A DNA stretch of 64,000 nucleotides from Methanomassiliicoccaceae archaeon (GCA_963728405.1 CAVSJV010000004.1:160001-224000), one strand, 5' to 3'; positions 1-64,000 are shown, counted from the stretch's first letter. Notes: a model not told the origin generated them from the letters alone. Translations and numbers: made by a program.

Positions 1-935
1 GTTGCACAGCCAAGGGCAACGATCAGGTGCGCTTCGACGTCAGCATCGGCGCGCTGGCCCCAGACCTCAAGATCATCGCCCCCATGAGGGAGTGGGTCAT
101 GACCCGGGAAGAGGAGATCGATTATGCGAAGAAGAACGATATCCCCATTCCCGTGAAGAAGGCCTGCCCATACTCCACTGACGAGAACCTATGGGGCCGC
201 AGCTGTGAATGCGGTATCATCGAGGATGCCTCCAAGGAGCCGCCCGAGGACTCCCATGAGTGGACCGTTTCCCCGCTCAAGGCGCCCAACAAGCCAACTT
301 ATGTCGAGATCGGGTTCGAGCAGGGCGTGCCGGTCTCCATCGATGGTCGCAAGCTCCCGCCGGTCGAACTGATCATGAAGCTCAACAAGGTCGCCGGCGA
401 GAACGGCGTCGGTCGGATCGACCATGTCGAGGACCGGCTAGTAGGCATCAAGTCTCGCGAGACCTACGAATGTCCCGCCGCCATCACTCTCATCAAGGCA
501 CACCAGGCACTGGAGGGTATGGTTCTGATCAAGGATGTCCTCTCGTACAAGAAGGGCATCGAGCAGCGGTTCTCCGAGCTCGCCTACGACGGCTTGTGGT
601 TCTCTCCGCTCAAGGACGCCCTGGACGCATTCGTGGACACCACCCAGAGATATGTTACTGGCATGGTCCGGATCAAACTGTACAAGGGCAACGTCGAGGT
701 CGTGGGCCGCGAATCGCCGTACTCACTGTACAACGAGGGGCTGGCCACCTACGCCAAGGGCGATGAGTTCGACCACACCTCGGCCAAGGGCTTCATCTAT
801 GTGTGGGGCCTGCCACTGAGGACGGTGGCCGCCGCTCACAAGGCCAAGATGAAGGTGGTGGAGCATGAGGCGGAGAAGGCCAAGCCCGCGGCCAAGAAGC
901 CCCGTGAGGCAACCCGCAAAAAGGCCGCCAACTAG
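1..935 (+). CDS. argG: Argininosuccinate synthase (5' end outside window)
   Basis: Motifs CTAKGNDQVRF, YSTDENLWGRSCECG, EDRLVGIKSRETYECPAA; lies directly upstream of argH. Confidence 0.97.
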   Translation, partial: CTAKGNDQVRFDVSIGALAPDLKIIAPMREWVMTREEEIDYAKKNDIPIPVKKACPYSTDENLWGRSCECGIIEDASKEPPEDSHEWTVSPLKAPNKPTYVEIGFEQGVPVSIDGRKLPPVELIMKLNKVAGENGVGRIDHVEDRLVGIKSRETYECPAAITLIKAHQALEGMVLIKDVLSYKKGIEQRFSELAYDGLWFSPLKDALDAFVDTTQRYVTGMVRIKLYKGNVEVVGRESPYSLYNEGLATYAKGDEFDHTSAKGFIYVWGLPLRTVAAAHKAKMKVVEHEAEKAKPAAKKPREATRKKAAN

Positions 936-1030
936 GCGACCGACCCCCAAATCTCTTCAACACATTTCCTTTTTATCAGAAACGCAGTTCTGGACGTGAG
1001 AACGGTGACATTCATCGAAGGTGAACGGCA

Positions 1031-2482
1031 ATGAGCGATGACAAGAAGACGCTGTGGTCAGGAAGGTTCAGCCAGGGCGTGGCCGAGAGCACCCTTGCCT
1101 TCACTTCCTCGCTGGCGGTCGATCAGAGATTGGCCCGCTATGACGTGCTTGGTTCCCTCGCGCACGCCAAGATGCTAGCACGCCAAGGGATCATCTCCGC
1201 CGAGGACGGCCGGAAGATCGAGCTCGGATTGAAGGACATCATGGCGCAGGTGAACGACGGGACGTTGCCGATCCAACCGCAGCTGGAGGATATCCACTCC
1301 AACATCGAGTTCCTGCTGACCGACCGGGTCAAGGATGCGGGGGCGCGGCTGCATACGGCGCGAAGCCGGAACGACCAGGTCATCACCGACGTCCGCATGT
1401 TCCTGAGGGACGCGACGCTCGACACGATCGATGCCATCCGGACCGCGGAGAGGGCGCTGATGGAGCGGGCGAGCGAGAACCTGGACACCATCCTTCCCGG
1501 CTTCACCCACGTCCAGCATGCCCAGCCCGTGACGGTAGGACACTGGCTCATGGCCCATTTCTTCCGGCTGCACCGGGATGCCGAGCGGCTGATGGATTCG
1601 TACAAGCGGGTGAACATCTCGCCGCTGGGCTCGGCGGCACTGGCCGGCACCACTTACAACATTGACCGCATGTTCACCGCCCACCTGCTGGGCTTCGAGG
1701 CACCGTGCCCCAACTCCATCGATGGGGTCTCCGACCGCGACTTTGTGGCCGAGTACCTGTTCGATGCCGCCCTGACCGCGGTCCACCTATCCTCCATGTG
1801 CGAGGAGCTGGTGTACTGGTCATCACCGGAGTTCGGGTTCATCGAGATGGCCGATGCCTACTCGACCGGTTCGAGCATCATGCCTCAGAAGAAGAACCCT
1901 GACGTCGCCGAGCTGACCCGTGGCCGGGCCGGCGCGGCCCTCGGGGACCTGGTCAACATACTCACCACGATGAAGGGGCTGCCCACCGCTTACAATCGCG
2001 ACCTGCAAGAGGATAAGCCTGCCCTATTCGCCTCGTACGACCGCCTGGTACCTTGCCTGCGGATGACCGCGGCCATGATATCCACGATGCAGTTGAACAA
2101 AGAGCGGATGCTGGCGGCCTGCCAGGACGGATACTTGAACGCGACTGACCTCGCCGATTACCTTGCCATGAGGGGGCTGCCGTTCCGCAAGGCCCACGAG
2201 GTGGTTGGCGCGATCGTCCGCCACGCCATCGATCGCCGGAAGCGCCTGGAGGACCTGAGCCTCGATGAGCTTCGCGGCTTCTGCGACCTCATCGACCAGG
2301 ACGTGTTCTCAGTGCTGCCGATCGAGCGCTGCGTCGCTCGCAGGACCTCCATCGGGGGGACGTCCCCTGAGGTCACGCCAATGCAGCTGAGCCAGGCCAT
2401 GTCGGTCCTGCGTCGGCAGGGCGATTTCGTTGAAAAGGAGAGGGGACGGATCGAGAGGGCGTTCAATGGTCTGACCACCTAG
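1031..2482 (+). CDS. argH: Argininosuccinate lyase
   Basis: LHTARSRNDQ, GSSIMPQKKNPD fumarate-lyase signature, YNRDLQEDK. Confidence 0.97.
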   Translation: MSDDKKTLWSGRFSQGVAESTLAFTSSLAVDQRLARYDVLGSLAHAKMLARQGIISAEDGRKIELGLKDIMAQVNDGTLPIQPQLEDIHSNIEFLLTDRVKDAGARLHTARSRNDQVITDVRMFLRDATLDTIDAIRTAERALMERASENLDTILPGFTHVQHAQPVTVGHWLMAHFFRLHRDAERLMDSYKRVNISPLGSAALAGTTYNIDRMFTAHLLGFEAPCPNSIDGVSDRDFVAEYLFDAALTAVHLSSMCEELVYWSSPEFGFIEMADAYSTGSSIMPQKKNPDVAELTRGRAGAALGDLVNILTTMKGLPTAYNRDLQEDKPALFASYDRLVPCLRMTAAMISTMQLNKERMLAACQDGYLNATDLADYLAMRGLPFRKAHEVVGAIVRHAIDRRKRLEDLSLDELRGFCDLIDQDVFSVLPIERCVARRTSIGGTSPEVTPMQLSQAMSVLRRQGDFVEKERGRIERAFNGLTT

Positions 2483-2565
2483 AGCGATCCTCGGTCGATC
2501 GATAGCAATATCGCTCGGCTGGTCAGTAAGGATGTGGGGAGAACGTGTCATTCTTAGAACTGATC

Positions 2566-2685
2566 ATGGCCGATGCACCCGTCATCAAAGTGAAAGCCGT
2601 CAAGGAGCAAAGGGGCCGGAAGAAGAACAGTGGGAACCGGAAAAGAATGACCAATGTCCAGGCTAGGAACCCTAGAAAACGGTGA
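2566..2685 (+). CDS. Putative small basic protein (39 aa; 46 aa from GTG at 2545)
   Basis: Hand translation MADAPVIKVKAVKEQRGRKKNSGNRKRMTNVQARNPRKR; GGGGAG precedes the in-frame GTG at 2545. Confidence 0.35.
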   Translation: MADAPVIKVKAVKEQRGRKKNSGNRKRMTNVQARNPRKR

Positions 2686-2725
2686 TCCCACAATCCGTTA
2701 CTAAAATGGTATAGAATTGTAACGC

Positions 2726-3097
2726 CTAGTTGGCGTCCTTGCCGCCCAGGGCATTCCATTGCAAGGTGTGCTTGATGCCGTCCTTCGAGAGCATCTTGCT
2801 GATCTTTTCGCTGAGGCGAACGACCTCGCTGCCGGCAGTGTTGGACTTCAGGTAGAACTGCTTGCTGCCGATGGGGAACACCATCCGCATGCGACCCTTG
2901 CGGTTGTATCCCTCGGGCTTCTCGTTCTTCTGAAGGGCCTGCTGGTTGATGAAAATGAACATCTGGAGGACATCCTCGTCGTCAGGCATCTGGTCTGTCT
3001 CTTCCAGGAACATCTTCAAGATCTCCGGGAATGCCTCCTCGAGGTCCTTGTACTGGAAATCTTCTTCAAAGATGAAATGCCCACTGGTCGCCTTCAT
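2726..3097 (-). CDS. Hypothetical protein (123 aa)
   Basis: Clean ORF with normal composition, AT-rich promoter-like region upstream. Confidence 0.75.
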   Translation of the reverse strand: MKATSGHFIFEEDFQYKDLEEAFPEILKMFLEETDQMPDDEDVLQMFIFINQQALQKNEKPEGYNRKGRMRMVFPIGSKQFYLKSNTAGSEVVRLSEKISKMLSKDGIKHTLQWNALGGKDAN

Positions 3098-3212
3098 TAG
3101 CTTTTTGAAGGGCTGGTGTGTATTTATAATTTATTCCCTCGCTTCCACCGGGTAACGGGGAATTGAAAGGCAACGTAGGTGAATATTAATTAGACCTATC
3201 AAATACAAGGGC

Positions 3213-4526
3213 ATGCTTGTTGCGCTGACCATTGCTGGCTCCGACTCAGTGGGCGGGGCGGGGATCGAGGCAGACATCAAGGCCTTCGCATCGCAGGGCG
3301 TCCACGGGGCCGTCGCTATAACAGCGGTCACCGCCCAGAACACCCAAAGGGTCGCCGCCATCTACCCGATGTCGGCCGATGCGGTGATGGCCCAGATTGA
3401 TGCGGTCCTCGGCGATGTCCATGTCTCGGCGGCCAAGACTGGCATGCTGTACTCTCAGGAGATCATTTCGGCGGTCGCCGGGCGACTTTCCGGAAAGGGC
3501 ATCCCGCTGGTGGTCGATCCAGTCATGGTGGCCGGCACCGGCAACCTGCTGGCCACGGAGACCCACCTCATCTCCATGCGGGAGGACCTCATCCCGATCG
3601 CCACCATCGTCACCCCCAATGTCCCGGAGGCCGAGGCCCTGGTGGAATACAAGATCACCGACGATCAGAAGGTCCGCCAGGCCTGCCGAGATATTGCCAA
3701 AATGGGCGCCGAGGCCGTCCTGCTCAAGGGCGGGCACATGTGTGGTAACTCGTGCGTGGATACCTTCTATTACAATGGTAAGGTCCTGCAGCTGGAGACG
3801 CCACGGATCGAAGGCCGCGGCCATGGTGGAGGATGCATCTTGTCCTCGTATCTCGCCGCCAACCTGGCTAAGGGCATGGGACTATGGGAAGCGTCCCTGG
3901 CCGCCAAGGCGTCCATCAACGACGCGATCGCCCATCAGTATACCGTGGGTGTGGGAATGCCAGTCGTGGAGCCGCTGGGCCGCCAGCTCAGGGATGGGCA
4001 AAGGCACCAGGTTGCCACCCGGCTGAGGGCGGCCATGCTCGACTTGATCGATGTCCTGCCCCGGGAATGGATCCCCGAAGTGGGGACGAACATGGTGTTC
4101 GCCCTTCCCGGAGCGAGGAACGCTGACGAGGTCTGCGCGCTGGAATCGAGGATCGTTGGTCTTAGGGGCAGGGCCGTATCGGCCGGTTGCGTCTCCTTCG
4201 GCGCTTCGGTCCACGTGGCGACAATAGCCCTAACGGCCATGAAGTACGACGGCGGCATGCGCTCGGCCATGAACCTACGATTCTCTGATGAGCATGTCGC
4301 GGCGTTGCGGAGGGCCGGACTGAGCATCGGCTCGTTCGAGCGGAAGGGGGGACCGAAGCATTACTGTCAGGATACAGATCATGGGACGGAAGATGCTATA
4401 AGGGCCCTTGGATTTGTACCCGATGTGATATATGACCGCGGTGCTCCTGGAAAGGAGTCGATGGTCCGGCTTCTCGCTTCCTCTCCCGAGGAAATGGTGA
4501 GCAAATTAAAGAAGGTCCTGGTCTGA
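3213..4526 (+). CDS. thiD: Bifunctional HMP(-P) kinase / thiamine-phosphate synthase ThiN (ThiDN)
   Basis: [32 protein letters not shown]; C-terminal ThiN domain with IPEVGTN and FGASVHVA. Confidence 0.93.
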
Positions 4527-4528
4527 GT

Positions 4529-5704
4529 ATGGAAAAATTGCGCATCGCCATGTTCACTGACAGTTACCTCCCGGCGCGAGACGGGGTGGTCAACTCCATA
4601 ATACTGACCAAGAGACAACTAGAGCTCATGGGCCATGAGGTCATCGTGTTCGCTCCCGAACCATGGGACGGGCACCGTGAAAGTGGGATCTATTATTTCC
4701 GATCGGTGAATTTCAAGAAATACCCCGGTTACAGCATTCCGATGTTCCCGACCAACAAATGCGAGATACTTCGGGAGCTGGACGTGGACGTCATTCACAC
4801 TCATGGCCTCTTGTTCATGGGCGTCCGCAGCATGTTCGCCGCCAGGACGCTGGGAAAACCAGTGGTCGTCTCCTTCCATACCATGGTCACCGACGCGGCG
4901 AAGTATTACGCTCGAATTCCCATTCCCGACTGGATGACCACGAGGCTGTTCTGGATCTACCTGCGGGAGCTCCTGGAACGCGCCGACGCGGTGGTCGCGC
5001 CGACGCTGGCGATAAAGAACGAGCTGCTGACCTATGCCCCCGACATGAATCGAATCGACGTCATCCCTACCGGCGTCGATTGCACCAGGTTCTGCCCGGA
5101 GAACGACGGCTCATCCATCCGGCACCGGTACGGCCTGGATGGCGAGAAAGTGCTCCTGCATGTAGGCCGTATCGCCTGGGAGAAGAACCTCGATCTGGTC
5201 ATCGACGGATTCGTAAGCCTGGCCAAGGGCGACCCCCGGGTCCGGCTGCTGATCGTCGGCGAGGGACCGGCCAAGAAGCATTACCAGCAGCTCGTGGCCG
5301 ACAAAGGCATAGCCGACAAGACCATCTTTACCGGGTTCATCCCGGACGAGGAGCTACCTCAGGTCTATGCGGCCTGCGATGCCTTCACCATCGCATCCAA
5401 GTTCGAGACCCAGGGCCTGGTGGCGCTGGAGGCGATGGCCACCGGGAAGCCGGTGGCCGGTATTAACTTCCGAGCGATAGCCGAGATCGTACGCCCAGGA
5501 GTGAACGGCTTCCTTTTCGAAGATGATCCTGCCTCGTGCGCCCTGGCCATGAGGGACGCGTTGAACAATACTAACGGCATACGGACGAGGGCGAGGGAGT
5601 ACGCTAAGGGATACGCGGTCGAGGAGAGCGTGCTCAAGCTGGTCAATCTGTATAAGTTCGCCATAGAGAACAAAAAGGCCACCCTGAACGGAAAGATTTT
5701 CTAA
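4529..5704 (+). CDS. Glycosyltransferase family 4 (GT-B)
   Basis: IAMFTDSYLP..DGV, VGRIAWEKN, ETQGLVALEAMATG. Confidence 0.92.
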   Translation: MEKLRIAMFTDSYLPARDGVVNSIILTKRQLELMGHEVIVFAPEPWDGHRESGIYYFRSVNFKKYPGYSIPMFPTNKCEILRELDVDVIHTHGLLFMGVRSMFAARTLGKPVVVSFHTMVTDAAKYYARIPIPDWMTTRLFWIYLRELLERADAVVAPTLAIKNELLTYAPDMNRIDVIPTGVDCTRFCPENDGSSIRHRYGLDGEKVLLHVGRIAWEKNLDLVIDGFVSLAKGDPRVRLLIVGEGPAKKHYQQLVADKGIADKTIFTGFIPDEELPQVYAACDAFTIASKFETQGLVALEAMATGKPVAGINFRAIAEIVRPGVNGFLFEDDPASCALAMRDALNNTNGIRTRAREYAKGYAVEESVLKLVNLYKFAIENKKATLNGKIF

Positions 5705-5727
5705 GGGGGAGGCGTCTACCTGCCAAA

Positions 5728-6333
5728 ATGACCGACATAGGCACTTTCTTTACCGAACTGTTCACCCCGCTCGGCCTATGGGGCGGTCTGATCTGTATCT
5801 TTGTCCTGTTCTACATCGACGCGATCATCTTCCCGACCTTGCCGGAACTGTTCACCGTGCTCATCTTTACCAACGCCTCGGACTACGGTGTCGACACCCT
5901 GACATTTGGCGTCAGCATCTTGGCGACCATCGTGGTGGCGGAGATCGTCGGGGTCATGACCCTTTACTACATCGTCAAGAGCGCCAAGCTGCCACATCGG
6001 GTCCAAAAGATCGTGAAACGGTACCAGGGCTTCTTAATATGTCCAGACGAACGCATGATCCTCGTCAACCGGTTAGCACCAATCCTCCCGTTCCTGGGAG
6101 CGTTCGTCGCCCTGGCCGGGTGGGAGCTGAAAAAATCGCTCTACTACGTGGTCCTGGGCGGCATCATCAAGTACGGGATAATCCTGGCCCTTAGCGGCCT
6201 GTTCCTCACCTACTTCAGCAAGGGTACCGCTACGACCGTGACGGTGGTCATGGTCATAATCATAATCATCTTGAGCATGATGGTGTCCTACTACCGCAAA
6301 CGGAGGCTGAACAATGCGCATAGTGCAACTTAA
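5728..6333 (+). CDS. Integral membrane protein, DedA/VTT-like
   Basis: Multiple hydrophobic segments; NRLAPILP resembles the DedA RFxP motif. Confidence 0.6.
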   Translation: MTDIGTFFTELFTPLGLWGGLICIFVLFYIDAIIFPTLPELFTVLIFTNASDYGVDTLTFGVSILATIVVAEIVGVMTLYYIVKSAKLPHRVQKIVKRYQGFLICPDERMILVNRLAPILPFLGAFVALAGWELKKSLYYVVLGGIIKYGIILALSGLFLTYFSKGTATTVTVVMVIIIIILSMMVSYYRKRRLNNAHSAT

Positions 6334-7378
6334 CCCCTATCACTATCCTTACATGGGCGGCATAGAGCACCGCGTCCATGAGGTCTCCAAGCGACTCTCC
6401 TCGAAGCACGAGATGATCGTGCTGACCGGTCACCTGCCAGGGACCGAGGCGGAGGAGGAAAGGGACGGCTATCGGATCATTAGGCTCCCATCTCGCCTGG
6501 TGGACTTCTACAATCCGCCGTTCATCTCAACGCCGGGTGTCCTCAAGGCCCTCGAGAAGCTCGACCCGGACGTGGTCGACTTTCACTATCGTTGGGCACC
6601 ATCATACACTAAGGCCATGAACCAATACTGCGGCAAGTGGACGTTTACGTTCCACAACACCTACGGAGAAGGTCATGGGCTGAACCGGGCGGTGAGCCTC
6701 ATCAATGATGCCATGTTCTGCCGCCGCATCAGGGAGCAGCGGGTGATCTGCATCACCGAGTTCATCAAGGGCGATCTGATCAAGAGGTCATTCTCCCCGG
6801 ACAAGCTGGAAGTGATCCCTCCTGGTATCGACCTGGCGGAAGCCGACGGGACCGAAGGCGATTACATACTGTTCATCGGCCGCCTCGTCGGAACGAAGGG
6901 GTTGCCGTACCTGATCCGAGCCATGGACCTAGTGGACGGTAAGCTCCTGATCGTGGGCGAGGGACCGGACCGCAGACGCCTGGAGGCCCTGGTCCGCAGA
7001 ACCGGCTTGGCGGATAAAGTGGGGTTCACCGGCCGGGTATCCGAAGACGAGAAGGTTCGGCTGCTGTCCAACTGCAAGGTTTTCGCCATGCCCTCGCTCT
7101 TCGAGTCGTACGGCCTGGCCGTTGCCGAGGCCATGTCCTGGGGCAAGCCGGTCATCGCGTCGAGGGTGGGCGGACTGCCCGAGGTCGTCGGGGACGGAGG
7201 CATCCTGTGCCCTCCCCGCGATCCCATGGCCATCGCCATCGCTCTGAACCGCCTGCTCAAGGACGACGCGGTTCGTAGGGAATACGCCCGCAACGCCAGG
7301 GTACACATCCAACGGTTCGCATGGACCAACGTGGTTAGGGATCTCGAGGCCACCTATCACAAGGTGGCCGAGGAATAG
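6314..7378 (+). CDS. Glycosyltransferase family 4
   Basis: PYMGGIE, FIGRLVGTKG, ESYGLAVAEAMSWGKPVIASRVGG. Confidence 0.92.
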   Translation: MRIVQLNPYHYPYMGGIEHRVHEVSKRLSSKHEMIVLTGHLPGTEAEEERDGYRIIRLPSRLVDFYNPPFISTPGVLKALEKLDPDVVDFHYRWAPSYTKAMNQYCGKWTFTFHNTYGEGHGLNRAVSLINDAMFCRRIREQRVICITEFIKGDLIKRSFSPDKLEVIPPGIDLAEADGTEGDYILFIGRLVGTKGLPYLIRAMDLVDGKLLIVGEGPDRRRLEALVRRTGLADKVGFTGRVSEDEKVRLLSNCKVFAMPSLFESYGLAVAEAMSWGKPVIASRVGGLPEVVGDGGILCPPRDPMAIAIALNRLLKDDAVRREYARNARVHIQRFAWTNVVRDLEATYHKVAEE

Positions 7379-7385
7379 GCCGCTC

Positions 7386-8177
7386 ATGGCCGCGGCGTCC
7401 CTGCTGTTATTGATCCTGACCATCATCACCAGCGCGCTGCTTCTCATCACCACGGTCGGGAACAACGTCCTGCACCGCACGCTGGCCGGAATGAGAAGGA
7501 ACCTGCCCTGGCTGGTCCTGCTTCTAGTGGCCACGGCGCTGGAGAGGAGCTTTGGTCAGCTGCCACCAGACCACCCCTATTTACTTGAGATGTCAGCGCA
7601 CACAGAGATACTGGCTGGCCTCTCAACCTGGCTCCAGAGCGCCATCCCCACCTTATTGGGGCCATCTATCTTTGGCACGATCTACATCATAGCCTTCCTG
7701 ATCTGCCTGATCGTCCTGCCCCTTTACCTGCTGGCTTCGGGTGAGGACATTATCTTCAAGAGATACTGCTTGAGCCTGGGCCTGGCATATTTCTTTCTGA
7801 TCATCTTCCACCTGGCCATCCTTTCGGTCCGGCCTGGCCTGGACCCTGCCTCGGGCATTGCCGGGATCCTTTATCTCGATCCGTTCTGGGGCCCCATCTC
7901 GGTTGACCTGATATCACGGGGGAACAGCTTACCCAGCGGCCATACCATCTCCCTCATGGCCACTGCCGTGGCCATATGGCCATTGAGACGTCTCCGGACA
8001 GCGGTCCTGGCGCTGCTCGGCCTGACCATGGTGGCCATCCTCTACCTGGGGATCCACTGGCCTATCGATGTTATCATTGGCATCGCCCTGGGAGCGGCGA
8101 GCGGCCTGGTGGCGATCAAGATCGTAGAAAAGTGGGAAAGGAAGAAGTTTATGCTATCGACACCACGGTCACCGTGA
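7386..8177 (+). CDS. PAP2-family membrane phosphatase/phosphotransferase
   Basis: SLPSGH and LYLGIHWPIDVIIG PAP2 motifs, multiple TM segments. Confidence 0.88.
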   Translation: MAAASLLLLILTIITSALLLITTVGNNVLHRTLAGMRRNLPWLVLLLVATALERSFGQLPPDHPYLLEMSAHTEILAGLSTWLQSAIPTLLGPSIFGTIYIIAFLICLIVLPLYLLASGEDIIFKRYCLSLGLAYFFLIIFHLAILSVRPGLDPASGIAGILYLDPFWGPISVDLISRGNSLPSGHTISLMATAVAIWPLRRLRTAVLALLGLTMVAILYLGIHWPIDVIIGIALGAASGLVAIKIVEKWERKKFMLSTPRSP

Positions 8178-9039
8178 AGGATAGGACCACACTTTTTTGC
8201 TCGGTACGGTTGTTGTCCTTATAGACAGTATATTTCCCGGCAGACGGATCAACAGTGATGACCAGTGTCTTGACCGAGTTCTCATCTAAACATCCCACAT
8301 TTCGGACGCTAGATGCATCAAGGTTGTGATGAACTGTTATGTTGTATGAATCTATATTCGTGACCGTTGCGGTCCACCCATAGGTCGGATGGTCTGCCGA
8401 TGAGTAGATCCCATAGGTGGAACCATCTGACGGACCGTTCATCACAAGAACATGGGCTGAATCTGAGGCAGATAGAACGGTGACCTGCCAACCGTATTTG
8501 GGATCGACGACAGTGAGATGGGTGCTGGCATCCTGCTTGTACATGGTCTTAAAAGCCTGGGCGGTCATCGTTTTCAAGATGGGTATTGTTTCGTTAATAT
8601 CGTAAGTAAATATTTTCGTTGGATCCATGTTCCCATACCCTTGAGACGGCTCCACGGTGATGGTCTTGGTCTCTCCGGCCGCCATGCCCAGCACGCCGCG
8701 GTCGAAACCAGTGATCATGCTGCCGGCGCCGACGGTGAAGTTAAGGGTGCCGTACATCGTCTCGCTACCGCGGTAGGTGTAGAACAGTGACTTTGGATAG
8801 GTGGTGTTGTCGCTAGCCACGGTGAACAACGAGGTATCGAAGACCCGGCCATCGGGCAGCTGGCCGATGTAGTTGACCTTTATCACGCTGCCGGATACGA
8901 CCTTCTTTTCAGCAGCCCCCAGGCCCGTTGCGAAAATGAACACACCGATGGTCGAGACGATCAAGATGGCCACGATGGCGATGGCAGCCAGTGCTGCCTT
9001 GGCGTCCCGTGAACCTGACAAGGAAGACTTGAACCTCAT
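8149..9039 (-). CDS. Membrane-anchored FKBP-type peptidyl-prolyl isomerase (SlyD-like)
   Basis: N-terminal TM; VNYIGQLPDGRVFDTS, FTVGAGSMITGFDRGVLGM, PSQGYG; start placed at ATG 9039. Confidence 0.85.
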   Translation of the reverse strand: MRFKSSLSGSRDAKAALAAIAIVAILIVSTIGVFIFATGLGAAEKKVVSGSVIKVNYIGQLPDGRVFDTSLFTVASDNTTYPKSLFYTYRGSETMYGTLNFTVGAGSMITGFDRGVLGMAAGETKTITVEPSQGYGNMDPTKIFTYDINETIPILKTMTAQAFKTMYKQDASTHLTVVDPKYGWQVTVLSASDSAHVLVMNGPSDGSTYGIYSSADHPTYGWTATVTNIDSYNITVHHNLDASSVRNVGCLDENSVKTLVITVDPSAGKYTVYKDNNRTEQKSVVLSFTVTVVSIA

Positions 9040-9137
9040 TAGAACCCTGCCAGGGATTCGGCTAGACCGATTTATAGTTTGGGTGGGCCACATTCTAATT
9101 GGTGACCGACGCCAGTTCGCTGGCCTTCATCTATTTT

Positions 9138-9156
9138 CAAAAAAGGGTTTATACTC
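9138..9156 (+). promoter_or_regulatory. BRE/TATA promoter of thrS
   Basis: A-rich AAAAAAAGGG followed by TTTATA about 25-30 nt before the ATG at 9180. Confidence 0.5.
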
Positions 9157-9179
9157 TTCAGATATTATCTGCCGATTTG

Positions 9180-10886
9180 ATGAGGACCCTTTACATTCAC
9201 GCGGATTACCTGGAATACAACGTCAAGAAACCTACTCCGGTCGCCGACCAGATCACCGATCAGGAGAAGCAGGGGCGCTATGAAGAGGTCCTTGTCGCCT
9301 TCCTAACCGTTGAGAAGCAGGACGAGGAATGTTTGGAGGATGTGGCCAAGAAGGTGGTCGATGACCTCCTCCAAATATTCAAGAAGGTGGGGGCGGAGAG
9401 GATCGCCCTCTACCCCTACGCTCATCTGTCCTCCTCGCTCTCTTCTCCTGACGTTGGCAAGAAGATGCTCCGGACCATGGAGACCCTGATCCAGCAGCAA
9501 GGGATCGAGGTCCATCGGGCTCCCTTCGGATGGTACAAGGCATTCAACATTTCCTGCAAGGGCCACCCCCTGTCCGAGCTGTCGAGAGAGATAAGGATAA
9601 TCGGAAAGAAAACAGAGGTCGGACAATACGACCCCGCCGTTCTGCTCAGGCAGATATCTAAAGCAAGATTGAGCAGGGATGCCTTGAAGGAGAACGACCA
9701 CCGGATAATCGGGCAGAAACTTGACCTGTTCAGCTTTTATGACGTGGCGCCCGGGATGGTCTTCTGGCACCCGAAGGGCCTGGTCATCAGGAACGCGCTG
9801 ATCGATCTCTGGCGGCAGGAACACCGGAAAGCGGGGTACAGTGAGATCAAGACCCCACAGGTCATGAGCGACATCCTGTGGAAGGTCTCCGGCCACTGGG
9901 AGCATTATAAGGACAGCATCTTCCTCACTAACTATGATGACCGGCAATTCGTGGTCAAGCCGATGAACTGCCCGGGAGGGATCCTGGTCTTCAACAGCAG
10001 GGAGAGGAGCTACCGGGAACTGCCATTGAGGATGTCGGAGCTTGGCGAGGTCCACCGGGTCGAGCTTTCCGGGGTGTTGTCCGGCCTGTTCCGGGTCATC
10101 CAGTTCACCCAGGATGATGCCCACATCTACTGTATGGAAGAACAAATGGGGTCGGAGATCAATGGGGTCATCGACCTGGTCGACAGATTCTACAAGTTAT
10201 TTGGATTCCAGTACCGCATGGAGCTGTCCACAAAGCCGGAGAATTCCATGGGGGACCCCTTACTATGGGAAAAGGCAGAGAGCACCCTCAAGAAGGTGCT
10301 GGACGACCGGAATGTCAAGTATGAGATCAACGAGGGGGACGGCGCCTTCTACGGGCCGAAGATCGACTTCAAGATAAAGGACTCGTTGGGACGGGAGTGG
10401 CAGACCGCCACCATCCAGCTGGACTTCCAGATGCCGGAAAGATTCCAGATCAAGTACGTGGGTGATGACGGAAAGGACCATGCTCCGATCATGCTCCACA
10501 GGACAATATATGGCTCGCTAGAGCGGTTCCTCGGCATATTGCTGGAACATCTGAACGGCAATCTACCCCTATGGCTGGCTCCGGTCCAGATCCGGGTGAT
10601 CTCGTTCAAGGACAATAACGCCAAGGCGGCCGAGGCGGTCTACCAGAAGCTCTTCGACCTGGGCTACCGTGTCGAGCTGGACCTGAGCTATGGGACCGTG
10701 GAGTACAAGATCAGGGACGCGGAGATACAGAAGATACCCTACATCATCATGATAGGGGACAAAGAAGAGGTGGCCAACACCCTGGCGGTCAGGCGCCATG
10801 GGGAGAAGGCACCGAAGTTCGGGGTACTGTTCGAGGACTTCGAGAAGCAGCTGAACGAAGAATCCCGGCCGAAACTTCTTCCCTAA
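9180..10886 (+). CDS. thrS: Threonyl-tRNA synthetase (archaeal editing domain plus bacterial-type core)
   Basis: N-terminal YPYAHLS and PFGWYKAF..CKGHPLSELS; core KPMNCPG, FTQDDAH, GAFYGPKID, HRTIYGSLERF. Confidence 0.96.
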   Translation: MRTLYIHADYLEYNVKKPTPVADQITDQEKQGRYEEVLVAFLTVEKQDEECLEDVAKKVVDDLLQIFKKVGAERIALYPYAHLSSSLSSPDVGKKMLRTMETLIQQQGIEVHRAPFGWYKAFNISCKGHPLSELSREIRIIGKKTEVGQYDPAVLLRQISKARLSRDALKENDHRIIGQKLDLFSFYDVAPGMVFWHPKGLVIRNALIDLWRQEHRKAGYSEIKTPQVMSDILWKVSGHWEHYKDSIFLTNYDDRQFVVKPMNCPGGILVFNSRERSYRELPLRMSELGEVHRVELSGVLSGLFRVIQFTQDDAHIYCMEEQMGSEINGVIDLVDRFYKLFGFQYRMELSTKPENSMGDPLLWEKAESTLKKVLDDRNVKYEINEGDGAFYGPKIDFKIKDSLGREWQTATIQLDFQMPERFQIKYVGDDGKDHAPIMLHRTIYGSLERFLGILLEHLNGNLPLWLAPVQIRVISFKDNNAKAAEAVYQKLFDLGYRVELDLSYGTVEYKIRDAEIQKIPYIIMIGDKEEVANTLAVRRHGEKAPKFGVLFEDFEKQLNEESRPKLLP

Positions 10887-11056
10887 TCCCTTCCATCACG
10901 CTTGCTCACCAACGGAGAGACGGAAGAACTGGCGCGGAAGGACCCAAGGAAGTGCCCTTCACGTCCGATGTACAAGTCGCAGGGTGAGCCGCCGGGTCGC
11001 CGAGGCCGTCCTGGTGTAAGCAATCGTCTTCCCACTTACCCTACTCATTAAAATAA

Positions 11057-11495
11057 TCACTGAGGGGCGTGGCCTTGCTCCATAGAGGCAATTATTTGCT
11101 TTAATGTCGCCACCAACCCATCGAACTCATCCATGCCGATCGGCTTGATGAGGAAGTGATCGACCGAGAGCTCCATCGCCCGGGTCCGGTCGAGGGGGTG
11201 CTGGGAACCGGCAAGGATAACGACCTTCAGGGCATCTTTCGAGCACGAGCTCCTGATGAACTTGAGGACCTCCAGGCCGTCCCGCTTGGGGAGCTTCAGG
11301 TCGAGCACCACGAGCATCGGTGTGAAGGACATGTCCTTCAGCCGGTCCTGTATGATTTCGATTGCTCTCTCGCCATCCCCAGCGACCTTAACTCGGACGT
11401 CGCATTCCAGTTTCTGCGATGATCTCCTGGGTCAGAGCGGCATCGGCCGGATTATCCTCCACCAGGATCATTTCCACGATCGGCAGATCAATCAC
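11057..11495 (-). CDS. Single-domain response regulator (Rcp1-like), one frameshift near 11400
   Basis: [10 protein letters not shown] in one frame; [17 protein letters not shown] and FLIKP in another. Confidence 0.8.
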
Positions 11496-13148
11496 TCCCC
11501 CCCTTCGGCAGAGTGAACAGGAAGTTCGCTCCCTTTCCTTCCACCGATTCGACCCAGAATCCGACCCCCCTGCTGCTCGACGATCTTCTTGCAGATGGCC
11601 AGCCCAATGCCCGTTCCGGGGAACTCGTCCACCGTATGCAGACGTTGGAACACCTCGAAGATCCTCTCGGAATACTTTGGATTTCAATCCCGATGCCGTT
11701 GTCCCGAACGCTGAAGACCCACTCCTTGCCTTCTTCCCGGACCGAGATATCAACGCGAGGCGGCTGGGACCCATGGAACTTTATGGCGTTGCCGATGAGG
11801 TTCTGCAGGAGCTGGACCATCTGGCGCCGGTCGGCCATTACTAGTGGTGAGGTACCCGAAGACGATCATCGCCTTGTTCTCGTCAATGGAAGCTTTGAGG
11901 ACTAGTTTTACTTCATTTACCAATTGGCCCATATCCAGCGGGGCGAGCCTGGTCCCTCGGCTGTTGACCCTCGAGTATTCCAGGAGACCATTGATCAACT
12001 CCCTCATCCGGTCGGAGCCTTGTATGGCGAAGCCTATGTACTCTTTGGCTTTCGGGTCGAGCTGGCCACCACACCTCTTCTCCAGTAGACCTAGGTAGGC
12101 GGAGACCATTCTCAAGGGCTCCTGCAGGTCATGCGACGCAACGTAGGCGAACTGTTGCAGCTCGGCGTTCGAACGCGTCAGCTCCTTGGCGTTCTGAACT
12201 AGTTCCTTCTCCGCCTCTTTGATGGAGGTTATGTCCTGCAGGACCATCACGCCACCGAGCACCCGCCACTGCGGGTCGATGATCGGCGCCGAAGAGACCG
12301 TAAGGGTGATGCTGACCCCTCCGGGCTGCACCAGGTCGATGATGTCTCCGATGATGGTCTTGCCCAGGGCGATGGTCCGATGAAGGGGCCAATCTTCCCT
12401 CAGTAGGGGATCCCCGGTCTGATGGTCCCACGCTGGTACTTTCTCCAGCTTCGCGGGCTGGAACAACTGTGGAGCTCTTACCCGAACAACATCAAACGGG
12501 CCATCAGATTGGTCTCGGTCACCCGCGCCTCCTGATCCGCCAGGACCACACCTACGGGCAGCGAGTCCAATATGGTCGAGAAAAGGAGATGCTCTTGGTC
12601 AGTGCTCTTCTTGACCCGAGAGAAACTGACCTCCAGGTCCCGGTTCCGTTCCCATACCGACCGATACATCATTGCCAGGGAGAGTATGCCGGCGAACCCT
12701 TCCAGGGTCCTCAGTTCATGTTCCAAAGGTTCTTCGGCCCTGGGCTTCAGCAACCCCAGGATCCCGTTCTTCTGACCTCTGCTCCGAACCTGGACCAGCA
12801 CTTACCTCAGCCCTCCGTCCCCTTCCTCCAAGTGGCCGGCATGGGAGGGTTCCTTCACAAAAAGGTGGCAGATCTCTTCGAGCCGTCGATGGCTTCCGAC
12901 ATAGCTTCCCGGAGGTATCTGACCACATATTCCCCCTCCTCGATGGGCGCGAGGAAAACGGCACTCCCAGCCAGCTCGTCGATTATGCTTTCCAGGACCG
13001 AAGAAATGACTTGTTCAGGGCCGTCGGCATTAGAGAGACCTGTGGCCATCCGTATGCAGCCCTTATGCTGATGATATCGGCCATCCCCACCGGACGGAGC
13101 GTCAGAAATTCTCAACAATCCCCCATCTTTGTCTTCCACCGGCCCCAT
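11488..13148 (-). CDS. GAF/PAS sensor histidine kinase, split by several frameshifts
   Basis: H-box [21 protein letters not shown]-box [21 protein letters not shown]-like segments; pieces at 12855-13148, 12478-12801, 11750-12466 and 11488-11838. Confidence 0.82.
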
Positions 13149-13370
13149 CTTCCCCTAGCAGACCTTAGCAGCTCATAGCGCCCGTTCCTAACTTCCTATC
13201 GCCCTCATGAGAACGGTCGCAGGAGCAGATTGGGCCCATTGACCATTAAATCATCCCTGATGTAGGCCTCGTCCTCGGGGAAGTGCTATGCAAGGGAGGC
13301 GCTATTGAGGATCCCGATCTCCCACCTGGTCATCGAACAAAGGCTGGTCCTTTCTCGCCGAGCCATACGC

Positions 13371-15072
13371 TCAGTCCATCCTTTTTGGCCGCTGAAACTC
13401 CATGACGAACGATGCGGGGTCATCGATCTCCCACATATCCACACCGGCCAGCTCGAACCGCCGTTTGTGAGCCCTCTCCCTTTCTGGCCTCAGCACCTTT
13501 CTCCCGACATCACCAGCAACGGTCAAGAACGGCCTGATGCCTCCGCGGACCGTCAACGATATTCTTCTGGTCTCCACACCGACAAACTCCTCCAGGAGGC
13601 CGCACAAGGCATCTATGAAGCGACCTTCATCGACTAGGACCAGTTCTCCTTCGTCCGTCCCTTGGACATCGAAGGTCATTTCATCATAGACGGGGAGATG
13701 GGCGATCCGCCTGGCAAGCGCGGCCAGATAGGCCTGATCATCTCCCAAGGCATCAAATATCTCATCCTCGGAAGGCGGTGCCGATGCCAGGGTCTCTATC
13801 GTCCGATCCACCAGCCCGTCGAGCCGGCTGGGCACCAACTCGATGGAGAACTCCAAGCCCTTTATAGCATTGGTAAAATCTCCAAGGAGACGGGAGGTCC
13901 GTCGGAGAATTGAGGCATCCATTAGCTCTTCGAGTTGGGTGCCGGAGAACAGACGTTCGATCGACTGGATGGTCTGGATCGCTTTGAGGACGACCTGAAT
14001 CTGGACCTTATGACCTCCCCTGAACTCCTCGACGAATCGGTGGAAGCTTGCCAGAAGTTCATCGATCCGGTCGACCTGTACACATTCCATGCACCGACGA
14101 GCCTCTTCGGACTCCTCCAGCTCTTCCAGGAAGAAGGAGAGATAGTATAGTCGGCCGGCCAGAATGGAGAACGCTTCGTTCGCCTCCAATAGGATGTCCA
14201 GAGCATAGTCTGAGGTGAAACGCACACGGTCCATGTCGTAAGTGTGTATCGAACCCAGTTCGCCAACCCTCTGCAACATGCCCTCCAGTATCGCCTGGGC
14301 CGTAGTATCTGTCGACCGGTCGACCGTGACCGGGGCAGCATATTTCGATGTCCCTGGTCCTGAGCAGCCAGAGGACGTTCTTGATCGAAGTGACGAGATG
14401 ATCGCGGTTCCAGCCCACCTGACCCGCTATCCCGGGGTCTGCAGCGAACAGCAGGTCACCAGTGAAAAGAAGGCCTCCAACTAGATAGCAGACGCTGTCC
14501 GGACTGTGACCAGGGGTGTGGAATACCTCCATCGTTCCGCCGTTCAGCGGGATCACCTGCCGTTCCACGGTCAGACCGCCCTCTGTCGCGATCACTTCCA
14601 TCTTCGTACCCAACGACACCTCCCCGGTGAGGTCGCTCTCTCCTTCGGGCAACAGAGGAGAGTAATGGACCTCCAAGAACGAAGGCGGAAAGGTCCATCC
14701 CATGATCCGGGCCTGGGTGAGGTCAGCATCGAGGCTTTTCAGTGCGTTGGCCCCCACCTGCTGGACGACGAGCCTTACCGGCCCCTGTCCGCTCTCTCGG
14801 TAGGCAGAAGCTATCTGGAAAGAATGGTCCACATGGCAATGGGTCAGGTAGAAGGTCGTTTCCAAGCCCATCGCCGACCCTTCCCGCACCAACTGAAGGA
14901 TGCGGGCCATTTGGTCAGCGTCTGCGCCTGGATCGATTATTACTTGGTCTGATCGAGTGCGGAGGACATAGGCATTGCAGGACATGATGTCCGGTTTCCT
15001 GATAAAAGGAAAGATCTCACCCGCTTCGAGACCGGTGATCGGCTGCCACTTGGCATTGTCCAGGCTTGCCAT
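13371..15072 (-). CDS. Metallo-beta-lactamase-fold hydrolase fused to a degenerate kinase/HATPase-like C-terminal region (frameshift near 14310)
   Basis: THCHVDH, HTPGHSPDS, FTGD, CPGHG; the reading frame continues into ORF 13371-14279 (helical region then VLVDEGRFIDALCGLLE). Confidence 0.75.
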
Positions 15073-15075
15073 GGA

Positions 15076-15405
15076 TCAGCCCGCCAATGCTTCCTGCTCT
15101 GTCCCGTAGATATTGAAGATGCTCGTGAAACCGGCCAGCTTGAACACCTTGAGCACGCCGGGCGAGAGGCAACAAAGCTTGAGGGACCCGCCATCCTTAC
15201 GCAGTTCCTTCAACGTGCCCAGGAAGACCCTTAACCCCCCGCTGCTGATGTAATCGGTATCCTTTAGATTGATCAGTATATTGCGGTGACCTTCGCCGAT
15301 AGCCTTCTTGAGACAGTCCTCCAGGGTCTTGGCCGAGTAGGCGTCAATCCGGCCTACGGTGTTAACTAATCTTGTCCCATTGCTCATGCTTTCATTGATA
15401 TCCAA
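15076..15405 (-). CDS. STAS-domain anti-anti-sigma factor (RsbV/SpoIIAA-like)
   Basis: GRIDAYSA, YISSGGLRVF with the phospho-acceptor Ser, VFKLAGF; TTG start behind a GAGGTGA RBS. Confidence 0.92.
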   Translation of the reverse strand: MDINESMSNGTRLVNTVGRIDAYSAKTLEDCLKKAIGEGHRNILINLKDTDYISSGGLRVFLGTLKELRKDGGSLKLCCLSPGVLKVFKLAGFTSIFNIYGTEQEALAG

Positions 15406-15406
15406 T

Positions 15407-15856
15407 TCAGTCACCTCTAATCTCTGGCTTCTCAGGGCCACCCTGGCCATGGGTGCTCATGATCAATGTGAGCACATTCTTTCCTTCCTCGCGCCGGTAG
15501 CGGACCTCATCCACTAGGTTCATCATAAGATGAACGCCCAGGCCGCCCACTTCCCGGTCCTTCGATTCAGCCTCCAGGTCCGGCGGGGGCACGCTTCGCG
15601 GGTCGAACGGCCGCCCCTCATCCACCATGGTCAAATAGATCAGGCCAGGCTCGATATTGACACTCACCCCGACCGTGCCTCTGCGCTCGTAGGCGTGCTT
15701 GAGGATATTGGTGAAGGCTTCCTCTGCCGCTACCAGGAGGTCCGTCTTCGTTTCCTCATTCATGAAGGAGCCCATGACCGAACCCTCGACAAATTCAAGG
15801 AACTCAGCGAGCCGGCTGAGGTCGGCCTCGAAGCAGTCTTGGCTAAAAGAGCTCAA
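15407..15856 (-). CDS. RsbW/SpoIIAB-like Ser/Thr kinase (HATPase_c_2)
   Basis: EEAFTNILKHAY, DEGRPFDP, GGLGVHLMMNLVDEVRY. Confidence 0.92.
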   Translation of the reverse strand: MSSFSQDCFEADLSRLAEFLEFVEGSVMGSFMNEETKTDLLVAAEEAFTNILKHAYERRGTVGVSVNIEPGLIYLTMVDEGRPFDPRSVPPPDLEAESKDREVGGLGVHLMMNLVDEVRYRREEGKNVLTLIMSTHGQGGPEKPEIRGD

Positions 15857-17223
15857 GGGCTGACCCCCACCTTGAGCGCCATGAGGGTGATGTCGTCATA
15901 TTGGGCGGCCCCTTTGGCAAAGTCGAGGACGTCCTCTTTTATTCCCTCCACGATGCCCTGGGCCGGTGAGGTCGAGAGCCTGGCCAGCGCAGCCCTGAGC
16001 CTATCCTCGCCGTACAGCTCCCCGGACGGATCGTTGGCCTCGGTGACGCCATCGGTGTAGAATAGTATGATGTCCCCGGCGCTCAGTGAGAGAGCCTTTT
16101 CTTCCGAGACAGCATCGTCCGTCGCCCCCAGGGCGATCCCTTCTCCCTCCAACTCAGTGAACGCCTCCTTCCTCAGAAGCAGAGGAGGGTTGTGTCCGGC
16201 ATTGGCATAGGTGAAGCGGCCGCTGGAGTGGTCGAGGATCGCATAGAACAGGGTAACGAACATGCCCGATTCCGAGGTCTCGGCGATAAGGCGGTTGGCA
16301 TCGGCCACCGCTCGAGCGGGACCGGAGGCCTGGGAGGAGGTCGCCCGGAGCACAGTGCGGGACAGGGCCATGTAGATCGCGCCAGGAACCCCTTTTCCTG
16401 GACGTCGGCGATGACCAGGCCAGACCGCCCGTCCCCCAGGTCTATGAAGTCATAGAAGTCCCCACCGACCTCCTTGGCCGGAACATTGAGAGCAAAGAGA
16501 TCGAACCCGTCGACGGATGGCCCCTTCTTCGGCAGGAAGCTCTGCTGGATGCCCTTAGCGATCTCCAGCTCGAACTTCTCCTTCTCCAGAGTATCGTGGA
16601 AGCGGTCACGCTCCTCCTTGGTGGAGCGCTCCATGATGAGGTTGTTGATTATGTACGCGAAGATGAGCATACCTATGGCATTGACCATGATCATGGGCGG
16701 TCCGACCCGCTCCACTACTGCCGCCGCGTATGGATAGGGACTTACGATCATCAAGGTCAGACCCATGTGGAGGGCTTCCTGCAATGTAGCAAAGGCTACG
16801 GCCACCAGGACGCCTGCGAACTTCTTACCGGCCAGGTACCAGATTAGGCTGCCGAACAGTCCAGACAGCATTGTGGCCAGGGAACAGGACACCGTGGTCT
16901 CTCCACCCACGAAGATGAGACGATGAAGGCCCCCCATCAGGCCTGCGCCGATACCGACCACAGGGCCGCCGACCAGCCCGCCGATCATCGGGCCGAGGTC
17001 CCGGACAGTTGACCTTGACCCCCAGCATGTCGATGCCTGCGTAGGTGCCGAATATCGAGAGAAGGCCGAAGGCTACCAGCAGGAACGCCTGGTTCTTCCA
17101 ATAGAGCTTACCCTCGAGAGCATCGTTGAACAACCTGGTCCGGGTTATCACATAGGCCACCACGATGACCACGCACATTATCTCGGTCAACGAGATCAGC
17201 AGATCGATAGTTATCGTGTCCAT
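15853..17223 (-). CDS. 5TM-5TMR_LYT sensor fused to a SpoIIE/RsbU PP2C phosphatase (frameshifts near 17005 and 16400)
   Basis: GLVGGPVVGIGAGLMGGLHR sensor motif; IQQSFLP, EVGGDFYD, ADV(S)GKG, NAGHNPP, YTDGVTEA, DDIT. Confidence 0.88.
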
Positions 17224-17254
17224 GTGGTCCAGCTCCAGGATGTATGGCGTAGGT

Positions 17255-17887
17255 TCAAGTGGGGAGCCCGTCGTGCTCCTTCTTGGCGGTGCGTTCCTTA
17301 CTCGATCTCTTGATGATGTATGCGAAAACGAACATGCCCACCGAGTTGAACACGATCATAGAGGGACCGACGCTCTCGACCACCGAAACAGCATAAGAGA
17401 ATGGCTGGGCGATCAGTAGGATCAGGGCCATGTGGAAAACTTCTTGCAGCGCCGCAAAGGCCACCGCCACCGGAATGCCAATGAACCTCTTCCCAGCAAG
17501 ATACCAGATGACGCCGCCGAAGAGACCGGCCAATACGGTCGCCAATGAACAGGAGACGGTCGTATCTCCACCCACGAAGAGGAGCCTGTGCAGCCCTCCT
17601 ATCAAACCCGCCCCGATGCCCGCCACCGGGCCGCCCACCAGGCCAGCGATCATCGGGCCCAGGTCGCGAAAATTGATCTTGGCGTCCATGGCATCGACGC
17701 TTGCGTAAGTGCCAAGAATCGAAACGAGGCCGAAGGTGAGGATCAGGAATGCCTGGCTTTTCCAGTTCAGCTTGCCTTCCAGGGCGTCGTTGAACAACTT
17801 GGTTCGGGTGACCAGATATGCTACCACAATAATGGCCAGGACGACTACAGTAAGCGATATCAGTAGATTGATAATATTATTGTCCAT
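17255..17887 (-). CDS. Stand-alone 5TM-5TMR_LYT (LytS/YhcK-type) membrane sensor
   Basis: NFRDLGPMIAGLVGGPVAGIGAGLIGGLHR; close paralogue of the N-terminus of the next gene. Confidence 0.85.
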   Translation of the reverse strand: MDNNIINLLISLTVVVLAIIVVAYLVTRTKLFNDALEGKLNWKSQAFLILTFGLVSILGTYASVDAMDAKINFRDLGPMIAGLVGGPVAGIGAGLIGGLHRLLFVGGDTTVSCSLATVLAGLFGGVIWYLAGKRFIGIPVAVAFAALQEVFHMALILLIAQPFSYAVSVVESVGPSMIVFNSVGMFVFAYIIKRSSKERTAKKEHDGLPT

Positions 17888-17943
17888 TCTTCAGGCTCCC
17901 AGGATAATAATTGATCTTCGAACGAGCGAAGCAGCCACAACGG

Positions 17944-18804
17944 TCACCCTAGCTCCAGACTGGTTACTCCGAACACTTTATTCAAAGGTGTCGGTGGCGC
18001 TTGCTTGGTGTAGATACGGGCGGTCCGGAAGACCTCGATCATGCGTAGATCCTGTACGAGGACCATCCCCTCCGCGTTGGGCTGGGGCACGTCCAGGAAG
18101 TACGGCTCCCCAGGGACCGTTGCTATGAGGCCACGGAGCACTTTTTCAGCGGTCCGGCGGTCCTCGGCGAACAACGGGCCCACCTTATGGCCGGTCCGGC
18201 AGCGTCGTATCGTCCCATAGCCAGAGATCTCTCCATCCTTCAACACCGACAGAGAGGTCTGGTCGGGCTGGGCTAGAAAGGCCTTCAGGAAGACGTTGCG
18301 AGGGGCCCGGAAGATCGTACGGTCGTAATGGACCAGATCCTCGAACGGCAGCTCGGAAGCGCCTACGAGATCGTTAGGCGCCTCTCCCCCTCCCCAGCCC
18401 TGGAAACGATGATTCCAGTATGTGAAATGGAACCCATTCTTCTCGTACGTCGGTACCATGGCCACCACGCCGTCCGCGCCGATGTTTCGACATCGACCTT
18501 GGGAGAGCAAGTGCTCGATCATCCGTGCCCCTATACCCTGCCCCCTCAGGTCCTTGCGGACGATGAGAAGCCCGGCGAAGCTCAGATCGCCTGGATACTT
18601 TACCAGGGACGCGGATGCTACCATCTCTCCCGCGATCTCGCCGGTGAAGAAGCCGCCGGGGTCGGAAGTGAAGAAAGCTTCGGCATCATGGAGGCCAGGG
18701 TTCCATCCCTCGCGGTCGGCCCAATCCATGGTCAGGTCGACCTCTTCCCTGGTCATGTTCCTAATGGTCAACGGCGCATTGGGATGGTACATCATTTTCG
18801 ACAA
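17944..18804 (-). CDS. GNAT N-acetyltransferase (YitH-like)
   Basis: EGWNPG, LRGQGIG, KVGPLFA, VFGVTSLELG. Confidence 0.88.
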   Translation of the reverse strand: MSKMMYHPNAPLTIRNMTREEVDLTMDWADREGWNPGLHDAEAFFTSDPGGFFTGEIAGEMVASASLVKYPGDLSFAGLLIVRKDLRGQGIGARMIEHLLSQGRCRNIGADGVVAMVPTYEKNGFHFTYWNHRFQGWGGGEAPNDLVGASELPFEDLVHYDRTIFRAPRNVFLKAFLAQPDQTSLSVLKDGEISGYGTIRRCRTGHKVGPLFAEDRRTAEKVLRGLIATVPGEPYFLDVPQPNAEGMVLVQDLRMIEVFRTARIYTKQAPPTPLNKVFGVTSLELG

Positions 18805-18904
18805 TTATCAACGGATTGAGATTAAGAAGGTTGTTCTTTGAATGGAGGTCTGTGATAATCAGCACTTTTTTATCTGATGGCCTGAGCATTACTCCTTGCA
18901 GATC

Positions 18905-20188
18905 ATGAGGCGGACCCTCGAGGAAATCAATGGTCGGATCGCCCAAGGCGAGGCGGTCGTTCTGACCGCAGCAGAGATAGAGGTATTGTTGTCCGAGGGC
19001 CGGGAACGAGAAGTGAATGAAGTGGACGTGGTGACCACTGGCACCATGGGACTTATGAGCGGCACCTATGCCGTCATATCATTCCCCCTCTCCCCGCCAG
19101 GAGAGCATCGACGATTTGTACACGCCTCGATCAACGGAATACCTCTGGTGATCGGCCCATGCCCGAACGAGGGGCTGGGGGTGATCGACGCAATGGTGTT
19201 CGGCACCGCCAAGAGCACCACCTGTCCAGCCTATGGGGCTGGCCATCTGTTCCGGGAGTTGTTGGAGGGGAGGCCAACCGATGTCGAGGCCATCTCGGAA
19301 CATGGTGTCACAGTACGCTCCACCATCCGCTTGGACGATATGCCAACGGCCAAATTGATGAGCACTAGGAACCTGTTCCGCAACTACCGGGCCATGGTCA
19401 ATCCGTCAGATATGGCGATGCCATCGATCTTCCATAGCCGGCCCTTCCCTCCCCGATTCGCCGGTCTGACCTTTTCAGGCTGTGGCCACATAAGCCCCCT
19501 TCAGAATGACCCCCAGCTTCGGACGGTAGGGATCGGCACGAAGGTCCTGTTCAATGGCGGAGAAGGCTATGTCATCGGGGCGGGCACGAGAAGCTCGCCC
19601 TCTGACCCGAACCTGATGACCATCGCTGACATGAAGAGCATGGACCCCTATTTGACCGGCGGGTTCATGACCGGCGCGGGGCCGGAATGCATCTGCTCCT
19701 ATGCCGTCCCCATCCCCGTGCTGGACAGCTCCCTCCTGGCGAGCGTCCAGACCAGGGACCGAGATATCCCCCTTCCTGTGGTGGACGTGAGAGACCGCAC
19801 CATGATCACCATGGCCGATTATGGCCAGGTCTGGTCAGGAAGGAGTACAGAGGTAGAGACCAGAACGATCGACTGCCTGGGTTGTGATCCCTGTTCTGCA
19901 GCTGTCGCCTGCCCAGCAGGGGCGATCTCCCCGACCCCGGATGGACCGCGTATCGACAGGATAAGATGTTTCAACTGCGGCACCTGCTCGACCTCCTGTC
20001 AAGGCGCATGCTTCTCCGCAGATTTGGGTCGAGTCATGATCGAGGTGCGCGGAAAGAGATTCGATGTGCCAGTGGTTTGCCGGCAATCGAACCGTAAGGC
20101 CGCGATCAGGACTGCCGAGGACCTTAAACGCCGGGTGCTCGACGGCAGCTTTGTCATCACCGGGAAGGTTGCCGACATTCGGCCATGA
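18905..20188 (+). CDS. Methanogenesis marker 16 metalloprotein (DUF39 + ferredoxin; proposed CoM synthase ComF)
   Basis: VDVVTTGTMGLMSGT, GPCPNE, QNDP..IGIGTKVLFNG, two CxxCxxCxxxC clusters, VVCRQS; adjacent to comDE. Confidence 0.85.
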   Translation: MRRTLEEINGRIAQGEAVVLTAAEIEVLLSEGREREVNEVDVVTTGTMGLMSGTYAVISFPLSPPGEHRRFVHASINGIPLVIGPCPNEGLGVIDAMVFGTAKSTTCPAYGAGHLFRELLEGRPTDVEAISEHGVTVRSTIRLDDMPTAKLMSTRNLFRNYRAMVNPSDMAMPSIFHSRPFPPRFAGLTFSGCGHISPLQNDPQLRTVGIGTKVLFNGGEGYVIGAGTRSSPSDPNLMTIADMKSMDPYLTGGFMTGAGPECICSYAVPIPVLDSSLLASVQTRDRDIPLPVVDVRDRTMITMADYGQVWSGRSTEVETRTIDCLGCDPCSAAVACPAGAISPTPDGPRIDRIRCFNCGTCSTSCQGACFSADLGRVMIEVRGKRFDVPVVCRQSNRKAAIRTAEDLKRRVLDGSFVITGKVADIRP

Positions 20189-20714
20189 ACCGGTCGATAA
20201 TCTGCCGCGGGGCCATATCTATTATCGGACCATCGATCGATTCGGGCGAGACCTTCACCACCAGTACGCCGGAGCTGACCGACCTTAACGCGCCCCTGAA
20301 CCCCTCCCGATCGCTGGCCGTGCCCACCTCACATATGCCGGCCCCCCTCGCTATTGAGGCCAGATCGGCATGGCGGGAGGTGCAGGTGGGCTGACCGCCG
20401 GTCGAGCCATAGACCCCATTGTCGATGATTACCAGGACATAATTGGCCGGGCACTGATCGGCGATCGTGGCAAAAGTGCCCAGATTCATAAGGACCGCCC
20501 CATCACCGTCGATGGCCAGGACCCGCCGGTCCGGCCGGGCGAGAGCCAGGCCGAGGCCGATCGAGGACGCCATGCCCATCGAGCCGAGCATGTAGAACTG
20601 GTTTGGCGAGTCCCTGATGGCATGCAGCTCCCTGGACGGGTCGCCGATGTTGCAGATGATGAGCGAATCGCCGCTCTCCTGGGCGATGATCTCCAGAGCG
20701 TCGGCCCTGCGCAT
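20157..20714 (-). CDS. comE: Sulfopyruvate decarboxylase beta subunit
   Basis: NIGDPSREL, FYMLGSMGMASSIGLG, TPP motif GDGAVLMNLG..DNG.YGSTGGQ. Confidence 0.92.
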   Translation of the reverse strand: MRRADALEIIAQESGDSLIICNIGDPSRELHAIRDSPNQFYMLGSMGMASSIGLGLALARPDRRVLAIDGDGAVLMNLGTFATIADQCPANYVLVIIDNGVYGSTGGQPTCTSRHADLASIARGAGICEVGTASDREGFRGALRSVSSGVLVVKVSPESIDGPIIDMAPRQIIDRFMAECRQPSR

Positions 20715-20715
20715 C

Positions 20716-21234
20716 TCAGGCCCTCCAGAAGTCCAAGTTCAGTAGTACCGCCACTGGTCGGCGGGAGGCGAATGCTCGGTTTGCCGCCCAAATTATCTTT
20801 TCCTCGCCCTGGACCGAGGACGGGCAACAATGCTCGATCCTCAAGGTGTCCAGCAAGGGAACGGTGGCCTGGCCCATGGGGACCTGGGCCGCGATCTTCT
20901 CCCCCTCGGTGCCGCGATGGGACACCACGAGCAACAGGGGTATCTCATAGAGGATATCGAGCGAGACCAGAGCATTGATGCAATTGCCCAATCCGGAGTT
21001 CTGCATCAACAGCGCTGGGCGTTTCCCCCCCATGTACGCTCCCGCGCAAACGCCGACCCCTTCCTCTTCCCGGGTCACTGGCACATGACGGACCTGAGGA
21101 TCGCTGCATATGAGGTCCATGAGGGGGCCCAGCTTGATGCATGGAACACTGGCCACCAGATCGATACGACCTCTTTTTAGACCCCGATACACCACATCGC
21201 CATTGACAGGAGTTCCCAGCGTTCTATGGCCCAT
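20716..21234 (-). CDS. comD: Sulfopyruvate decarboxylase alpha subunit
   Basis: SVPC, TREEEGVGVCAGA, LMQNSGLGN, SHRG..GE.I.AQVPMG; start overlaps the upstream stop (TGATG). Confidence 0.92.
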   Translation of the reverse strand: MGHRTLGTPVNGDVVYRGLKRGRIDLVASVPCIKLGPLMDLICSDPQVRHVPVTREEEGVGVCAGAYMGGKRPALLMQNSGLGNCINALVSLDILYEIPLLLVVSHRGTEGEKIAAQVPMGQATVPLLDTLRIEHCCPSSVQGEEKIIWAANRAFASRRPVAVLLNLDFWRA

Positions 21235-21857
21235 CAGTAAACCTTCAGATCGATGCCTTCGATTCGTACCTGGTCGCCCTCGGAGCGGACCACTACTCCG
21301 GAATGGACCTTCTGCATCATGCATTGATGAGGTATGAACCTCACGGTCTCCCCTATCTCCAGTATCCTATCATTGAGGATCACCCCCTCGAACGCCGCAA
21401 CCATGCATATCCCTAGTTCGAGGGGGCGATAGTCGGCGTCTCCCAGTCGGCCCAACGGGCCGGTCAGATGAACTGTGAGGACGGAATGCTCTACCTTAAG
21501 GACCCTAGCATAGTGAACGACGGGGCAGCCCAGGGGACGATAGGTGATGAGGTCTCCGGCCGTCACATCGACCTCGCGATCGAAGGGATAGAGGTCCTCT
21601 CGGCAGGTCGGTTCTCCGGGCAAGGGGGCAAGGAGGACATCTCCGCTCATACCTCCTACCAAGCCAGGGAACGATACGGGAGGCCCACTGAACACTGCTT
21701 CCTGGAGCTCTGCCCGATTGGCAGCATAGCGTTCTTGGCCCATCAAGGGGCATTCATCGACATCTCCACCTTCTCTGAGGTGGGCGGCAAAAGCGCGGCA
21801 GGTGGGCCGACCGCACCGCCCACAGTTGTATCCAGGTAACAGCTTGAGAACGTCCAA
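21234..21857 (-). CDS. Fe-S-binding protein
   Basis: LPGYNCGRCGRPTC..CP FeS domain; YRPLGCP, CMMQKVHSG. Confidence 0.85.
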   Translation of the reverse strand: MDVLKLLPGYNCGRCGRPTCRAFAAHLREGGDVDECPLMGQERYAANRAELQEAVFSGPPVSFPGLVGGMSGDVLLAPLPGEPTCREDLYPFDREVDVTAGDLITYRPLGCPVVHYARVLKVEHSVLTVHLTGPLGRLGDADYRPLELGICMVAAFEGVILNDRILEIGETVRFIPHQCMMQKVHSGVVVRSEGDQVRIEGIDLKVY

Positions 21858-21860
21858 GGC

Positions 21861-22559
21861 TCATTCCCCCGTGTAGAACACGGAACCCTCGATGTGCCGG
21901 AGGACGCCGCGATGATGTCTCCGGGCCACCCGGGTCTCCCCACCGCACAAGGTGCACACCGCAAGTGGGGGCGTGTGTCGCAGGTGCATGTCCTCATTGA
22001 CCTCAATAGATGATGAGATAACGTTGGCCAGTTCTGCTGAACCTTTGCCAGTGAGCCCATTGGCCTCGATCAACGCACAGGATGGGTTCACCTCGAGGAC
22101 TCGTTCCCTGAACACCTCCCTTTCAGCCTGAGAGACCATATCGCCCTTGGTGACCACGACGACATCCGCCGTCGTGATCATCGGCCCGATCTTCAGCGGC
22201 GTATTAGGTCCGGTGGTGACATCTATCACGCAAGTGGCCAAACAACGGTCGGGATAGGGAGCGCATCGAAGGCATAACCCGGCGGTCTCTACCAGGAGCA
22301 GATCCGAATCAACGGACCGAGCCCAATCCATCATCCCCTCTGTGTTGTAGATGGCGAAGTGGTCGGGACACATGTCCCGAGCGAGGGCGATCTTGACCGG
22401 TACTCCCAGTTTGTCCAGCCTTCTCTCATCGTCCGTCCAAAGGCAATCGACCTTGACCAGGGCCGGCCGTTGCCCCTTCTCCTTTAATATGCTGGCCACT
22501 GCGCTCAGGACCGAGGTCTTTCCTGAACCGGGTGTCCCAGCAAAGATCACCATCCTCAT
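21861..22559 (-). CDS. CobW/HypB/UreG-like (G3E) GTPase
   Basis: [29 protein letters not shown]; C-terminal CTLC. Confidence 0.88.
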
Positions 22560-23315
22560 GCTGGGTTCACCACACCGCCATCACGGATCGTTTCTCGTAA
22601 GGAGAGCAGCCAATCATCGATAGTGGCCAATCGTGAACAGACCTCTGCCTCCTCGGCAGTTCGCCTGACCACGCGGCGCATGCCTCCTCCGGCCATTATC
22701 ACCCGCCGTGTAGCCAGTAGCGCCAGGAGGGGGTCGTGGGTCACGACCACTACGATCTTGCCACTGCCGGCAAGCAGCCCGAGCGCCTCCCTCTTACGGA
22801 TACCCGCATTCTCGATCTCATCGATCAATACGATGGGGGAATCGGAGATAATGGCAATGTCCGCGGCCATGAGCGCCCTGGACTGCCCTCCGCTTAGGGC
22901 GGTGAGATGACAGCCCATGGCGACCTCCTCGCCGGTCAGCATGTTTGCTGCCTCCACGACCTTAGGTACGAGGGATGCATCCTTTCCCCTGCTCTTCGCA
23001 TGCATGATCAGGAACTCCTGGACGTTCATGTCGGCAAGGAAGTGCATGTTCTGAGACAGCTGGGCCACTGGCTTGTTCCGTGGATCGAAGCGGACAGTCC
23101 AAGCTCTGGAGCTGGCCGTTAAGCATGATCCTGCGGCGAGTGGGCGTATCGCCTATGCTCATCTGCTCGATGTCGCTGATGAGGGTGGTCTTGCCAGAGC
23201 CGGTCGGACCGACTATGCTCACGACCTCCCCCGATCGCAGGATCAATCGGTCCACTTCTTCCTTTTCGCCCTTCCGATCAACGCCACCCTGTACGATCAG
23301 CTCCATACTCGTCAT
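22556..23315 (-). CDS. Soluble ABC-type ATPase (frameshift near 23100)
   Basis: [34 protein letters not shown]; no permease gene nearby. Confidence 0.85.
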
Positions 23316-24553
23316 GCTATCACCAAAAGTTCGCGAATCTGTCCTAATAGCTCCTCTGATCCTTGGTCCGGAGCTATCACCAGGTCTTTCTTGACCTGGT
23401 TGATGATGTGCTCTTCCCCTAACCGGGCCATTCCGCCTCCGGTGATGTTTAGGACACAGCGGTCCAGGGCTCCCACACGACCATCGTCAACAGCCTTGAG
23501 CAGAGCGGCCACCGCCACCGCTGGAGCAGGAAGAATGTCGATGTCTTCCGAACCCTCGAACAACTTTTTGGCCTCCTCGGCCTCCCCATTGGTCACGCCC
23601 ACTACCTCCCCACTGGTCGCATCAAGGGCCTCACCCACCCCCCCTTGCACACCATAGGGGGGCCGGCGGTTGAACAGCACATCGTCGTAGACCCCCTTGG
23701 GACAGCTTATGGGATAGTTACCTCCGACCCTGGCGTGATAGAGGGGGGCACAGGGGATGCTCTGGGCCAGGTGAAGGATCGGCAGGACCGTACCGAAACG
23801 ACCGTCGGCCAATAGGCGGATGGAGGCCTCATAGGCACTAATTCCCCCCGTACCGCTTCCCACGGCCTGGAAATAATGTCTCGGGAGGGCACCCTGGGCC
23901 AGGGTTGCATCGAGCATGACCGTCCCCATGCCGTCCCGACGGGCGACGTTCCTCGCTCCGCCCTCAGGAACAAAGCCTGGATGACCTGCAAGCGCATCGG
24001 CGACCCGGATCGCATCGTAGTAATCGCCCTCGACGGCGATGACCAGCACACCTTTGCGCTCGATGTCGGGGATCCAGATACGGTCCTGGGAACTTGTCGG
24101 AATGACGATGACGGCCTTAGCCCCTACAAGGGAGGAGACGTAGGCGAATGCTCTGCCAGTGTTCCCGGCCGAGGCCACTACGATCGCCTCCTTGCTCCCC
24201 CTTTCCCTCATCCTCCGCATCGTGGGCAGGGCCTCGAGCTCCTTGAAGCTACAGGTCAGCATATCTGCCCGTCGCTCCGGCCAGTAACCATTGAATGTGA
24301 TATACAGCTCCTTGAGCCCGATCTCCCTGGACAAGCCTTCGCTCTTGTAGGTCATGGGTCCGCTGCTGACCTCCTGCAGAGCGCCGGTCACAGGAAGCCA
24401 ATCGAGGAATCGCCAAATCCCCGGAAGGGGCTGAAGTACCAATCTTCTCTCTGAGTATTCGGTCCGGAGCAGGGAATCATCCTGGGAGCAAGCCAGAGCG
24501 TAAGGGTCTTGGAGATGACCGCACTTGGAGCAAATGACACGATATTCACCCAT
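23312..24553 (-). CDS. Cysteate synthase (threonine synthase family)
   Basis: GYWPE...TCSFKELEA, ASAGNT, EGGARNVARRDGMGTV, QAVGSGTG, LNITGGG. Confidence 0.9.
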   Translation of the reverse strand: MGEYRVICSKCGHLQDPYALACSQDDSLLRTEYSERRLVLQPLPGIWRFLDWLPVTGALQEVSSGPMTYKSEGLSREIGLKELYITFNGYWPERRADMLTCSFKELEALPTMRRMRERGSKEAIVVASAGNTGRAFAYVSSLVGAKAVIVIPTSSQDRIWIPDIERKGVLVIAVEGDYYDAIRVADALAGHPGFVPEGGARNVARRDGMGTVMLDATLAQGALPRHYFQAVGSGTGGISAYEASIRLLADGRFGTVLPILHLAQSIPCAPLYHARVGGNYPISCPKGVYDDVLFNRRPPYGVQGGVGEALDATSGEVVGVTNGEAEEAKKLFEGSEDIDILPAPAVAVAALLKAVDDGRVGALDRCVLNITGGGMARLGEEHIINQVKKDLVIAPDQGSEELLGQIRELLVIA

Positions 24554-24587
24554 TTTCCTTCCCTCACAAAGGCACGGGAAGTTCATC

Positions 24588-24653
24588 TATTTATACCGTC
24601 ATTAACCCATTTAGGTAAATTTTCCTGCTAATTGATGCATTATTCCAAATAAT
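24588..24653 (-). promoter_or_regulatory. Promoter of the cysteate synthase operon with upstream inverted repeats
   Basis: GTATAAATA TATA box at 24596-24588; imperfect palindromes at 24602-24619 and 24639-24653. Confidence 0.45.
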
Positions 24654-24773
24654 CGGAAAGATGTGCCAGATAGCTGTAAAAGTAGCCTGGAAAGGGAGAG
24701 GCCCGGAAATGATGGATCTCCGGGGGTGGGACGACTCGCCGGATCGTGGTTCGGACACCCACCTGATGCAGGC

Positions 24774-25889
24774 TCATCCGGCCGAGCGTACGAGTTCGGC
24801 TATGGCATCCCCGGCCTGCTGGGTGTTGAGGCTCCCACCCATGTCCGCGGTGACCTGCTTCTGGTGCATGGCGCGCTTGACCGCGAACTCGATCTGTTTG
24901 CCAAGGTCCGGCCTGCCCAGCTGGTCGATCATCATCTTGGCCGCGAGGATCGCCGCGATGGGGTTGGCCTTCCCCTGCCCGGCGATGTCGGGCGCGGAGC
25001 CGTGCACCGGCTCGAACATCGAGACGCCCTGGGGGTTGATGTTGCCTGAGGCCGCCACACCCAGCCCGCCCATGATCTCCGCGCCGATGTCGGTCAGGAT
25101 GTCCCCGAACATGTTGGGGCACGCCACGATGCCAAAACGCTCTGGAGCGCGGACCAGGGCCATGGCCATGGCGTCGACATACATGTACTCCACCGGGATG
25201 CCGTGCTGCTTGGACCGGGCATTGAACACTTCTCTCCACAGGCCGTAAAGGGAGGTGCAGACGTTGGCCTTGTCCACCGCGGTCACCTTCTCCTTGCCCA
25301 TCCTCCTAGCCAGTTCGAAAGAGTAATCGGCGAACCGCTCGATGCCTTTGCGGGACATCATGCCCACCTCGAACGCGAAATCGTCGGAGGAGGTGGACCG
25401 CTCCGATACCGTGAGATCCATGGTATAAAGCTCCCTCGTCAGCTGGAGCGATACCTCGGCGTTGGTACCCTTGAGCACGCCGCCGGCACCCATGTAGAAG
25501 TCCTCGGTATTCTCCCTCAGGAAGACGATGTCGAAATTCTTCTCCGACTTGAGCGGAGTGTAGGGATGCCAGGCCTTGGACGGCCGCAGATTGATGTACT
25601 GATCGAAGGTCGTCCGCATCTTGATCAGGATACCTTTCTCCAGCACTCCCGGGGCCACCCGGGGGTCGCCGATCGCACCGAAGTATACCGCCTGGTGCTT
25701 TCCAATGAAGGCGATGTCCTCATCGGTGAGCAGCTCGCCGGTCCTCAGATAGCGGTCCGAGCCCAGGCCCATGTAGTCTAGTTCAAGGTCGACATGTTCT
25801 ACCTCGGCCAGGGCGCGCAGGACCTTGACGCCTTCCGCGATCACCTCCTTGCCGATGCCATCCCCTGGGGCCACGGCTATTTTGTACAT
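24774..25889 (-). CDS. leuB: 3-isopropylmalate dehydrogenase
   Basis: GDGIGKEV, RENTED, NMFGDILTD, SMFEPVHGSAPDIAG; in an operon with leuA/C/D (aksF-type specificity not excluded). Confidence 0.82.
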   Translation of the reverse strand: MYKIAVAPGDGIGKEVIAEGVKVLRALAEVEHVDLELDYMGLGSDRYLRTGELLTDEDIAFIGKHQAVYFGAIGDPRVAPGVLEKGILIKMRTTFDQYINLRPSKAWHPYTPLKSEKNFDIVFLRENTEDFYMGAGGVLKGTNAEVSLQLTRELYTMDLTVSERSTSSDDFAFEVGMMSRKGIERFADYSFELARRMGKEKVTAVDKANVCTSLYGLWREVFNARSKQHGIPVEYMYVDAMAMALVRAPERFGIVACPNMFGDILTDIGAEIMGGLGVAASGNINPQGVSMFEPVHGSAPDIAGQGKANPIAAILAAKMMIDQLGRPDLGKQIEFAVKRAMHQKQVTADMGGSLNTQQAGDAIAELVRSAG

Positions 25890-26371
25890 TTCTTGGCCTC
25901 CTTGATGCGGGCCATCAGGCCGCCCGACCGGATAAGGTCCTTGACGTACTGAGGATATTGCGGGAAGGTCCAGGACATCCCGGAGGTCTCGTTCTTGACC
26001 AGGCCCTGGTCCACATCCACCGAGAGAATGTCACCTTCGTTGGCCTCGACCTTGCATTCAACGAGAACGAGGCCGATGTTGATCGAATTGCGGTAGAAGA
26101 TTCGGGCGAAGCTCTCCGCGATCACGCAGTCCACCCCCGCTTGCCGTATCGAACGGGGAGCATGTTCGCGAGAGGATCCACACCCGAAGTTCTTGCCGGC
26201 GATGATGATATCGCCTTTCTTTACAGATCTGGCCATTTCCGGGCGTACCCGCTCGAAGAGGAAATCCCCCAGGCAGTTGTTGTTCTGGCTGATGAGCCGG
26301 TCCGCCGGTATGATCTGATCGGTGTCCACATGGTCACCGAACTTCCATGCCTTTCCCTTGAAATTGTCCAT
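25877..26371 (-). CDS. leuD: 3-isopropylmalate dehydratase small subunit
   Basis: DTDQIIP, NFGCGSSREHAP, SFARIFYRN. Confidence 0.85.
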   Translation of the reverse strand: MDNFKGKAWKFGDHVDTDQIIPADRLISQNNNCLGDFLFERVRPEMARSVKKGDIIIAGKNFGCGSSREHAPRSIRQAGVDCVIAESFARIFYRNSINIGLVLVECKVEANEGDILSVDVDQGLVKNETSGMSWTFPQYPQYVKDLIRSGGLMARIKEAKKCTK

Positions 26372-26380
26372 GTGATCACC

Positions 26381-27628
26381 TCACTCCGGAGCGACGATAC
26401 GACCGGCGATGGCGCTCGCCGCCACTACTGCCGGGCCAGCCAGGTACACCTCAGAGTCCTTGTGCCCCATGCGGCCTATGAAGTTGCGGTTGGTGCTCGA
26501 TATGCATCTCTCCCCCTTGGCCAGCACGCCCATGTGCCCGCCCAGGCAGGCCGCGCAGGTCGGCCCCGATACGAAGGCGCCGGCCCTCACGAATTCGGCC
26601 AGGAGGCCTTCGCTCATCGCCTGCTCGTACACCTGGGTGGAAGCTGGAACGACGATCATACGCACGTCCTTGTGCACCTTCTTTCCCCTGATCACTTGCA
26701 CCGCGACCCGAAGGTCCTCGATGCGGCCGTTGGTGCATGAGCCCAGGAAGGCCTGGTCGATGGTTACATCGACCTCGCTCGCCACCTTCCCGTTGCTGGG
26801 CAGATGGGGCATCGCCACCATGTAGTCGATCTTCCCAAGATCGTAGTCCAGGGTCTTCCAGTAATGAGCACTCATATCGGCGGCCACCGGCTGGTAGGCG
26901 CCGCGCACCCGGCCCTTGAGGAAAGCCTCCGTTGCCGAGTCACACGGGAAGATGCCGGCCTTTCCACCGGCCTCGATGGCCATATTGCTGACCGTCAGGC
27001 GGTCGGAGACCGTCACGTTCGATACTCCCGCACCGGAGAACTCGAATGCCTTGTAGTTCGCCCCGTCCACGCCAATGTCGGTGATGATCTTGACGATGAG
27101 GTCCTTCCCGGACACCATCTTGTTGAACTTTCCGGTTAGACGAACGTTGATCGCCTCCGGCACCTTGAACCACAGCTTGCCTTCCGCGAAGCAGGCCGCC
27201 GCCTCGGTGCTCCCGATGCCGGTGGAGAACGCATTGATACCTCCGTAGGTGCATGTATGCGAATCGGCGCCGACGATCAGGCGGCCAGGGGCCGCGTACC
27301 CTTCGTCGACCATGACCTGGTGGCAGACCCCGCCGCGTCCGACCTCAAAATAGTTGGGGATCTTGTACTTCTGGACGAACCGGCGCATCTCTGCGGCCTG
27401 CTCGGCCGAGGCGACGTCCTTGTTGGGAACGAAATGGTCCGGTATGAGGACGATCTTCTCCCGCACCGGTTCACAGCCCAGGGCCTCGAACTCCTGGAAC
27501 GCCAGGGGCGCCGTCACATCGTTGGCCATGACATAGTCGATCTCCGCCTCGACGATCTGGCCAGCATGGGCGTCCGTGCCGGAGTGGGAGGACATGATCT
27601 TCTCTGAGATTGTCTTCGCGTTTGACAT
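26381..27628 (-). CDS. leuC: 3-isopropylmalate dehydratase large subunit
   Basis: GADSHTCTYG, GSCTNGRIEDL, CAACLG, STNRNF.GR; start MSNAKTISEK at 27628. Confidence 0.87.
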   Translation of the reverse strand: MSNAKTISEKIMSSHSGTDAHAGQIVEAEIDYVMANDVTAPLAFQEFEALGCEPVREKIVLIPDHFVPNKDVASAEQAAEMRRFVQKYKIPNYFEVGRGGVCHQVMVDEGYAAPGRLIVGADSHTCTYGGINAFSTGIGSTEAAACFAEGKLWFKVPEAINVRLTGKFNKMVSGKDLIVKIITDIGVDGANYKAFEFSGAGVSNVTVSDRLTVSNMAIEAGGKAGIFPCDSATEAFLKGRVRGAYQPVAADMSAHYWKTLDYDLGKIDYMVAMPHLPSNGKVASEVDVTIDQAFLGSCTNGRIEDLRVAVQVIRGKKVHKDVRMIVVPASTQVYEQAMSEGLLAEFVRAGAFVSGPTCAACLGGHMGVLAKGERCISSTNRNFIGRMGHKDSEVYLAGPAVVAASAIAGRIVAPE

Positions 27629-27633
27629 CGAAA

Positions 27634-29229
27634 TTACTCCTTCTTGCGGCAGTACAGACGGTCCAGCGCCTCCATGGTGGCGTCCACGCTGGTCTGGACG
27701 ATGTCCGTTCCGACCGCCTTGCCGATGGACATGGTCCTCTTGCCGCCGTTCCTGGCCACCCGGACGGTCACCTCGCACAGCGAATCGCTCCCACCAGTGA
27801 TGGCACTGAGGCGATATTCATCCAGGGATATGTCATTACCCATCACCGACTTGATGGCGTTGATGGCCGCGTCCACCGGCCCTATGCCCGTGGATGTCCC
27901 GGTCTTCTTCTCCCCGTTCACCTCTATGGAGACCACCGCGGTCGGAGTGGTGTGAATGCCAGTGAACACCGCGAACTCCTTCAGCTTGACATTGCGGGCC
28001 TCACGCTGCCCGACGATATGGGAAGCCAGCGCCACGAGCTCGGCGTCGTCGACGTCCTTGCCACTGTCGGCGAGCTTCTTGATCTTGTCTACGACGGTGG
28101 CGATCTGCGCGTCGGTCAGCTCTACGCCATACTCATCCAGCTTGTCCTTTACCGAGTGGGTCCCAGAATGCTTGCCGATGATGATGTTTCTCTGAACGCC
28201 CACGAGCTCGGGGCCGAACGCCTCGTACGTGGAGGGATCGCCAAGAACCCCGTGGACATGGATCCCCGACTCGTGAGCGAAAGCATTGTTGCCGACTATG
28301 GCCTTGTTGGCCGGAATGACCACGCCAGTCAGGCGGCTCACCAGGCGAGAGGTCGGTCCGATCTTACGGGTGTCTATGGATGTCTGTATGTTGTAGAACG
28401 CCATCAGCGCCAGGACCGTTTCCTCCAGCGCGGCGTTCCCGGCCCGCTCCCCCAGCCCGTTGATGGTGACATGCACCTGCTGCGCTCCCTGCCGCACCGC
28501 GGCCATGGAGTTGGCGACCGCCAGTCCGAAATCATCGTGGCAGTGCACCGCGATGGGTACCTTGGTCACGGTCATCAGTTCCCCGATTAGATATTCCATG
28601 GCCGGCGGGGAGATGGTCCCTACCGTGTCGGGGACATTGATCTTGTCCACCTTGGCCTCCTGTACTGCCAGATGCATCTCCTTGAGGAACCCGAGATCGG
28701 TCCTCGTGGCGTCCTCGCAGGAAAACTCAACCGTTACGCCTCGGGACTTGGCGTATTCGATGGACTCGATGGCGCGGGCCTTCACCTCGGGCCGGGTCAT
28801 CTTCAGCTTATGTTGGAGATGGATGTCCGATGTTGCTATGAACATGTGTATGTAGTCTAGGCCGCAATCGACCGAAGCGTCGATGTCCTTCTTGCTGCAG
28901 CGGGCCAGTCCGCAGATGCGGGACTGGAGGCCAAGGGCGACGATCTTCTTGATGGCATCCATCTCTCCGTGTGATGATGCGGGGAAGCCGGCCTCGATGA
29001 CGTCCACTCCTAGATCGTCCAGGGCCTGCGCTATCCTGATCTTGTCATCTACCGACAGCGCGATACCCGGCGTCTGCTCTCCGTCGCGGAGGGTCGTGTC
29101 GAATATCATGACCTTCGCGGGGATCGTATCGATTAACGCGTAGGAATTGAACTGGCTGGTGTACACTCTCTTTCGGTCCAGCGGGGGACGGGTTGATATG
29201 GATTGCTCTGTAGCACTTCGGTCGACCAT
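27634..29229 (-). CDS. leuA: 2-isopropylmalate synthase (LeuA/CimA family)
   Basis: DTTLRDGEQTPG, HMFIATSDIH, HCHDDFG, GERAGNAALEE, C-terminal allosteric domain (GIGPVDA). Confidence 0.8.
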   Translation of the reverse strand: MVDRSATEQSISTRPPLDRKRVYTSQFNSYALIDTIPAKVMIFDTTLRDGEQTPGIALSVDDKIRIAQALDDLGVDVIEAGFPASSHGEMDAIKKIVALGLQSRICGLARCSKKDIDASVDCGLDYIHMFIATSDIHLQHKLKMTRPEVKARAIESIEYAKSRGVTVEFSCEDATRTDLGFLKEMHLAVQEAKVDKINVPDTVGTISPPAMEYLIGELMTVTKVPIAVHCHDDFGLAVANSMAAVRQGAQQVHVTINGLGERAGNAALEETVLALMAFYNIQTSIDTRKIGPTSRLVSRLTGVVIPANKAIVGNNAFAHESGIHVHGVLGDPSTYEAFGPELVGVQRNIIIGKHSGTHSVKDKLDEYGVELTDAQIATVVDKIKKLADSGKDVDDAELVALASHIVGQREARNVKLKEFAVFTGIHTTPTAVVSIEVNGEKKTGTSTGIGPVDAAINAIKSVMGNDISLDEYRLSAITGGSDSLCEVTVRVARNGGKRTMSIGKAVGTDIVQTSVDATMEALDRLYCRKKE

Positions 29230-29462
29230 AAGAATCGCCTCGGGTAGCCCAGGATAAAGCAATGCGTCTAATACTCACGCAAAATCAATGCCACTTTTAT
29301 GGCTATGATGCACATTGCTTGGGCCTCGATCACGGCAGTTGTGTAAAATGGTTCGCAATATTTAATCTTTCCATTTGTCGCGAACCCTCCATCGGGCCAT
29401 CTCCCATGAACCCTGGCCCATCAGCACAACAACTGGCGAGCATATGGTGGCAAGGCCGCATC

Positions 29463-30092
29463 TCAGACCCCACGCTTCTCTCCCCAGATCAACTTGTGAA
29501 GCTGGGGAAGCACCCGGACGAACATCTTGTCGTGGAGCACCCAATCTGCCAGCTCTTTGAGGTCGGCCCCCCCCACCGGGGTCATGATGATCGGCGCGTT
29601 GATCTCGTGCTCCCTCAGCATCTTGATGGCGAAGAGATAGTCCACCCGGTCAGCTATGATGAACTTCAGCTGATCACGGGGGGACAGGAACTCCAGATTG
29701 TCGTATACGATCTTATCGCTCATGCCCGAGCTGGGGCACTTGACATCCATGGAGATCAGAACATCTTCCGAATTTGGAATGCGGTCCAGGGGGATCGAGC
29801 CATTGGTCTCGATGGTGACATGGTAACTGTTGTCCAGCAGGGTCTCGATCAGCTTGTAGATGTCTGCCTGTAGCAAAGGTTCTCCGCCAGTCAGACAGAT
29901 GAAGGGCGTGTCGAAGCTCTCGACCTTGTCGAAGATCTGATCGATGGACATTTCGATCCCGCCCTCACGCGCATACTTGGTGTCGCACCACGAGCAATCG
30001 AGGTTGCAGCCCACGAAGCGGACGAAGGTGGTCGGCGTGCCCATGAGCACGCCCTCGCCCTGCAGCGAGAAGAAGATCTCCGAGACCATCAT
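29463..30092 (-). CDS. queE: 7-carboxy-7-deazaguanine synthase (radical SAM)
   Basis: EIFFSLQGEG, GCNLDCSWCDTKYA, TGGEPLLQ, PQLHK. Confidence 0.93.
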   Translation of the reverse strand: MMVSEIFFSLQGEGVLMGTPTTFVRFVGCNLDCSWCDTKYAREGGIEMSIDQIFDKVESFDTPFICLTGGEPLLQADIYKLIETLLDNSYHVTIETNGSIPLDRIPNSEDVLISMDVKCPSSGMSDKIVYDNLEFLSPRDQLKFIIADRVDYLFAIKMLREHEINAPIIMTPVGGADLKELADWVLHDKMFVRVLPQLHKLIWGEKRGV

Positions 30093-30777
30093 CGGCGACC
30101 CTCGTAGGGAACGGGGTCGGAGCATCCAGCGTCCTGGAAGCCCTTCAGGCGCAGGAGGCAAGAATCACACTGCCCACAGGCCTTATCGCCGCCGTTGTAG
30201 CAGGACCAGGTCAGGTGGAGCGGGGCATCGAGCTGCTTGCCCAGCTTGACGATCTCGGCCTTGCTCATCCTTAGGATGGGGGCCTCGACCCTGATCGGCT
30301 TTCCCTCAACTCCGGCCTTGGTCCCTACTCTCAGCACTTCTTGGAAGGCCTCGAAGAACTCCGGGCGGCAATCTGGGTATCCGGAATAATCGATGGCATT
30401 GGCACCTATGAAGATGGAATCCGCACCCTCCGTCTCTGCCAGCCCGGCCGCAAGGCTGAGCATTATGATGTTCCTCGCTGGAACATGCACGTCACCGGGA
30501 TCTTGTCGCCGATGCCTTCGACCGACGTATGCTGTGGCACTGACACGTCCCATGAGGTCAGGGCGCTCTTACGAAGGAAGCTGAGGTCCAGGTCCAAGGT
30601 GACGTGCTTCCTGAGACGGTAGTGCTCGGCCACGGCCCTGGCGGAGCGCAGCTCGCGGGAATGCCGCTGCCCGTAACCGATGGTCAGCGGTATCACCTTA
30701 TAACCCTTGGAGAGTGCGTAGGCCAAGGTGGTGGTCGAGTCCAGACCGCCCGATAATAGCACGACGGCCTTGCTCAT
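30089..30777 (-). CDS. queC: 7-cyano-7-deazaguanine synthase (2-nt insertion near 30490)
   Basis: LLSGGLDS, YGQRH..E, (TY)VPARN, DYSGYPDCRPEF, TWSCY..CGQCDSC. Confidence 0.92.
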
Positions 30778-31249
30778 ACCCCTACCTCCCGCTTGGCCCA
30801 GGCGGTCTGGCCTCTTTCCTCGTCCAGCCCGGCCTCGACGATGGTGACATTGGAGGAAGGTCCAGCTCTTTCAGCAGGCGCTCCAGGACAAGTTCCGCCA
30901 ACTCTTCGGCACTGGTCTGAGCGACATCGAGAATCACTACATCATCGTTCGGGAACACATACCTGTTTGCCCCGACCAGGACCTCGACCTCCCGGCCCTT
31001 CTTGATCTTGACCGTCGGCGATCTACCAGGGAGCAGCACCCGGTGGTCCAGCTCGTCGACGATCTTGCGAAGCGCCTTCTTTAAATCGACGAAGTCCATG
31101 ACCATGCCGTCGTCGGCCTTCTCGCCGTAGAGTGCCAGGTGCAGGATGTATGAATGGCCGTGCAACCGGCCGCATTTGTCATGGCCAGGTATGAAATGGG
31201 AAGCTGAAAACTTGATACCCGAGTATTCGCCGTCGATCTCGATCCTCAT
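30774..31249 (-). CDS. queD: 6-carboxy-5,6,7,8-tetrahydropterin synthase (frameshift near 30853)
   Basis: FSASHF..H.KC.RLHGH, MVMDF, LDH, TSAEE; the corrected C-terminus VEAGLDEERGQTA ends overlapping the queC ATG. Confidence 0.9.
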
Positions 31250-31401
31250 CGAGCATCGGACAGGATATACGATATTAACTTTTTTGCTGAGAGATCACCT
31301 GAACAATTCCTAATGGATGTGGACGGGATCAAAACCTCTTGCTTGGGAGGTTGAAAAGGAACCCGGTCCAGCATATGCGTTACAATGAATGCAGGAACGG
31401 A

Positions 31402-32185
31402 TTACCTTAGGTCTTGCTCGCTTGGTCGCTCCGAGAGGGCGCCAGCGCCGCGGCCAGTAGGATGGGAGTCAAGGTAATTCTCCTTCGCCCTCGACGTGTC
31501 GATGTAAATGCGGTCGATGTTCAGTATCGGCGCGCCCAGGGCTTTCCCCCACCTAGGAAGTGCAGGGTGCGGAACATCAGGTTGCCGGAGATGCCATCGG
31601 GGGCGATGAGCATGTCGCATTCCTGGACCGCGTTCTCGATCAGGATCTGGAAGTCCCGGGCGTCGATGCCCTCCCGCCTCAGGATATCCACGACCGTCTG
31701 GGCATCGTCGATGGTCCGGTCCACTTCCTTCATACGCCCCTTGTCCGAGGAGCGCCCTCCGGACATGATGCCGATGATCGGTCCGACGCTCAATTTGCTC
31801 AGAGCCACGTGGCCCAGACGGGCGAACTCAAGCTTCTCCTCGACGCTCCATCCCTCGTCGATCCCACCGGCGCAAGAAGGAACATCCTTCCTCCTCGCGG
31901 CTCCATGAACGCCGCCCGGAGGACCTTGTTCACGCCGAACGTCTCGCGCACTGCGGCCATGGCCTTGTTGGAGTCCACATCCCCCCTGACCGCCGCGTCG
32001 ATCCGGCCGTCCCGGAGGTCCCTGGCCATTAACAGCGGGTCATCGTACAGGAGAATGTTCGTGAATCCGGCCTTCTCTGCCTCCGCCTTGCTATTCAGGA
32101 CCTTGTCCCTGTCCGCGCCGAGGCCGATGCCTATCCTCGAGCGCTTGTTCTTGACACTGGAAAGCAGGGACTCCGATGTTAGCAT
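31402..32185 (-). CDS. mtxX: Methanogenesis marker Mmp4 / MtxX-like protein (two or more frameshifts)
   Basis: IDAAVRG, FLLAPVG(I)[31 protein letters not shown]. Confidence 0.82.
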
Positions 32186-32264
32186 CTAGTCCTGCCATGG
32201 CCGAAGGATGCCATTAATATTCGTGCGAGAAAGTGTGATCTTCCGATCCATAACATGATCATTC

Positions 32265-33251
32265 CTAGCCCAGGATGCAGTCCATGCGATAGTCGGACCA
32301 CTGTTTAAGGCCGAGCGATACTTCCATCTCGAAGGGTGTGAGGATCGGTTTGGGATATCTCAGGTAATCGTCGATGGCGATGCGGGGGCAAGCCGTAGAA
32401 ACGAAAGCGTCGGTGTCGTACGACAACAGTTGATCGGGCGAGAACTCCTCCAGGAGGACGATATCCGCCGATCGGCCATCCGCTTCGGCCAGGCGGCGCA
32501 GGCGTATCGCTTCCCCTAGCCTCATCTGCCCCACCTTGGTCGAGACCAGGATGAGGAACTTCCGAGCGCCCACCGCCCTGGTGATCGCTGCGTGCCTTTG
32601 CCTCAGAATGCGGTCCTTGAGCTCGTCGATCTCCCGGACCTCACCCATCAGAGGATCGATGATCAGCACCGGCCGATTTCCGGCTATAGCCGCGCTCAGA
32701 GGGTGGAAATCACCACTGCCGATGTACAAGAACTGGTCCACCATGGAAGCGATAGGATCGATCGAACTGATGTTACAGCCCAGCACCTGTCCCTCGAACT
32801 TGATTCGGGCATCCCCTTTACCCACGAACACCTGCCGGCAATGGGATTCCAACCAGGTGCGCACCTGAGGGAGCATGTGGACGTGTTGTACGGTGGTGAT
32901 CAGACCGATACGGTCCATCAACTTGGGCAGTGCCTTCTCCAGGAGCTCGCTGACGTCCATATTGACGAATACCTCGATGAACAGAACCTTGGGGTCGTGG
33001 GCTATCGATGGGATCTCAGCATGGCCGAACTGTACCAGGGCATCGGCATAGCTTCCGTACCTGGCAGTGTAATCGCATGCGCCGTAGCAGGGGTCCCCGA
33101 CGATCAGGAACGTCGCCTTGGTATCCTCTTCCAGCTGGCGGGCGATCCTTTGAGCATGGACCTTGAGACCCTCCGGCATCTGGAGGGCCACTGTCCTCGC
33201 ACCGACGAGCTTAATCCAAGCGGCGACCTCGCCCAGCCTGAAATCGTACAA
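32265..33251 (-). CDS. dph2: Diphthamide biosynthesis enzyme Dph2
   Basis: LQMPEGLK, CYGACD, GQVLGC, ACPRIAIDD, PILTPFE; TTG start behind AAGGAGG. Confidence 0.94.
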   Translation of the reverse strand: MYDFRLGEVAAWIKLVGARTVALQMPEGLKVHAQRIARQLEEDTKATFLIVGDPCYGACDYTARYGSYADALVQFGHAEIPSIAHDPKVLFIEVFVNMDVSELLEKALPKLMDRIGLITTVQHVHMLPQVRTWLESHCRQVFVGKGDARIKFEGQVLGCNISSIDPIASMVDQFLYIGSGDFHPLSAAIAGNRPVLIIDPLMGEVREIDELKDRILRQRHAAITRAVGARKFLILVSTKVGQMRLGEAIRLRRLAEADGRSADIVLLEEFSPDQLLSYDTDAFVSTACPRIAIDDYLRYPKPILTPFEMEVSLGLKQWSDYRMDCILG

Positions 33252-33307
33252 ATAGGCGTCCTCCTTAGAATATGGAAAATAAGAAGAAAGTTGGTTGTTA
33301 AAAGGGT

Positions 33308-33826
33308 TTAGGTCAGGAGTTCGGCACCCTTCACGATCTCCATCTGGCAGGGAGAGGGGAGCTTCATCGAGGCCTTCCACAATGCTTCCTTCCCGGCGGG
33401 GAACGCCTGAGGGGTGACCCGAAGGGTCATGATGGTGGTACCACCCTGCACCCTGGCAGCAGTGCCCACGGCCTTACCAAAGGCTGCACGCATTCCACCG
33501 GACACACGGTCCGCGCCGGCGCCGGTGGCCATCTTGTGCTCACGGAGCACAATGTGCGGGTAGACATTGATCTTGAGATGGAACGAAGCGGTGGTGGTCC
33601 CCTTGCTCAAGGCCCGGTTGGCCGCGATACGTGCAGCTTCCAGGGAGGTGTGCCTTACTTGGCAGGGCTCCTTGATGATGAGGTTCATTTCAATGGGGAA
33701 ATCACCATTCGTGGTACCAAGGTCGTAAGTGTTGATACGGGGAGCGGGTACTCCACCCATGTACTCCCTTCTAGTATAGGCCTGGCCCCTGATCTGGCGG
33801 TACATTCTTCCGGGCTTGCGCGACAT
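33308..33826 (-). CDS. rpl10e: 50S ribosomal protein uL16 (L10e)
   Basis: YTRREYMGGVP, LEAARIAANR, REHKMATGAGADRVSGGMRAAFGK. Confidence 0.97.
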   Translation of the reverse strand: MSRKPGRMYRQIRGQAYTRREYMGGVPAPRINTYDLGTTNGDFPIEMNLIIKEPCQVRHTSLEAARIAANRALSKGTTTASFHLKINVYPHIVLREHKMATGAGADRVSGGMRAAFGKAVGTAARVQGGTTIMTLRVTPQAFPAGKEALWKASMKLPSPCQMEIVKGAELLT

Positions 33827-33935
33827 AAAGATTCACCTATGAAATCGATTTGGAGGGTTAGTTACATTATTGTTTTTGTATTTATAGCTGATGGACCCCA
33901 GAAGCAGTACCAGCTGGCCTCGTAATGGTTGATGG

Positions 33936-34283
33936 TTACTTCTGGCCGAGGACCTCTCTTTCCTTGACGAGGGTCATGTCCTCGACCTTGCCGTCGGTGA
34001 GCTCTATCTTCACGCGAACCTCACCGCGCTCTAGGAAGATCGATGCTTTGCGAAGCAGCGACTGATATACAGCGATACGCTTGCCCGATGGAGACACTTT
34101 CATCTCCACGCACTTGAGCAGGCCGAAGCCCTCGAGCATGCGGATGCGATTATAACAGGCAGATATCGGTATGCCCAGGCTCTCGCTCATCTCCGCGGCG
34201 GTCCTGGGTTTCTCGATGGACCAGACGAGAATTCTTGCAGCATACTCGTCATTCATCACACTTGAAGCAGTTGATGCATCCAT
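33936..34283 (-). CDS. Winged-HTH (ArsR-like) transcription regulator
   Basis: DEYAARIL...PRTAAEMSESLGIPISACYNRIRMLEGFGLL. Confidence 0.82.
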   Translation of the reverse strand: MDASTASSVMNDEYAARILVWSIEKPRTAAEMSESLGIPISACYNRIRMLEGFGLLKCVEMKVSPSGKRIAVYQSLLRKASIFLERGEVRVKIELTDGKVEDMTLVKEREVLGQK

Positions 34284-34398
34284 TCCATCCCCGAGGACCT
34301 GAATCACTATCTAATCATATAATTGATTGTATGAATCTCCCTTGTCGATTACCGCGGCAAGGCAAGAATCCAATACCTATTCCGCCTCTTACTTACTT

Positions 34399-34782
34399 AT
34401 GCCTGAGAGCACGGAGACCATAGCGGCCCAGACCGACGCAGAGATCAAGAAGCGTTTGAAGAGATTGGCCGACTTCTACGGCCAGGTCCCCTTCGTTTCA
34501 ACATCCCTCGCCCAGCACCCCGACGTCTTCCTCCCATTCTCGGACCTGTCCAAGCGCTTGCTGCTCGAACCGAAGCACCTCTCGCTGAAGGAGATGGAAC
34601 TCGCGGCGGTGGCGGCCAGCACGGCCCTGGGAAGCGAGCACTGCCTCAATGTCCACATCCCCCAGGCGCTCAGGGTCGGGGCAAGCAGGGACGAGGTCAT
34701 GGAGGCGATCATGGTAGGCTCGTTCATGGCCATGACCAAGGGGCAATCGGTGGGGTTGAGGAAGCTCGCCGAACAGAAATAG
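34399..34782 (+). CDS. Carboxymuconolactone decarboxylase / AhpD family protein
   Basis: LSLKEMELAAVAAS..GSEHCLNVH..ALRVGASRDEVMEA. Confidence 0.85.
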   Translation: MPESTETIAAQTDAEIKKRLKRLADFYGQVPFVSTSLAQHPDVFLPFSDLSKRLLLEPKHLSLKEMELAAVAASTALGSEHCLNVHIPQALRVGASRDEVMEAIMVGSFMAMTKGQSVGLRKLAEQK

Positions 34783-34868
34783 ACCACCCAGGCGGAAAAA
34801 CCGAGGCGAGGTTTGTTATACTCCCTGCTCAAAAGCAGTTGTTGATGGGAACAGTGGAGATTCGGCGG

Positions 34869-35201
34869 ATGATCAGATCCAGGGTCCTGATGCTCACGAA
34901 CGTCAACCCCGACCTGGAGATCGAGGATGCGGTGGAAGAAGGCGATTGGGGCCTGTTGACCCTAAGGGAGAGGGGTAACTTGATCGGCTTCGAGTTCCTG
35001 GAGACCGAGGATAGTTGGAAAAGGCCGGACGCACTTTTGCAGTATTTTGAGGCGTCCAATGACGGCTACTATGTCGGAGTGATCGTTCCGGACGAGCAAT
35101 TCGATGAGGTCACTGATATGATATTCAGCATGGGCGAGGACCCAGTGATCATCCTCAGTTACGAGGACCTGGGGATCACCCCCTTCCAGTTGATGAGCTA
35201 G
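34869..35201 (+). CDS. Hypothetical acidic protein
   Basis: Clean ORF behind a GTGGAG RBS; no family recognised with confidence. Confidence 0.7.
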   Translation: MIRSRVLMLTNVNPDLEIEDAVEEGDWGLLTLRERGNLIGFEFLETEDSWKRPDALLQYFEASNDGYYVGVIVPDEQFDEVTDMIFSMGEDPVIILSYEDLGITPFQLMS

Positions 35202-35325
35202 GTGCGCTGAATTTATACCCGCAATATGAGCCCCAGCCTTCACCGGAAGGAGTCGTTTAAAACGTAATAACCGGCATGTCTGAGGCTAGCGCAGTTACGA
35301 TTAGCACACTTGGACGAACCGCCAA

Positions 35326-36183
35326 TCATTTTGGAAGTGGAGACCCACATTGACCACTCGGCCGATCTTGCTGAGGCCCGTTCTCAATCGTCCTCAGCCC
35401 GGTGATGTCTTGGTTGACCCCGCAGGTCTGTACCCTCCGGCCATCTATGTCCTTGATCATCCTGACCCGGACCATAAACCATCGGACCTCTCCGTCTTTC
35501 TTTATGATACGATGTTCTATCTGGCTGAAGCCTTCCGGGCCCATCGCGTCCTCGCCTTTCTCGATCCATTCAGCCACCCGATCAACGTCCTTAGGATGGA
35601 TGAACCTGCGGACATAGTCTTCGGGCGATATCGAATGTCCACCCTCCTGGCTCGCATCGGTCCCGTAAAGACTATAGAAGATGTCGTCGAACTCGAACAT
35701 CTTCGTTTTCTCGTCGTACTCCCAACCGGCTATCCTGACCATATCCATGGCCATCTGGGATTGTTGCATCTTGATGAACAATTTCAACTCAGCCGATCGT
35801 TTGGCCACTGCCTGCTTCACCTTGTGCTCGAGCTCGACGAACTGGGCTTCGATATCACCGCCCCTCTGCAGATAGAAACTCACCCCGGAGTTGCAGGCAT
35901 CGATGACAACCTCCTTTCGACTTCGGCCAGTGAATAGTATAAACGGCATATTCTTGTCCTTCTCTCGGACCATCTTTAGGAACTGGAGACCGTCGATACC
36001 TGGCATCTGGAAGTCGGAGATGATGAGGTCATAATGAGATCGGGCCATTGCTCTCTGGGCTTCCTCCACGGAGATAGCAGTGTCGACCGCTAGCTCCCCT
36101 GACATCTCCAGGTACTCCTTCCCTAGCACTAGGGAACCGTTCTCATCATCAACGTAAAGGACATGTATCATCCTATCGACCAT
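35326..36183 (-). CDS. Response regulator receiver + PAS domain protein
   Basis: VLYVDDE, IISDFQMPGIDG, FILFTG; PAS_3 motifs IHPKD and HRIIKKDGEVRW. Confidence 0.88.
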   Translation of the reverse strand: MVDRMIHVLYVDDENGSLVLGKEYLEMSGELAVDTAISVEEAQRAMARSHYDLIISDFQMPGIDGLQFLKMVREKDKNMPFILFTGRSRKEVVIDACNSGVSFYLQRGGDIEAQFVELEHKVKQAVAKRSAELKLFIKMQQSQMAMDMVRIAGWEYDEKTKMFEFDDIFYSLYGTDASQEGGHSISPEDYVRRFIHPKDVDRVAEWIEKGEDAMGPEGFSQIEHRIIKKDGEVRWFMVRVRMIKDIDGRRVQTCGVNQDITGLRTIENGPQQDRPSGQCGSPLPK

Positions 36184-36651
36184 TCTCGATGCAGCTAACC
36201 GACATCTATATTTTGAAGTCTTCGTACATGTTCCCGATCATTATTTTGGTTCCTGAGCACTTTTCATTACTCATGCAACATGTACATTTGGCAAGGGCAG
36301 ATCATGTAGACTAACCGTCTTGAAAAATATCTGCACATGCTCGGCATTTGATATATCGTTCCTGGATATATTATTGAGATAACATTATATTAGTGATGCC
36401 TCTTCGCCCAACGGGAGCGGGTGGATTTTTCAACCCCACCAATCCAATATACTCGTCCTCCAACCGCTCCCTTCCTTAATCCCTAATTGTCATTATTGCT
36501 CCGGGGCGTTATTCCTCCAACATCCTTCTGCCCGCCAAGGGAGGATCTCACATGCTCCACATTTTCTATGGACGCTTCGCCAGCATCTCCACCGCATAGA
36601 AACCTATTTCATGGCCATCCCCTTCTCTCGTGGTAGAGCAAAGGGCAGCAC

Positions 36652-37107
36652 ATGGCTAAGAAAAAGATATCCAACAGGGAAGCCAGGGGTATCGCCCGCA
36701 GGCGGATGAACCGGCTCATGGACCTCGCCGCGGTCGAAGCGAAAGCCGACAACCTAGAGCGGAGCCGGAGATATGTCACCCTTGCCCGTAGCATCGGAAT
36801 GAGGACCAATACGCCCATGCTGAAGCAGCGACTATATTGCCACGAGTGCATGCTGTCTCTGGTCCCCGGTCACAATTGCCGGGTCAGGCTTCGTTCCAAC
36901 AGGATCAGTGTTCATTGCCTCGTCTGCGATCATGTCAGACGGGTTCCATATCTGAACGAGAAGAGAGGTGTAGACAATGCCGGAAAAGAAAAGCAAGAAG
37001 CAGCTAGTAAAGTTGGGGTCGACGATCGACCCGACCGTACATGTGGGAAAGGAAGGCCTGACCGAGGGGATAGTGAAAGAGATCAAGGCCCAGGTCAAAA
37101 GACATAA
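36652..37107 (+). CDS. rnp4: Ribonuclease P protein component 4 (Rpp21)
   Basis: IARRRMNRL, RRYVTLARSI, CHEC..LVPG..RVRL..CLVC..RR.P zinc ribbon. Confidence 0.92.
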   Translation: MAKKKISNREARGIARRRMNRLMDLAAVEAKADNLERSRRYVTLARSIGMRTNTPMLKQRLYCHECMLSLVPGHNCRVRLRSNRISVHCLVCDHVRRVPYLNEKRGVDNAGKEKQEAASKVGVDDRPDRTCGKGRPDRGDSERDQGPGQKT

Positions 37108-37309
37108 ATTGATCAAGGTCAGGGTCCTCCCCGCCGCGGACATGGACAAGGACGCCGTAGCCGAGGAGCTGGCCCAAAGGACCGGCGCTAAGGTCGTGGA
37201 CACCAGGGGCTTCACCATCCTACTATCTGATGCAAGGTTGATGGAAGAGAAGAAGAAGGCCACCCCCCCTAAGGAGGCCGTGAAGGAGCCTGAGACCGAT
37301 CCGTTTTAG
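36977..37309 (+). CDS. yhbY: YhbY/CRM-domain RNA-binding protein
   Basis: PTVHVGKEGL, LIKVRVL, VVDTRGFTILL. Confidence 0.9.
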   Translation: MPEKKSKKQLVKLGSTIDPTVHVGKEGLTEGIVKEIKAQVKRHKLIKVRVLPAADMDKDAVAEELAQRTGAKVVDTRGFTILLSDARLMEEKKKATPPKEAVKEPETDPF

Positions 37310-37582
37310 GCCTCAATGGTCCAAAATCCAAATTGACCGGTCCAGGACAATCCAGCAGGTATTGTCGGCGGCCTCGTCCCACTGTTGCTCGGTCCCTTCG
37401 GATCAAGGTTCCTGATCCGACCCCAGTACATTGCACCAATGGGGCCTGGTGAGTTTTCGGCGCTTACATTTCCAGGATGAACACGGCCGCCTGAACCAAA
37501 ACTTTCTTGACGGCCTACCGGTTGGGCATTGTGAGAAGCTTTTTGAGGATAAAGCCCGTTAGCGCCGTAAAGGTGACTGGCT

Positions 37583-38845
37583 TTGCTCGACACCGAACTC
37601 ATTCGTAATGATCCCGAACTCATTCGCGCCTCGCTCAGGAACAGGAACTACTCCGAGGAGACCCTCGATGAATTCCTCCTCCTGGACGGGGAGTGGCGTA
37701 AGCTAGTGGACGAGGGTAACCGCCTGAGGCACGAGCGCAACAAGGCCTCCGAGCTCATCCCGAAGCTCAAGGGCGAGGAGAAGCAGAACAAGATTGCCGA
37801 AATGAGGCTGGTGGCCGAGAGGATCAAGCAGATCGACACTGCCGTCATCGAAGTGGAGTCTAAGCGGGAACAGGTCGTGCTCAACATTCCCAACATACCA
37901 GACAAGAGCGTACCGGTGGGCAAGGAATGCGGCGACAACCTAACGGTCCGCACCTGTGGCCATGTCCGCAAGTTCGACTTCACCCCGAAGAAGCATTTCG
38001 AACTGGCAGAGGAGCTCGATATCATCGACTTCGTTCGCGGGACAAAGATCACCGGCAGTGGTTTCTTCGTGCTCAAGGGCGACGGGGCCCGGTTGGACCG
38101 GGCGTTGACGCAGTTCATGCTCGACCTGCACAATAGGCAGGGATACACTGAGATCTTTCCTCCCGCCATCGTCAACAAGGCCGCCGTAATAGGGACCGGC
38201 CAGTACCCTAAAATGAAGGACGACATGTACTGGTGCGAGCGCGACGATTTGTGGCTCAACCCCACCGCCGAGGTGCCGGTGACGAACCTGCACCAGGATG
38301 AGATCTTTGAGAAGGCCCAGTTGCCGATCGAGTACACCGCATACCTCCCGTCGTTCCGCCGCGAGGCCGGCCGGAACGCCGACACCAGGGGAATCATCCG
38401 CGTGCACCAGTTCAACAAGGTCGAGCTCGTGAAGTTCGTTCTACCAGACCATTCGTTCGAGGATCTGGAGGTTCTCAGGAACGATGCCGAGGCGGTGCTG
38501 CAGGGGCTCGACGTCCCCTACCGCGTCCTGCTACTGTGCACCGGAGACATGGGCTTCGCCAGCGCCAAGACCTATGATCTGGAGGCGTACGCTCCCGGAG
38601 CAGAACAGTGGCTCGAGGTATCATCGTGCTCCTGCTTCACCGACTTCCAGGCCAGGAGGGCGCGCATCAAGTTCCGTCCGGAGCCGCACCTCAAGAGCGA
38701 GTTCGTGCATACCTTGAACGGTTCGGGTCTGGCCCTGCCGCGCACGATGGTCTCGGTCATGGAGAACTACCAGAACAAGAACGGTACCATCGCCATCCCT
38801 GAGGTCCTCCAGCCCTACATGCAGGGGCAAGAACTAATCGAGTGA
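37583..38845 (+). CDS. serS: Seryl-tRNA synthetase (bacterial/standard type)
   Basis: PTAEVP, FRREAG, GIIRVHQFNKVE, EVSSCS, HTLNGSGLA; TTG start behind GGTGA. Confidence 0.97.
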   Translation: MLDTELIRNDPELIRASLRNRNYSEETLDEFLLLDGEWRKLVDEGNRLRHERNKASELIPKLKGEEKQNKIAEMRLVAERIKQIDTAVIEVESKREQVVLNIPNIPDKSVPVGKECGDNLTVRTCGHVRKFDFTPKKHFELAEELDIIDFVRGTKITGSGFFVLKGDGARLDRALTQFMLDLHNRQGYTEIFPPAIVNKAAVIGTGQYPKMKDDMYWCERDDLWLNPTAEVPVTNLHQDEIFEKAQLPIEYTAYLPSFRREAGRNADTRGIIRVHQFNKVELVKFVLPDHSFEDLEVLRNDAEAVLQGLDVPYRVLLLCTGDMGFASAKTYDLEAYAPGAEQWLEVSSCSCFTDFQARRARIKFRPEPHLKSEFVHTLNGSGLALPRTMVSVMENYQNKNGTIAIPEVLQPYMQGQELIE

Positions 38846-39001
38846 AGACCGTCGCACATCGGAAACCCGTGGTCGCCCCAGATCACGGCCGGTGGCGCAT
38901 TTTTCCTTTTTTAACATCTTTGGTCGCTGGTTGTACCGTCTTCTTCCCGATAAGGATGAATTAAAATATGCATCTGCAATTCACCCACAGGGGATGCATC
39001 C

Positions 39002-40240
39002 ATGGATGAGATATCGATCCAAACAGTATTACTACAGCTATTCATTCTTATTTTGCTGGCGAAGGTCGCCGGCATGCTATGCGAGAGAGTGAAGGTCTCT
39101 CCAGTTATCGGTGAGATATTTGCCGGCATTCTTGTCGGCAACACGATCCTAATGCAATGGTTGAGCCTGGACCTTGATATGACCTTGTTCGAGATCTTGA
39201 GCGAACTGGGCGTCATCTTCCTGTTGTTCGCGGTCGGTCTGGAGACCCCTTTCTCCGAGCTGAGAAAGGTAGGTAAGACCGCCACCCTTGTCGCCGTGCT
39301 TGGGGTCATCGTACCGCTCGTCACTGGGTTCGCCCTAATACTGGCCCTTGGCCACGGTCAGATCGAGGCTTTGTTCGTCGCTACGGCCATGGTGGCGACC
39401 AGCGTGGGCATCACCGCTCGGGTCATCAAAGACATGAAGCTCACGAACACCAAGGAATCCAGAGTGATCATAGGGGCAGCGGTCATTGACGACGTGCTGG
39501 GAATGATCGTCCTCGCCATCGTAGTAGGGGTCGCATCGGGTGGCGGGTCAAGCATATTGGACATCGCACTGGTGGCGGCCGAGGGGATACTGTTCGTGCT
39601 CATGGTGATCTTTGTCGGTTCCATACTGTTGCCAAGGGCCCGTAAGAAGATAGCATCCAGAAGAGAACCGGACACCTGCAGGGAGCAAAAGCACCATGCC
39701 ATATCGCCTCTACCATTGGCGATCATTGTTTGCCTGGGCCTGTCGTTCTTAGCGTCCTTCGTCGGCCTGGCGGCGATCATCGGGGCATTCCTGGCAGGCA
39801 TGGCATTCGCCGAGTTCAAGGACAAGTGGCCGTGCGAGGAGGACTTTCATCCGATCAACCAGTTCCTCGTACCGTTCTTCTTCTTGTTCGTAGGAATATC
39901 CGTGGATCTCGCTTCATTCGGCGACGTATTGCTGATTGCCGTCCTAGTGACCCTGTTGGCCATAGCCACCAAGTTCATTGGATGCGGCATTGGCTCTAGG
40001 AGCCTAGGTGGCAAGTCGGCGACCATCATTGGAGTCGGCATGGTACCCCGTGGGGAAGTGGGCATCATCGTTGCCTCCATCGGATTAAGTCTGGCGGTGG
40101 TCTCCCAAAGCTTGTTCTCCGTGGTGGTGTTCATGTCCATGGCCACAACGATCGTCGCACCTCCCCTTTTATCCTGGGCCTTCCGACGCAAGTATGGTGA
40201 TCAAAGCCCCGAACCAGAGGTCGAGGAGAATATGAGCTGA
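39002..40240 (+). CDS. Cation:proton antiporter (CPA2)
   Basis: GVIFLLFAVGLE, ATSVGIT, AAVIDDV, GMVPRGEVG. Confidence 0.92.
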   Translation: MDEISIQTVLLQLFILILLAKVAGMLCERVKVSPVIGEIFAGILVGNTILMQWLSLDLDMTLFEILSELGVIFLLFAVGLETPFSELRKVGKTATLVAVLGVIVPLVTGFALILALGHGQIEALFVATAMVATSVGITARVIKDMKLTNTKESRVIIGAAVIDDVLGMIVLAIVVGVASGGGSSILDIALVAAEGILFVLMVIFVGSILLPRARKKIASRREPDTCREQKHHAISPLPLAIIVCLGLSFLASFVGLAAIIGAFLAGMAFAEFKDKWPCEEDFHPINQFLVPFFFLFVGISVDLASFGDVLLIAVLVTLLAIATKFIGCGIGSRSLGGKSATIIGVGMVPRGEVGIIVASIGLSLAVVSQSLFSVVVFMSMATTIVAPPLLSWAFRRKYGDQSPEPEVEENMS

Positions 40241-40250
40241 CCTGGCCGGA

Positions 40251-40290
40251 GAAGGGCTTTGCGCCCCTGAACCCTTTTCTTCATTTTTTA
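40251..40290 (+). terminator. Putative terminator after the antiporter
   Basis: Short stem (GAAGGG...CCCTTTT) followed by a T-rich tract. Confidence 0.4.
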
Positions 40291-40563
40291 ACAAAATTGT
40301 GATGCTGGCTCGGCCCTGTTACTGGGGTAAGCCTGATTGAACGCATCCTTCCTTATCTGCGGTCATAGCGGTACAAATGGTACCCCATATAGGTTTCAGT
40401 GACGGATTTAAACCCCATTCGCATGGTAAATGCACGGGTTTGATGCCGCGGTCCAACCCCCGACCGGCAGATGCATCCTTTCACCACATTTCAATAGCAC
40501 AAGAAGACGCCCTCCAAATTTGCGGTGGCCGTCCCCCTGCCAAGCCCGCCCATAGGGTCCGTT

Positions 40564-41892
40564 TCAAAATACCAGGGTCTTGTGACCCTCGGTCTGAAAG
40601 ATATCCTGTACGCGAGTGATGATCGCCGAGCGCACCATAGGGTCCCTCTGGACATCCTTGCTGAAGACCACAATCTCGTACATTATGTTGTGACCGCGGA
40701 TCTCCACCGCCCGGATGTCTGGCTTTGGCTCCTTAAGTATGCCTTCCACGCCGGTCAGCGCCTCCCTGATATAGCTCTCCACCCGCTCGTGCGATATTTC
40801 GAAGGAGACCTCGAAGAAGACGTTGATGGCATGGTTGGAAGCCCTCGAGTAGTTGAATATCCGCTCATGGATTATCTCATTGTTCGGAACGTCCACGATC
40901 TCGCCGTCGAGGGTCTTGACCTTGGTGAACACGAGGCCTTTGTCGATGACGTCGCACATCAGGTTCTCCACGATGCGAATGCGGTCCCCCACCTCGAACG
41001 GGCTGGTGTCCATGAGCGCTAGGCCGGACACGATATTTTGTATGGTAGTATAGGAGAGCGCGATGCCCAGACAGATAAAGATGAGCGTGACCGCTACCAG
41101 CAGGATGCCCACTGCCTCCATGCCGATTATCGTGAAGAGATTGAACATCACGATCAGGAAGCCGATGATGATGAGCGCGTACCTGAAAGCCGACTCCATC
41201 AGGTCCACGACCTGAGGATTGAACTTCTTGGAGCGGAACTTGACGTCCTCCAGTATCGTCTCGACGAGCTTGATCGCGAAGAAGATGCCCACGATGATGG
41301 CCACGGTGACCGCGATGGTGGGTTCATTGACCTCCAGGAATTTTTGGAGGTCGGCGAACGCCGCGTCGAGCTTGGTGAACATTGAGACGACTATCAGAAG
41401 TACCAGGATGGCCGAGCCGACGTAGATGATATAGCTGAACAAAAGGCTGGAGAACTCCAACGCCGAAGGCATTGATTTCCCGCTCCCCGCGTTCGCGCGG
41501 CTCCTCCGGGCCACTCGGCCCAAGATCAGGACAATGAGCCGGGCCACCAGCAATACAATGATGATGGTCAGGACCTTGAAGACATCGATCGTCACGGTCG
41601 GCCATAATGGGTCCGAGGTGAGCTTAAAGGTCCAGGAAACGACGACGTATGCGGAGATGAACAGCAGCGATATGATGAACAGCAACGCCATCCGGCGGGT
41701 GTAGTCCAGGACTTCTGAATCGAAGTAACGGCCCTCGTGCGCTTTCCAGATCTCGAAGTTCTTCCTAAGGTACGACCATAGGTATAGGGAAAGGGTGAAC
41801 ACACCTACCAGGGCAAGGATAGCCCATCCGTAATCGTCCATCCACTGGGCATCCCCGACCTCGAAAGGCAGGGAGGCTGGCACCAGGACCAT
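40564..41892 (-). CDS. MscS-family mechanosensitive channel
   Basis: IQNIVSG, PFEVGDRI, T.DGEIVDVPN, NYS; several N-terminal TM segments. Confidence 0.9.
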   Translation of the reverse strand: MVLVPASLPFEVGDAQWMDDYGWAILALVGVFTLSLYLWSYLRKNFEIWKAHEGRYFDSEVLDYTRRMALLFIISLLFISAYVVVSWTFKLTSDPLWPTVTIDVFKVLTIIIVLLVARLIVLILGRVARRSRANAGSGKSMPSALEFSSLLFSYIIYVGSAILVLLIVVSMFTKLDAAFADLQKFLEVNEPTIAVTVAIIVGIFFAIKLVETILEDVKFRSKKFNPQVVDLMESAFRYALIIIGFLIVMFNLFTIIGMEAVGILLVAVTLIFICLGIALSYTTIQNIVSGLALMDTSPFEVGDRIRIVENLMCDVIDKGLVFTKVKTLDGEIVDVPNNEIIHERIFNYSRASNHAINVFFEVSFEISHERVESYIREALTGVEGILKEPKPDIRAVEIRGHNIMYEIVVFSKDVQRDPMVRSAIITRVQDIFQTEGHKTLVF

Positions 41893-42122
41893 GAAGTGGC
41901 ATATTACATGGTACATTAACTATTTTGCGAGCGGTGAACCCACTGCGGATGCCGGGAATGAGCAGTACATCGAATGTTCGGAGGGCGGTGGACCAGTTCC
42001 GAGAACGATGTTACCTTTGATAACCTCGATGGGGGGAGGGCAGGTCGGGACGACCCGGACGGACCCATTAATGGATCGGCCTTTACTCACCGTGCGATGA
42101 GACGGGCATGATCGATGAAAGA

Positions 42123-42155
42123 GGAAGCCCCGCCGTTAGGGCGGGGGGCAGGTCA
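42123..42155 (+). mobile_element. Orphan IS200/IS605-type (tnpB) right-end hairpin
   Basis: GGAAGCCCCGCCGTTAGGGCGGGGGGCAGGTCA resembles the GAAGCCCCGCCCTTNAGGGCGGGGAGGAGGTCA-type end as recalled; no tnpA/tnpB adjacent. Confidence 0.5.
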
Positions 42156-42172
42156 TCGATGGTCGCATTGCC

Positions 42173-45100
42173 TCAGGCTGGCCGAAGGGACCCCCGTAGC
42201 AACCACAGATCATAGGTCGCCCCCGTCGAAGTGCCGGCGGGGCTCTTTATCTTGAAGCCTTGGAGCCCCGTGACCACAAGGCCAAAGTCCAGCTCCCTCT
42301 TCCCGTTCGCTTGGAATGGGCCAATGGTCCCCAGACTGATCTTGATCTCGGCGATCGCGGACACTTTCACGCCGACAAAGTCCTTGATCAGGTCGGGTGC
42401 CCCGGCCAATGCGTAGACCCCGATCTGGACGAAGACATGGTCGGCCAGAATCGGTTCAGGCACGGGAGCCCTTGTCGCCGCGGCCATCGGATTGAGGGGG
42501 TCGCTCAGCATCTCGCTGATGGCATCCATTAACCAGTGAAGGCACTCTCGCACCGCCTTGCCGTCGTACACCAAAGCCATAGTCAGACCTGCTCCGACGC
42601 TCCCGGAGGCATCATCGAGCCCGAGCTCCAGGAAGATCTTCAACGAAGAGACGGTCCGTTCGACCGAGTCGAGCATCCGGACCTCGAACCGCTGCAGGGC
42701 GGCGCTTATAACATCCTGCAAGGTGCTCATGTCCAGGCCAGAGCCGACGGCCTGGTCGAACGCCTCCATGAAGCACTCTTCGATGATGGTGACCAAGCCG
42801 TCCGTGTTCCATTCGGTCAGCAGCACGAAGCCATTGGACCCACCCTGGCTCCCGCCCCTCAGCTCCCAATGAGAAGAGCCGTCGAAGGCCCGCTGCCAGG
42901 TCCGGTCGTCATCGCCCAGGTCCTTGAGCCAGGGCGCCGAATCGACCCGTGTTCCGTACCGGTCGACCAGGGCTACCGATTCCTGAAGGGGGAACCCCTT
43001 GACCTCACCGTTGTCCAGGGCCTGGCCGGTGAAACAGTGCACGAAGTAACCATGGGCGGGGATCGTGCCACTAAGATATTCCGTGCGCTGCTGCCCTCGG
43101 GCCGTTCGCAGCGACCAGCCGGTCAGATCGACCGCTTGGTCAGATGGGTTGAAAAGCTCGACCCATTCCCGTGACGAATCCTTCCCCTGAGGGTTCAGCT
43201 CCACCTCGTTGATGAGAATGCCCCTTCGGTCCAGCACATTGAAGCTGAGCTCGATCCCAGCATCGATATGGAACTTGGTGCCCGGCACCGGGCTAGGCAG
43301 CAACTTCAGGGCCTGAGAGATGACCGGGACATCGGACATGGCGAACGACACCTTTTGGGTCCTATCGATCTCCGGAGCCACTATCTCCAGGATGTGGCCG
43401 CCCATGTAACCCCGGACCTCTATCTGGTGCTGGTACACCTGGGATCGGGGATCGAGGGTCAGGTCCACCGACCAGTCGCTGCCCCCCAGGGTGACGGTGC
43501 CAGCGATGGTATTGTCCCCGTTGGAGAGCTTGAGGACTCGAACGGACGACGTGATGGTCGCCCCGAAGGAAGAGAGCGACAGGTCCGCCCTGATGCGGTC
43601 CTCGGTGCCGGCGAGAGCCGCGTCGGACGGGCCTATGGTCATGACCAGGCCGAGGCCCAAAATGCTGAGATCGATCCTCGTCCCGTTCAGAGCCCAGACG
43701 GTTGCGTCGGACAGTGGCCTCGATGATCAATTCCAGGAAGCTGTCGGCCGCCCTCTGCAGTGCCTCCAAGGACGACATCAGCAGCTGGTTCAGGACCTCC
43801 AGCGGCTTGGTGGCATAGGACAACAATTGATCCACCAGCTGGCAGAAGAGGCCGAAAGCCTTCCCTACCAGGCCGCCGACGGCCTGGACCGCTGACACTA
43901 GGAAGTCCCAGACCTTGACCAGGAGCTTTTGGACATCCCCGGCGAGCGTGGCGGTGGGAGAATAGGACACACCTTGAAGCCCCCATCCACTGAAGGCGAT
44001 GATATTGAAGCTGGCGTCGATCGATAACAGGGTTGAGCAGGGGGTGTCGATCCGTTTGTCCGAATCCGAACCGGGCCGCAGGGAGATCTCGATGGCCCCA
44101 TGGTACTCGACGCCCCACTCGGTCACGTAGGGGGTTGTGGTCATGTCCAGCAGATCGGTCACGTGACGGTTAGGATAGGAAGTATTGGTCCGCGATCGAA
44201 CGCCCAGGGTTCCTTGACCTGGCACATCGAGGGAGCCGGCCTTCCCATCGTTCGAGAGCTTGAGCGCCGTAGAGTTGACGATGATCCTCTCGACGCGCTG
44301 CTGCCCATCGGCCAAGGTCAGGGTCAATCCGCCTTGAGAAAGGGGAACCAATACCTCACCTCCCTGAGCGGCCAGGCCGCTCCTAAGGCTCTCGATGGTG
44401 TCCTGGACCGCGTCGGCCGTGAGCCACTCCATCCCCGGGAGGCAGGAGATCCCGAACGCGATAAGGTCCGTTAGGATCGTCCCTTCAATGGTCTTCTGGG
44501 ACAGCCCACGGTCCAGGCGTTCGTGGATGGGGGCGGCCTTGTCCATGACGGCGTTCTGGATCACCTCCCGGGCACCCCAGTAGTCACCGAGCAGTTCCAT
44601 GTAGATGATGTGCTGAGCCTCAGCTATGGTGGAGGTCGAGAAATGCGCCGTCCCGTTCAACTGATAGGCGAGGGTCCAGCTAAGCTGGGATGCCCCCTGC
44701 TGAACGGACTGGTTCATCTGCAACAGTTCCGTCCACCGCTGGTCCATGAAGTCCATCACAGCCTGGGCCAGGCCATCGCGCGCTCTGCTCACTTCGTTCG
44801 CCCTGTCCAAAGCCGGCTTGAGCCAGGAGGACCCATCCCGGAATGCCGTTCTGAGTTGCTCGTCCAGCTCCTGCAGGTAGTTCATATCGTCCTGAGGGTC
44901 CAGAGATAGCTCGATCAACGGGAGGGAGCAGTGGGAAGCGACGCCCGCAGCGATCGATTCCACGAACCCCTTCATGGTCTCGGCCACGAAATGGGTCTCC
45001 GTCTCATACCGTCGATACAGATCGCCCCAGGCGGGGGAGGAATACACATCGACCTCTGGTAGGTCCAACTGATAACATCCCTGGAAGAATCGGTAGACCT

Positions 45101-46368
45101 TGTCGCCCTGGTCGTCGAGGAAACATATCCGGTAGGCGGGGAGGTCAACCACCACGTCAGGGCCTCCGTAGCAGAACCAGCGATAATCATACTCCGGTAT
45201 ACCAACTGTCCGACAGGGCTTTGCTGATATAGTCCTGCATGTTCATTTTGTCCGTATCCCCGCCGGTAAGGAAATCGATGGCATCCGTCAGGCCATGATC
45301 GGCGAACTCGTAGAGATCTTCGGGAATGTTAATGAGATCGATGAACTGGAAGTAGTCCATCCACTTCAGAACGATGGCATCGGCGCGAGAGTTGATGGTC
45401 TGGGCGACGATCGGTGCGAGGTCTATCCCTCCCTCATCATAAGAACGGAGGAAGAGGTCCGCGGGGTCCGCCGGGCCATCAAGATCCATCAGCAACGGAG
45501 CCACCTCTCCAAACTGGGCACCATTTAGCTCGCCGCCATCCTGAAAGTATCTCAGCTCCTCCAACACCAGAGCGAGATTGACCGCCCGGACCACATCCTC
45601 ATTGGTGATTATGGCCTCGGTGCTGTGGACGCCAGTCTTGACCGCCATCCCATAGCCGCGCAGGACACGGTCCTGGGCCAGGGCTGCAAGCTCGTAACGC
45701 ACCACGCTCTCCAGCTCGCCCCGGGGGACCGCGGACCTGGATAAGCGGTCCAGGCGGTACAGCAGAAGGGGAAGGGGAACATAAATGTCCTGATCAATGT
45801 CAACGGTCCTGGACAACTGGCCCTGAGAGCAGGTGACGTTGACCGTGCAGTTGCCGGTGATGACGAAATAGGCCGGCACGCTCGCACCCTCCCAGCTGGC
45901 GAGGTCTTCGCCGTAGATGGCGTACGATTCCTGCAAGCTGGCCCGCAGGAACGCCAGGTGAAGGTCATGCTCGACCAGGGTATGGATGTTACCCGTCAAA
46001 GAAGGATAGGTCTTGAGCAGCGAAGTATTGAGAGAAGCGACGAAACCTTGCTGCACCTCATTCTCGTTCAGCCCCTTGGTGGCCTGTATCGATCCGATGG
46101 CCGAGGAGTAGGCGATCCGGACGACGTCCTGGAGAGCGTCATCGAGGCACTTTCTCATCTGTTCCAGGACCTTCTCCGGGATGGCCGTGCTCTCCTTCCT
46201 GGCCTCTAGGCCGTAAACGAGGGCGATGGAGATCGATGATAGCACTAAAAGAAGTACTGCGATCACCGAGAAAGGCATCTGGGCCTTCCTGGACGCCCGC
46301 ATCACCCTAACGCTTCGCCTATTGCTCGGACCCGCCTCTGTCATTACTGCGCTCGACGACCTGAACAT
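42173..46368 (-). CDS. Large (about 1390 aa) surface protein with pilin-like N-terminus and lamin-tail domain, split by frameshifts near 45170 and 43700
   Basis: RKAQMPFSVIAVLLLV class III signal-like segment; LTD motif ILINEVELNP.G.D..EWVELFNP...VDLTGW; three abutting same-strand ORFs. Confidence 0.75.
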
Positions 46369-46438
46369 TAAAAAGGGGTCGAGCTAACTGCACACTACAA
46401 CCTACTGCGCACCGGATCTTAGGCGGCGGTCGTGGCGA

Positions 46439-47152
46439 TCATTCGTTCTTTTCCAGCGCCATCTGGAAGAAGTGGTCGAGGTGAGCGGCCAGGAACGGGT
46501 TATCGGTGAAACCGCAGATGCTCAGGTCCGGAGATGCGATCATGGCAATCTCATCGTCGGTGATGACATCCGTGGCCAGGAGGTCCCCCTTCCTGATGAC
46601 CTCCGAGGCATCCGGCACTTTGGCCGAGTGCTCCGCGACCACCGTAATGGTCACTCCGCGCCTCAGCGCATTGGAGAACTTTGCGGCATGAGCGACATTG
46701 ATCTCCATCAGAGCAGGAGAGGAAAGGAAGAAGCGCTCTTTGGCCAGGTCCAGCATCTCTCCTATCTTCGCCAATACTTTATCTCGACCGGTTATCGTGT
46801 ACACCAGTTGGGGAGTGCCCCGGTCCGTCAGCGAGCCCTTTATGGATTCTAGCTGGCGAAAGGTACGATCGAGTTCGGCGGTCATCCGCTCCTTGATCTC
46901 CATCGGCGGGACCGGATGGAACACCACAGGTCGGCCTCCTCGGGCGTTGACGAACCCTTTCTGTTCGAGATTTCCCAGCACCTTGTACGCCGAGGTCCGG
47001 GGAATGCTCGCGGTCTCGGCCACGTCCTCCGCCGAGCCGTGAGAGCGCAACGCCAGGGCCAGGTAGGCCTTGGCCTCGTAATTGGAAAGGTCCATCTTCC
47101 GAAGCATTTCGAGTATTTTCTCCTTCTGAACATCGAGTTCGAAAGGGTCCAT
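46439..47152 (-). CDS. TrmB-family transcriptional regulator
   Basis: LSNYEAKAYLAL, IPRTSAYKVLGNLEQKGFV, GRP..F..VPP. Confidence 0.9.
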   Translation of the reverse strand: MDPFELDVQKEKILEMLRKMDLSNYEAKAYLALALRSHGSAEDVAETASIPRTSAYKVLGNLEQKGFVNARGGRPVVFHPVPPMEIKERMTAELDRTFRQLESIKGSLTDRGTPQLVYTITGRDKVLAKIGEMLDLAKERFFLSSPALMEINVAHAAKFSNALRRGVTITVVAEHSAKVPDASEVIRKGDLLATDVITDDEIAMIASPDLSICGFTDNPFLAAHLDHFFQMALEKNE

Positions 47153-47255
47153 GCGGCTCTTTATCGGTCCGTTCATATCCTTACTTGTAGCTCTATTGGC
47201 TACAATAGTATTAAATTATCCCATGATGAATCGGGCGCAGCGGGATGACACTCGT

Positions 47256-48809
47256 ATGATCGCGAAAGAGAGTGCGCTCAAGAAAGGATTGCCCAAAGAA
47301 ACGCAGTCCCTATGCCCTGAATGCAAGAAGGTCGTACCGGCCAGAATCTTCGAGTCCGAGGGCAAGGTCCTCATGGAGAAGAACTGCCCCCAGCACGGCA
47401 AGGTCACCGACGTCTACTGGTCCGACGTGAAAATGTACCTCAAGGCGGAGAAGTTCGCCTACGATGGCATCGGGGTCAGCAACGCCATGATCAAGGATGC
47501 CAAGACCTGCCCGGACAACTGCGGCCTGTGCAACCTGCACACCAGCCACACCGCCCTGGCGAACCTGGACCTGACCAATCGCTGCAACATGAAATGCCCC
47601 ATCTGCTTTGCCAACGCCAACCAGGCCGGCTATGTCTATGAGCCTTCCTTCGAACAGGTAGTGTTCATGTTGGAGACCTTGAGGGCCGAGCGACCGGTCC
47701 CCTGTACCGCAGTACAGTTCTCCGGCGGCGAGCCGACCATCTACCCGCGCTTCTTCGATGTCATCAAGAAAGCCAAGGAGCTCAAGTTCGCTCAGGTCCA
47801 GGTCGCCACCAACGGCATCAAGCTGGCCGAGGACCCTGAATTCGCCCAGAAGTGCACCGATGCAGGTCTGAACACCATATACCTCCAGTTCGACGGCATC
47901 ACCGACGATATCTATAAGAGGACCAGAGCTAAGCCCATGATGGCGACCAAGCTCAAAGCGATCGAGAACATCCGCAAGATCAAGGAGCACCGCCCCTCGG
48001 TCGTTCTGGTCCCGACACTGGTCAAGGGTTTCAACGACCAACAGATCGGTGACATCATTCGCTTCGCCCTCAAGAACCGCGACGTCGTCCGCGGCGTCAA
48101 CTTCCAGCCCGTGGCCTTCACCGGCCGTATCGACCAGAAAGAGAGGGAAGAAGGCCGCTACACCATACCAGATCTGGTCAGGGATGTGGAGAAGCAGACC
48201 GGATTCGCCAAGGAGAAGGACTGGTACCCTGTTCCGACGGTCGTCCCTATCTCCACCTATGCCTCAGCCATCCTGGGCGAGGAGAAGGTCACCTTCACCC
48301 CACACCCTCACTGCGGCATGGCCACTTACTGGTTCGTCAAGGATGAGAACACCGTCGTCCCCCTGACCGAGTTCGTTGACGTAGAGGGCCTCTTCGCCGA
48401 GCTGTACGAGCTCTCCAAGAAGACCGAGGGTGCCACGTTCCCCAAACTCTCGCTGCTGAAGGCCAGAAAGATCCTGAAGAACCACATGGATGAGAGCAAG
48501 ATGCCCGAAGGCCTCACAACCGCTCAGTTCATGAAGGTCCTCACCAACGTGTTCAATAACGATACCAAGGAAGGCCTGGCCAAGTTCTCCTGGAGCATGA
48601 TGCTGATCTCATCGATGCACTTCCAGGACGACTACAACTACGACATCGAGCGGGTCAAGAGATGCGTCATCCACTACGTCGTTCCCGACGGGAGGATCAT
48701 TCCCTTCTGCGCCTACAATGGCGGACCGACCTATAGGACCGAGGTAGAGAAGAAGTTCTCTGTTCCCCTGGAAGAGTGGAGAAAGACCAAGGGCGAAGAG
48801 TACACCTGA
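47256..48809 (+). CDS. tes: Tetraether lipid synthase (radical SAM, Tes/GDGT-MAS)
   Basis: N-terminal SLCPEC..CPQHG, CPDNCGLC, TNRCNMKCPICFANA, HPHCG, RCVIHY..DGRIIPFCAYN. Confidence 0.9.
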   Translation: MIAKESALKKGLPKETQSLCPECKKVVPARIFESEGKVLMEKNCPQHGKVTDVYWSDVKMYLKAEKFAYDGIGVSNAMIKDAKTCPDNCGLCNLHTSHTALANLDLTNRCNMKCPICFANANQAGYVYEPSFEQVVFMLETLRAERPVPCTAVQFSGGEPTIYPRFFDVIKKAKELKFAQVQVATNGIKLAEDPEFAQKCTDAGLNTIYLQFDGITDDIYKRTRAKPMMATKLKAIENIRKIKEHRPSVVLVPTLVKGFNDQQIGDIIRFALKNRDVVRGVNFQPVAFTGRIDQKEREEGRYTIPDLVRDVEKQTGFAKEKDWYPVPTVVPISTYASAILGEEKVTFTPHPHCGMATYWFVKDENTVVPLTEFVDVEGLFAELYELSKKTEGATFPKLSLLKARKILKNHMDESKMPEGLTTAQFMKVLTNVFNNDTKEGLAKFSWSMMLISSMHFQDDYNYDIERVKRCVIHYVVPDGRIIPFCAYNGGPTYRTEVEKKFSVPLEEWRKTKGEEYT

Positions 48810-48818
48810 GGGATTCAA

Positions 48819-48992
48819 ATGATAGTATCAGTAGAGAAATGCCATCACTGCGGCGCCTGCGTGGGCTCCTGCCCTAAGAACGCCATATACTTGAACGATA
48901 TCGTATTGGTGTTCAGCGAGGACTGTAACCGCTGCGGTCGCTGCGTTAAGGTCTGCCCGCTTGGTGCGATCAAGATGGAGGCCAAGACATGA
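48819..48992 (+). CDS. 2[4Fe-4S] ferredoxin (57 aa; not in the ORF track)
   Basis: Hand translation MIVSVEKCHHCGACVGSCPKNAI...CNRCGRCVKVCPLGAI; ATGA overlap with the GGR gene. Confidence 0.92.
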   Translation: MIVSVEKCHHCGACVGSCPKNAIYLNDIVLVFSEDCNRCGRCVKVCPLGAIKMEAKT

Positions 48993-50179
48993 AGCAGATC
49001 GAGTGCGACGTGGTGGTCGTGGGTGCTGGTCCCGCCGGAAGCATGACCGCCAAGTGGGCGGCCAAGGGCGGCGCGAACGTATTGATGATCGAAAAGCGCC
49101 AGGAGATCGGCGCCCCCGTCCGCTGTGGCGAGGGCATATCGAAGTACTGGCTGGACGAGGTCGGCATTACCGTCGACCCCAAGTGGATCGCCCGCGAGGT
49201 CCGCGGGGCCAAGATCGTCTCGCCCTCGGGCCATACATTCCTGGTGGACGAAAGGCAGGCCGGCAACGAGGTCGGCTGGGTCGTGGACCGCGTGTTCTTC
49301 GATAAGGCGCTCGCCGCTGATGCGGCCCGCGCTGGTGTGGAGATCAAGCTGAAGACCTCGGCCACCTCCTTGATCAAGGAAAACGGCAAGATCGTGGGAG
49401 TACGCGCTGAATCGTACGGCGAGCCGGTGGAGATACGCGCCGGCTGCGTGGTCGGCGCGGACGGCTACGAGTCCCAGGTCGGACACTGGGCGGGGATCGA
49501 CACCTCGCTGAAGGCCGCGGATATCGATACCTGCTACCAGTACCGCCTGACCGGGATAGACTATGATCCGGACTATTGTCTATTCCAGCTCGGTTCGGAT
49601 GCCCCTGGTGGCTACGTGTGGGTCTTCCCCAAGAATGAGGATACTGCCAATGTCGGCATCGGTGTCCAGCTGTCCAAGGTGAAGCATCCCGGTGACCCCA
49701 AGATGTACCTCGACAGGTATATCGCAAAGCATCCCGGACTGAAGAAGGGACAACCCTTGGAAGCGGTGGCCGGAGCGGTCTCCATCTGCGCCCCCCTGGA
49801 TTCGGTCTCGGTGGACAACCTCTTACTGGTCGGCGATTCGGCCAGGATGATCGACCCCATCACCGGCGGCGGCATCTCCACCAGCTGCATCGCTGGCATG
49901 TATGCCGGACAGGTACTGGCCAAGGGAGTCAAGGCCAAGGACCTCTCCATGAAGGTCCTTCAGGAGTACGAAACGCGCTGGAGGGACCGCCTAGAGAACA
50001 AACTGTGGCGCAACTGGATGGCCAAGGAGAAGCTCACTACACTGTCGGACGAGGCTCTGGACAAGATCGTCCACACCCTGTCCGAGGTTGGCGTGGAGAA
50101 ACTATCGGTGCAGAGCCTGCTAGCCGTGGTCAAGAGCCGCTACCCTGAACTGGTCAAAGAGTTCGACGAGTTCATCTGA
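48989..50179 (+). CDS. Digeranylgeranylglycerophospholipid reductase (GGR)
   Basis: VVGAGPAGS, IG.PVRCGEG, PGGYVWVFPK, GDSA..IDPITGGGI. Confidence 0.93.
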   Translation: MKQIECDVVVVGAGPAGSMTAKWAAKGGANVLMIEKRQEIGAPVRCGEGISKYWLDEVGITVDPKWIAREVRGAKIVSPSGHTFLVDERQAGNEVGWVVDRVFFDKALAADAARAGVEIKLKTSATSLIKENGKIVGVRAESYGEPVEIRAGCVVGADGYESQVGHWAGIDTSLKAADIDTCYQYRLTGIDYDPDYCLFQLGSDAPGGYVWVFPKNEDTANVGIGVQLSKVKHPGDPKMYLDRYIAKHPGLKKGQPLEAVAGAVSICAPLDSVSVDNLLLVGDSARMIDPITGGGISTSCIAGMYAGQVLAKGVKAKDLSMKVLQEYETRWRDRLENKLWRNWMAKEKLTTLSDEALDKIVHTLSEVGVEKLSVQSLLAVVKSRYPELVKEFDEFI

Positions 50180-50201
50180 GAATTCTTTCTCAAACCTTTT
50201 C

Positions 50202-51131
50202 CTACTCCTTTTCCAATTTTACTCCATCGACGCCGGTCTTGACGATGTACGGCATCCCGCCCCTGCTCTTGATGGCCTGGGCCACCTTCTCCGGATGGTC
50301 GGTCAGGGCGATCATGCTGCCCCCACCCCCCGCCCCGGTCAGCTTGGCGCCGTAGGAAAAGGGTAACGAGGCGTCCACCAGCTTCTGGAGCTCCGGCGTA
50401 GACACTCCCAGGATCGCAAGGAGATTGTGGTCCTTGGTCATGAGGCGGCCGAGGCCTTCGAGGTCACGGCCCTTCAGCTTGCTCATTCCCTCCAAGGTCA
50501 GGCCGCCGATCTCATCGATAATGTCTCTAGCGAAGCGGGTGTGGTCGACATACCGCTTGACCTTCGCAACCAGCGGCCCGGTGGGGGCTTTGTGGCCGGT
50601 GAACCCCACGACCAGGGTCATCTCGGGCACCGCACAGTCGTGGATATACCAGCGGCGGATGTCTCGCTCGATCTTCCACAATAGGTCTTCCCTCTGCTCC
50701 GAGGTGATGAATATGCCATGCCCATGGGCGGAGACCGATGTGTCGACCGGGCTGGCCCGTCCCTGGACCAGCGATTCGACATTAAAGGCGTGTCTGGCCA
50801 CATCCTCCGGGATCAGTTTACCCTTCATCCCGGCGATCGCTCCCAGCGTGGCCACAGTGACCGCCGCCGATGAGCCGAGCCCGGAGCCGGATGGGATCTC
50901 CGAGCTGATGTCAATAGATAACGGCCCCCCAGTCCAGTTCTCCTTCACCGCGGTCATGATGTATGAGTGCGCCTTCTCCGTGATCGGCTGTCCATTGACG
51001 ATGAACTGGTCCGAAGGCCCTACGACGCAACGAAGCCTCAGCCCAATGGCCAGAGCAATTGCCGGTCTTCCGAAGACCACGGCATGCTCTCCCAGCAAGA
51101 TGATCTTGCCCGGGGCGGAGACTATCTTCAT
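50202..51131 (-). CDS. mvk: Mevalonate kinase
   Basis: SAPGKIILLGEHAVV, PSGSGLGSSAA, AKLTGAGGGG. Confidence 0.93.
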   Translation of the reverse strand: MKIVSAPGKIILLGEHAVVFGRPAIALAIGLRLRCVVGPSDQFIVNGQPITEKAHSYIMTAVKENWTGGPLSIDISSEIPSGSGLGSSAAVTVATLGAIAGMKGKLIPEDVARHAFNVESLVQGRASPVDTSVSAHGHGIFITSEQREDLLWKIERDIRRWYIHDCAVPEMTLVVGFTGHKAPTGPLVAKVKRYVDHTRFARDIIDEIGGLTLEGMSKLKGRDLEGLGRLMTKDHNLLAILGVSTPELQKLVDASLPFSYGAKLTGAGGGGSMIALTDHPEKVAQAIKSRGGMPYIVKTGVDGVKLEKE

Positions 51132-51295
51132 CCCGGACCCATCCGCTTTCCCCGATTAAATCGTTTCTCCTAGCCCCATTCACCATCGTTCAGGGCGGAA
51201 ACGCAGCACCCACCATCCATAAAAAAGCGCAAAAGGTTGATATACACTACGCTACAAAAGCACCTCAATTCAATAAATACAGGGGGAGTTTCAGT

Positions 51296-51682
51296 ATGTC
51301 AGACCGTTGTGCCGTCCTTACAACACTTAATGGAGAGATAGTCGAGTGGAGGGTCTTCGATAGCCCGACCCAGGCTATGCATCACTATACATCGGGGGTC
51401 GGGAAGCTACAGGAAATGCTGCAGCATACCGACGACAATGGAGTGTGGGAGATCATGCTCTGCGATGTGAAACAGTACGCCCTCTCCCGGCAGAACGCCG
51501 AACATCTGGACACTCGGGAGAGCCAAGACTGGTATTCTCGATACCTTACCATCATGGCCGGCCAGGCCCGGAAGATAACTGGTCTGAGACCAAGGTATAG
51601 CCTTCATCTATGGCACCGTCTGAAGCATCGTGTGGATGGCATGCTCAGCGATGACGATGAGCCTGCAGTGGATGGATATTGA
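51296..51682 (+). CDS. Hypothetical protein
   Basis: Clean ORF with GGGGAG RBS and upstream TATA-like TTGATATA. Confidence 0.7.
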   Translation: MSDRCAVLTTLNGEIVEWRVFDSPTQAMHHYTSGVGKLQEMLQHTDDNGVWEIMLCDVKQYALSRQNAEHLDTRESQDWYSRYLTIMAGQARKITGLRPRYSLHLWHRLKHRVDGMLSDDDEPAVDGY

Positions 51683-52021
51683 TCATTTCTTGCAGCCGAG
51701 CAGGGCTCTCATCTGCTCGGCATCCATCCGCGCGTCCTGATACTCCACCATGATCTTCTCGAGGTTCCTTTTTCCGATCCGATCGAAGAGCCAGGCGACC
51801 ACCTGGCACGCCCCCTCGTCCGAATCGATCTCTACCGTGAAATGCAGGATGATGGGGAAATGCCTGACACGGCGGGAAAAGGTCCGCTCGTACCTCAAGT
51901 GGGCCAGGTCGCTAAGCACAAGCTCATCTCCCTCAGATACTCCCTCCTTGTCCATGAGCACGCTTATCAGCTCGGGATCGAAGGTGTGGACCTCTAATCT
52001 CATCTTTTCCCTAGGTGCCAT
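51683..52021 (-). CDS. Hypothetical protein
   Basis: Clean ORF directly downstream of the MFS gene. Confidence 0.7.
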   Translation of the reverse strand: MAPREKMRLEVHTFDPELISVLMDKEGVSEGDELVLSDLAHLRYERTFSRRVRHFPIILHFTVEIDSDEGACQVVAWLFDRIGKRNLEKIMVEYQDARMDAEQMRALLGCKK

Positions 52022-52042
52022 TTCACAATGCCACTATAAATG

Positions 52043-53234
52043 TTAAGATTTCTCCTTCCGGGCCTCGGCGATAGGGTCCCGGGTCCTCAGGAGAGGTATG
52101 CTCAGGACCGCGACCGCGGTCCCGGCCACGATGAACGGCAGGACGCCGACAGTTCGCACCAGCCTGCCCAGCCAACGCGGCGAGGGCGACCGGGGCGATA
52201 ACGAACCCCATGTCCCCCATGGTGCGGAACAGCCCCATAGCCCCTCCCAGGTCCTTCGGCTCGGTGACGTCTGCGACCCACGCGGCGATGGGGCCGGACA
52301 GACCGATGGCAAAGCCCATGGCCATCAGGATGATCGTCAGGCCGACCACATCGGTGGTGAAAGGCAATAGGGCGGTCAGTAAGGATAGGAGGACCAGGCC
52401 GGCCATCAGGAAGGGTTTGCGGCCGTACTGGTCGGTCAGCCGTCCGGCGATCACCATGATGGCCAGGTTGCATACCGCGCTGACGGTGAGGATTATCCCC
52501 AGCAGCCCCTCACTGATCCTCAGGTTATACATCGCATACAGCGGGACCATGGTGTTCAGGATACCTTGCCGCACCACGAACACGGCGATGGTGGCGAGAT
52601 TGATGGAGACCAGGTCATACCGCTTGATGAGGCGACCGAGCTGGCGGAGCGTCACCTTCTCCGCCTCCTCCGGGGTCGGGCGAATATCGGCGATCCAAAG
52701 GAAGACCATCATGAACGAGATGGCCCCGCAGATGCCGTACACCAGGAACGGAGCGCTCAGGCCATAGTATAGCGATACCGTGCCACCGATGGCCGGTCCG
52801 AAGGCGGTGCCCAGCAGGAACATGCTCAAGTAGAAGGAAAGATGCGCGCCCCTGGAATCGCGGGGAGCGAGCTTGCTGATGACAGTGATCGATGTCGTGG
52901 TGTACAATGCCGAGCCGACGCCCTCCAAGATTCGGGCGATCAGCAGGGTCGAGTAGTCGGTGGCAAAACCGGCGGTGATGGAGGAGACGGCGATTATGCC
53001 CAGACCGATGAGCATGAACCGCTTCATGCCGAAGCGCGAGGAGAATATTCCAGCAGGAATATCCAGGAGCACCCGGGCCACGGCGAACGCTGATATCAAC
53101 AGGCCGACCAATGCGAGGGATACGCCGAAGCTCAGTGCGTAGGCAGGCAGCACCGGCGCGATGATGGATATCCCCATCATCACGAAGAACGCTACTACCG
53201 AGAGGACTAAGGTCGGCCGGAAATCCTGGCGCAT
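52043..53234 (-). CDS. MFS transporter (frameshift near 52160)
   Basis: About 12 TM segments, GRLTDQYGRK motif A, ARILEGVG, GPAIGG; last TM continues in ORF 52043-52312. Confidence 0.9.
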
Positions 53235-53254
53235 CGATTCATCTGATGGATATT

Positions 53255-53839
53255 CTAGAGGCTGTATCTTTCAGCCATCTCTTCGAGCGCGTCGTTGGGC
53301 GTCTTGCCTTTGAGATCGTCGCGGGTGGTGTTCCACCACTCTTCCTCGAACTTGCTGAGGGCGGCGATCAGCTTCTCTTCGGTGGGGAAATTCTCTCCTT
53401 CCTTCACCTTGAAGTCCTCGCGGAATGTCTTCAGGAGGTCCACGTTATATTCGTGATTGACCATGGTCACGGTCAGGTAATCGTCAAGGTTCCTGGCGTA
53501 GGCCAGGGCCATTTCCTCAGGAACGACGTCCATGGTCATGTCCAGCAGGGCATTGGCCAAGGTCAGGAAGAGCACTTCCTCCCTGGACTCCTTGGGCACC
53601 GACTTATCGTTGATGACCTCCATGAGGTTGGAGAACCATACATCTCGCAAGGCGTAGCTGCGGTTCTGGTTCTTACCGAAGATCACTTCTTCAGCTATGG
53701 TGTCCAGATCCACCGCCAGTTCCTCGGGTGAGGGGATGTCCTCAACTACCGGCTTGGCCGGCTTGGGCTTCTTTGGGGCCTTCCCCACCTTTGGTGACGC
53801 TTTCTTGGCTGGCTTGACCAACTTCTTGTCGCTATTCAT
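53255..53839 (-). CDS. Hypothetical protein with Lys/Pro/Ala-rich N-tail and DUF2384/MbcA-like C-terminal motif
   Basis: KPAKKASPKVGKAPKKPKPAKP; WWNTTRDDLKGKTPNDAL; GAGGT RBS. Confidence 0.7.
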   Translation of the reverse strand: MNSDKKLVKPAKKASPKVGKAPKKPKPAKPVVEDIPSPEELAVDLDTIAEEVIFGKNQNRSYALRDVWFSNLMEVINDKSVPKESREEVLFLTLANALLDMTMDVVPEEMALAYARNLDDYLTVTMVNHEYNVDLLKTFREDFKVKEGENFPTEEKLIAALSKFEEEWWNTTRDDLKGKTPNDALEEMAERYSL

Positions 53840-53994
53840 GATCGTGACCTCTCTGTGCCGGCTCTAGCTCCACAGTGCGCCCACCCGCCCTGGATCAGGG
53901 CCATCGACGGGCCGATGAAGAACTAGGGGGGCCTGCCCCAGTACTCGAATAAAGGTCGTGCCAGTATATAGTTCCTCTTTGGGGATGGAGTTCC

Positions 53995-55122
53995 CTAACG
54001 CACCTGCCCCATGACCTTCCGGACGATGGCCAGACCCTTGCGGATGTTGTCCTCCGAGGCAGCGTAGGAGAACCGCAGATGGCCCTCTCCCCGGTCCCCG
54101 AAGGCGGTCCCCGGCGCGCAGATGACCCCGTTGCTGACGATCTTCCGGGCCAGGTCCCGGGAGGAGATCTTTTGGTCGAAGGATGGGAAGGCATAGAACG
54201 CCCCCTCCGGGAGATGACAATGGAACCCATCGATGTTGTTGAGCTCCTCCACCATGGCCTGACGCCTCTGGTCAAAAATGGGTACGAGGCCCTTGGTGAA
54301 CCGGTCCTGGATGTCAAACACCTGGGCCAGCGCATACTGCGGCGGGGTCGGCGGGCAGGCCACCAGGTGATAGTGCATCTTGGCGATATCGTTGACGATA
54401 TCCAGCGGCGCGGTCAGGTAGCCGATGCGCCAGCCCGGGACGGCGAACGACTTGGAGAAGGAGTTGAGGACCACCGCGGTCTCGATGATCTCGTTGAACG
54501 AACGATGCTTCCCTTCATAGACGAAATCCTCATAGACCTCGTCGGAGACGACCCACAAGTGATGGTCCTGGGCGATGTCCACCAATGCGCGGAAGTTCTC
54601 CTCGGTCAATACCGAACCGGTGGGGTTGGAGGGCGAGTTCACCACCAGCCCCTTGGTCCGGGCCGTGATGCTCTCCTTCAGCGCCTCGATGTCCGGTTGG
54701 AAACCGCTCTCGTCCAGAAGGGGGTAGGGCACCGGATTGGCACCGACCAGCACGCTGTCCGGCTCGTACAGTACGAAACCGGGCTCGGGTATCAGGATCT
54801 CATCACCAGGATCGAACAGGGTCTGGAAAGTGGCCATGGTCCCCTCGGTCCCCGAGGCGGTGATGATCACGTTCTCCATAGTGATGTCCGGGCGGTACTT
54901 CTGCACCTTCCTGGCCACCGGGGCCCGCAGCTCGTCGATCCCCTTGGTGGGGCCATAGCGGTTGCGGTCGTGGTCCAGCGCCTCTTTGAAGGCTTCCCTG
55001 ACCTCCACCGGCGGCTCGAAGTCCAGCTCGCCCAAACCAAGGTTGATGGAATCCTTGGTGGCCATCTCGAATATCTCTCTGATCCCTGACGGCTTAATGT
55101 TCTGAACGCGCTTGGAGACCAT
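53995..55122 (-). CDS. Class I/II PLP aminotransferase (aspartate aminotransferase-like)
   Basis: NSPSNPTG, SDEVY, NSFSKSFAVPGWRIGY, GAFY.F, LRFSYA. Confidence 0.93.
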   Translation of the reverse strand: MVSKRVQNIKPSGIREIFEMATKDSINLGLGELDFEPPVEVREAFKEALDHDRNRYGPTKGIDELRAPVARKVQKYRPDITMENVIITASGTEGTMATFQTLFDPGDEILIPEPGFVLYEPDSVLVGANPVPYPLLDESGFQPDIEALKESITARTKGLVVNSPSNPTGSVLTEENFRALVDIAQDHHLWVVSDEVYEDFVYEGKHRSFNEIIETAVVLNSFSKSFAVPGWRIGYLTAPLDIVNDIAKMHYHLVACPPTPPQYALAQVFDIQDRFTKGLVPIFDQRRQAMVEELNNIDGFHCHLPEGAFYAFPSFDQKISSRDLARKIVSNGVICAPGTAFGDRGEGHLRFSYAASEDNIRKGLAIVRKVMGQVR

Positions 55123-55286
55123 AGGGCCCTGTGAACGATTATCACGGTATAATCTCTTTCGGTCACCTAGGGCGGCGGGCCAAATGCCCTGGACCATCCT
55201 TCATTCACCAGGGCACCATCGCCCTCATTCTGCTGCAGTGCCAGTCCATATCGCGAGAAAGGAGAATAAAGAATGGAGCGGACCGC

Positions 55287-55970
55287 TCACTTCAGATTAC
55301 CCATGAGCCAGGTTCTGACCTCATCATGGACCTCGGTTGCGACCTCATCCAGAGAATGAGAGGCATCATCATGGAGGATGAACTCCTTAGGATCCTTGGC
55401 GATGTAGAAGGCGTACGAGGAGCACCGAGGAGGCAGTTCCTTGTCCTTCCCCCCATGGATGAATAGGCTGGAAACGCCCTCCCTGAACTCGGTCAGGGCA
55501 TCGGCCCCATTGCTTTGGGTCGAGAGAGTGACCAGGGTCTTCACGATAGAAGACTTCGCTGCGGCCTGGATCGCTACCGCCCCGCCGAAGGAGTAGCCGA
55601 TCAAGGCGGTCTTCGTAACACCCTGCGACTTTAGGAACCTCAGTCCGGCCAGAACGTCCAAAGAGCCTTCGACCAGATCGTTGGGCTGCCGGTACCTGAT
55701 CCTTAGAGAAGCGATCCCTTTTGCTACCAGCTCCTCGGCCAGGACCGGATACAGGTCTTTGGCCGGTGAATCGAAATCCCCGCCCGTTCCGCCGACCATG
55801 ACCGCTGCCCTGTCTGCGCCTTCGACCGGGTAGTATCTGCAGAAGACCTCGCCCCGGGATGTGGTGAGCGTCACTTCCTGGAACCCGTTCTCAGCAGGAA
55901 CGATCCTCATATCTGTGATGCTCATGACCACGTCGCACCCCAGTATCTTGACCCGCAGCGGCCTTTCCAT
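55287..55970 (-). CDS. Alpha/beta hydrolase
   Basis: GYSFGG nucleophile elbow, IHGGKD, C-terminal His. Confidence 0.88.
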   Translation of the reverse strand: MERPLRVKILGCDVVMSITDMRIVPAENGFQEVTLTTSRGEVFCRYYPVEGADRAAVMVGGTGGDFDSPAKDLYPVLAEELVAKGIASLRIRYRQPNDLVEGSLDVLAGLRFLKSQGVTKTALIGYSFGGAVAIQAAAKSSIVKTLVTLSTQSNGADALTEFREGVSSLFIHGGKDKELPPRCSSYAFYIAKDPKEFILHDDASHSLDEVATEVHDEVRTWLMGNLK

Positions 55971-56076
55971 GCTAATTGCATACGGATAACTTATCTATAA
56001 TCTTATTTAGGAGGCTGATACACCGCCTTAAACTTCGACCTCGAATGATTATCTGCAACCTCATGGAGAGGCCAGT

Positions 56077-56860
56077 ATGAGGTATGCAAGAACAAGAATG
56101 GTGTTGATCGCCCCGCTGGTGGGCCCATTTATCATGGCCGGGACTGCCGTCACTTTGTTGGGCCGGGAGGCGGCGAAGGGGTGGACACAAGCGACCCGAG
56201 CAATGGGGCCGCCCCCTTGGATAAGGACCCCGTACCGGGCTGCAGAGACTTTGCCAGGATGAATACCTACGTCGCGTCGAACGGCCAATCGTTCCGTCGA
56301 GGTGGGAACCTAGGCGGCATTGGACATTAAGGCCACAGAAATCCCGGCATGGGGAGGGCCAATCGACCCTAACGAGTGGATAAGGCCCAACAAGACCGTC
56401 GTCCTGACGGCACCCAAATGCGATACGGTTTGCCCGAATGACGTCGAGGTCCCCTACTTGGCCGGGAAGGACTATCTGCTCGTCTCGGAACGGCATGCAG
56501 GATAGACATATTGGGGAGGGAGAGCAGCACAGCACCCCTAGAGCGACGGTCCCTCCGGCGTGGTTCTTGGGGTGCACGGGGACCACCGGCTTCCCGACCT
56601 TGGGCAGTCCTTGCTTGATCAAGCCCCATGAGCCCGGCACCTACTGCCTGGAGCTAAAGGCCCTGGACTGTCCGAGGCGAACAGAGCAGCGAGCCGGCCC
56701 ACTTGCCGATAGATATGTGGGCACCGTCCATGCCATGCGCCGAGTAAAGGCGTACTATCAACCGCCCATCTTGAGCTCGACCCGGAATGAACTATTCTTC
56801 GAAAGGGTCATGAGCTCGGGCTGGAAGGAGAAGTATCGGCCCATGCTCACCTTTCGGTAG
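56077..56860 (+). pseudogene. Probable decayed gene of unknown function
   Basis: Signal-peptide-like start followed by same-frame segments broken by TGA 56260 and TAG 56311/56503/56539, then a frame change. Confidence 0.3.
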
Positions 56861-57018
56861 CTGTGAACCGCGATTCATTGGTGTCTAGGCCCCTAGCAAC
56901 CGTGGGGGTAGCGATCGTAACGAATTTCATGAAGAACTTCACGAATCACCTCCCCCGGCCATTCTATCTCTGAATACTCAAGACCAAGGAACTAAATCAC
57001 AACGGTCAATGGGCAACC

Positions 57019-57462
57019 ATGCCACAAAAACCACGACCGATCGGAGTGACCTTGGTGAGCATGCTCTATCTGCTGATGTCGCTCATAGCGTTCGTGGGGG
57101 CAATGGGGTTCTTCTTATGGGCGGGGCTGAGCCACAGTGAGCTCGACGCTCAATTGCCCAACGCACCCATCTGGCTGGTGGAAGGCGGCTCCTTGGTCTT
57201 GACGAGCCTGGGACTGATCATCTTCCTGGTTGCAGTGGTCAACCTCACCATCGCCCTAGGATGTTTCAGAGGTTGGGGCTGGGTGTGGACCTGGGCATTG
57301 GTGTTCGCCGTTCTGAACATCTTCTTCGCCATGTTCAATGCATTCAGCCAGGGCTTCACCCTGAACGCCCTCTGGATCGGCCTCATTGGCTCATTGTTGC
57401 CGATCGTGGTCCTCTTCTACCTCAATACGAGGAAGGTGAAGGTGTTCTTCGGCAAGGCCTGA
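57019..57462 (+). CDS. Small membrane protein (4 TM)
   Basis: RPIGVT start, G.GWVW, IVVLFYLNTRKVKVFFG, a common archaeal membrane-protein pattern. Confidence 0.82.
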   Translation: MPQKPRPIGVTLVSMLYLLMSLIAFVGAMGFFLWAGLSHSELDAQLPNAPIWLVEGGSLVLTSLGLIIFLVAVVNLTIALGCFRGWGWVWTWALVFAVLNIFFAMFNAFSQGFTLNALWIGLIGSLLPIVVLFYLNTRKVKVFFGKA

Positions 57463-57482
57463 GAGCCAAGACATTTTCTTTT

Positions 57483-58766
57483 TTAATCTATAGAAGCGTT
57501 TTTGCTCAGCAAGGCCGCAGGCAGTAGAATTACGAACTTCGCACCCTTGGAATGATCTCCGTGAACACGGTCCTCGACCCATACCTGACCGTTGCATCGA
57601 TTGACCAGTTTGCTAACTAAAAAAAGGCCCAATCCCCTCCCGCTCGCGGTTGTCTTCCCCCTCATGAGCCTGGAGAAGATAGTTTTTTTGATCGTGTCCG
57701 GGATGCCAGGGCCATTATCCTCCACGACGAACTTCCAATAGTCCTGCCTATCACGAGTTACTTTTTCCATTTTGATTTCGATCACTACTGGACCCTTAGA
57801 ATGTTTGATCGCGTTCTCGATCAAGTTCCGAAAAACCTCGGTCAACAGGTCCGTGCTGAGGACCGCACTATTGGGAAAGGGGTCGAAGACTATTCTGACC
57901 CTCTCCCCCTCCTGGAGTGTTCGGACCGACTCGATCGCGCGTTCAATGCAGGCATTGACATCCACCACAAAACAACCCGCTTCATCTTGTTCCAGGGCTT
58001 GGAGTTTCCTGACCACCTCAATGAGATTAGTGATGGACCTCTGGGCTTCTAGAGCCCTAGTTAATTTTGCTTCATCATTTTTCTCAATGTGATTCCGCGT
58101 TAACACCAGATCGATGTTACCTTGAGCCACAGTGTTCAGGTTGGCCGTATCGTGTGTGATCAGGTCCATGTAAAGCTCTGCCTGAGCACGGGACTCCTGT
58201 TCAAGATCATACAACCTGGCGTTCGTCAAAGCAATGGTGCAGCGTTCTGCCGCGACCCCGATCAAGGCCATCTCCCGCCCTGTTTGAGGGTGGGGCGCTA
58301 TCCACCCGACAAACAACACACCAACGAGTTCCCCACCGTATCTCAGAGGAATTCCTACTATGGATGTCACATCTCTTCCCGCTATGAAAGGTATGAAGAT
58401 ATCGCTTTCATGAACATTTTCGATGTAAACCGGGGCAGTTATCTCGGCGATCGATCCTGCAGTGCGGGTGCTGAGTTCCCGAGTAATGTTCGATCCTGAC
58501 TGATCTATCCCGACGCTTGCCCTGATGAATGAAGTGGTGTGCTCCTTGAGCAGGATGACCACCACATCTCCTTTGAGTACGCCCAGCATGACTTTCAGCA
58601 GCGTGTCGAGAAGTTCGTCCATATCTAAGGTCGCAATCGCAGTGCTGGTGACCTGTTCGAGAGAAAGAAGATCATTGGTCGTATCGGACATTTCCTTCCT
58701 TGCTTCTTCCAGCTCTCTTTTCAGCACTTCAACATACGGCGATTGCACGGAGTATGGTTCTAACAA
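57483..58766 (-). CDS. GAF-domain sensor histidine kinase
   Basis: GAF IPLRYGGELVGVL; H-box DLITHDTANL; NLIENAIKH, DNGPGI, GRGLGLFLV. Confidence 0.9.
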   Translation of the reverse strand: MLEPYSVQSPYVEVLKRELEEARKEMSDTTNDLLSLEQVTSTAIATLDMDELLDTLLKVMLGVLKGDVVVILLKEHTTSFIRASVGIDQSGSNITRELSTRTAGSIAEITAPVYIENVHESDIFIPFIAGRDVTSIVGIPLRYGGELVGVLFVGWIAPHPQTGREMALIGVAAERCTIALTNARLYDLEQESRAQAELYMDLITHDTANLNTVAQGNIDLVLTRNHIEKNDEAKLTRALEAQRSITNLIEVVRKLQALEQDEAGCFVVDVNACIERAIESVRTLQEGERVRIVFDPFPNSAVLSTDLLTEVFRNLIENAIKHSKGPVVIEIKMEKVTRDRQDYWKFVVEDNGPGIPDTIKKTIFSRLMRGKTTASGRGLGLFLVSKLVNRCNGQVWVEDRVHGDHSKGAKFVILLPAALLSKNASID

Positions 58767-58769
58767 AAA

Positions 58770-59250
58770 TTATAATAAGTTATGGGCTGGCCTCACCTGC
58801 CAGATATGCAATAGAACGTACCATTTACCGAGCTTTCTTCCCCTATGACATTCCTTGCCCGCCGGGAAATATTTTACAATGGGGCCCCAGTAGTTTTCAT
58901 ACCCGCCCCGATCATAATCATCTGTCTGTTCCTCAGACACACGGGTGTGGGCCACGGTGAGCTCAGTGCATTCTGGTCCGCTCCTCAGACCGATCTCCAA
59001 CCGAGAAGGCGGATAGCCATCCGACCATTCCAAAGCATACCATTCCTGAGCTATCTTATCCTCCTCTGGCTCTAGGTTCTTAGCCGTGATGTATCCGCCC
59101 CCTGCAAAGAACCCCCCTCCACTTCTGAGCTTCTCTCGGCCTTATCTCGGGTGGAGGCAGCGTGTTCCTTCGGGCCCCCTGAACGTGTTGTAGATCTGCT
59201 CCGGGTTAGCGGAAATGATCACATTCTGTCCGATGATCCTGTCCTATTGG
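58770..59250 (-). pseudogene. Degenerate SRPBCC/AHSA1-like (START) gene
   Basis: Fragments IISANPEQIYNTF / KEHAAST / GGYITAKNLE..QEW..EWSDGYPPSRLEI..TELTVAH..ENYW across frames; no clean start. Confidence 0.6.
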
Positions 59251-59409
59251 CTATGCGCTCTGAACCGTTCTGCGCCAATATCCTTATTTGTAACACTTTT
59301 GCATCTGGCCATTTATACGGGCGCGATAATGGGAGACCGCAGCGACCCCATATTCAACAAATAATAATATTGAAGGAGGGCGGTCCGTTTTCTTATCTAA
59401 TAAATGCCA

Positions 59410-60087
59410 CTACCATAGGAAAGGAACGAGCCGGTAACGGACTTTCTGTGTATACGCCCGGTAACCTTCCAGGTCTCGATTGAGCATCTCTTCTTCCCCG
59501 AGTATCCTCGCCATGAGCAGAATGGTCAAGGCGACACCTACGAGCACCCCGTAGAGTGAGCCAAGGAGCAGGGGTGCCCCGACCATCATCAGGATCGCCC
59601 CTAGATACATTAGATGTCGGACAAATCCGTATACTCCCGTGGACACCACCTGCTGTTTCCGATCCTCTTGGATCCGAACGAGAGGGGACAGGAAGGTGTT
59701 ATCGGTGAAGGACCGAAAGAATAGGAAAAATGATCCGGCAAGCCCGGCTCCCCCGAGAACTTTCAGCCAGAGAGGGAAGACGGGGGACCAACCGAACCTT
59801 TTTGCATCTAATGGCATGATGGTGATCCAGAGAATGAACCCGACCACGAGCCCATAGACGACATATCTGTCCCAGCCTTCCTGGTTGCCAGCACCGGGTT
59901 TCTCGTACCGCTCTGCAAGTAGAGCCGGGTCCTTCCGGTACAGATACAGGATCGTCGAATAGCAGAGAAGAATGAACCAGATGCTGAATATCCAGCCTTC
60001 TGGCCAGGTGATATCTCCCGAAAGGCCGATGATCAGGGCGGGAAATAACAGAATGTACACTAATGCAAAGATTAGTCTCTTCTCCAT
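59410..60087 (-). CDS. Isoprenylcysteine carboxylmethyltransferase-family membrane protein
   Basis: DPALLAER, NTFLS..VRIQ, VVSTGVYGFVRH.MY, RI..EE, Y.QKVRYRLVP. Confidence 0.9.
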   Translation of the reverse strand: MEKRLIFALVYILLFPALIIGLSGDITWPEGWIFSIWFILLCYSTILYLYRKDPALLAERYEKPGAGNQEGWDRYVVYGLVVGFILWITIMPLDAKRFGWSPVFPLWLKVLGGAGLAGSFFLFFRSFTDNTFLSPLVRIQEDRKQQVVSTGVYGFVRHLMYLGAILMMVGAPLLLGSLYGVLVGVALTILLMARILGEEEMLNRDLEGYRAYTQKVRYRLVPFLW

Positions 60088-60383
60088 CCGCACTACATTA
60101 AGGTCAGGAATATGATAAATATGCCCTATCAACCATTCCTCCACCGGCTCAGATAGACCTCTGGACCTGGAGAACGGCAAGATGAACAGCGTGTTCTGTC
60201 CCCTTCAATACGACACTGGTCGACGAAGCGATAGATGAGGCCGTAAATAGGTTTTAGAAAATACAAAATTACTTCGCCTCCTGTTATCGACCGCGATTAC
60301 CACGACCTTAGGGCCCCCCTTATAAGCACTTCCGGGGTCGAGCAGGTAGCTAGGTTAAATATGGGTATATAAATAAGTCCTCA

Positions 60384-60944
60384 GTGGTGTTCCAATTTCA
60401 TCTTACAAAATTGAGAACGTCAGTGGCCTCCACCTCGTTGGGGAATGAGCTCGACCTACAAGCGATTGCACTGGCCTTGGCCGAGGCGGAATACGAACCG
60501 GAGAAATTTCCCGGCCTCATATATCGGGTCAAGGACCCTAAGGCCGCTCTCCTCCTTTTCAGGAGCGGAAAGATCGTTTGTACCGGAGCAAAGAATATTG
60601 GCCAGGTAAGAACGGCGATCGAGAAAGTAATAAAACTAGTTGAGAAGACCGGCATCTCTGTTATCAAGGAACCGGTGATTGTGGTCCAAAACATCGTGGC
60701 CTCGGCCGACCTCGGACAACAATTGAATCTCAACTCCATCGCCATTTCCTTAGGTTTGGAAAGGGTAGAGTACGAGCCGGAGCAGTTCCCCGGACTGGTC
60801 TACCGTTTGGACGAGCCCAAGGTAGTGCTATTGATATTCGGCTCAGGGAAAATCGTTTGCACTGGGGGGAAGAAGCCTCAGGACATCGAGGCTGCGGTCG
60901 AGAAGGTCACGGCAGAATTGCGCTCCTCGGGTCAGATGCGGTGA
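60384..60944 (+). CDS. tbp: TATA-box-binding protein (N-terminal indel near 60422)
   Basis: Two repeats YEPEKFPGLIYR..LLFRSGKIVCTG and QNIVAS..YEPEQFPGLVYR..IFGSGKIVCTG; the first KIENV lies in an offset frame. Confidence 0.95.
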   Translation: MVFQFHLTKLRTSVASTSLGNELDLQAIALALAEAEYEPEKFPGLIYRVKDPKAALLLFRSGKIVCTGAKNIGQVRTAIEKVIKLVEKTGISVIKEPVIVVQNIVASADLGQQLNLNSIAISLGLERVEYEPEQFPGLVYRLDEPKVVLLIFGSGKIVCTGGKKPQDIEAAVEKVTAELRSSGQMR

Positions 60945-61343
60945 GAATCCACTGACGAAACTCGGTGGCCGCCGTCGATCGAACGGCATTGCTCCAATTC
61001 ACTAGTCGATCTCATCGAGCTCGGAGGGGTCCCCCTGCTAAAACAACCAAAACAAGTGGTGTGGACAGTGGGGGTGAGGAGTCCGGTTTTTGGGATCACA
61101 TATCGCCCCAGCACCACCGATTTTCTAATCACTAAAGTGGAAATTTGAGACAAAGGTTGTGCCACACCTTCTCGTAGGGGATGAGGTCGGGCGTGGCCAG
61201 ACGGATGAGTTCTTCATATGCCCTATGAAGGGCGAAATTATCCGAACATTTACCCCAGCAAATCGATCGATTCATGGCCCCATACGACAATTCTAAGTAT
61301 CGGTAATTCTAAGATTTATTAGTATACCCGGGTCGGTGAATGA

Positions 61344-61805
61344 ATGCAAAAGGAGATCACCAAAGAGGAAAGGAACAAAGCAGTACTTAGCCGCGAGATG
61401 TCCGAGGCCTGGACAAGAGGGAACCTGGACATAATCGATGAGCTCGTGGCCAGCGATTATGTGATGCACGATCCCAGCCAGCCAGGGGAGATCAGGGGTA
61501 GGGAGGCGCTCAAGCAGTACATCGTCGCCTTCCGCACCGCCTTCCCTGACCTTCAAATGGCATTCGATGATATGGTCGTCGAGAACGACAGTGTGGCCAC
61601 AAGGGTAAGGCTAAAGGGTACTCACAACGGCCCCCTGGTTGGCATTCCGGCCACGGGCAGGGAAGTATCAGTGTGGGGCCTCTCCATTGATCGCTTGCAG
61701 GATGGCAAGATCGTCGAGACGCATGTCATCTTCGACTTGACAGGCCTGCTGCGGCAGATTGGCATAGTCCCTCCCCTGGATGAAGGAGGGTTGATCTACG
61801 ACTAA
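61344..61805 (+). CDS. SnoaL-like ester cyclase family protein
   Basis: RTAFPDL, GTHNGPLVGIPATGREV, DGKIVE, D..GLLRQIG. Confidence 0.9.
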   Translation: MQKEITKEERNKAVLSREMSEAWTRGNLDIIDELVASDYVMHDPSQPGEIRGREALKQYIVAFRTAFPDLQMAFDDMVVENDSVATRVRLKGTHNGPLVGIPATGREVSVWGLSIDRLQDGKIVETHVIFDLTGLLRQIGIVPPLDEGGLIYD

Positions 61806-61964
61806 TAGACAAAGAGAGCCTCAAGCCTCCCCTTACCAAATCGGCCGAGGTGGTTGGGGCAGCTCACTCTAGCGCCCATCTGGGAGTTGAGGCCGAACGC
61901 GACCATGGTGGTGTGGGAAGTGAGGCGTCCGATTTTGGGAGATATAAATTTTCCAAAAAATGGG

Positions 61965-62074
61965 TGGTGCGAGGGGCCGGATTTGAACCGACGAACCTCT
62001 TCAGGAACAGATCTTGAGTCTGTCGCCTTTGGTCGATGAGAACTTCATCATTGACCTGGCTTGGCTACCCTCGC
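61965..62074 (-). tRNA. tRNA-Leu(CAA) with a 22-nt D-loop intron (62029-62050) and encoded CCA
   Basis: Acceptor GCGAGGG/CCCTCGC-ACCA, anticodon arm ACAGA-CTCAAGA-TCTGT, long variable arm, T-loop TTCAAAT; removing the intron gives an 88-nt canonical tRNA. Confidence 0.93.
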
Positions 62075-62097
62075 GTTGGGCTCTCGTAAATACTAAC

Positions 62098-62112
62098 TCC
62101 TTATAATAAGTG
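62098..62112 (-). promoter_or_regulatory. TATA box of tRNA-Leu
   Basis: CTTATTATAA on the minus strand about 26-35 nt upstream of the tRNA 5' end. Confidence 0.55.
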
Positions 62113-62326
62113 TCGCAGGGGAACATCTTTTTCTGCCCCTGAATTGGACCACTGCGAGAGCACATCCAAGCTCCTATCGTTGGATGAAGGCACTGTTGTG
62201 CGGTACTGATATGGGCATATGGTGCCCTCACGCCAACAATTCCCCCGTTGGAACAAAGGCGATGATCTCAAAAATGATTGGACGAGGCGGAGAGCTGGGT
62301 CGCGTCCGTGCGATTCTGCTCGAGGA

Positions 62327-62660
62327 TCAGTGGCAGCTGGGATTACGCTCGGACGAGGGCTGCAGGTCAAAGACCTTACGTAGCCAGACCTCGGCGTCAT
62401 TCCAGTCCAGGCAGACGATGTAGTCATCGCTCAGAGGTGTCTCCCGATCGATCTCGTAGGAATGCTCAGGAGCGGGGCTCTCATAGTGAAGGAGCGTAGA
62501 GGCGGAATGTCCCTCGGGCCGCCTTGTCCGCCTTGGGCGCCGATACTACCGAGGCGCCATAATCGTTGGGGAAACGATAGATCTTGTGGATGCGGTCCCC
62601 CTCCATACATCCGCACACGCATTTCGAATTAAGATCGACGGTAAACTCCTCGAAATCCAT
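62327..62660 (-). CDS. Hypothetical protein resembling a phage-associated family (frameshift near 62495)
   Basis: IYRFPNDYGASVV, then after the shift YEIDRETPLSDDYIVCLDWNDAEVWLRKVFDL. Confidence 0.6.
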
Positions 62661-62707
62661 TCTATCCCGTCCAATATCGCCAGGGCGATTAATGAACTGT
62701 TCCCCGC

Positions 62708-63667
62708 TCATGGTAGTATGAGAGAGCCGGCCACCCGTAGCTTCCCACCTTCCAGGTACATCAGCACCGCCCTAGATCCGGGGGGATGGACCACCGGTTT
62801 GTCCAGGGACAGAGTGATGGTCGGCTTCCTGAAGTCGCCAGAGTCATTCACGGATTCCACCCGTGCCCCCAGGAACTGCATCCAGTGGCCCAGATGGAGG
62901 ACCATGCCCACCTTCAGTGGCAGCTTCCAGAAGTTGACCAGCTCGGCCTGGGCGGTGACGGTGGTCTCGCTCTTGACTCTGGGGTCCTTGGTCAACACAT
63001 ACCCGCGGTCTAGCTGCTCGACGTCGATGTTCTTCAGCGCCAGCCCCACGCGATCCCCCATACTGGCGTCATTGAAGTCATCGTCGTGCTTCTGGATCGA
63101 CCGGACCAACGCGCTCTTGTTGGTGGGCAGGACCTTGAGGTCATCGTGGCGGTGGATCCTGCCATAGGCCACGTAACCTAGGATCACCACGCCCACACCC
63201 TTGACGTTGAAGAAGTGATCGATCGGTACCGCTCCGACGCTCTCGTCCTCCGCGACTGGAATGTTGCGGGCTTCGTCCAGCAGCATCTCCCTCAGGGCGA
63301 CCGGGTCTTCACCGATGTATTTGTAGGACTCCAGCACCGTCCCCTTGGTCAGAGGGGCAAGCTGCTCGGGCGTCAAGTAGTTGCGCAGCACGATGTATCC
63401 CTGCTTGATGTTGGCACACTGCAGCATGACCATGCTCTCCCCCAGCTGGGCGTTGATAGCATCGACAATGATCAACGCACGGTCGGCCATGGAGACGGCA
63501 TAGAAGAGGGGGGCCACGCGGTCGGGGTACTTGGTCGGCTCAATGAAGGTGACGGTGTCCGTGCCCAGTTTTAGATCGTACAGGGTGATGTCCGAGACGG
63601 TGCCCTTCTTACCCAGGTCCTTGGCGTAATCGTTCGGGCCGATGACCGCGACGTTAAGGTTGGCCAT
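62708..63667 (-). CDS. Archaeal SelB-like / EF-Tu domain II protein (aSelBL)
   Basis: LGKKGTVSDITLY, IDHFFNVKGVGVVILG, SIQKHD, GDRVGLALK; degenerate P-loop. Confidence 0.85.
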   Translation of the reverse strand: MANLNVAVIGPNDYAKDLGKKGTVSDITLYDLKLGTDTVTFIEPTKYPDRVAPLFYAVSMADRALIIVDAINAQLGESMVMLQCANIKQGYIVLRNYLTPEQLAPLTKGTVLESYKYIGEDPVALREMLLDEARNIPVAEDESVGAVPIDHFFNVKGVGVVILGYVAYGRIHRHDDLKVLPTNKSALVRSIQKHDDDFNDASMGDRVGLALKNIDVEQLDRGYVLTKDPRVKSETTVTAQAELVNFWKLPLKVGMVLHLGHWMQFLGARVESVNDSGDFRKPTITLSLDKPVVHPPGSRAVLMYLEGGKLRVAGSLILP

Positions 63668-63740
63668 GAGCTAAGGTAAAAAAGGCGGGGATAATAGGTT
63701 TGTGGTCGGAAAAGAAAAAGGGCAAGACCTGCCCGGCCCA

Positions 63741-64000
63741 TCATGTCCCGGTAGCCAGGGTCCCGCCGAACACCAGCCAGGCCAGCGCGGTCTTCGCAAA
63801 CAGGCTGAGCAGGATGTAGACGTACTCGCCGAACAGGTAGTCCTTCCACCGCCCCACCTTCCTGTACTGCAATATCATATTGAAGGCGAAGCTGAAGAAG
63901 AATATCGCGATGATCACGTATATCCAGTAGACAAAGTCGGGGACCCTGCCGCCCTGCCCGGAACCCCACAGGTAGATCGAGATGACCAGCCAGGGGATCA
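63741..64000 (-). CDS. heR: Heliorhodopsin, C-terminal part (5' end outside window; not in the ORF track)
   Basis: Hand translation IPW...VPDFVYWIY..FFFSFAFNMILQYRKVGRWKDYLFGEYVYILLSLFAKTALAWLVFGGTL with the SLxAK retinal-binding Lys. Confidence 0.9.
   Translation of the reverse strand, partial: IPWLVISIYLWGSGQGGRVPDFVYWIYVIIAIFFFSFAFNMILQYRKVGRWKDYLFGEYVYILLSLFAKTALAWLVFGGTLATGT

What the first reader, a model, noticed from the sequence alone, without database searches (positions are those of the whole stretch)
13371..17887. Sigma-less partner-switching system wired to a metallo-hydrolase in an archaeon
Seen: one tightly packed minus-strand operon of 5TM-LYT sensor, 5TM-LYT-PP2C phosphatase, RsbW-like kinase, STAS protein with intact phospho-Ser (YISSGG), and an MBL-fold hydrolase (HxHxDH intact) with a degenerate kinase/HATPase-like tail starting 3 nt after the STAS stop. 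Known: RsbU/V/W cascades control sigma factors in bacteria; archaea have no sigma factors; 5TM-LYT domains sense small molecules (pyruvate in BtsS/LytS). Inference: the output is the MBL protein, gated by STAS or kinase binding to its tail, giving a ligand-controlled enzyme switch (for example second-messenger or signal hydrolysis). A GAF/PAS HK-RR pair follows on the same strand. This is the best candidate for an undescribed system in the window.
Basis: partly seen in the sequence, partly recalled or inferred. Interest (0 to 1): 0.78.

Follow-up and report, generated by a model that had tools for sequence, protein, structure and literature searches.

The report
Archaeal partner switch targeting a hydrolase
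An archaeon carries a bacterial-style protein phospho-switch whose likely target is not a sigma factor but a metal-dependent hydrolase fused to a dead histidine-kinase module, a pairing found in many methanogens, although this particular copy carries frameshifts.

Summary
Window 13371-17887 (minus strand) encodes a 5TM-LYT protein, a 5TM-LYT-PP2C phosphatase, an RsbW-type kinase, a STAS protein with its conserved serine, and an MBL-fold hydrolase with an intact metal motif and a ~310-aa tail.

The tail matches no Pfam, NCBIfam or PDB sequence. It defines a conserved ~565-aa MBL+tail family. It folds with high confidence into a histidine-kinase DHp-CA-like module lacking a conserved His, Asn or G-boxes.

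In 80 loci from other species, a STAS gene lies within 400 nt of the MBL-tail gene in 48. An RsbW gene lies within 4 kb in 43. One locus fuses MBL-tail-STAS in frame.

A complex prediction puts the STAS phospho-serine face on the tail's most conserved helix: score 0.77, best control 0.00.

The MBL-pseudokinase is therefore the best candidate target of the sigma-less "anti-sigma" modules noted in Methanomicrobiales in 2009. Substrate and direction of control are unknown.

Caveat: this copy has three single-base frameshifts. Six more lie in the adjacent HK-RR pair, so it may be a sequencing artefact or a dying locus.

The parts
17255..17887 (-). Stand-alone 5TM-LYT membrane protein (210 aa, intact). 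It is a tandem paralogue of the sensor part of the next gene.
   Evidence: Pfam PF07694, E 1.5e-42. It is 63% and 68% identical to the two LYT pieces of the next gene.
15853..17223 (-). 5TM-LYT-PP2C (SpoIIE-type) serine phosphatase of about 457 aa, read in three frames. The pieces are 17008-17223, 16401-17003 and 15856-16398. The breaks are at 17004-17007 (+1 nt) and 16399-16400 (-1 nt).
   Evidence: Pfam LYT and SpoIIE hits. The pieces align end to end with intact 466-474 aa proteins of L012, L024 and L063. GGDF, ADV/GKG, YTDG and DDITL are present.
15407..15856 (-). RsbW/SpoIIAB-type serine kinase (149 aa).
   Evidence: Pfam HATPase_c_2, E 1.4e-24. NCBIfam RsbW models match below their cut-offs (49.3 bits against 145). 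The motifs EEAFTN, DEGRPF and GGLG are visible in the translation.
15076..15450 (-). Single-domain STAS protein (124 aa) with the conserved serine S69 in YISSGG.
   Evidence: Pfam STAS, E 2.2e-21. NCBIfam TIGR00377 scores 80 bits against a cut-off of 53.45. S69 and S70 are invariant in 50 of 50 neighbouring STAS proteins.
14311..15072 (-). MBL-fold hydrolase domain of the MBL-pseudokinase gene (HxHxDH, H189, D206, H249).
   Evidence: Pfam Lactamase_B. 21 columns are invariant in 76 sequences, including all metal ligands. In the model of the 565-aa relative P0001, the closest fold is GloB 7l0b, TMt 0.80.
13371..14309 (-). Pseudo-histidine-kinase tail (helical DHp-like bundle plus CA-like alpha/beta domain) of the same gene. 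It is reached through a 1-nt frameshift near 14310.
   Evidence: No Pfam, NCBIfam or PDB sequence hit. AF2 pLDDT 91.0 and pTM 0.87. The Foldseek rows shown are almost all HK DHp-CA cores, best E 1e-6. There is no conserved His or Asn. The pieces abut exactly against intact relatives.
11057..13148 (-). Adjacent PAS-HisKA-HATPase_c kinase and response regulator, about 220 nt downstream. They are split by about 5 and 1 frameshifts. Whether they belong to the system is uncertain.
   Evidence: Pfam on the pieces. Three-frame reading. Not conserved next to the MBL-tail gene in the 80 loci.

Best explanation
The cluster is a sigma-less partner-switching module. Its conserved partner is a two-part protein: a GloB-like MBL-fold metallo-hydrolase fused to a catalytically dead histidine-kinase-like (DHp-CA) module.

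Proposed cycle:
1. The membrane 5TM-LYT domain of the PP2C phosphatase, possibly aided by the stand-alone 5TM-LYT paralogue, senses a membrane or ligand signal and sets phosphatase activity.
2. The RsbW-type kinase phosphorylates STAS on S69, and the PP2C removes that phosphate.
3. Unphosphorylated STAS docks, through the same face that carries S69, on the conserved 'FxxxxGRL' helix and the CA-like domain of the pseudokinase tail.
4. STAS therefore switches between kinase and tail, and its binding changes the activity of the attached hydrolase.

Shown here by computation: domain identities, family conservation, gene linkage, the pseudokinase fold, and a predicted interface with controls.

Inferred: phosphorylation, mutual exclusivity of the two STAS partners, the allosteric effect on the hydrolase, and its direction. 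The substrate is unknown.
For: Domains.

Family:
- 202 cluster representatives match the tail at E<=1e-3, and 107 of the best 150 are 502-593 aa with the tail at about residues 260-560.
- The metal ligands are invariant in 60 of 60 and 76 of 76 sequences.

Linkage in the best 80 of 531 related loci (own HMMs seeded from the window):
- STAS lies within 400 nt in 48 of 80 loci, 44 on the same strand and typically directly upstream. Among loci with at least 500 nt of flank on both sides the count is 44 of 69.
- RsbW lies within 4 kb in 43 of 80, PP2C in 25 of 80, and 5TM-LYT in 22 of 80.
- 49 of 81 STAS domain hits in 1,274,135 nt of loci lie within 400 nt of the gene.
- Pfam confirmed the calls in five sampled loci.

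Arrangements differ: STAS upstream, downstream, divergent, or fused in frame in L016. The adjacency label changes at least 9 times on the family tree. The window's lineage is a separate clade that also carries the link.

Tail fold:
- pLDDT 91.0.
- The Foldseek rows shown are almost all HK DHp-CA structures, including the pseudokinase DivL 4q20.

Complex (MBL piece + tail + STAS):
- ipSAE 0.77, 0.80 and 0.73; best of 3 controls 0.00.
- The runs agree in at least 92% of contacts, and partner pLDDT is at least 82.
- In the tool's calibration the mark was reached by 116 of 157 solved complexes and 2 of 215 mismatched pairs. These counts hold only roughly, because my own alignments and three chains were used.
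- The interface comprises tail residues 41-56, 76-88, 237-243 and STAS residues 34-38, 67-71 (including S69) and 97-111.
- Interface residues are more conserved than the rest: tail 0.59 against 0.45 (permutation p about 4e-4) and STAS 0.77 against 0.53 (p about 1e-4).
Against: - No experiment exists. The complex score is a model's confidence, and it may echo solved STAS-GHKL kinase complexes, since the tail shares that fold.
- Linkage is absent in 0 of 6 Methanoculleus loci and present in only 2 of 12 bacterial loci. A transporter gene sits next to the gene there instead.
- The interface helix (F44, G49, R50) is conserved in those unlinked members too, so it may serve another role.
- Most linked loci are Methanoregulaceae (27 of 28), so the counts are not independent.
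- PP2C and 5TM-LYT are linked in only about a quarter of loci, and the sensors vary.
- The direction of signalling is not determined.
- Proteins of about 1,120-1,160 aa carry two 5TM-LYT domains in front of the same tail with no MBL. This shows the tail can follow a sensor domain, as in real kinases.
- This copy has three frameshifts.
Confidence: 0.55

Rival explanations
1. Reverse wiring. The MBL domain is an input (metal, redox or metabolite sensor), and the pseudokinase tail acts as a transmitter or decoy. It captures or releases STAS, or competes with RsbW, so the real output lies elsewhere, for example an unknown RsbW target.
For: The MBL domain sits where sensor domains sit in histidine kinases, N-terminal to DHp-CA. 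Relatives P0080, P0093 and P0100 carry two 5TM-LYT sensor domains directly in front of the same tail, with no MBL. DivL is a precedent for a pseudo-HK that reads a phosphoprotein partner (PMC4211667, abstract only). Weak sub-threshold hits to the ODP sensor family occur at the MBL N-terminus (E 9.5e-5 to 0.06, below the cut-off).
Against: No other conserved candidate output is seen in the neighbourhoods. All catalytic MBL ligands are invariant, as expected of an enzyme. The STAS plus MBL-tail pair occurs without RsbW within 4 kb in Methanolinea (0 of 4 have RsbW) and Methanocalculus. The ODP hits are below threshold.
Confidence: 0.2
2. In this genome the locus is dead. The frameshifts are real, and the signalling cluster (HK, RR, MBL-tail, LYT-PP2C) is decaying, whatever the family does elsewhere.
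For: Nine frameshifts lie in 11.0-17.3 kb. Only one further split gene (QueC) was seen in the other ~57 kb, among ORFs with Pfam hits. The three breaks inspected are not in long homopolymers. No identical intact copy exists in the protein collection; the best is 81% identical.
Against: No piece contains an in-frame stop. Each break is a single-base indel, and the pieces abut exactly against intact relatives. Every family-invariant residue of the MBL domain (21 columns) and STAS (10 columns) is kept. Identity to the nearest intact relative is even on both sides of the break, 84% and 80%. QueC, a housekeeping-type gene, is also split, which points to sequence errors.
Confidence: 0.35
3. Neighbours only. 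STAS and the MBL-tail gene are co-transcribed or co-regulated but do not touch. The STAS/RsbW pair acts on some other archaeal target, such as a transcription factor.
For: PMC2686161 reports SpoIIAA/AB/E-like genes in three Methanomicrobiales without naming an MBL neighbour (passages read). Methanoculleus MBL-tail genes lack an adjacent STAS (0 of 6). By the tool's own text, 7 of 44 neighbours picked blind passed the complex test.
Against: Linkage persists through at least four arrangements and an in-frame fusion. The complex score is 0.77 against a best control of 0.00, and replacing the tail abolishes it. The interface falls on the most conserved residues of both partners.
Confidence: 0.15
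4. The MBL domain is itself the phospho-STAS phosphatase in systems that lack a linked PP2C, with the tail serving as the docking site.
For: RsbW is linked in 43 of 80 loci but PP2C in only 25 of 80. That MBL-fold enzymes include phosphoesterases is general knowledge, recalled.
Against: No MBL residues appear in the predicted STAS interface. The window and many loci do carry a PP2C. The PP2C may simply be encoded elsewhere.
Confidence: 0.05

Closest known systems
RsbU/RsbV/RsbW-sigmaB and SpoIIE/SpoIIAA/SpoIIAB-sigmaF partner switching (Bacillus subtilis)
   Same: The same three protein families in one operon: PP2C/SpoIIE phosphatase, HATPase_c_2 serine kinase, and a single-domain STAS with the conserved serine.
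   Different: There is no sigma factor. The conserved fourth partner is an MBL hydrolase fused to a pseudo-histidine kinase, and STAS rather than the kinase is predicted to bind it. The sensor is a 5TM-LYT membrane domain.
SpoIIAA/SpoIIAB/SpoIIE-like genes of Methanomicrobiales (Anderson et al. 2009, PMC2686161; passages read)
   Same: A sigma-less 'anti-sigma/anti-anti-sigma/serine phosphatase' set in methanogens. [quoted passage not shown]
   Different: Here a specific candidate target is linked to it. The link also reaches Methanothrix and a lineage whose closest named relative is Methanomassiliicoccus luminyensis. Whether the loci named in that paper have an MBL-tail neighbour was not checked.
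Sigma-independent partner switches with enzyme outputs: HsbR/HsbA-HsbD and SiaABCD of Pseudomonas aeruginosa (PMC5085249 and PMC8457831; titles and abstracts in search listing only)
   Same: By my recollection, a phosphorylatable switch protein controlled by a PP2C/kinase pair binds and regulates an enzyme rather than a sigma factor.
   Different: The enzyme there is a diguanylate cyclase, contacted directly. Here it is an MBL hydrolase, contacted through a dedicated pseudokinase module, and the hosts are archaea.
DivL pseudo-histidine kinase of Caulobacter (PMC4211667, abstract only; PDB 4q20 among the fold hits)
   Same: An HK DHp-CA module without kinase function is reused as a protein-protein interface that reads a partner's phosphorylation state.
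   Different: The partner is a response regulator, not STAS. There is no fused enzyme and no detectable sequence relationship.
GloB-type small MBL hydrolases (S. aureus GloB 7l0b; BLEG-1 7ev5)
   Same: The fold and full HxHxDH...H...D...H ligand set.
   Different: Only about 20% identity. All NCBIfam MBL models score below their cut-offs. The domain carries a 310-aa regulatory tail, and its substrate is unknown.
LytS/BtsS-type 5TM-LYT sensor kinases
   Same: The same PF07694 membrane sensor domain. The ~1,120-1,160-aa relatives P0080, P0093 and P0100 even place it in front of the tail.
   Different: In the window the domain drives a PP2C phosphatase, not a kinase. The ligand is unknown; pyruvate sensing is recalled for BtsS only.

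Membership tests
Partner-switching system (Rsb/SpoIIA type) | PP2C/SpoIIE-family serine phosphatase | tested here: met
   PF07228, E 3.7e-42. The catalytic motifs align with intact relatives, but the gene has two frameshifts in this copy.
Partner-switching system (Rsb/SpoIIA type) | RsbW/SpoIIAB-type HATPase_c_2 serine kinase | tested here: met
   PF13581, E 1.4e-24. The NCBIfam RsbW and SpoIIAB equivalog models score below their cut-offs, so it belongs to the family but is not an orthologue.
Partner-switching system (Rsb/SpoIIA type) | Single-domain STAS with a phosphorylatable serine | tested here: met
   PF01740, E 2.2e-21. TIGR00377 scores 80 bits against a cut-off of 53.45. S69 is invariant in 50 of 50 sequences.
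Partner-switching system (Rsb/SpoIIA type) | Sigma factor (or other protein) sequestered by the kinase | tested here: not met
   No sigma-70 domain was found in any window ORF scanned. That archaea lack sigma factors is general knowledge. Binding of RsbW to the MBL-tail protein was not tested.
Partner-switching system (Rsb/SpoIIA type) | Reversible serine phosphorylation that switches binding partners | not testable with these tools
   Needs biochemistry. Only a predicted STAS-tail interface containing S69 is available.
Metallo-beta-lactamase superfamily | HxHxDH motif plus distal His, Asp and His metal ligands | tested here: met
   H78, H80, D82, H83, H189, D206 and H249 of the window protein are invariant in 76 of 76 sequences.
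Metallo-beta-lactamase superfamily | The alpha-beta/beta-alpha MBL fold | tested here: met
   In the AF2 model of the 565-aa relative P0001 (about 70% identical to the window's tail; pLDDT 91.3), Foldseek gives 7l0b_A at E 3.7e-11 and TMt 0.80.
Hydroxyacylglutathione hydrolase (GloB) equivalogs | Score above the curated cut-off of the GloB models | tested here: not met
   TIGR03413 scores 32.7 bits against 200.8, and PRK10241 scores 23.6 against 421.
Sensor histidine kinase (tail) | DHp-CA fold | tested here: met
   The tail model has pLDDT 91.0. The Foldseek rows shown are almost all HK DHp-CA chains, with E down to 1e-6 and TM 0.27-0.53.
Sensor histidine kinase (tail) | Conserved phospho-acceptor histidine in the DHp helix | tested here: not met
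   There is no conserved His in 77 tails. The best column has His in 42%, and the window has Phe there.
Sensor histidine kinase (tail) | ATP-binding N, G1 and G2 boxes; HATPase_c signature | tested here: not met
   No HATPase_c or HisKA hit at E<=1. hhalign against the window's own HK and RsbW gives probability 0.1-0.2%. There is no conserved Asn in the CA-like part. Only about 8 residues lie where the ATP lid would be (secondary structure).
5TM-LYT sensor domain (PF07694) | Match above the gathering score | tested here: met
   145.5 bits for 17255-17887 and 90.2 bits for 16173-16988, against a cut-off of 24.6.

The most novel reading that the evidence does not exclude
MBL-pseudokinase proteins are the general, long-sought output of the sigma-less SpoIIAA/AB/E-type modules of methanogens. 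Docking of a STAS protein on a dead histidine-kinase module would be a new receiver principle. It would couple a membrane 5TM-LYT (or CHASE4/PAS) signal to hydrolysis of a still unknown metabolite, one handled by the ABC, DASS or MFS transporters that flank the gene in other lineages.
Probability: 0.35. Interest if true: 0.8.

Novelty: new variant of a known kind. Interest (0 to 1): 0.64.

Why it matters
Archaea have no sigma factors, yet many methanogens keep complete 'anti-sigma / anti-anti-sigma / phosphatase' sets. A 2009 genome paper stated that their targets could not be read from the genomes (PMC2686161). Five of my searches of the held library found no later proposal and no paper linking STAS to an MBL-fold protein.

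This work names a concrete, testable target family and a concrete interface. It also identifies a conserved protein module, a pseudo-histidine kinase with no Pfam or NCBIfam model, as the probable STAS receiver.

If confirmed, it would extend partner switching to enzyme control in archaea. It would also give a handle on signal transduction in methanogens and on an uncharacterised MBL hydrolase family shared by methanogens and syntrophic bacteria.

Tried and rejected
- The search for related loci with 60- and 18-sequence alignments failed because no stretch was conserved enough. A 22-sequence subset sharing HTPGHSPDS worked. This pattern biases the loci towards members with that motif.
- A read-through of the MBL-tail gene using a four-letter codon step was abandoned, because no in-frame word unique to the break exists. 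Pieces by reference and intact relatives were used instead.
- A greedy longest-ORF gene caller lost real STAS genes: 46 loci against 57. It was replaced by stop-to-stop ORFs.
- My first iterative LYT and PP2C profiles merged, because whole fused proteins were used. They were redone on domain envelopes.
- Sequence-level searches of the tail gave nothing: Pfam and NCBIfam, PDB phmmer with best E 0.66, and hhalign against the window's HK and RsbW.
- The ESM Atlas gave only leads: unnamed clusters at 0.93-0.94, and one 'HisKin-conflict' cluster at 0.92.
- Literature searches for an archaeal partner switch with an MBL target found none.
- The careful tree search did not finish, so a quick IQ-TREE and a FastTree were used.
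  - the other 451 of 531 related loci;
  - the closed metagenome and viral collections;
  - model coordinates, so MBL-tail contacts and the geometry relative to SpoIIAA-SpoIIAB could not be examined.

Full report
**What is in the window**

On the minus strand, 17887 to 13371 holds a packed run of genes (ORFs; Pfam):
- 17255-17887: a 210-aa 5TM-LYT protein, E 1.5e-42.
- 15853-17223: a 5TM-LYT-SpoIIE/PP2C phosphatase.
- 15407-15856: an RsbW-type HATPase_c_2 kinase, E 1.4e-24.
- 15076-15450: a 124-aa STAS protein, E 2.2e-21. NCBIfam 'anti-sigma factor antagonist' scores 80 bits against a cut-off of 53.45.
- From 15072: an MBL-fold protein, Lactamase_B E 1.3e-10.

Spacings are operon-like:
- 31 nt between the two LYT genes.
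- A 4-nt overlap between PP2C and RsbW.
- A 44-nt overlap between RsbW and STAS.
- 3 nt between the STAS stop and the MBL start.

A GNAT acetyltransferase gene ends 56 nt upstream. A PAS-HisKA-HATPase_c kinase and a response regulator follow about 220 nt downstream.

The window is archaeal by content: TBP, the archaeal ThrRS editing domain, diphthamide synthase and HcyBio. No scanned ORF has a sigma-70 domain.

**Frameshifts**

The phosphatase is read in three frames and the MBL gene in two.

Aligned to intact 466-474-aa LYT-PP2C proteins from other genomes, the three pieces fit end to end. Exactly one residue is missing at each break. That leaves 4 nt at 17004-17007 and 2 nt at 16399-16400.

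The two MBL pieces abut exactly (…GHGRPVD | DTTAQAILEG…) against four intact 560-568-aa relatives. They are 84% and 80% identical to the nearest one. The lesions are therefore three single-base indels and nothing else.

The downstream kinase needs about five frame changes and the response regulator one. Elsewhere in the window I found one split gene, QueC (30089-30568 / 30463-30870), among the ORFs with Pfam hits.

That makes nine breaks in 6.3 kb against one in about 57 kb, so they are not spread evenly.
- Against real decay: there are no in-frame stops in any piece. All family-invariant residues are retained. A housekeeping-type gene is also hit.
- For real decay: the clustering in one functional block, and breaks that are not in long homopolymers.

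I put real decay of this copy at about 0.35. The family-level conclusions below do not depend on it.

**The tail**

Residues encoded by 13371-14309 match nothing in Pfam or NCBIfam at E<=1 and E<=0.01 respectively. PDB sequence search gives a best E of 0.66.

A full HMMER scan of 1.84 billion representatives found 202 proteins at E<=1e-3 and 160 at E<=1e-10. Of the best 150, 107 are 502-593 aa with the match at about residues 260-560. MBL+tail is therefore a conserved architecture. Three hits of 1,124-1,158 aa instead carry two 5TM-LYT domains in front of the tail.

With a 77-sequence alignment, AlphaFold2 models the window's tail at pLDDT 91.0 and pTM 0.87. The model is a helical bundle followed by an alpha/beta domain. 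Nearly every Foldseek row shown is a histidine-kinase DHp-CA structure (5c93_B at E 1e-6; HK853, WalK, CpxA, and DivL 4q20), with 158 matches at E<=1e-3.

The kinase signatures are absent:
- No column has a conserved His. The best has 42% His, and the window has Phe there.
- There is no conserved Asn in the CA-like half.
- There is no room for an ATP lid.
- Profile comparison with the window's own HK and RsbW gives 0.1-0.2% probability.

The tail is a pseudo-histidine kinase by fold, not a member of the family.

The N-terminal domain keeps every MBL metal ligand in 76 of 76 sequences. In a full-length model of a relative (pLDDT 91.3) it is closest to small GloB-type hydrolases, with 7l0b at TMt 0.80. 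All specific NCBIfam MBL models score below their cut-offs, so the substrate is open.

**Linkage in other genomes**

One scan of species-representative genomes with the motif HTPGHSPDS found 531 loci encoding a relative, and the best 80 were fetched. They come from:
- Methanoregulaceae, Methanolinea, Methanothrix, Methanoculleus and Methanocalculus;
- other Methanomicrobiales;
- 13 bacterial loci (12 grouped as Bacteria plus one Aerophobetes), including Syntrophus, Syntrophorhabdaceae, Desulfoluna and Geobacter.

I used HMMs seeded from the window's own proteins on all stop-to-stop ORFs. Counts of neighbours of the MBL-tail gene:

| Neighbour | Distance | Loci |
|---|---|---|
| STAS, any strand | within 400 nt | 48 of 80 |
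| STAS, same strand | within 400 nt | 44 of 80 |
| STAS, loci with at least 500 nt flank on both sides | within 400 nt | 44 of 69 |
| RsbW | within 4 kb | 43 of 80 |
| PP2C | within 4 kb | 25 of 80 |
| 5TM-LYT | within 4 kb | 22 of 80 |

Of 81 STAS hits in 1,274,135 nt of loci, 49 are within 400 nt of the gene. Pfam confirmed the calls in sampled loci.

STAS adjacency by group:

| Group | STAS within 400 nt | Note |
|---|---|---|
| Methanoregulaceae | 27 of 28 | |
| Other Methanomicrobiales | 10 of 11 | |
| Methanolinea | 4 of 4 | STAS downstream |
| Methanocalculus | 1 of 1 | |
| Methanothrix | 3 of 12 | 6 of 12 within 4 kb |
| Unclassified Methanobacteriota | 1 of 4 | |
| Methanoculleus | 0 of 6 | |
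| Bacteria | 2 of 12 | |
| Aerophobetes (bacterium) | 0 of 1 | flank under 500 nt on one side |
| Uncultured archaeon (L025) | 0 of 1 | STAS within 4 kb; flank under 500 nt on one side |

Arrangements differ:
- STAS directly upstream, with RsbW and LYT-PP2C divergent.
- STAS downstream.
- STAS divergent.
- One in-frame MBL-tail-STAS fusion of 694 aa in L016.

On a quick tree the adjacency labels need at least 9 changes. The window's lineage forms its own clade with P0151, P0153, P0154, P0001 and P0158. That clade sits in the half of the tree where adjacency is otherwise rare. The closest named member is from Methanomassiliicoccus luminyensis, at 72% identity.

The sensors vary. One Methanothrix locus has CHASE4-HAMP-PAS-SpoIIE-HATPase_c_2 in a single polypeptide, and Methanocalculus has a hybrid kinase upstream. 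The invariant core is STAS plus the MBL-pseudokinase. Many of the counts come from related Methanoregula genomes and are not independent.

**Predicted contact**

I folded the window's MBL piece, tail and STAS as three chains with alignments, scoring STAS as the partner.
- The scores were ipSAE 0.77, 0.80 and 0.73. The three controls (two unrelated partners, and the tail replaced) each scored 0.00.
- The runs agree in at least 92% of contacts, and the partner's pLDDT is at least 82.
- In the tool's calibration the mark was reached by 116 of 157 solved complexes and 2 of 215 mismatched pairs. These counts hold only roughly, because I used my own alignments and three chains.
- The model supports binding; it does not show it. 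It may draw on solved STAS-kinase complexes of the same fold.

The interface comprises:
- tail residues 41-56 (the near-invariant F44, G49, R50 helix), 76-88 and 237-243 (E237);
- STAS residues 34-38, 67-71 (Y67, S69, S70) and 97-111.

No MBL residues are listed in the interface.

Interface positions are more conserved than the rest: tail 0.59 against 0.45 (p about 4e-4) and STAS 0.77 against 0.53 (p about 1e-4). Because the serine that RsbW must reach lies in this interface, STAS should not bind kinase and tail at once. That is an inference.

**Mechanism and rivals**

Most likely (0.55): the PP2C/RsbW pair sets the phosphorylation of STAS S69, and free STAS docks on the pseudokinase tail and changes the activity of the fused hydrolase.

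The reverse wiring is not excluded (0.2). In it the MBL domain is the sensor and the tail a transmitter or decoy. The position of the MBL domain and the 5TM-LYT-tail proteins favour this reading.

Mere co-location (0.15) and an MBL phospho-STAS phosphatase (0.05) are less likely.

A separate clue to function: the gene often sits beside a transporter gene.
- An ABC ATPase lies downstream on the same strand in 16 loci.
- A DASS symporter lies upstream in 10 loci.
- An MFS transporter occurs in 6 loci. It is directly upstream in Syntrophus-type bacteria that lack STAS.

**Comparison with what is known**

The parts are those of Rsb/SpoIIA partner switching, minus the sigma factor.

Anderson et al. 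2009 reported such sigma-less sets in three Methanomicrobiales. [quoted passage not shown]

By my recollection, enzyme-directed partner switches are known in bacteria: HsbA-HsbD and SiaABCD. I saw only their titles and abstracts in the search listing. A pseudo-histidine kinase that reads a phosphoprotein is known in DivL (abstract only).

None of my eight literature searches returned a paper that proposes an MBL-fold target for an archaeal partner switch. Subscription journals outside the library were not covered.

I therefore rate this as a new variant of a known kind.

Noticed in passing
window 30089-30870 (-): QueC is split into two overlapping frames. Pfam QueC profile positions 1-93 fall in 30463-30870 and positions 84-209 in 30089-30568. 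It lies between a QueE-like radical SAM gene and a QueD/PTPS gene, so one frameshift sits in a housekeeping-type operon.
   Followed up: partly
window 11057-13148 (-): The PAS-HisKA-HATPase_c kinase needs about five frame changes and the response regulator one. There are no in-frame stops within the pieces. This is the densest run of frameshifts in the window.
   Followed up: partly
window 17255-17887 versus 16401-17223 (-): The stand-alone 5TM-LYT gene is a tandem paralogue of the sensor part of the LYT-PP2C gene (63% and 68% identity). It ends just after the membrane domain, as if a duplicate had lost its phosphatase. NCBIfam gives it a sub-threshold hit to ECF S-components.
   Followed up: partly
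L016 6243-8327 (+): A 694-aa ORF in a Methanolinea MAG fuses MBL, tail and a STAS domain in frame. Sister loci (L017, L078) have STAS as a separate downstream gene. It could be a true fusion or a lost stop codon in the assembly.
   Followed up: partly
P0080, P0093, P0100 (1,124-1,158 aa): These proteins have two 5TM-LYT domains followed directly by the pseudokinase tail, with no MBL domain. They resemble a LytS-like architecture with a dead transmitter. Their gene context could not be fetched.
   Followed up: partly
L026 11565-12581; L011 8369-9874; L050 8522-9958; L058 8378-9793: Transporter genes recur next to the MBL-tail gene: an ABC ATPase downstream (16 loci), a DASS/Na_sulph_symp symporter upstream (10 loci), and an MFS_1 transporter (6 loci). 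In Methanoculleus and Syntrophus-type bacteria they take the place of the STAS module.
   Followed up: partly
L026 7776-9083 (+) and about 20 other Methanoregula-type loci: A protein of about 440 aa has an N-terminal STAS domain and about 330 residues with no Pfam match. It is encoded next to the divergent RsbW gene, making a second STAS protein in the same module.
   Followed up: no
L014 6767-9793 (-); L025: A single polypeptide of about 1,010 aa combines CHASE4, HAMP, PAS, a SpoIIE phosphatase and an HATPase_c_2 kinase. Phosphatase and kinase are thus fused. Two STAS genes sit beside it, divergent from the MBL-tail gene.
   Followed up: no
window 17944-18804 (-): A GNAT acetyltransferase (Acetyltransf_18 / Acetyltransf_1) ends 56 nt upstream of the first LYT gene on the same strand and may be co-transcribed. 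Related GNAT hits were seen in only 2 of 80 loci.
   Followed up: partly
window 62708-63999 (-): An EF-Tu domain-2 protein has no detectable GTPase domain in its 160 N-terminal residues or in the overlapping upstream ORF. This could be another frameshift or a divergent protein at the window edge.
   Followed up: no
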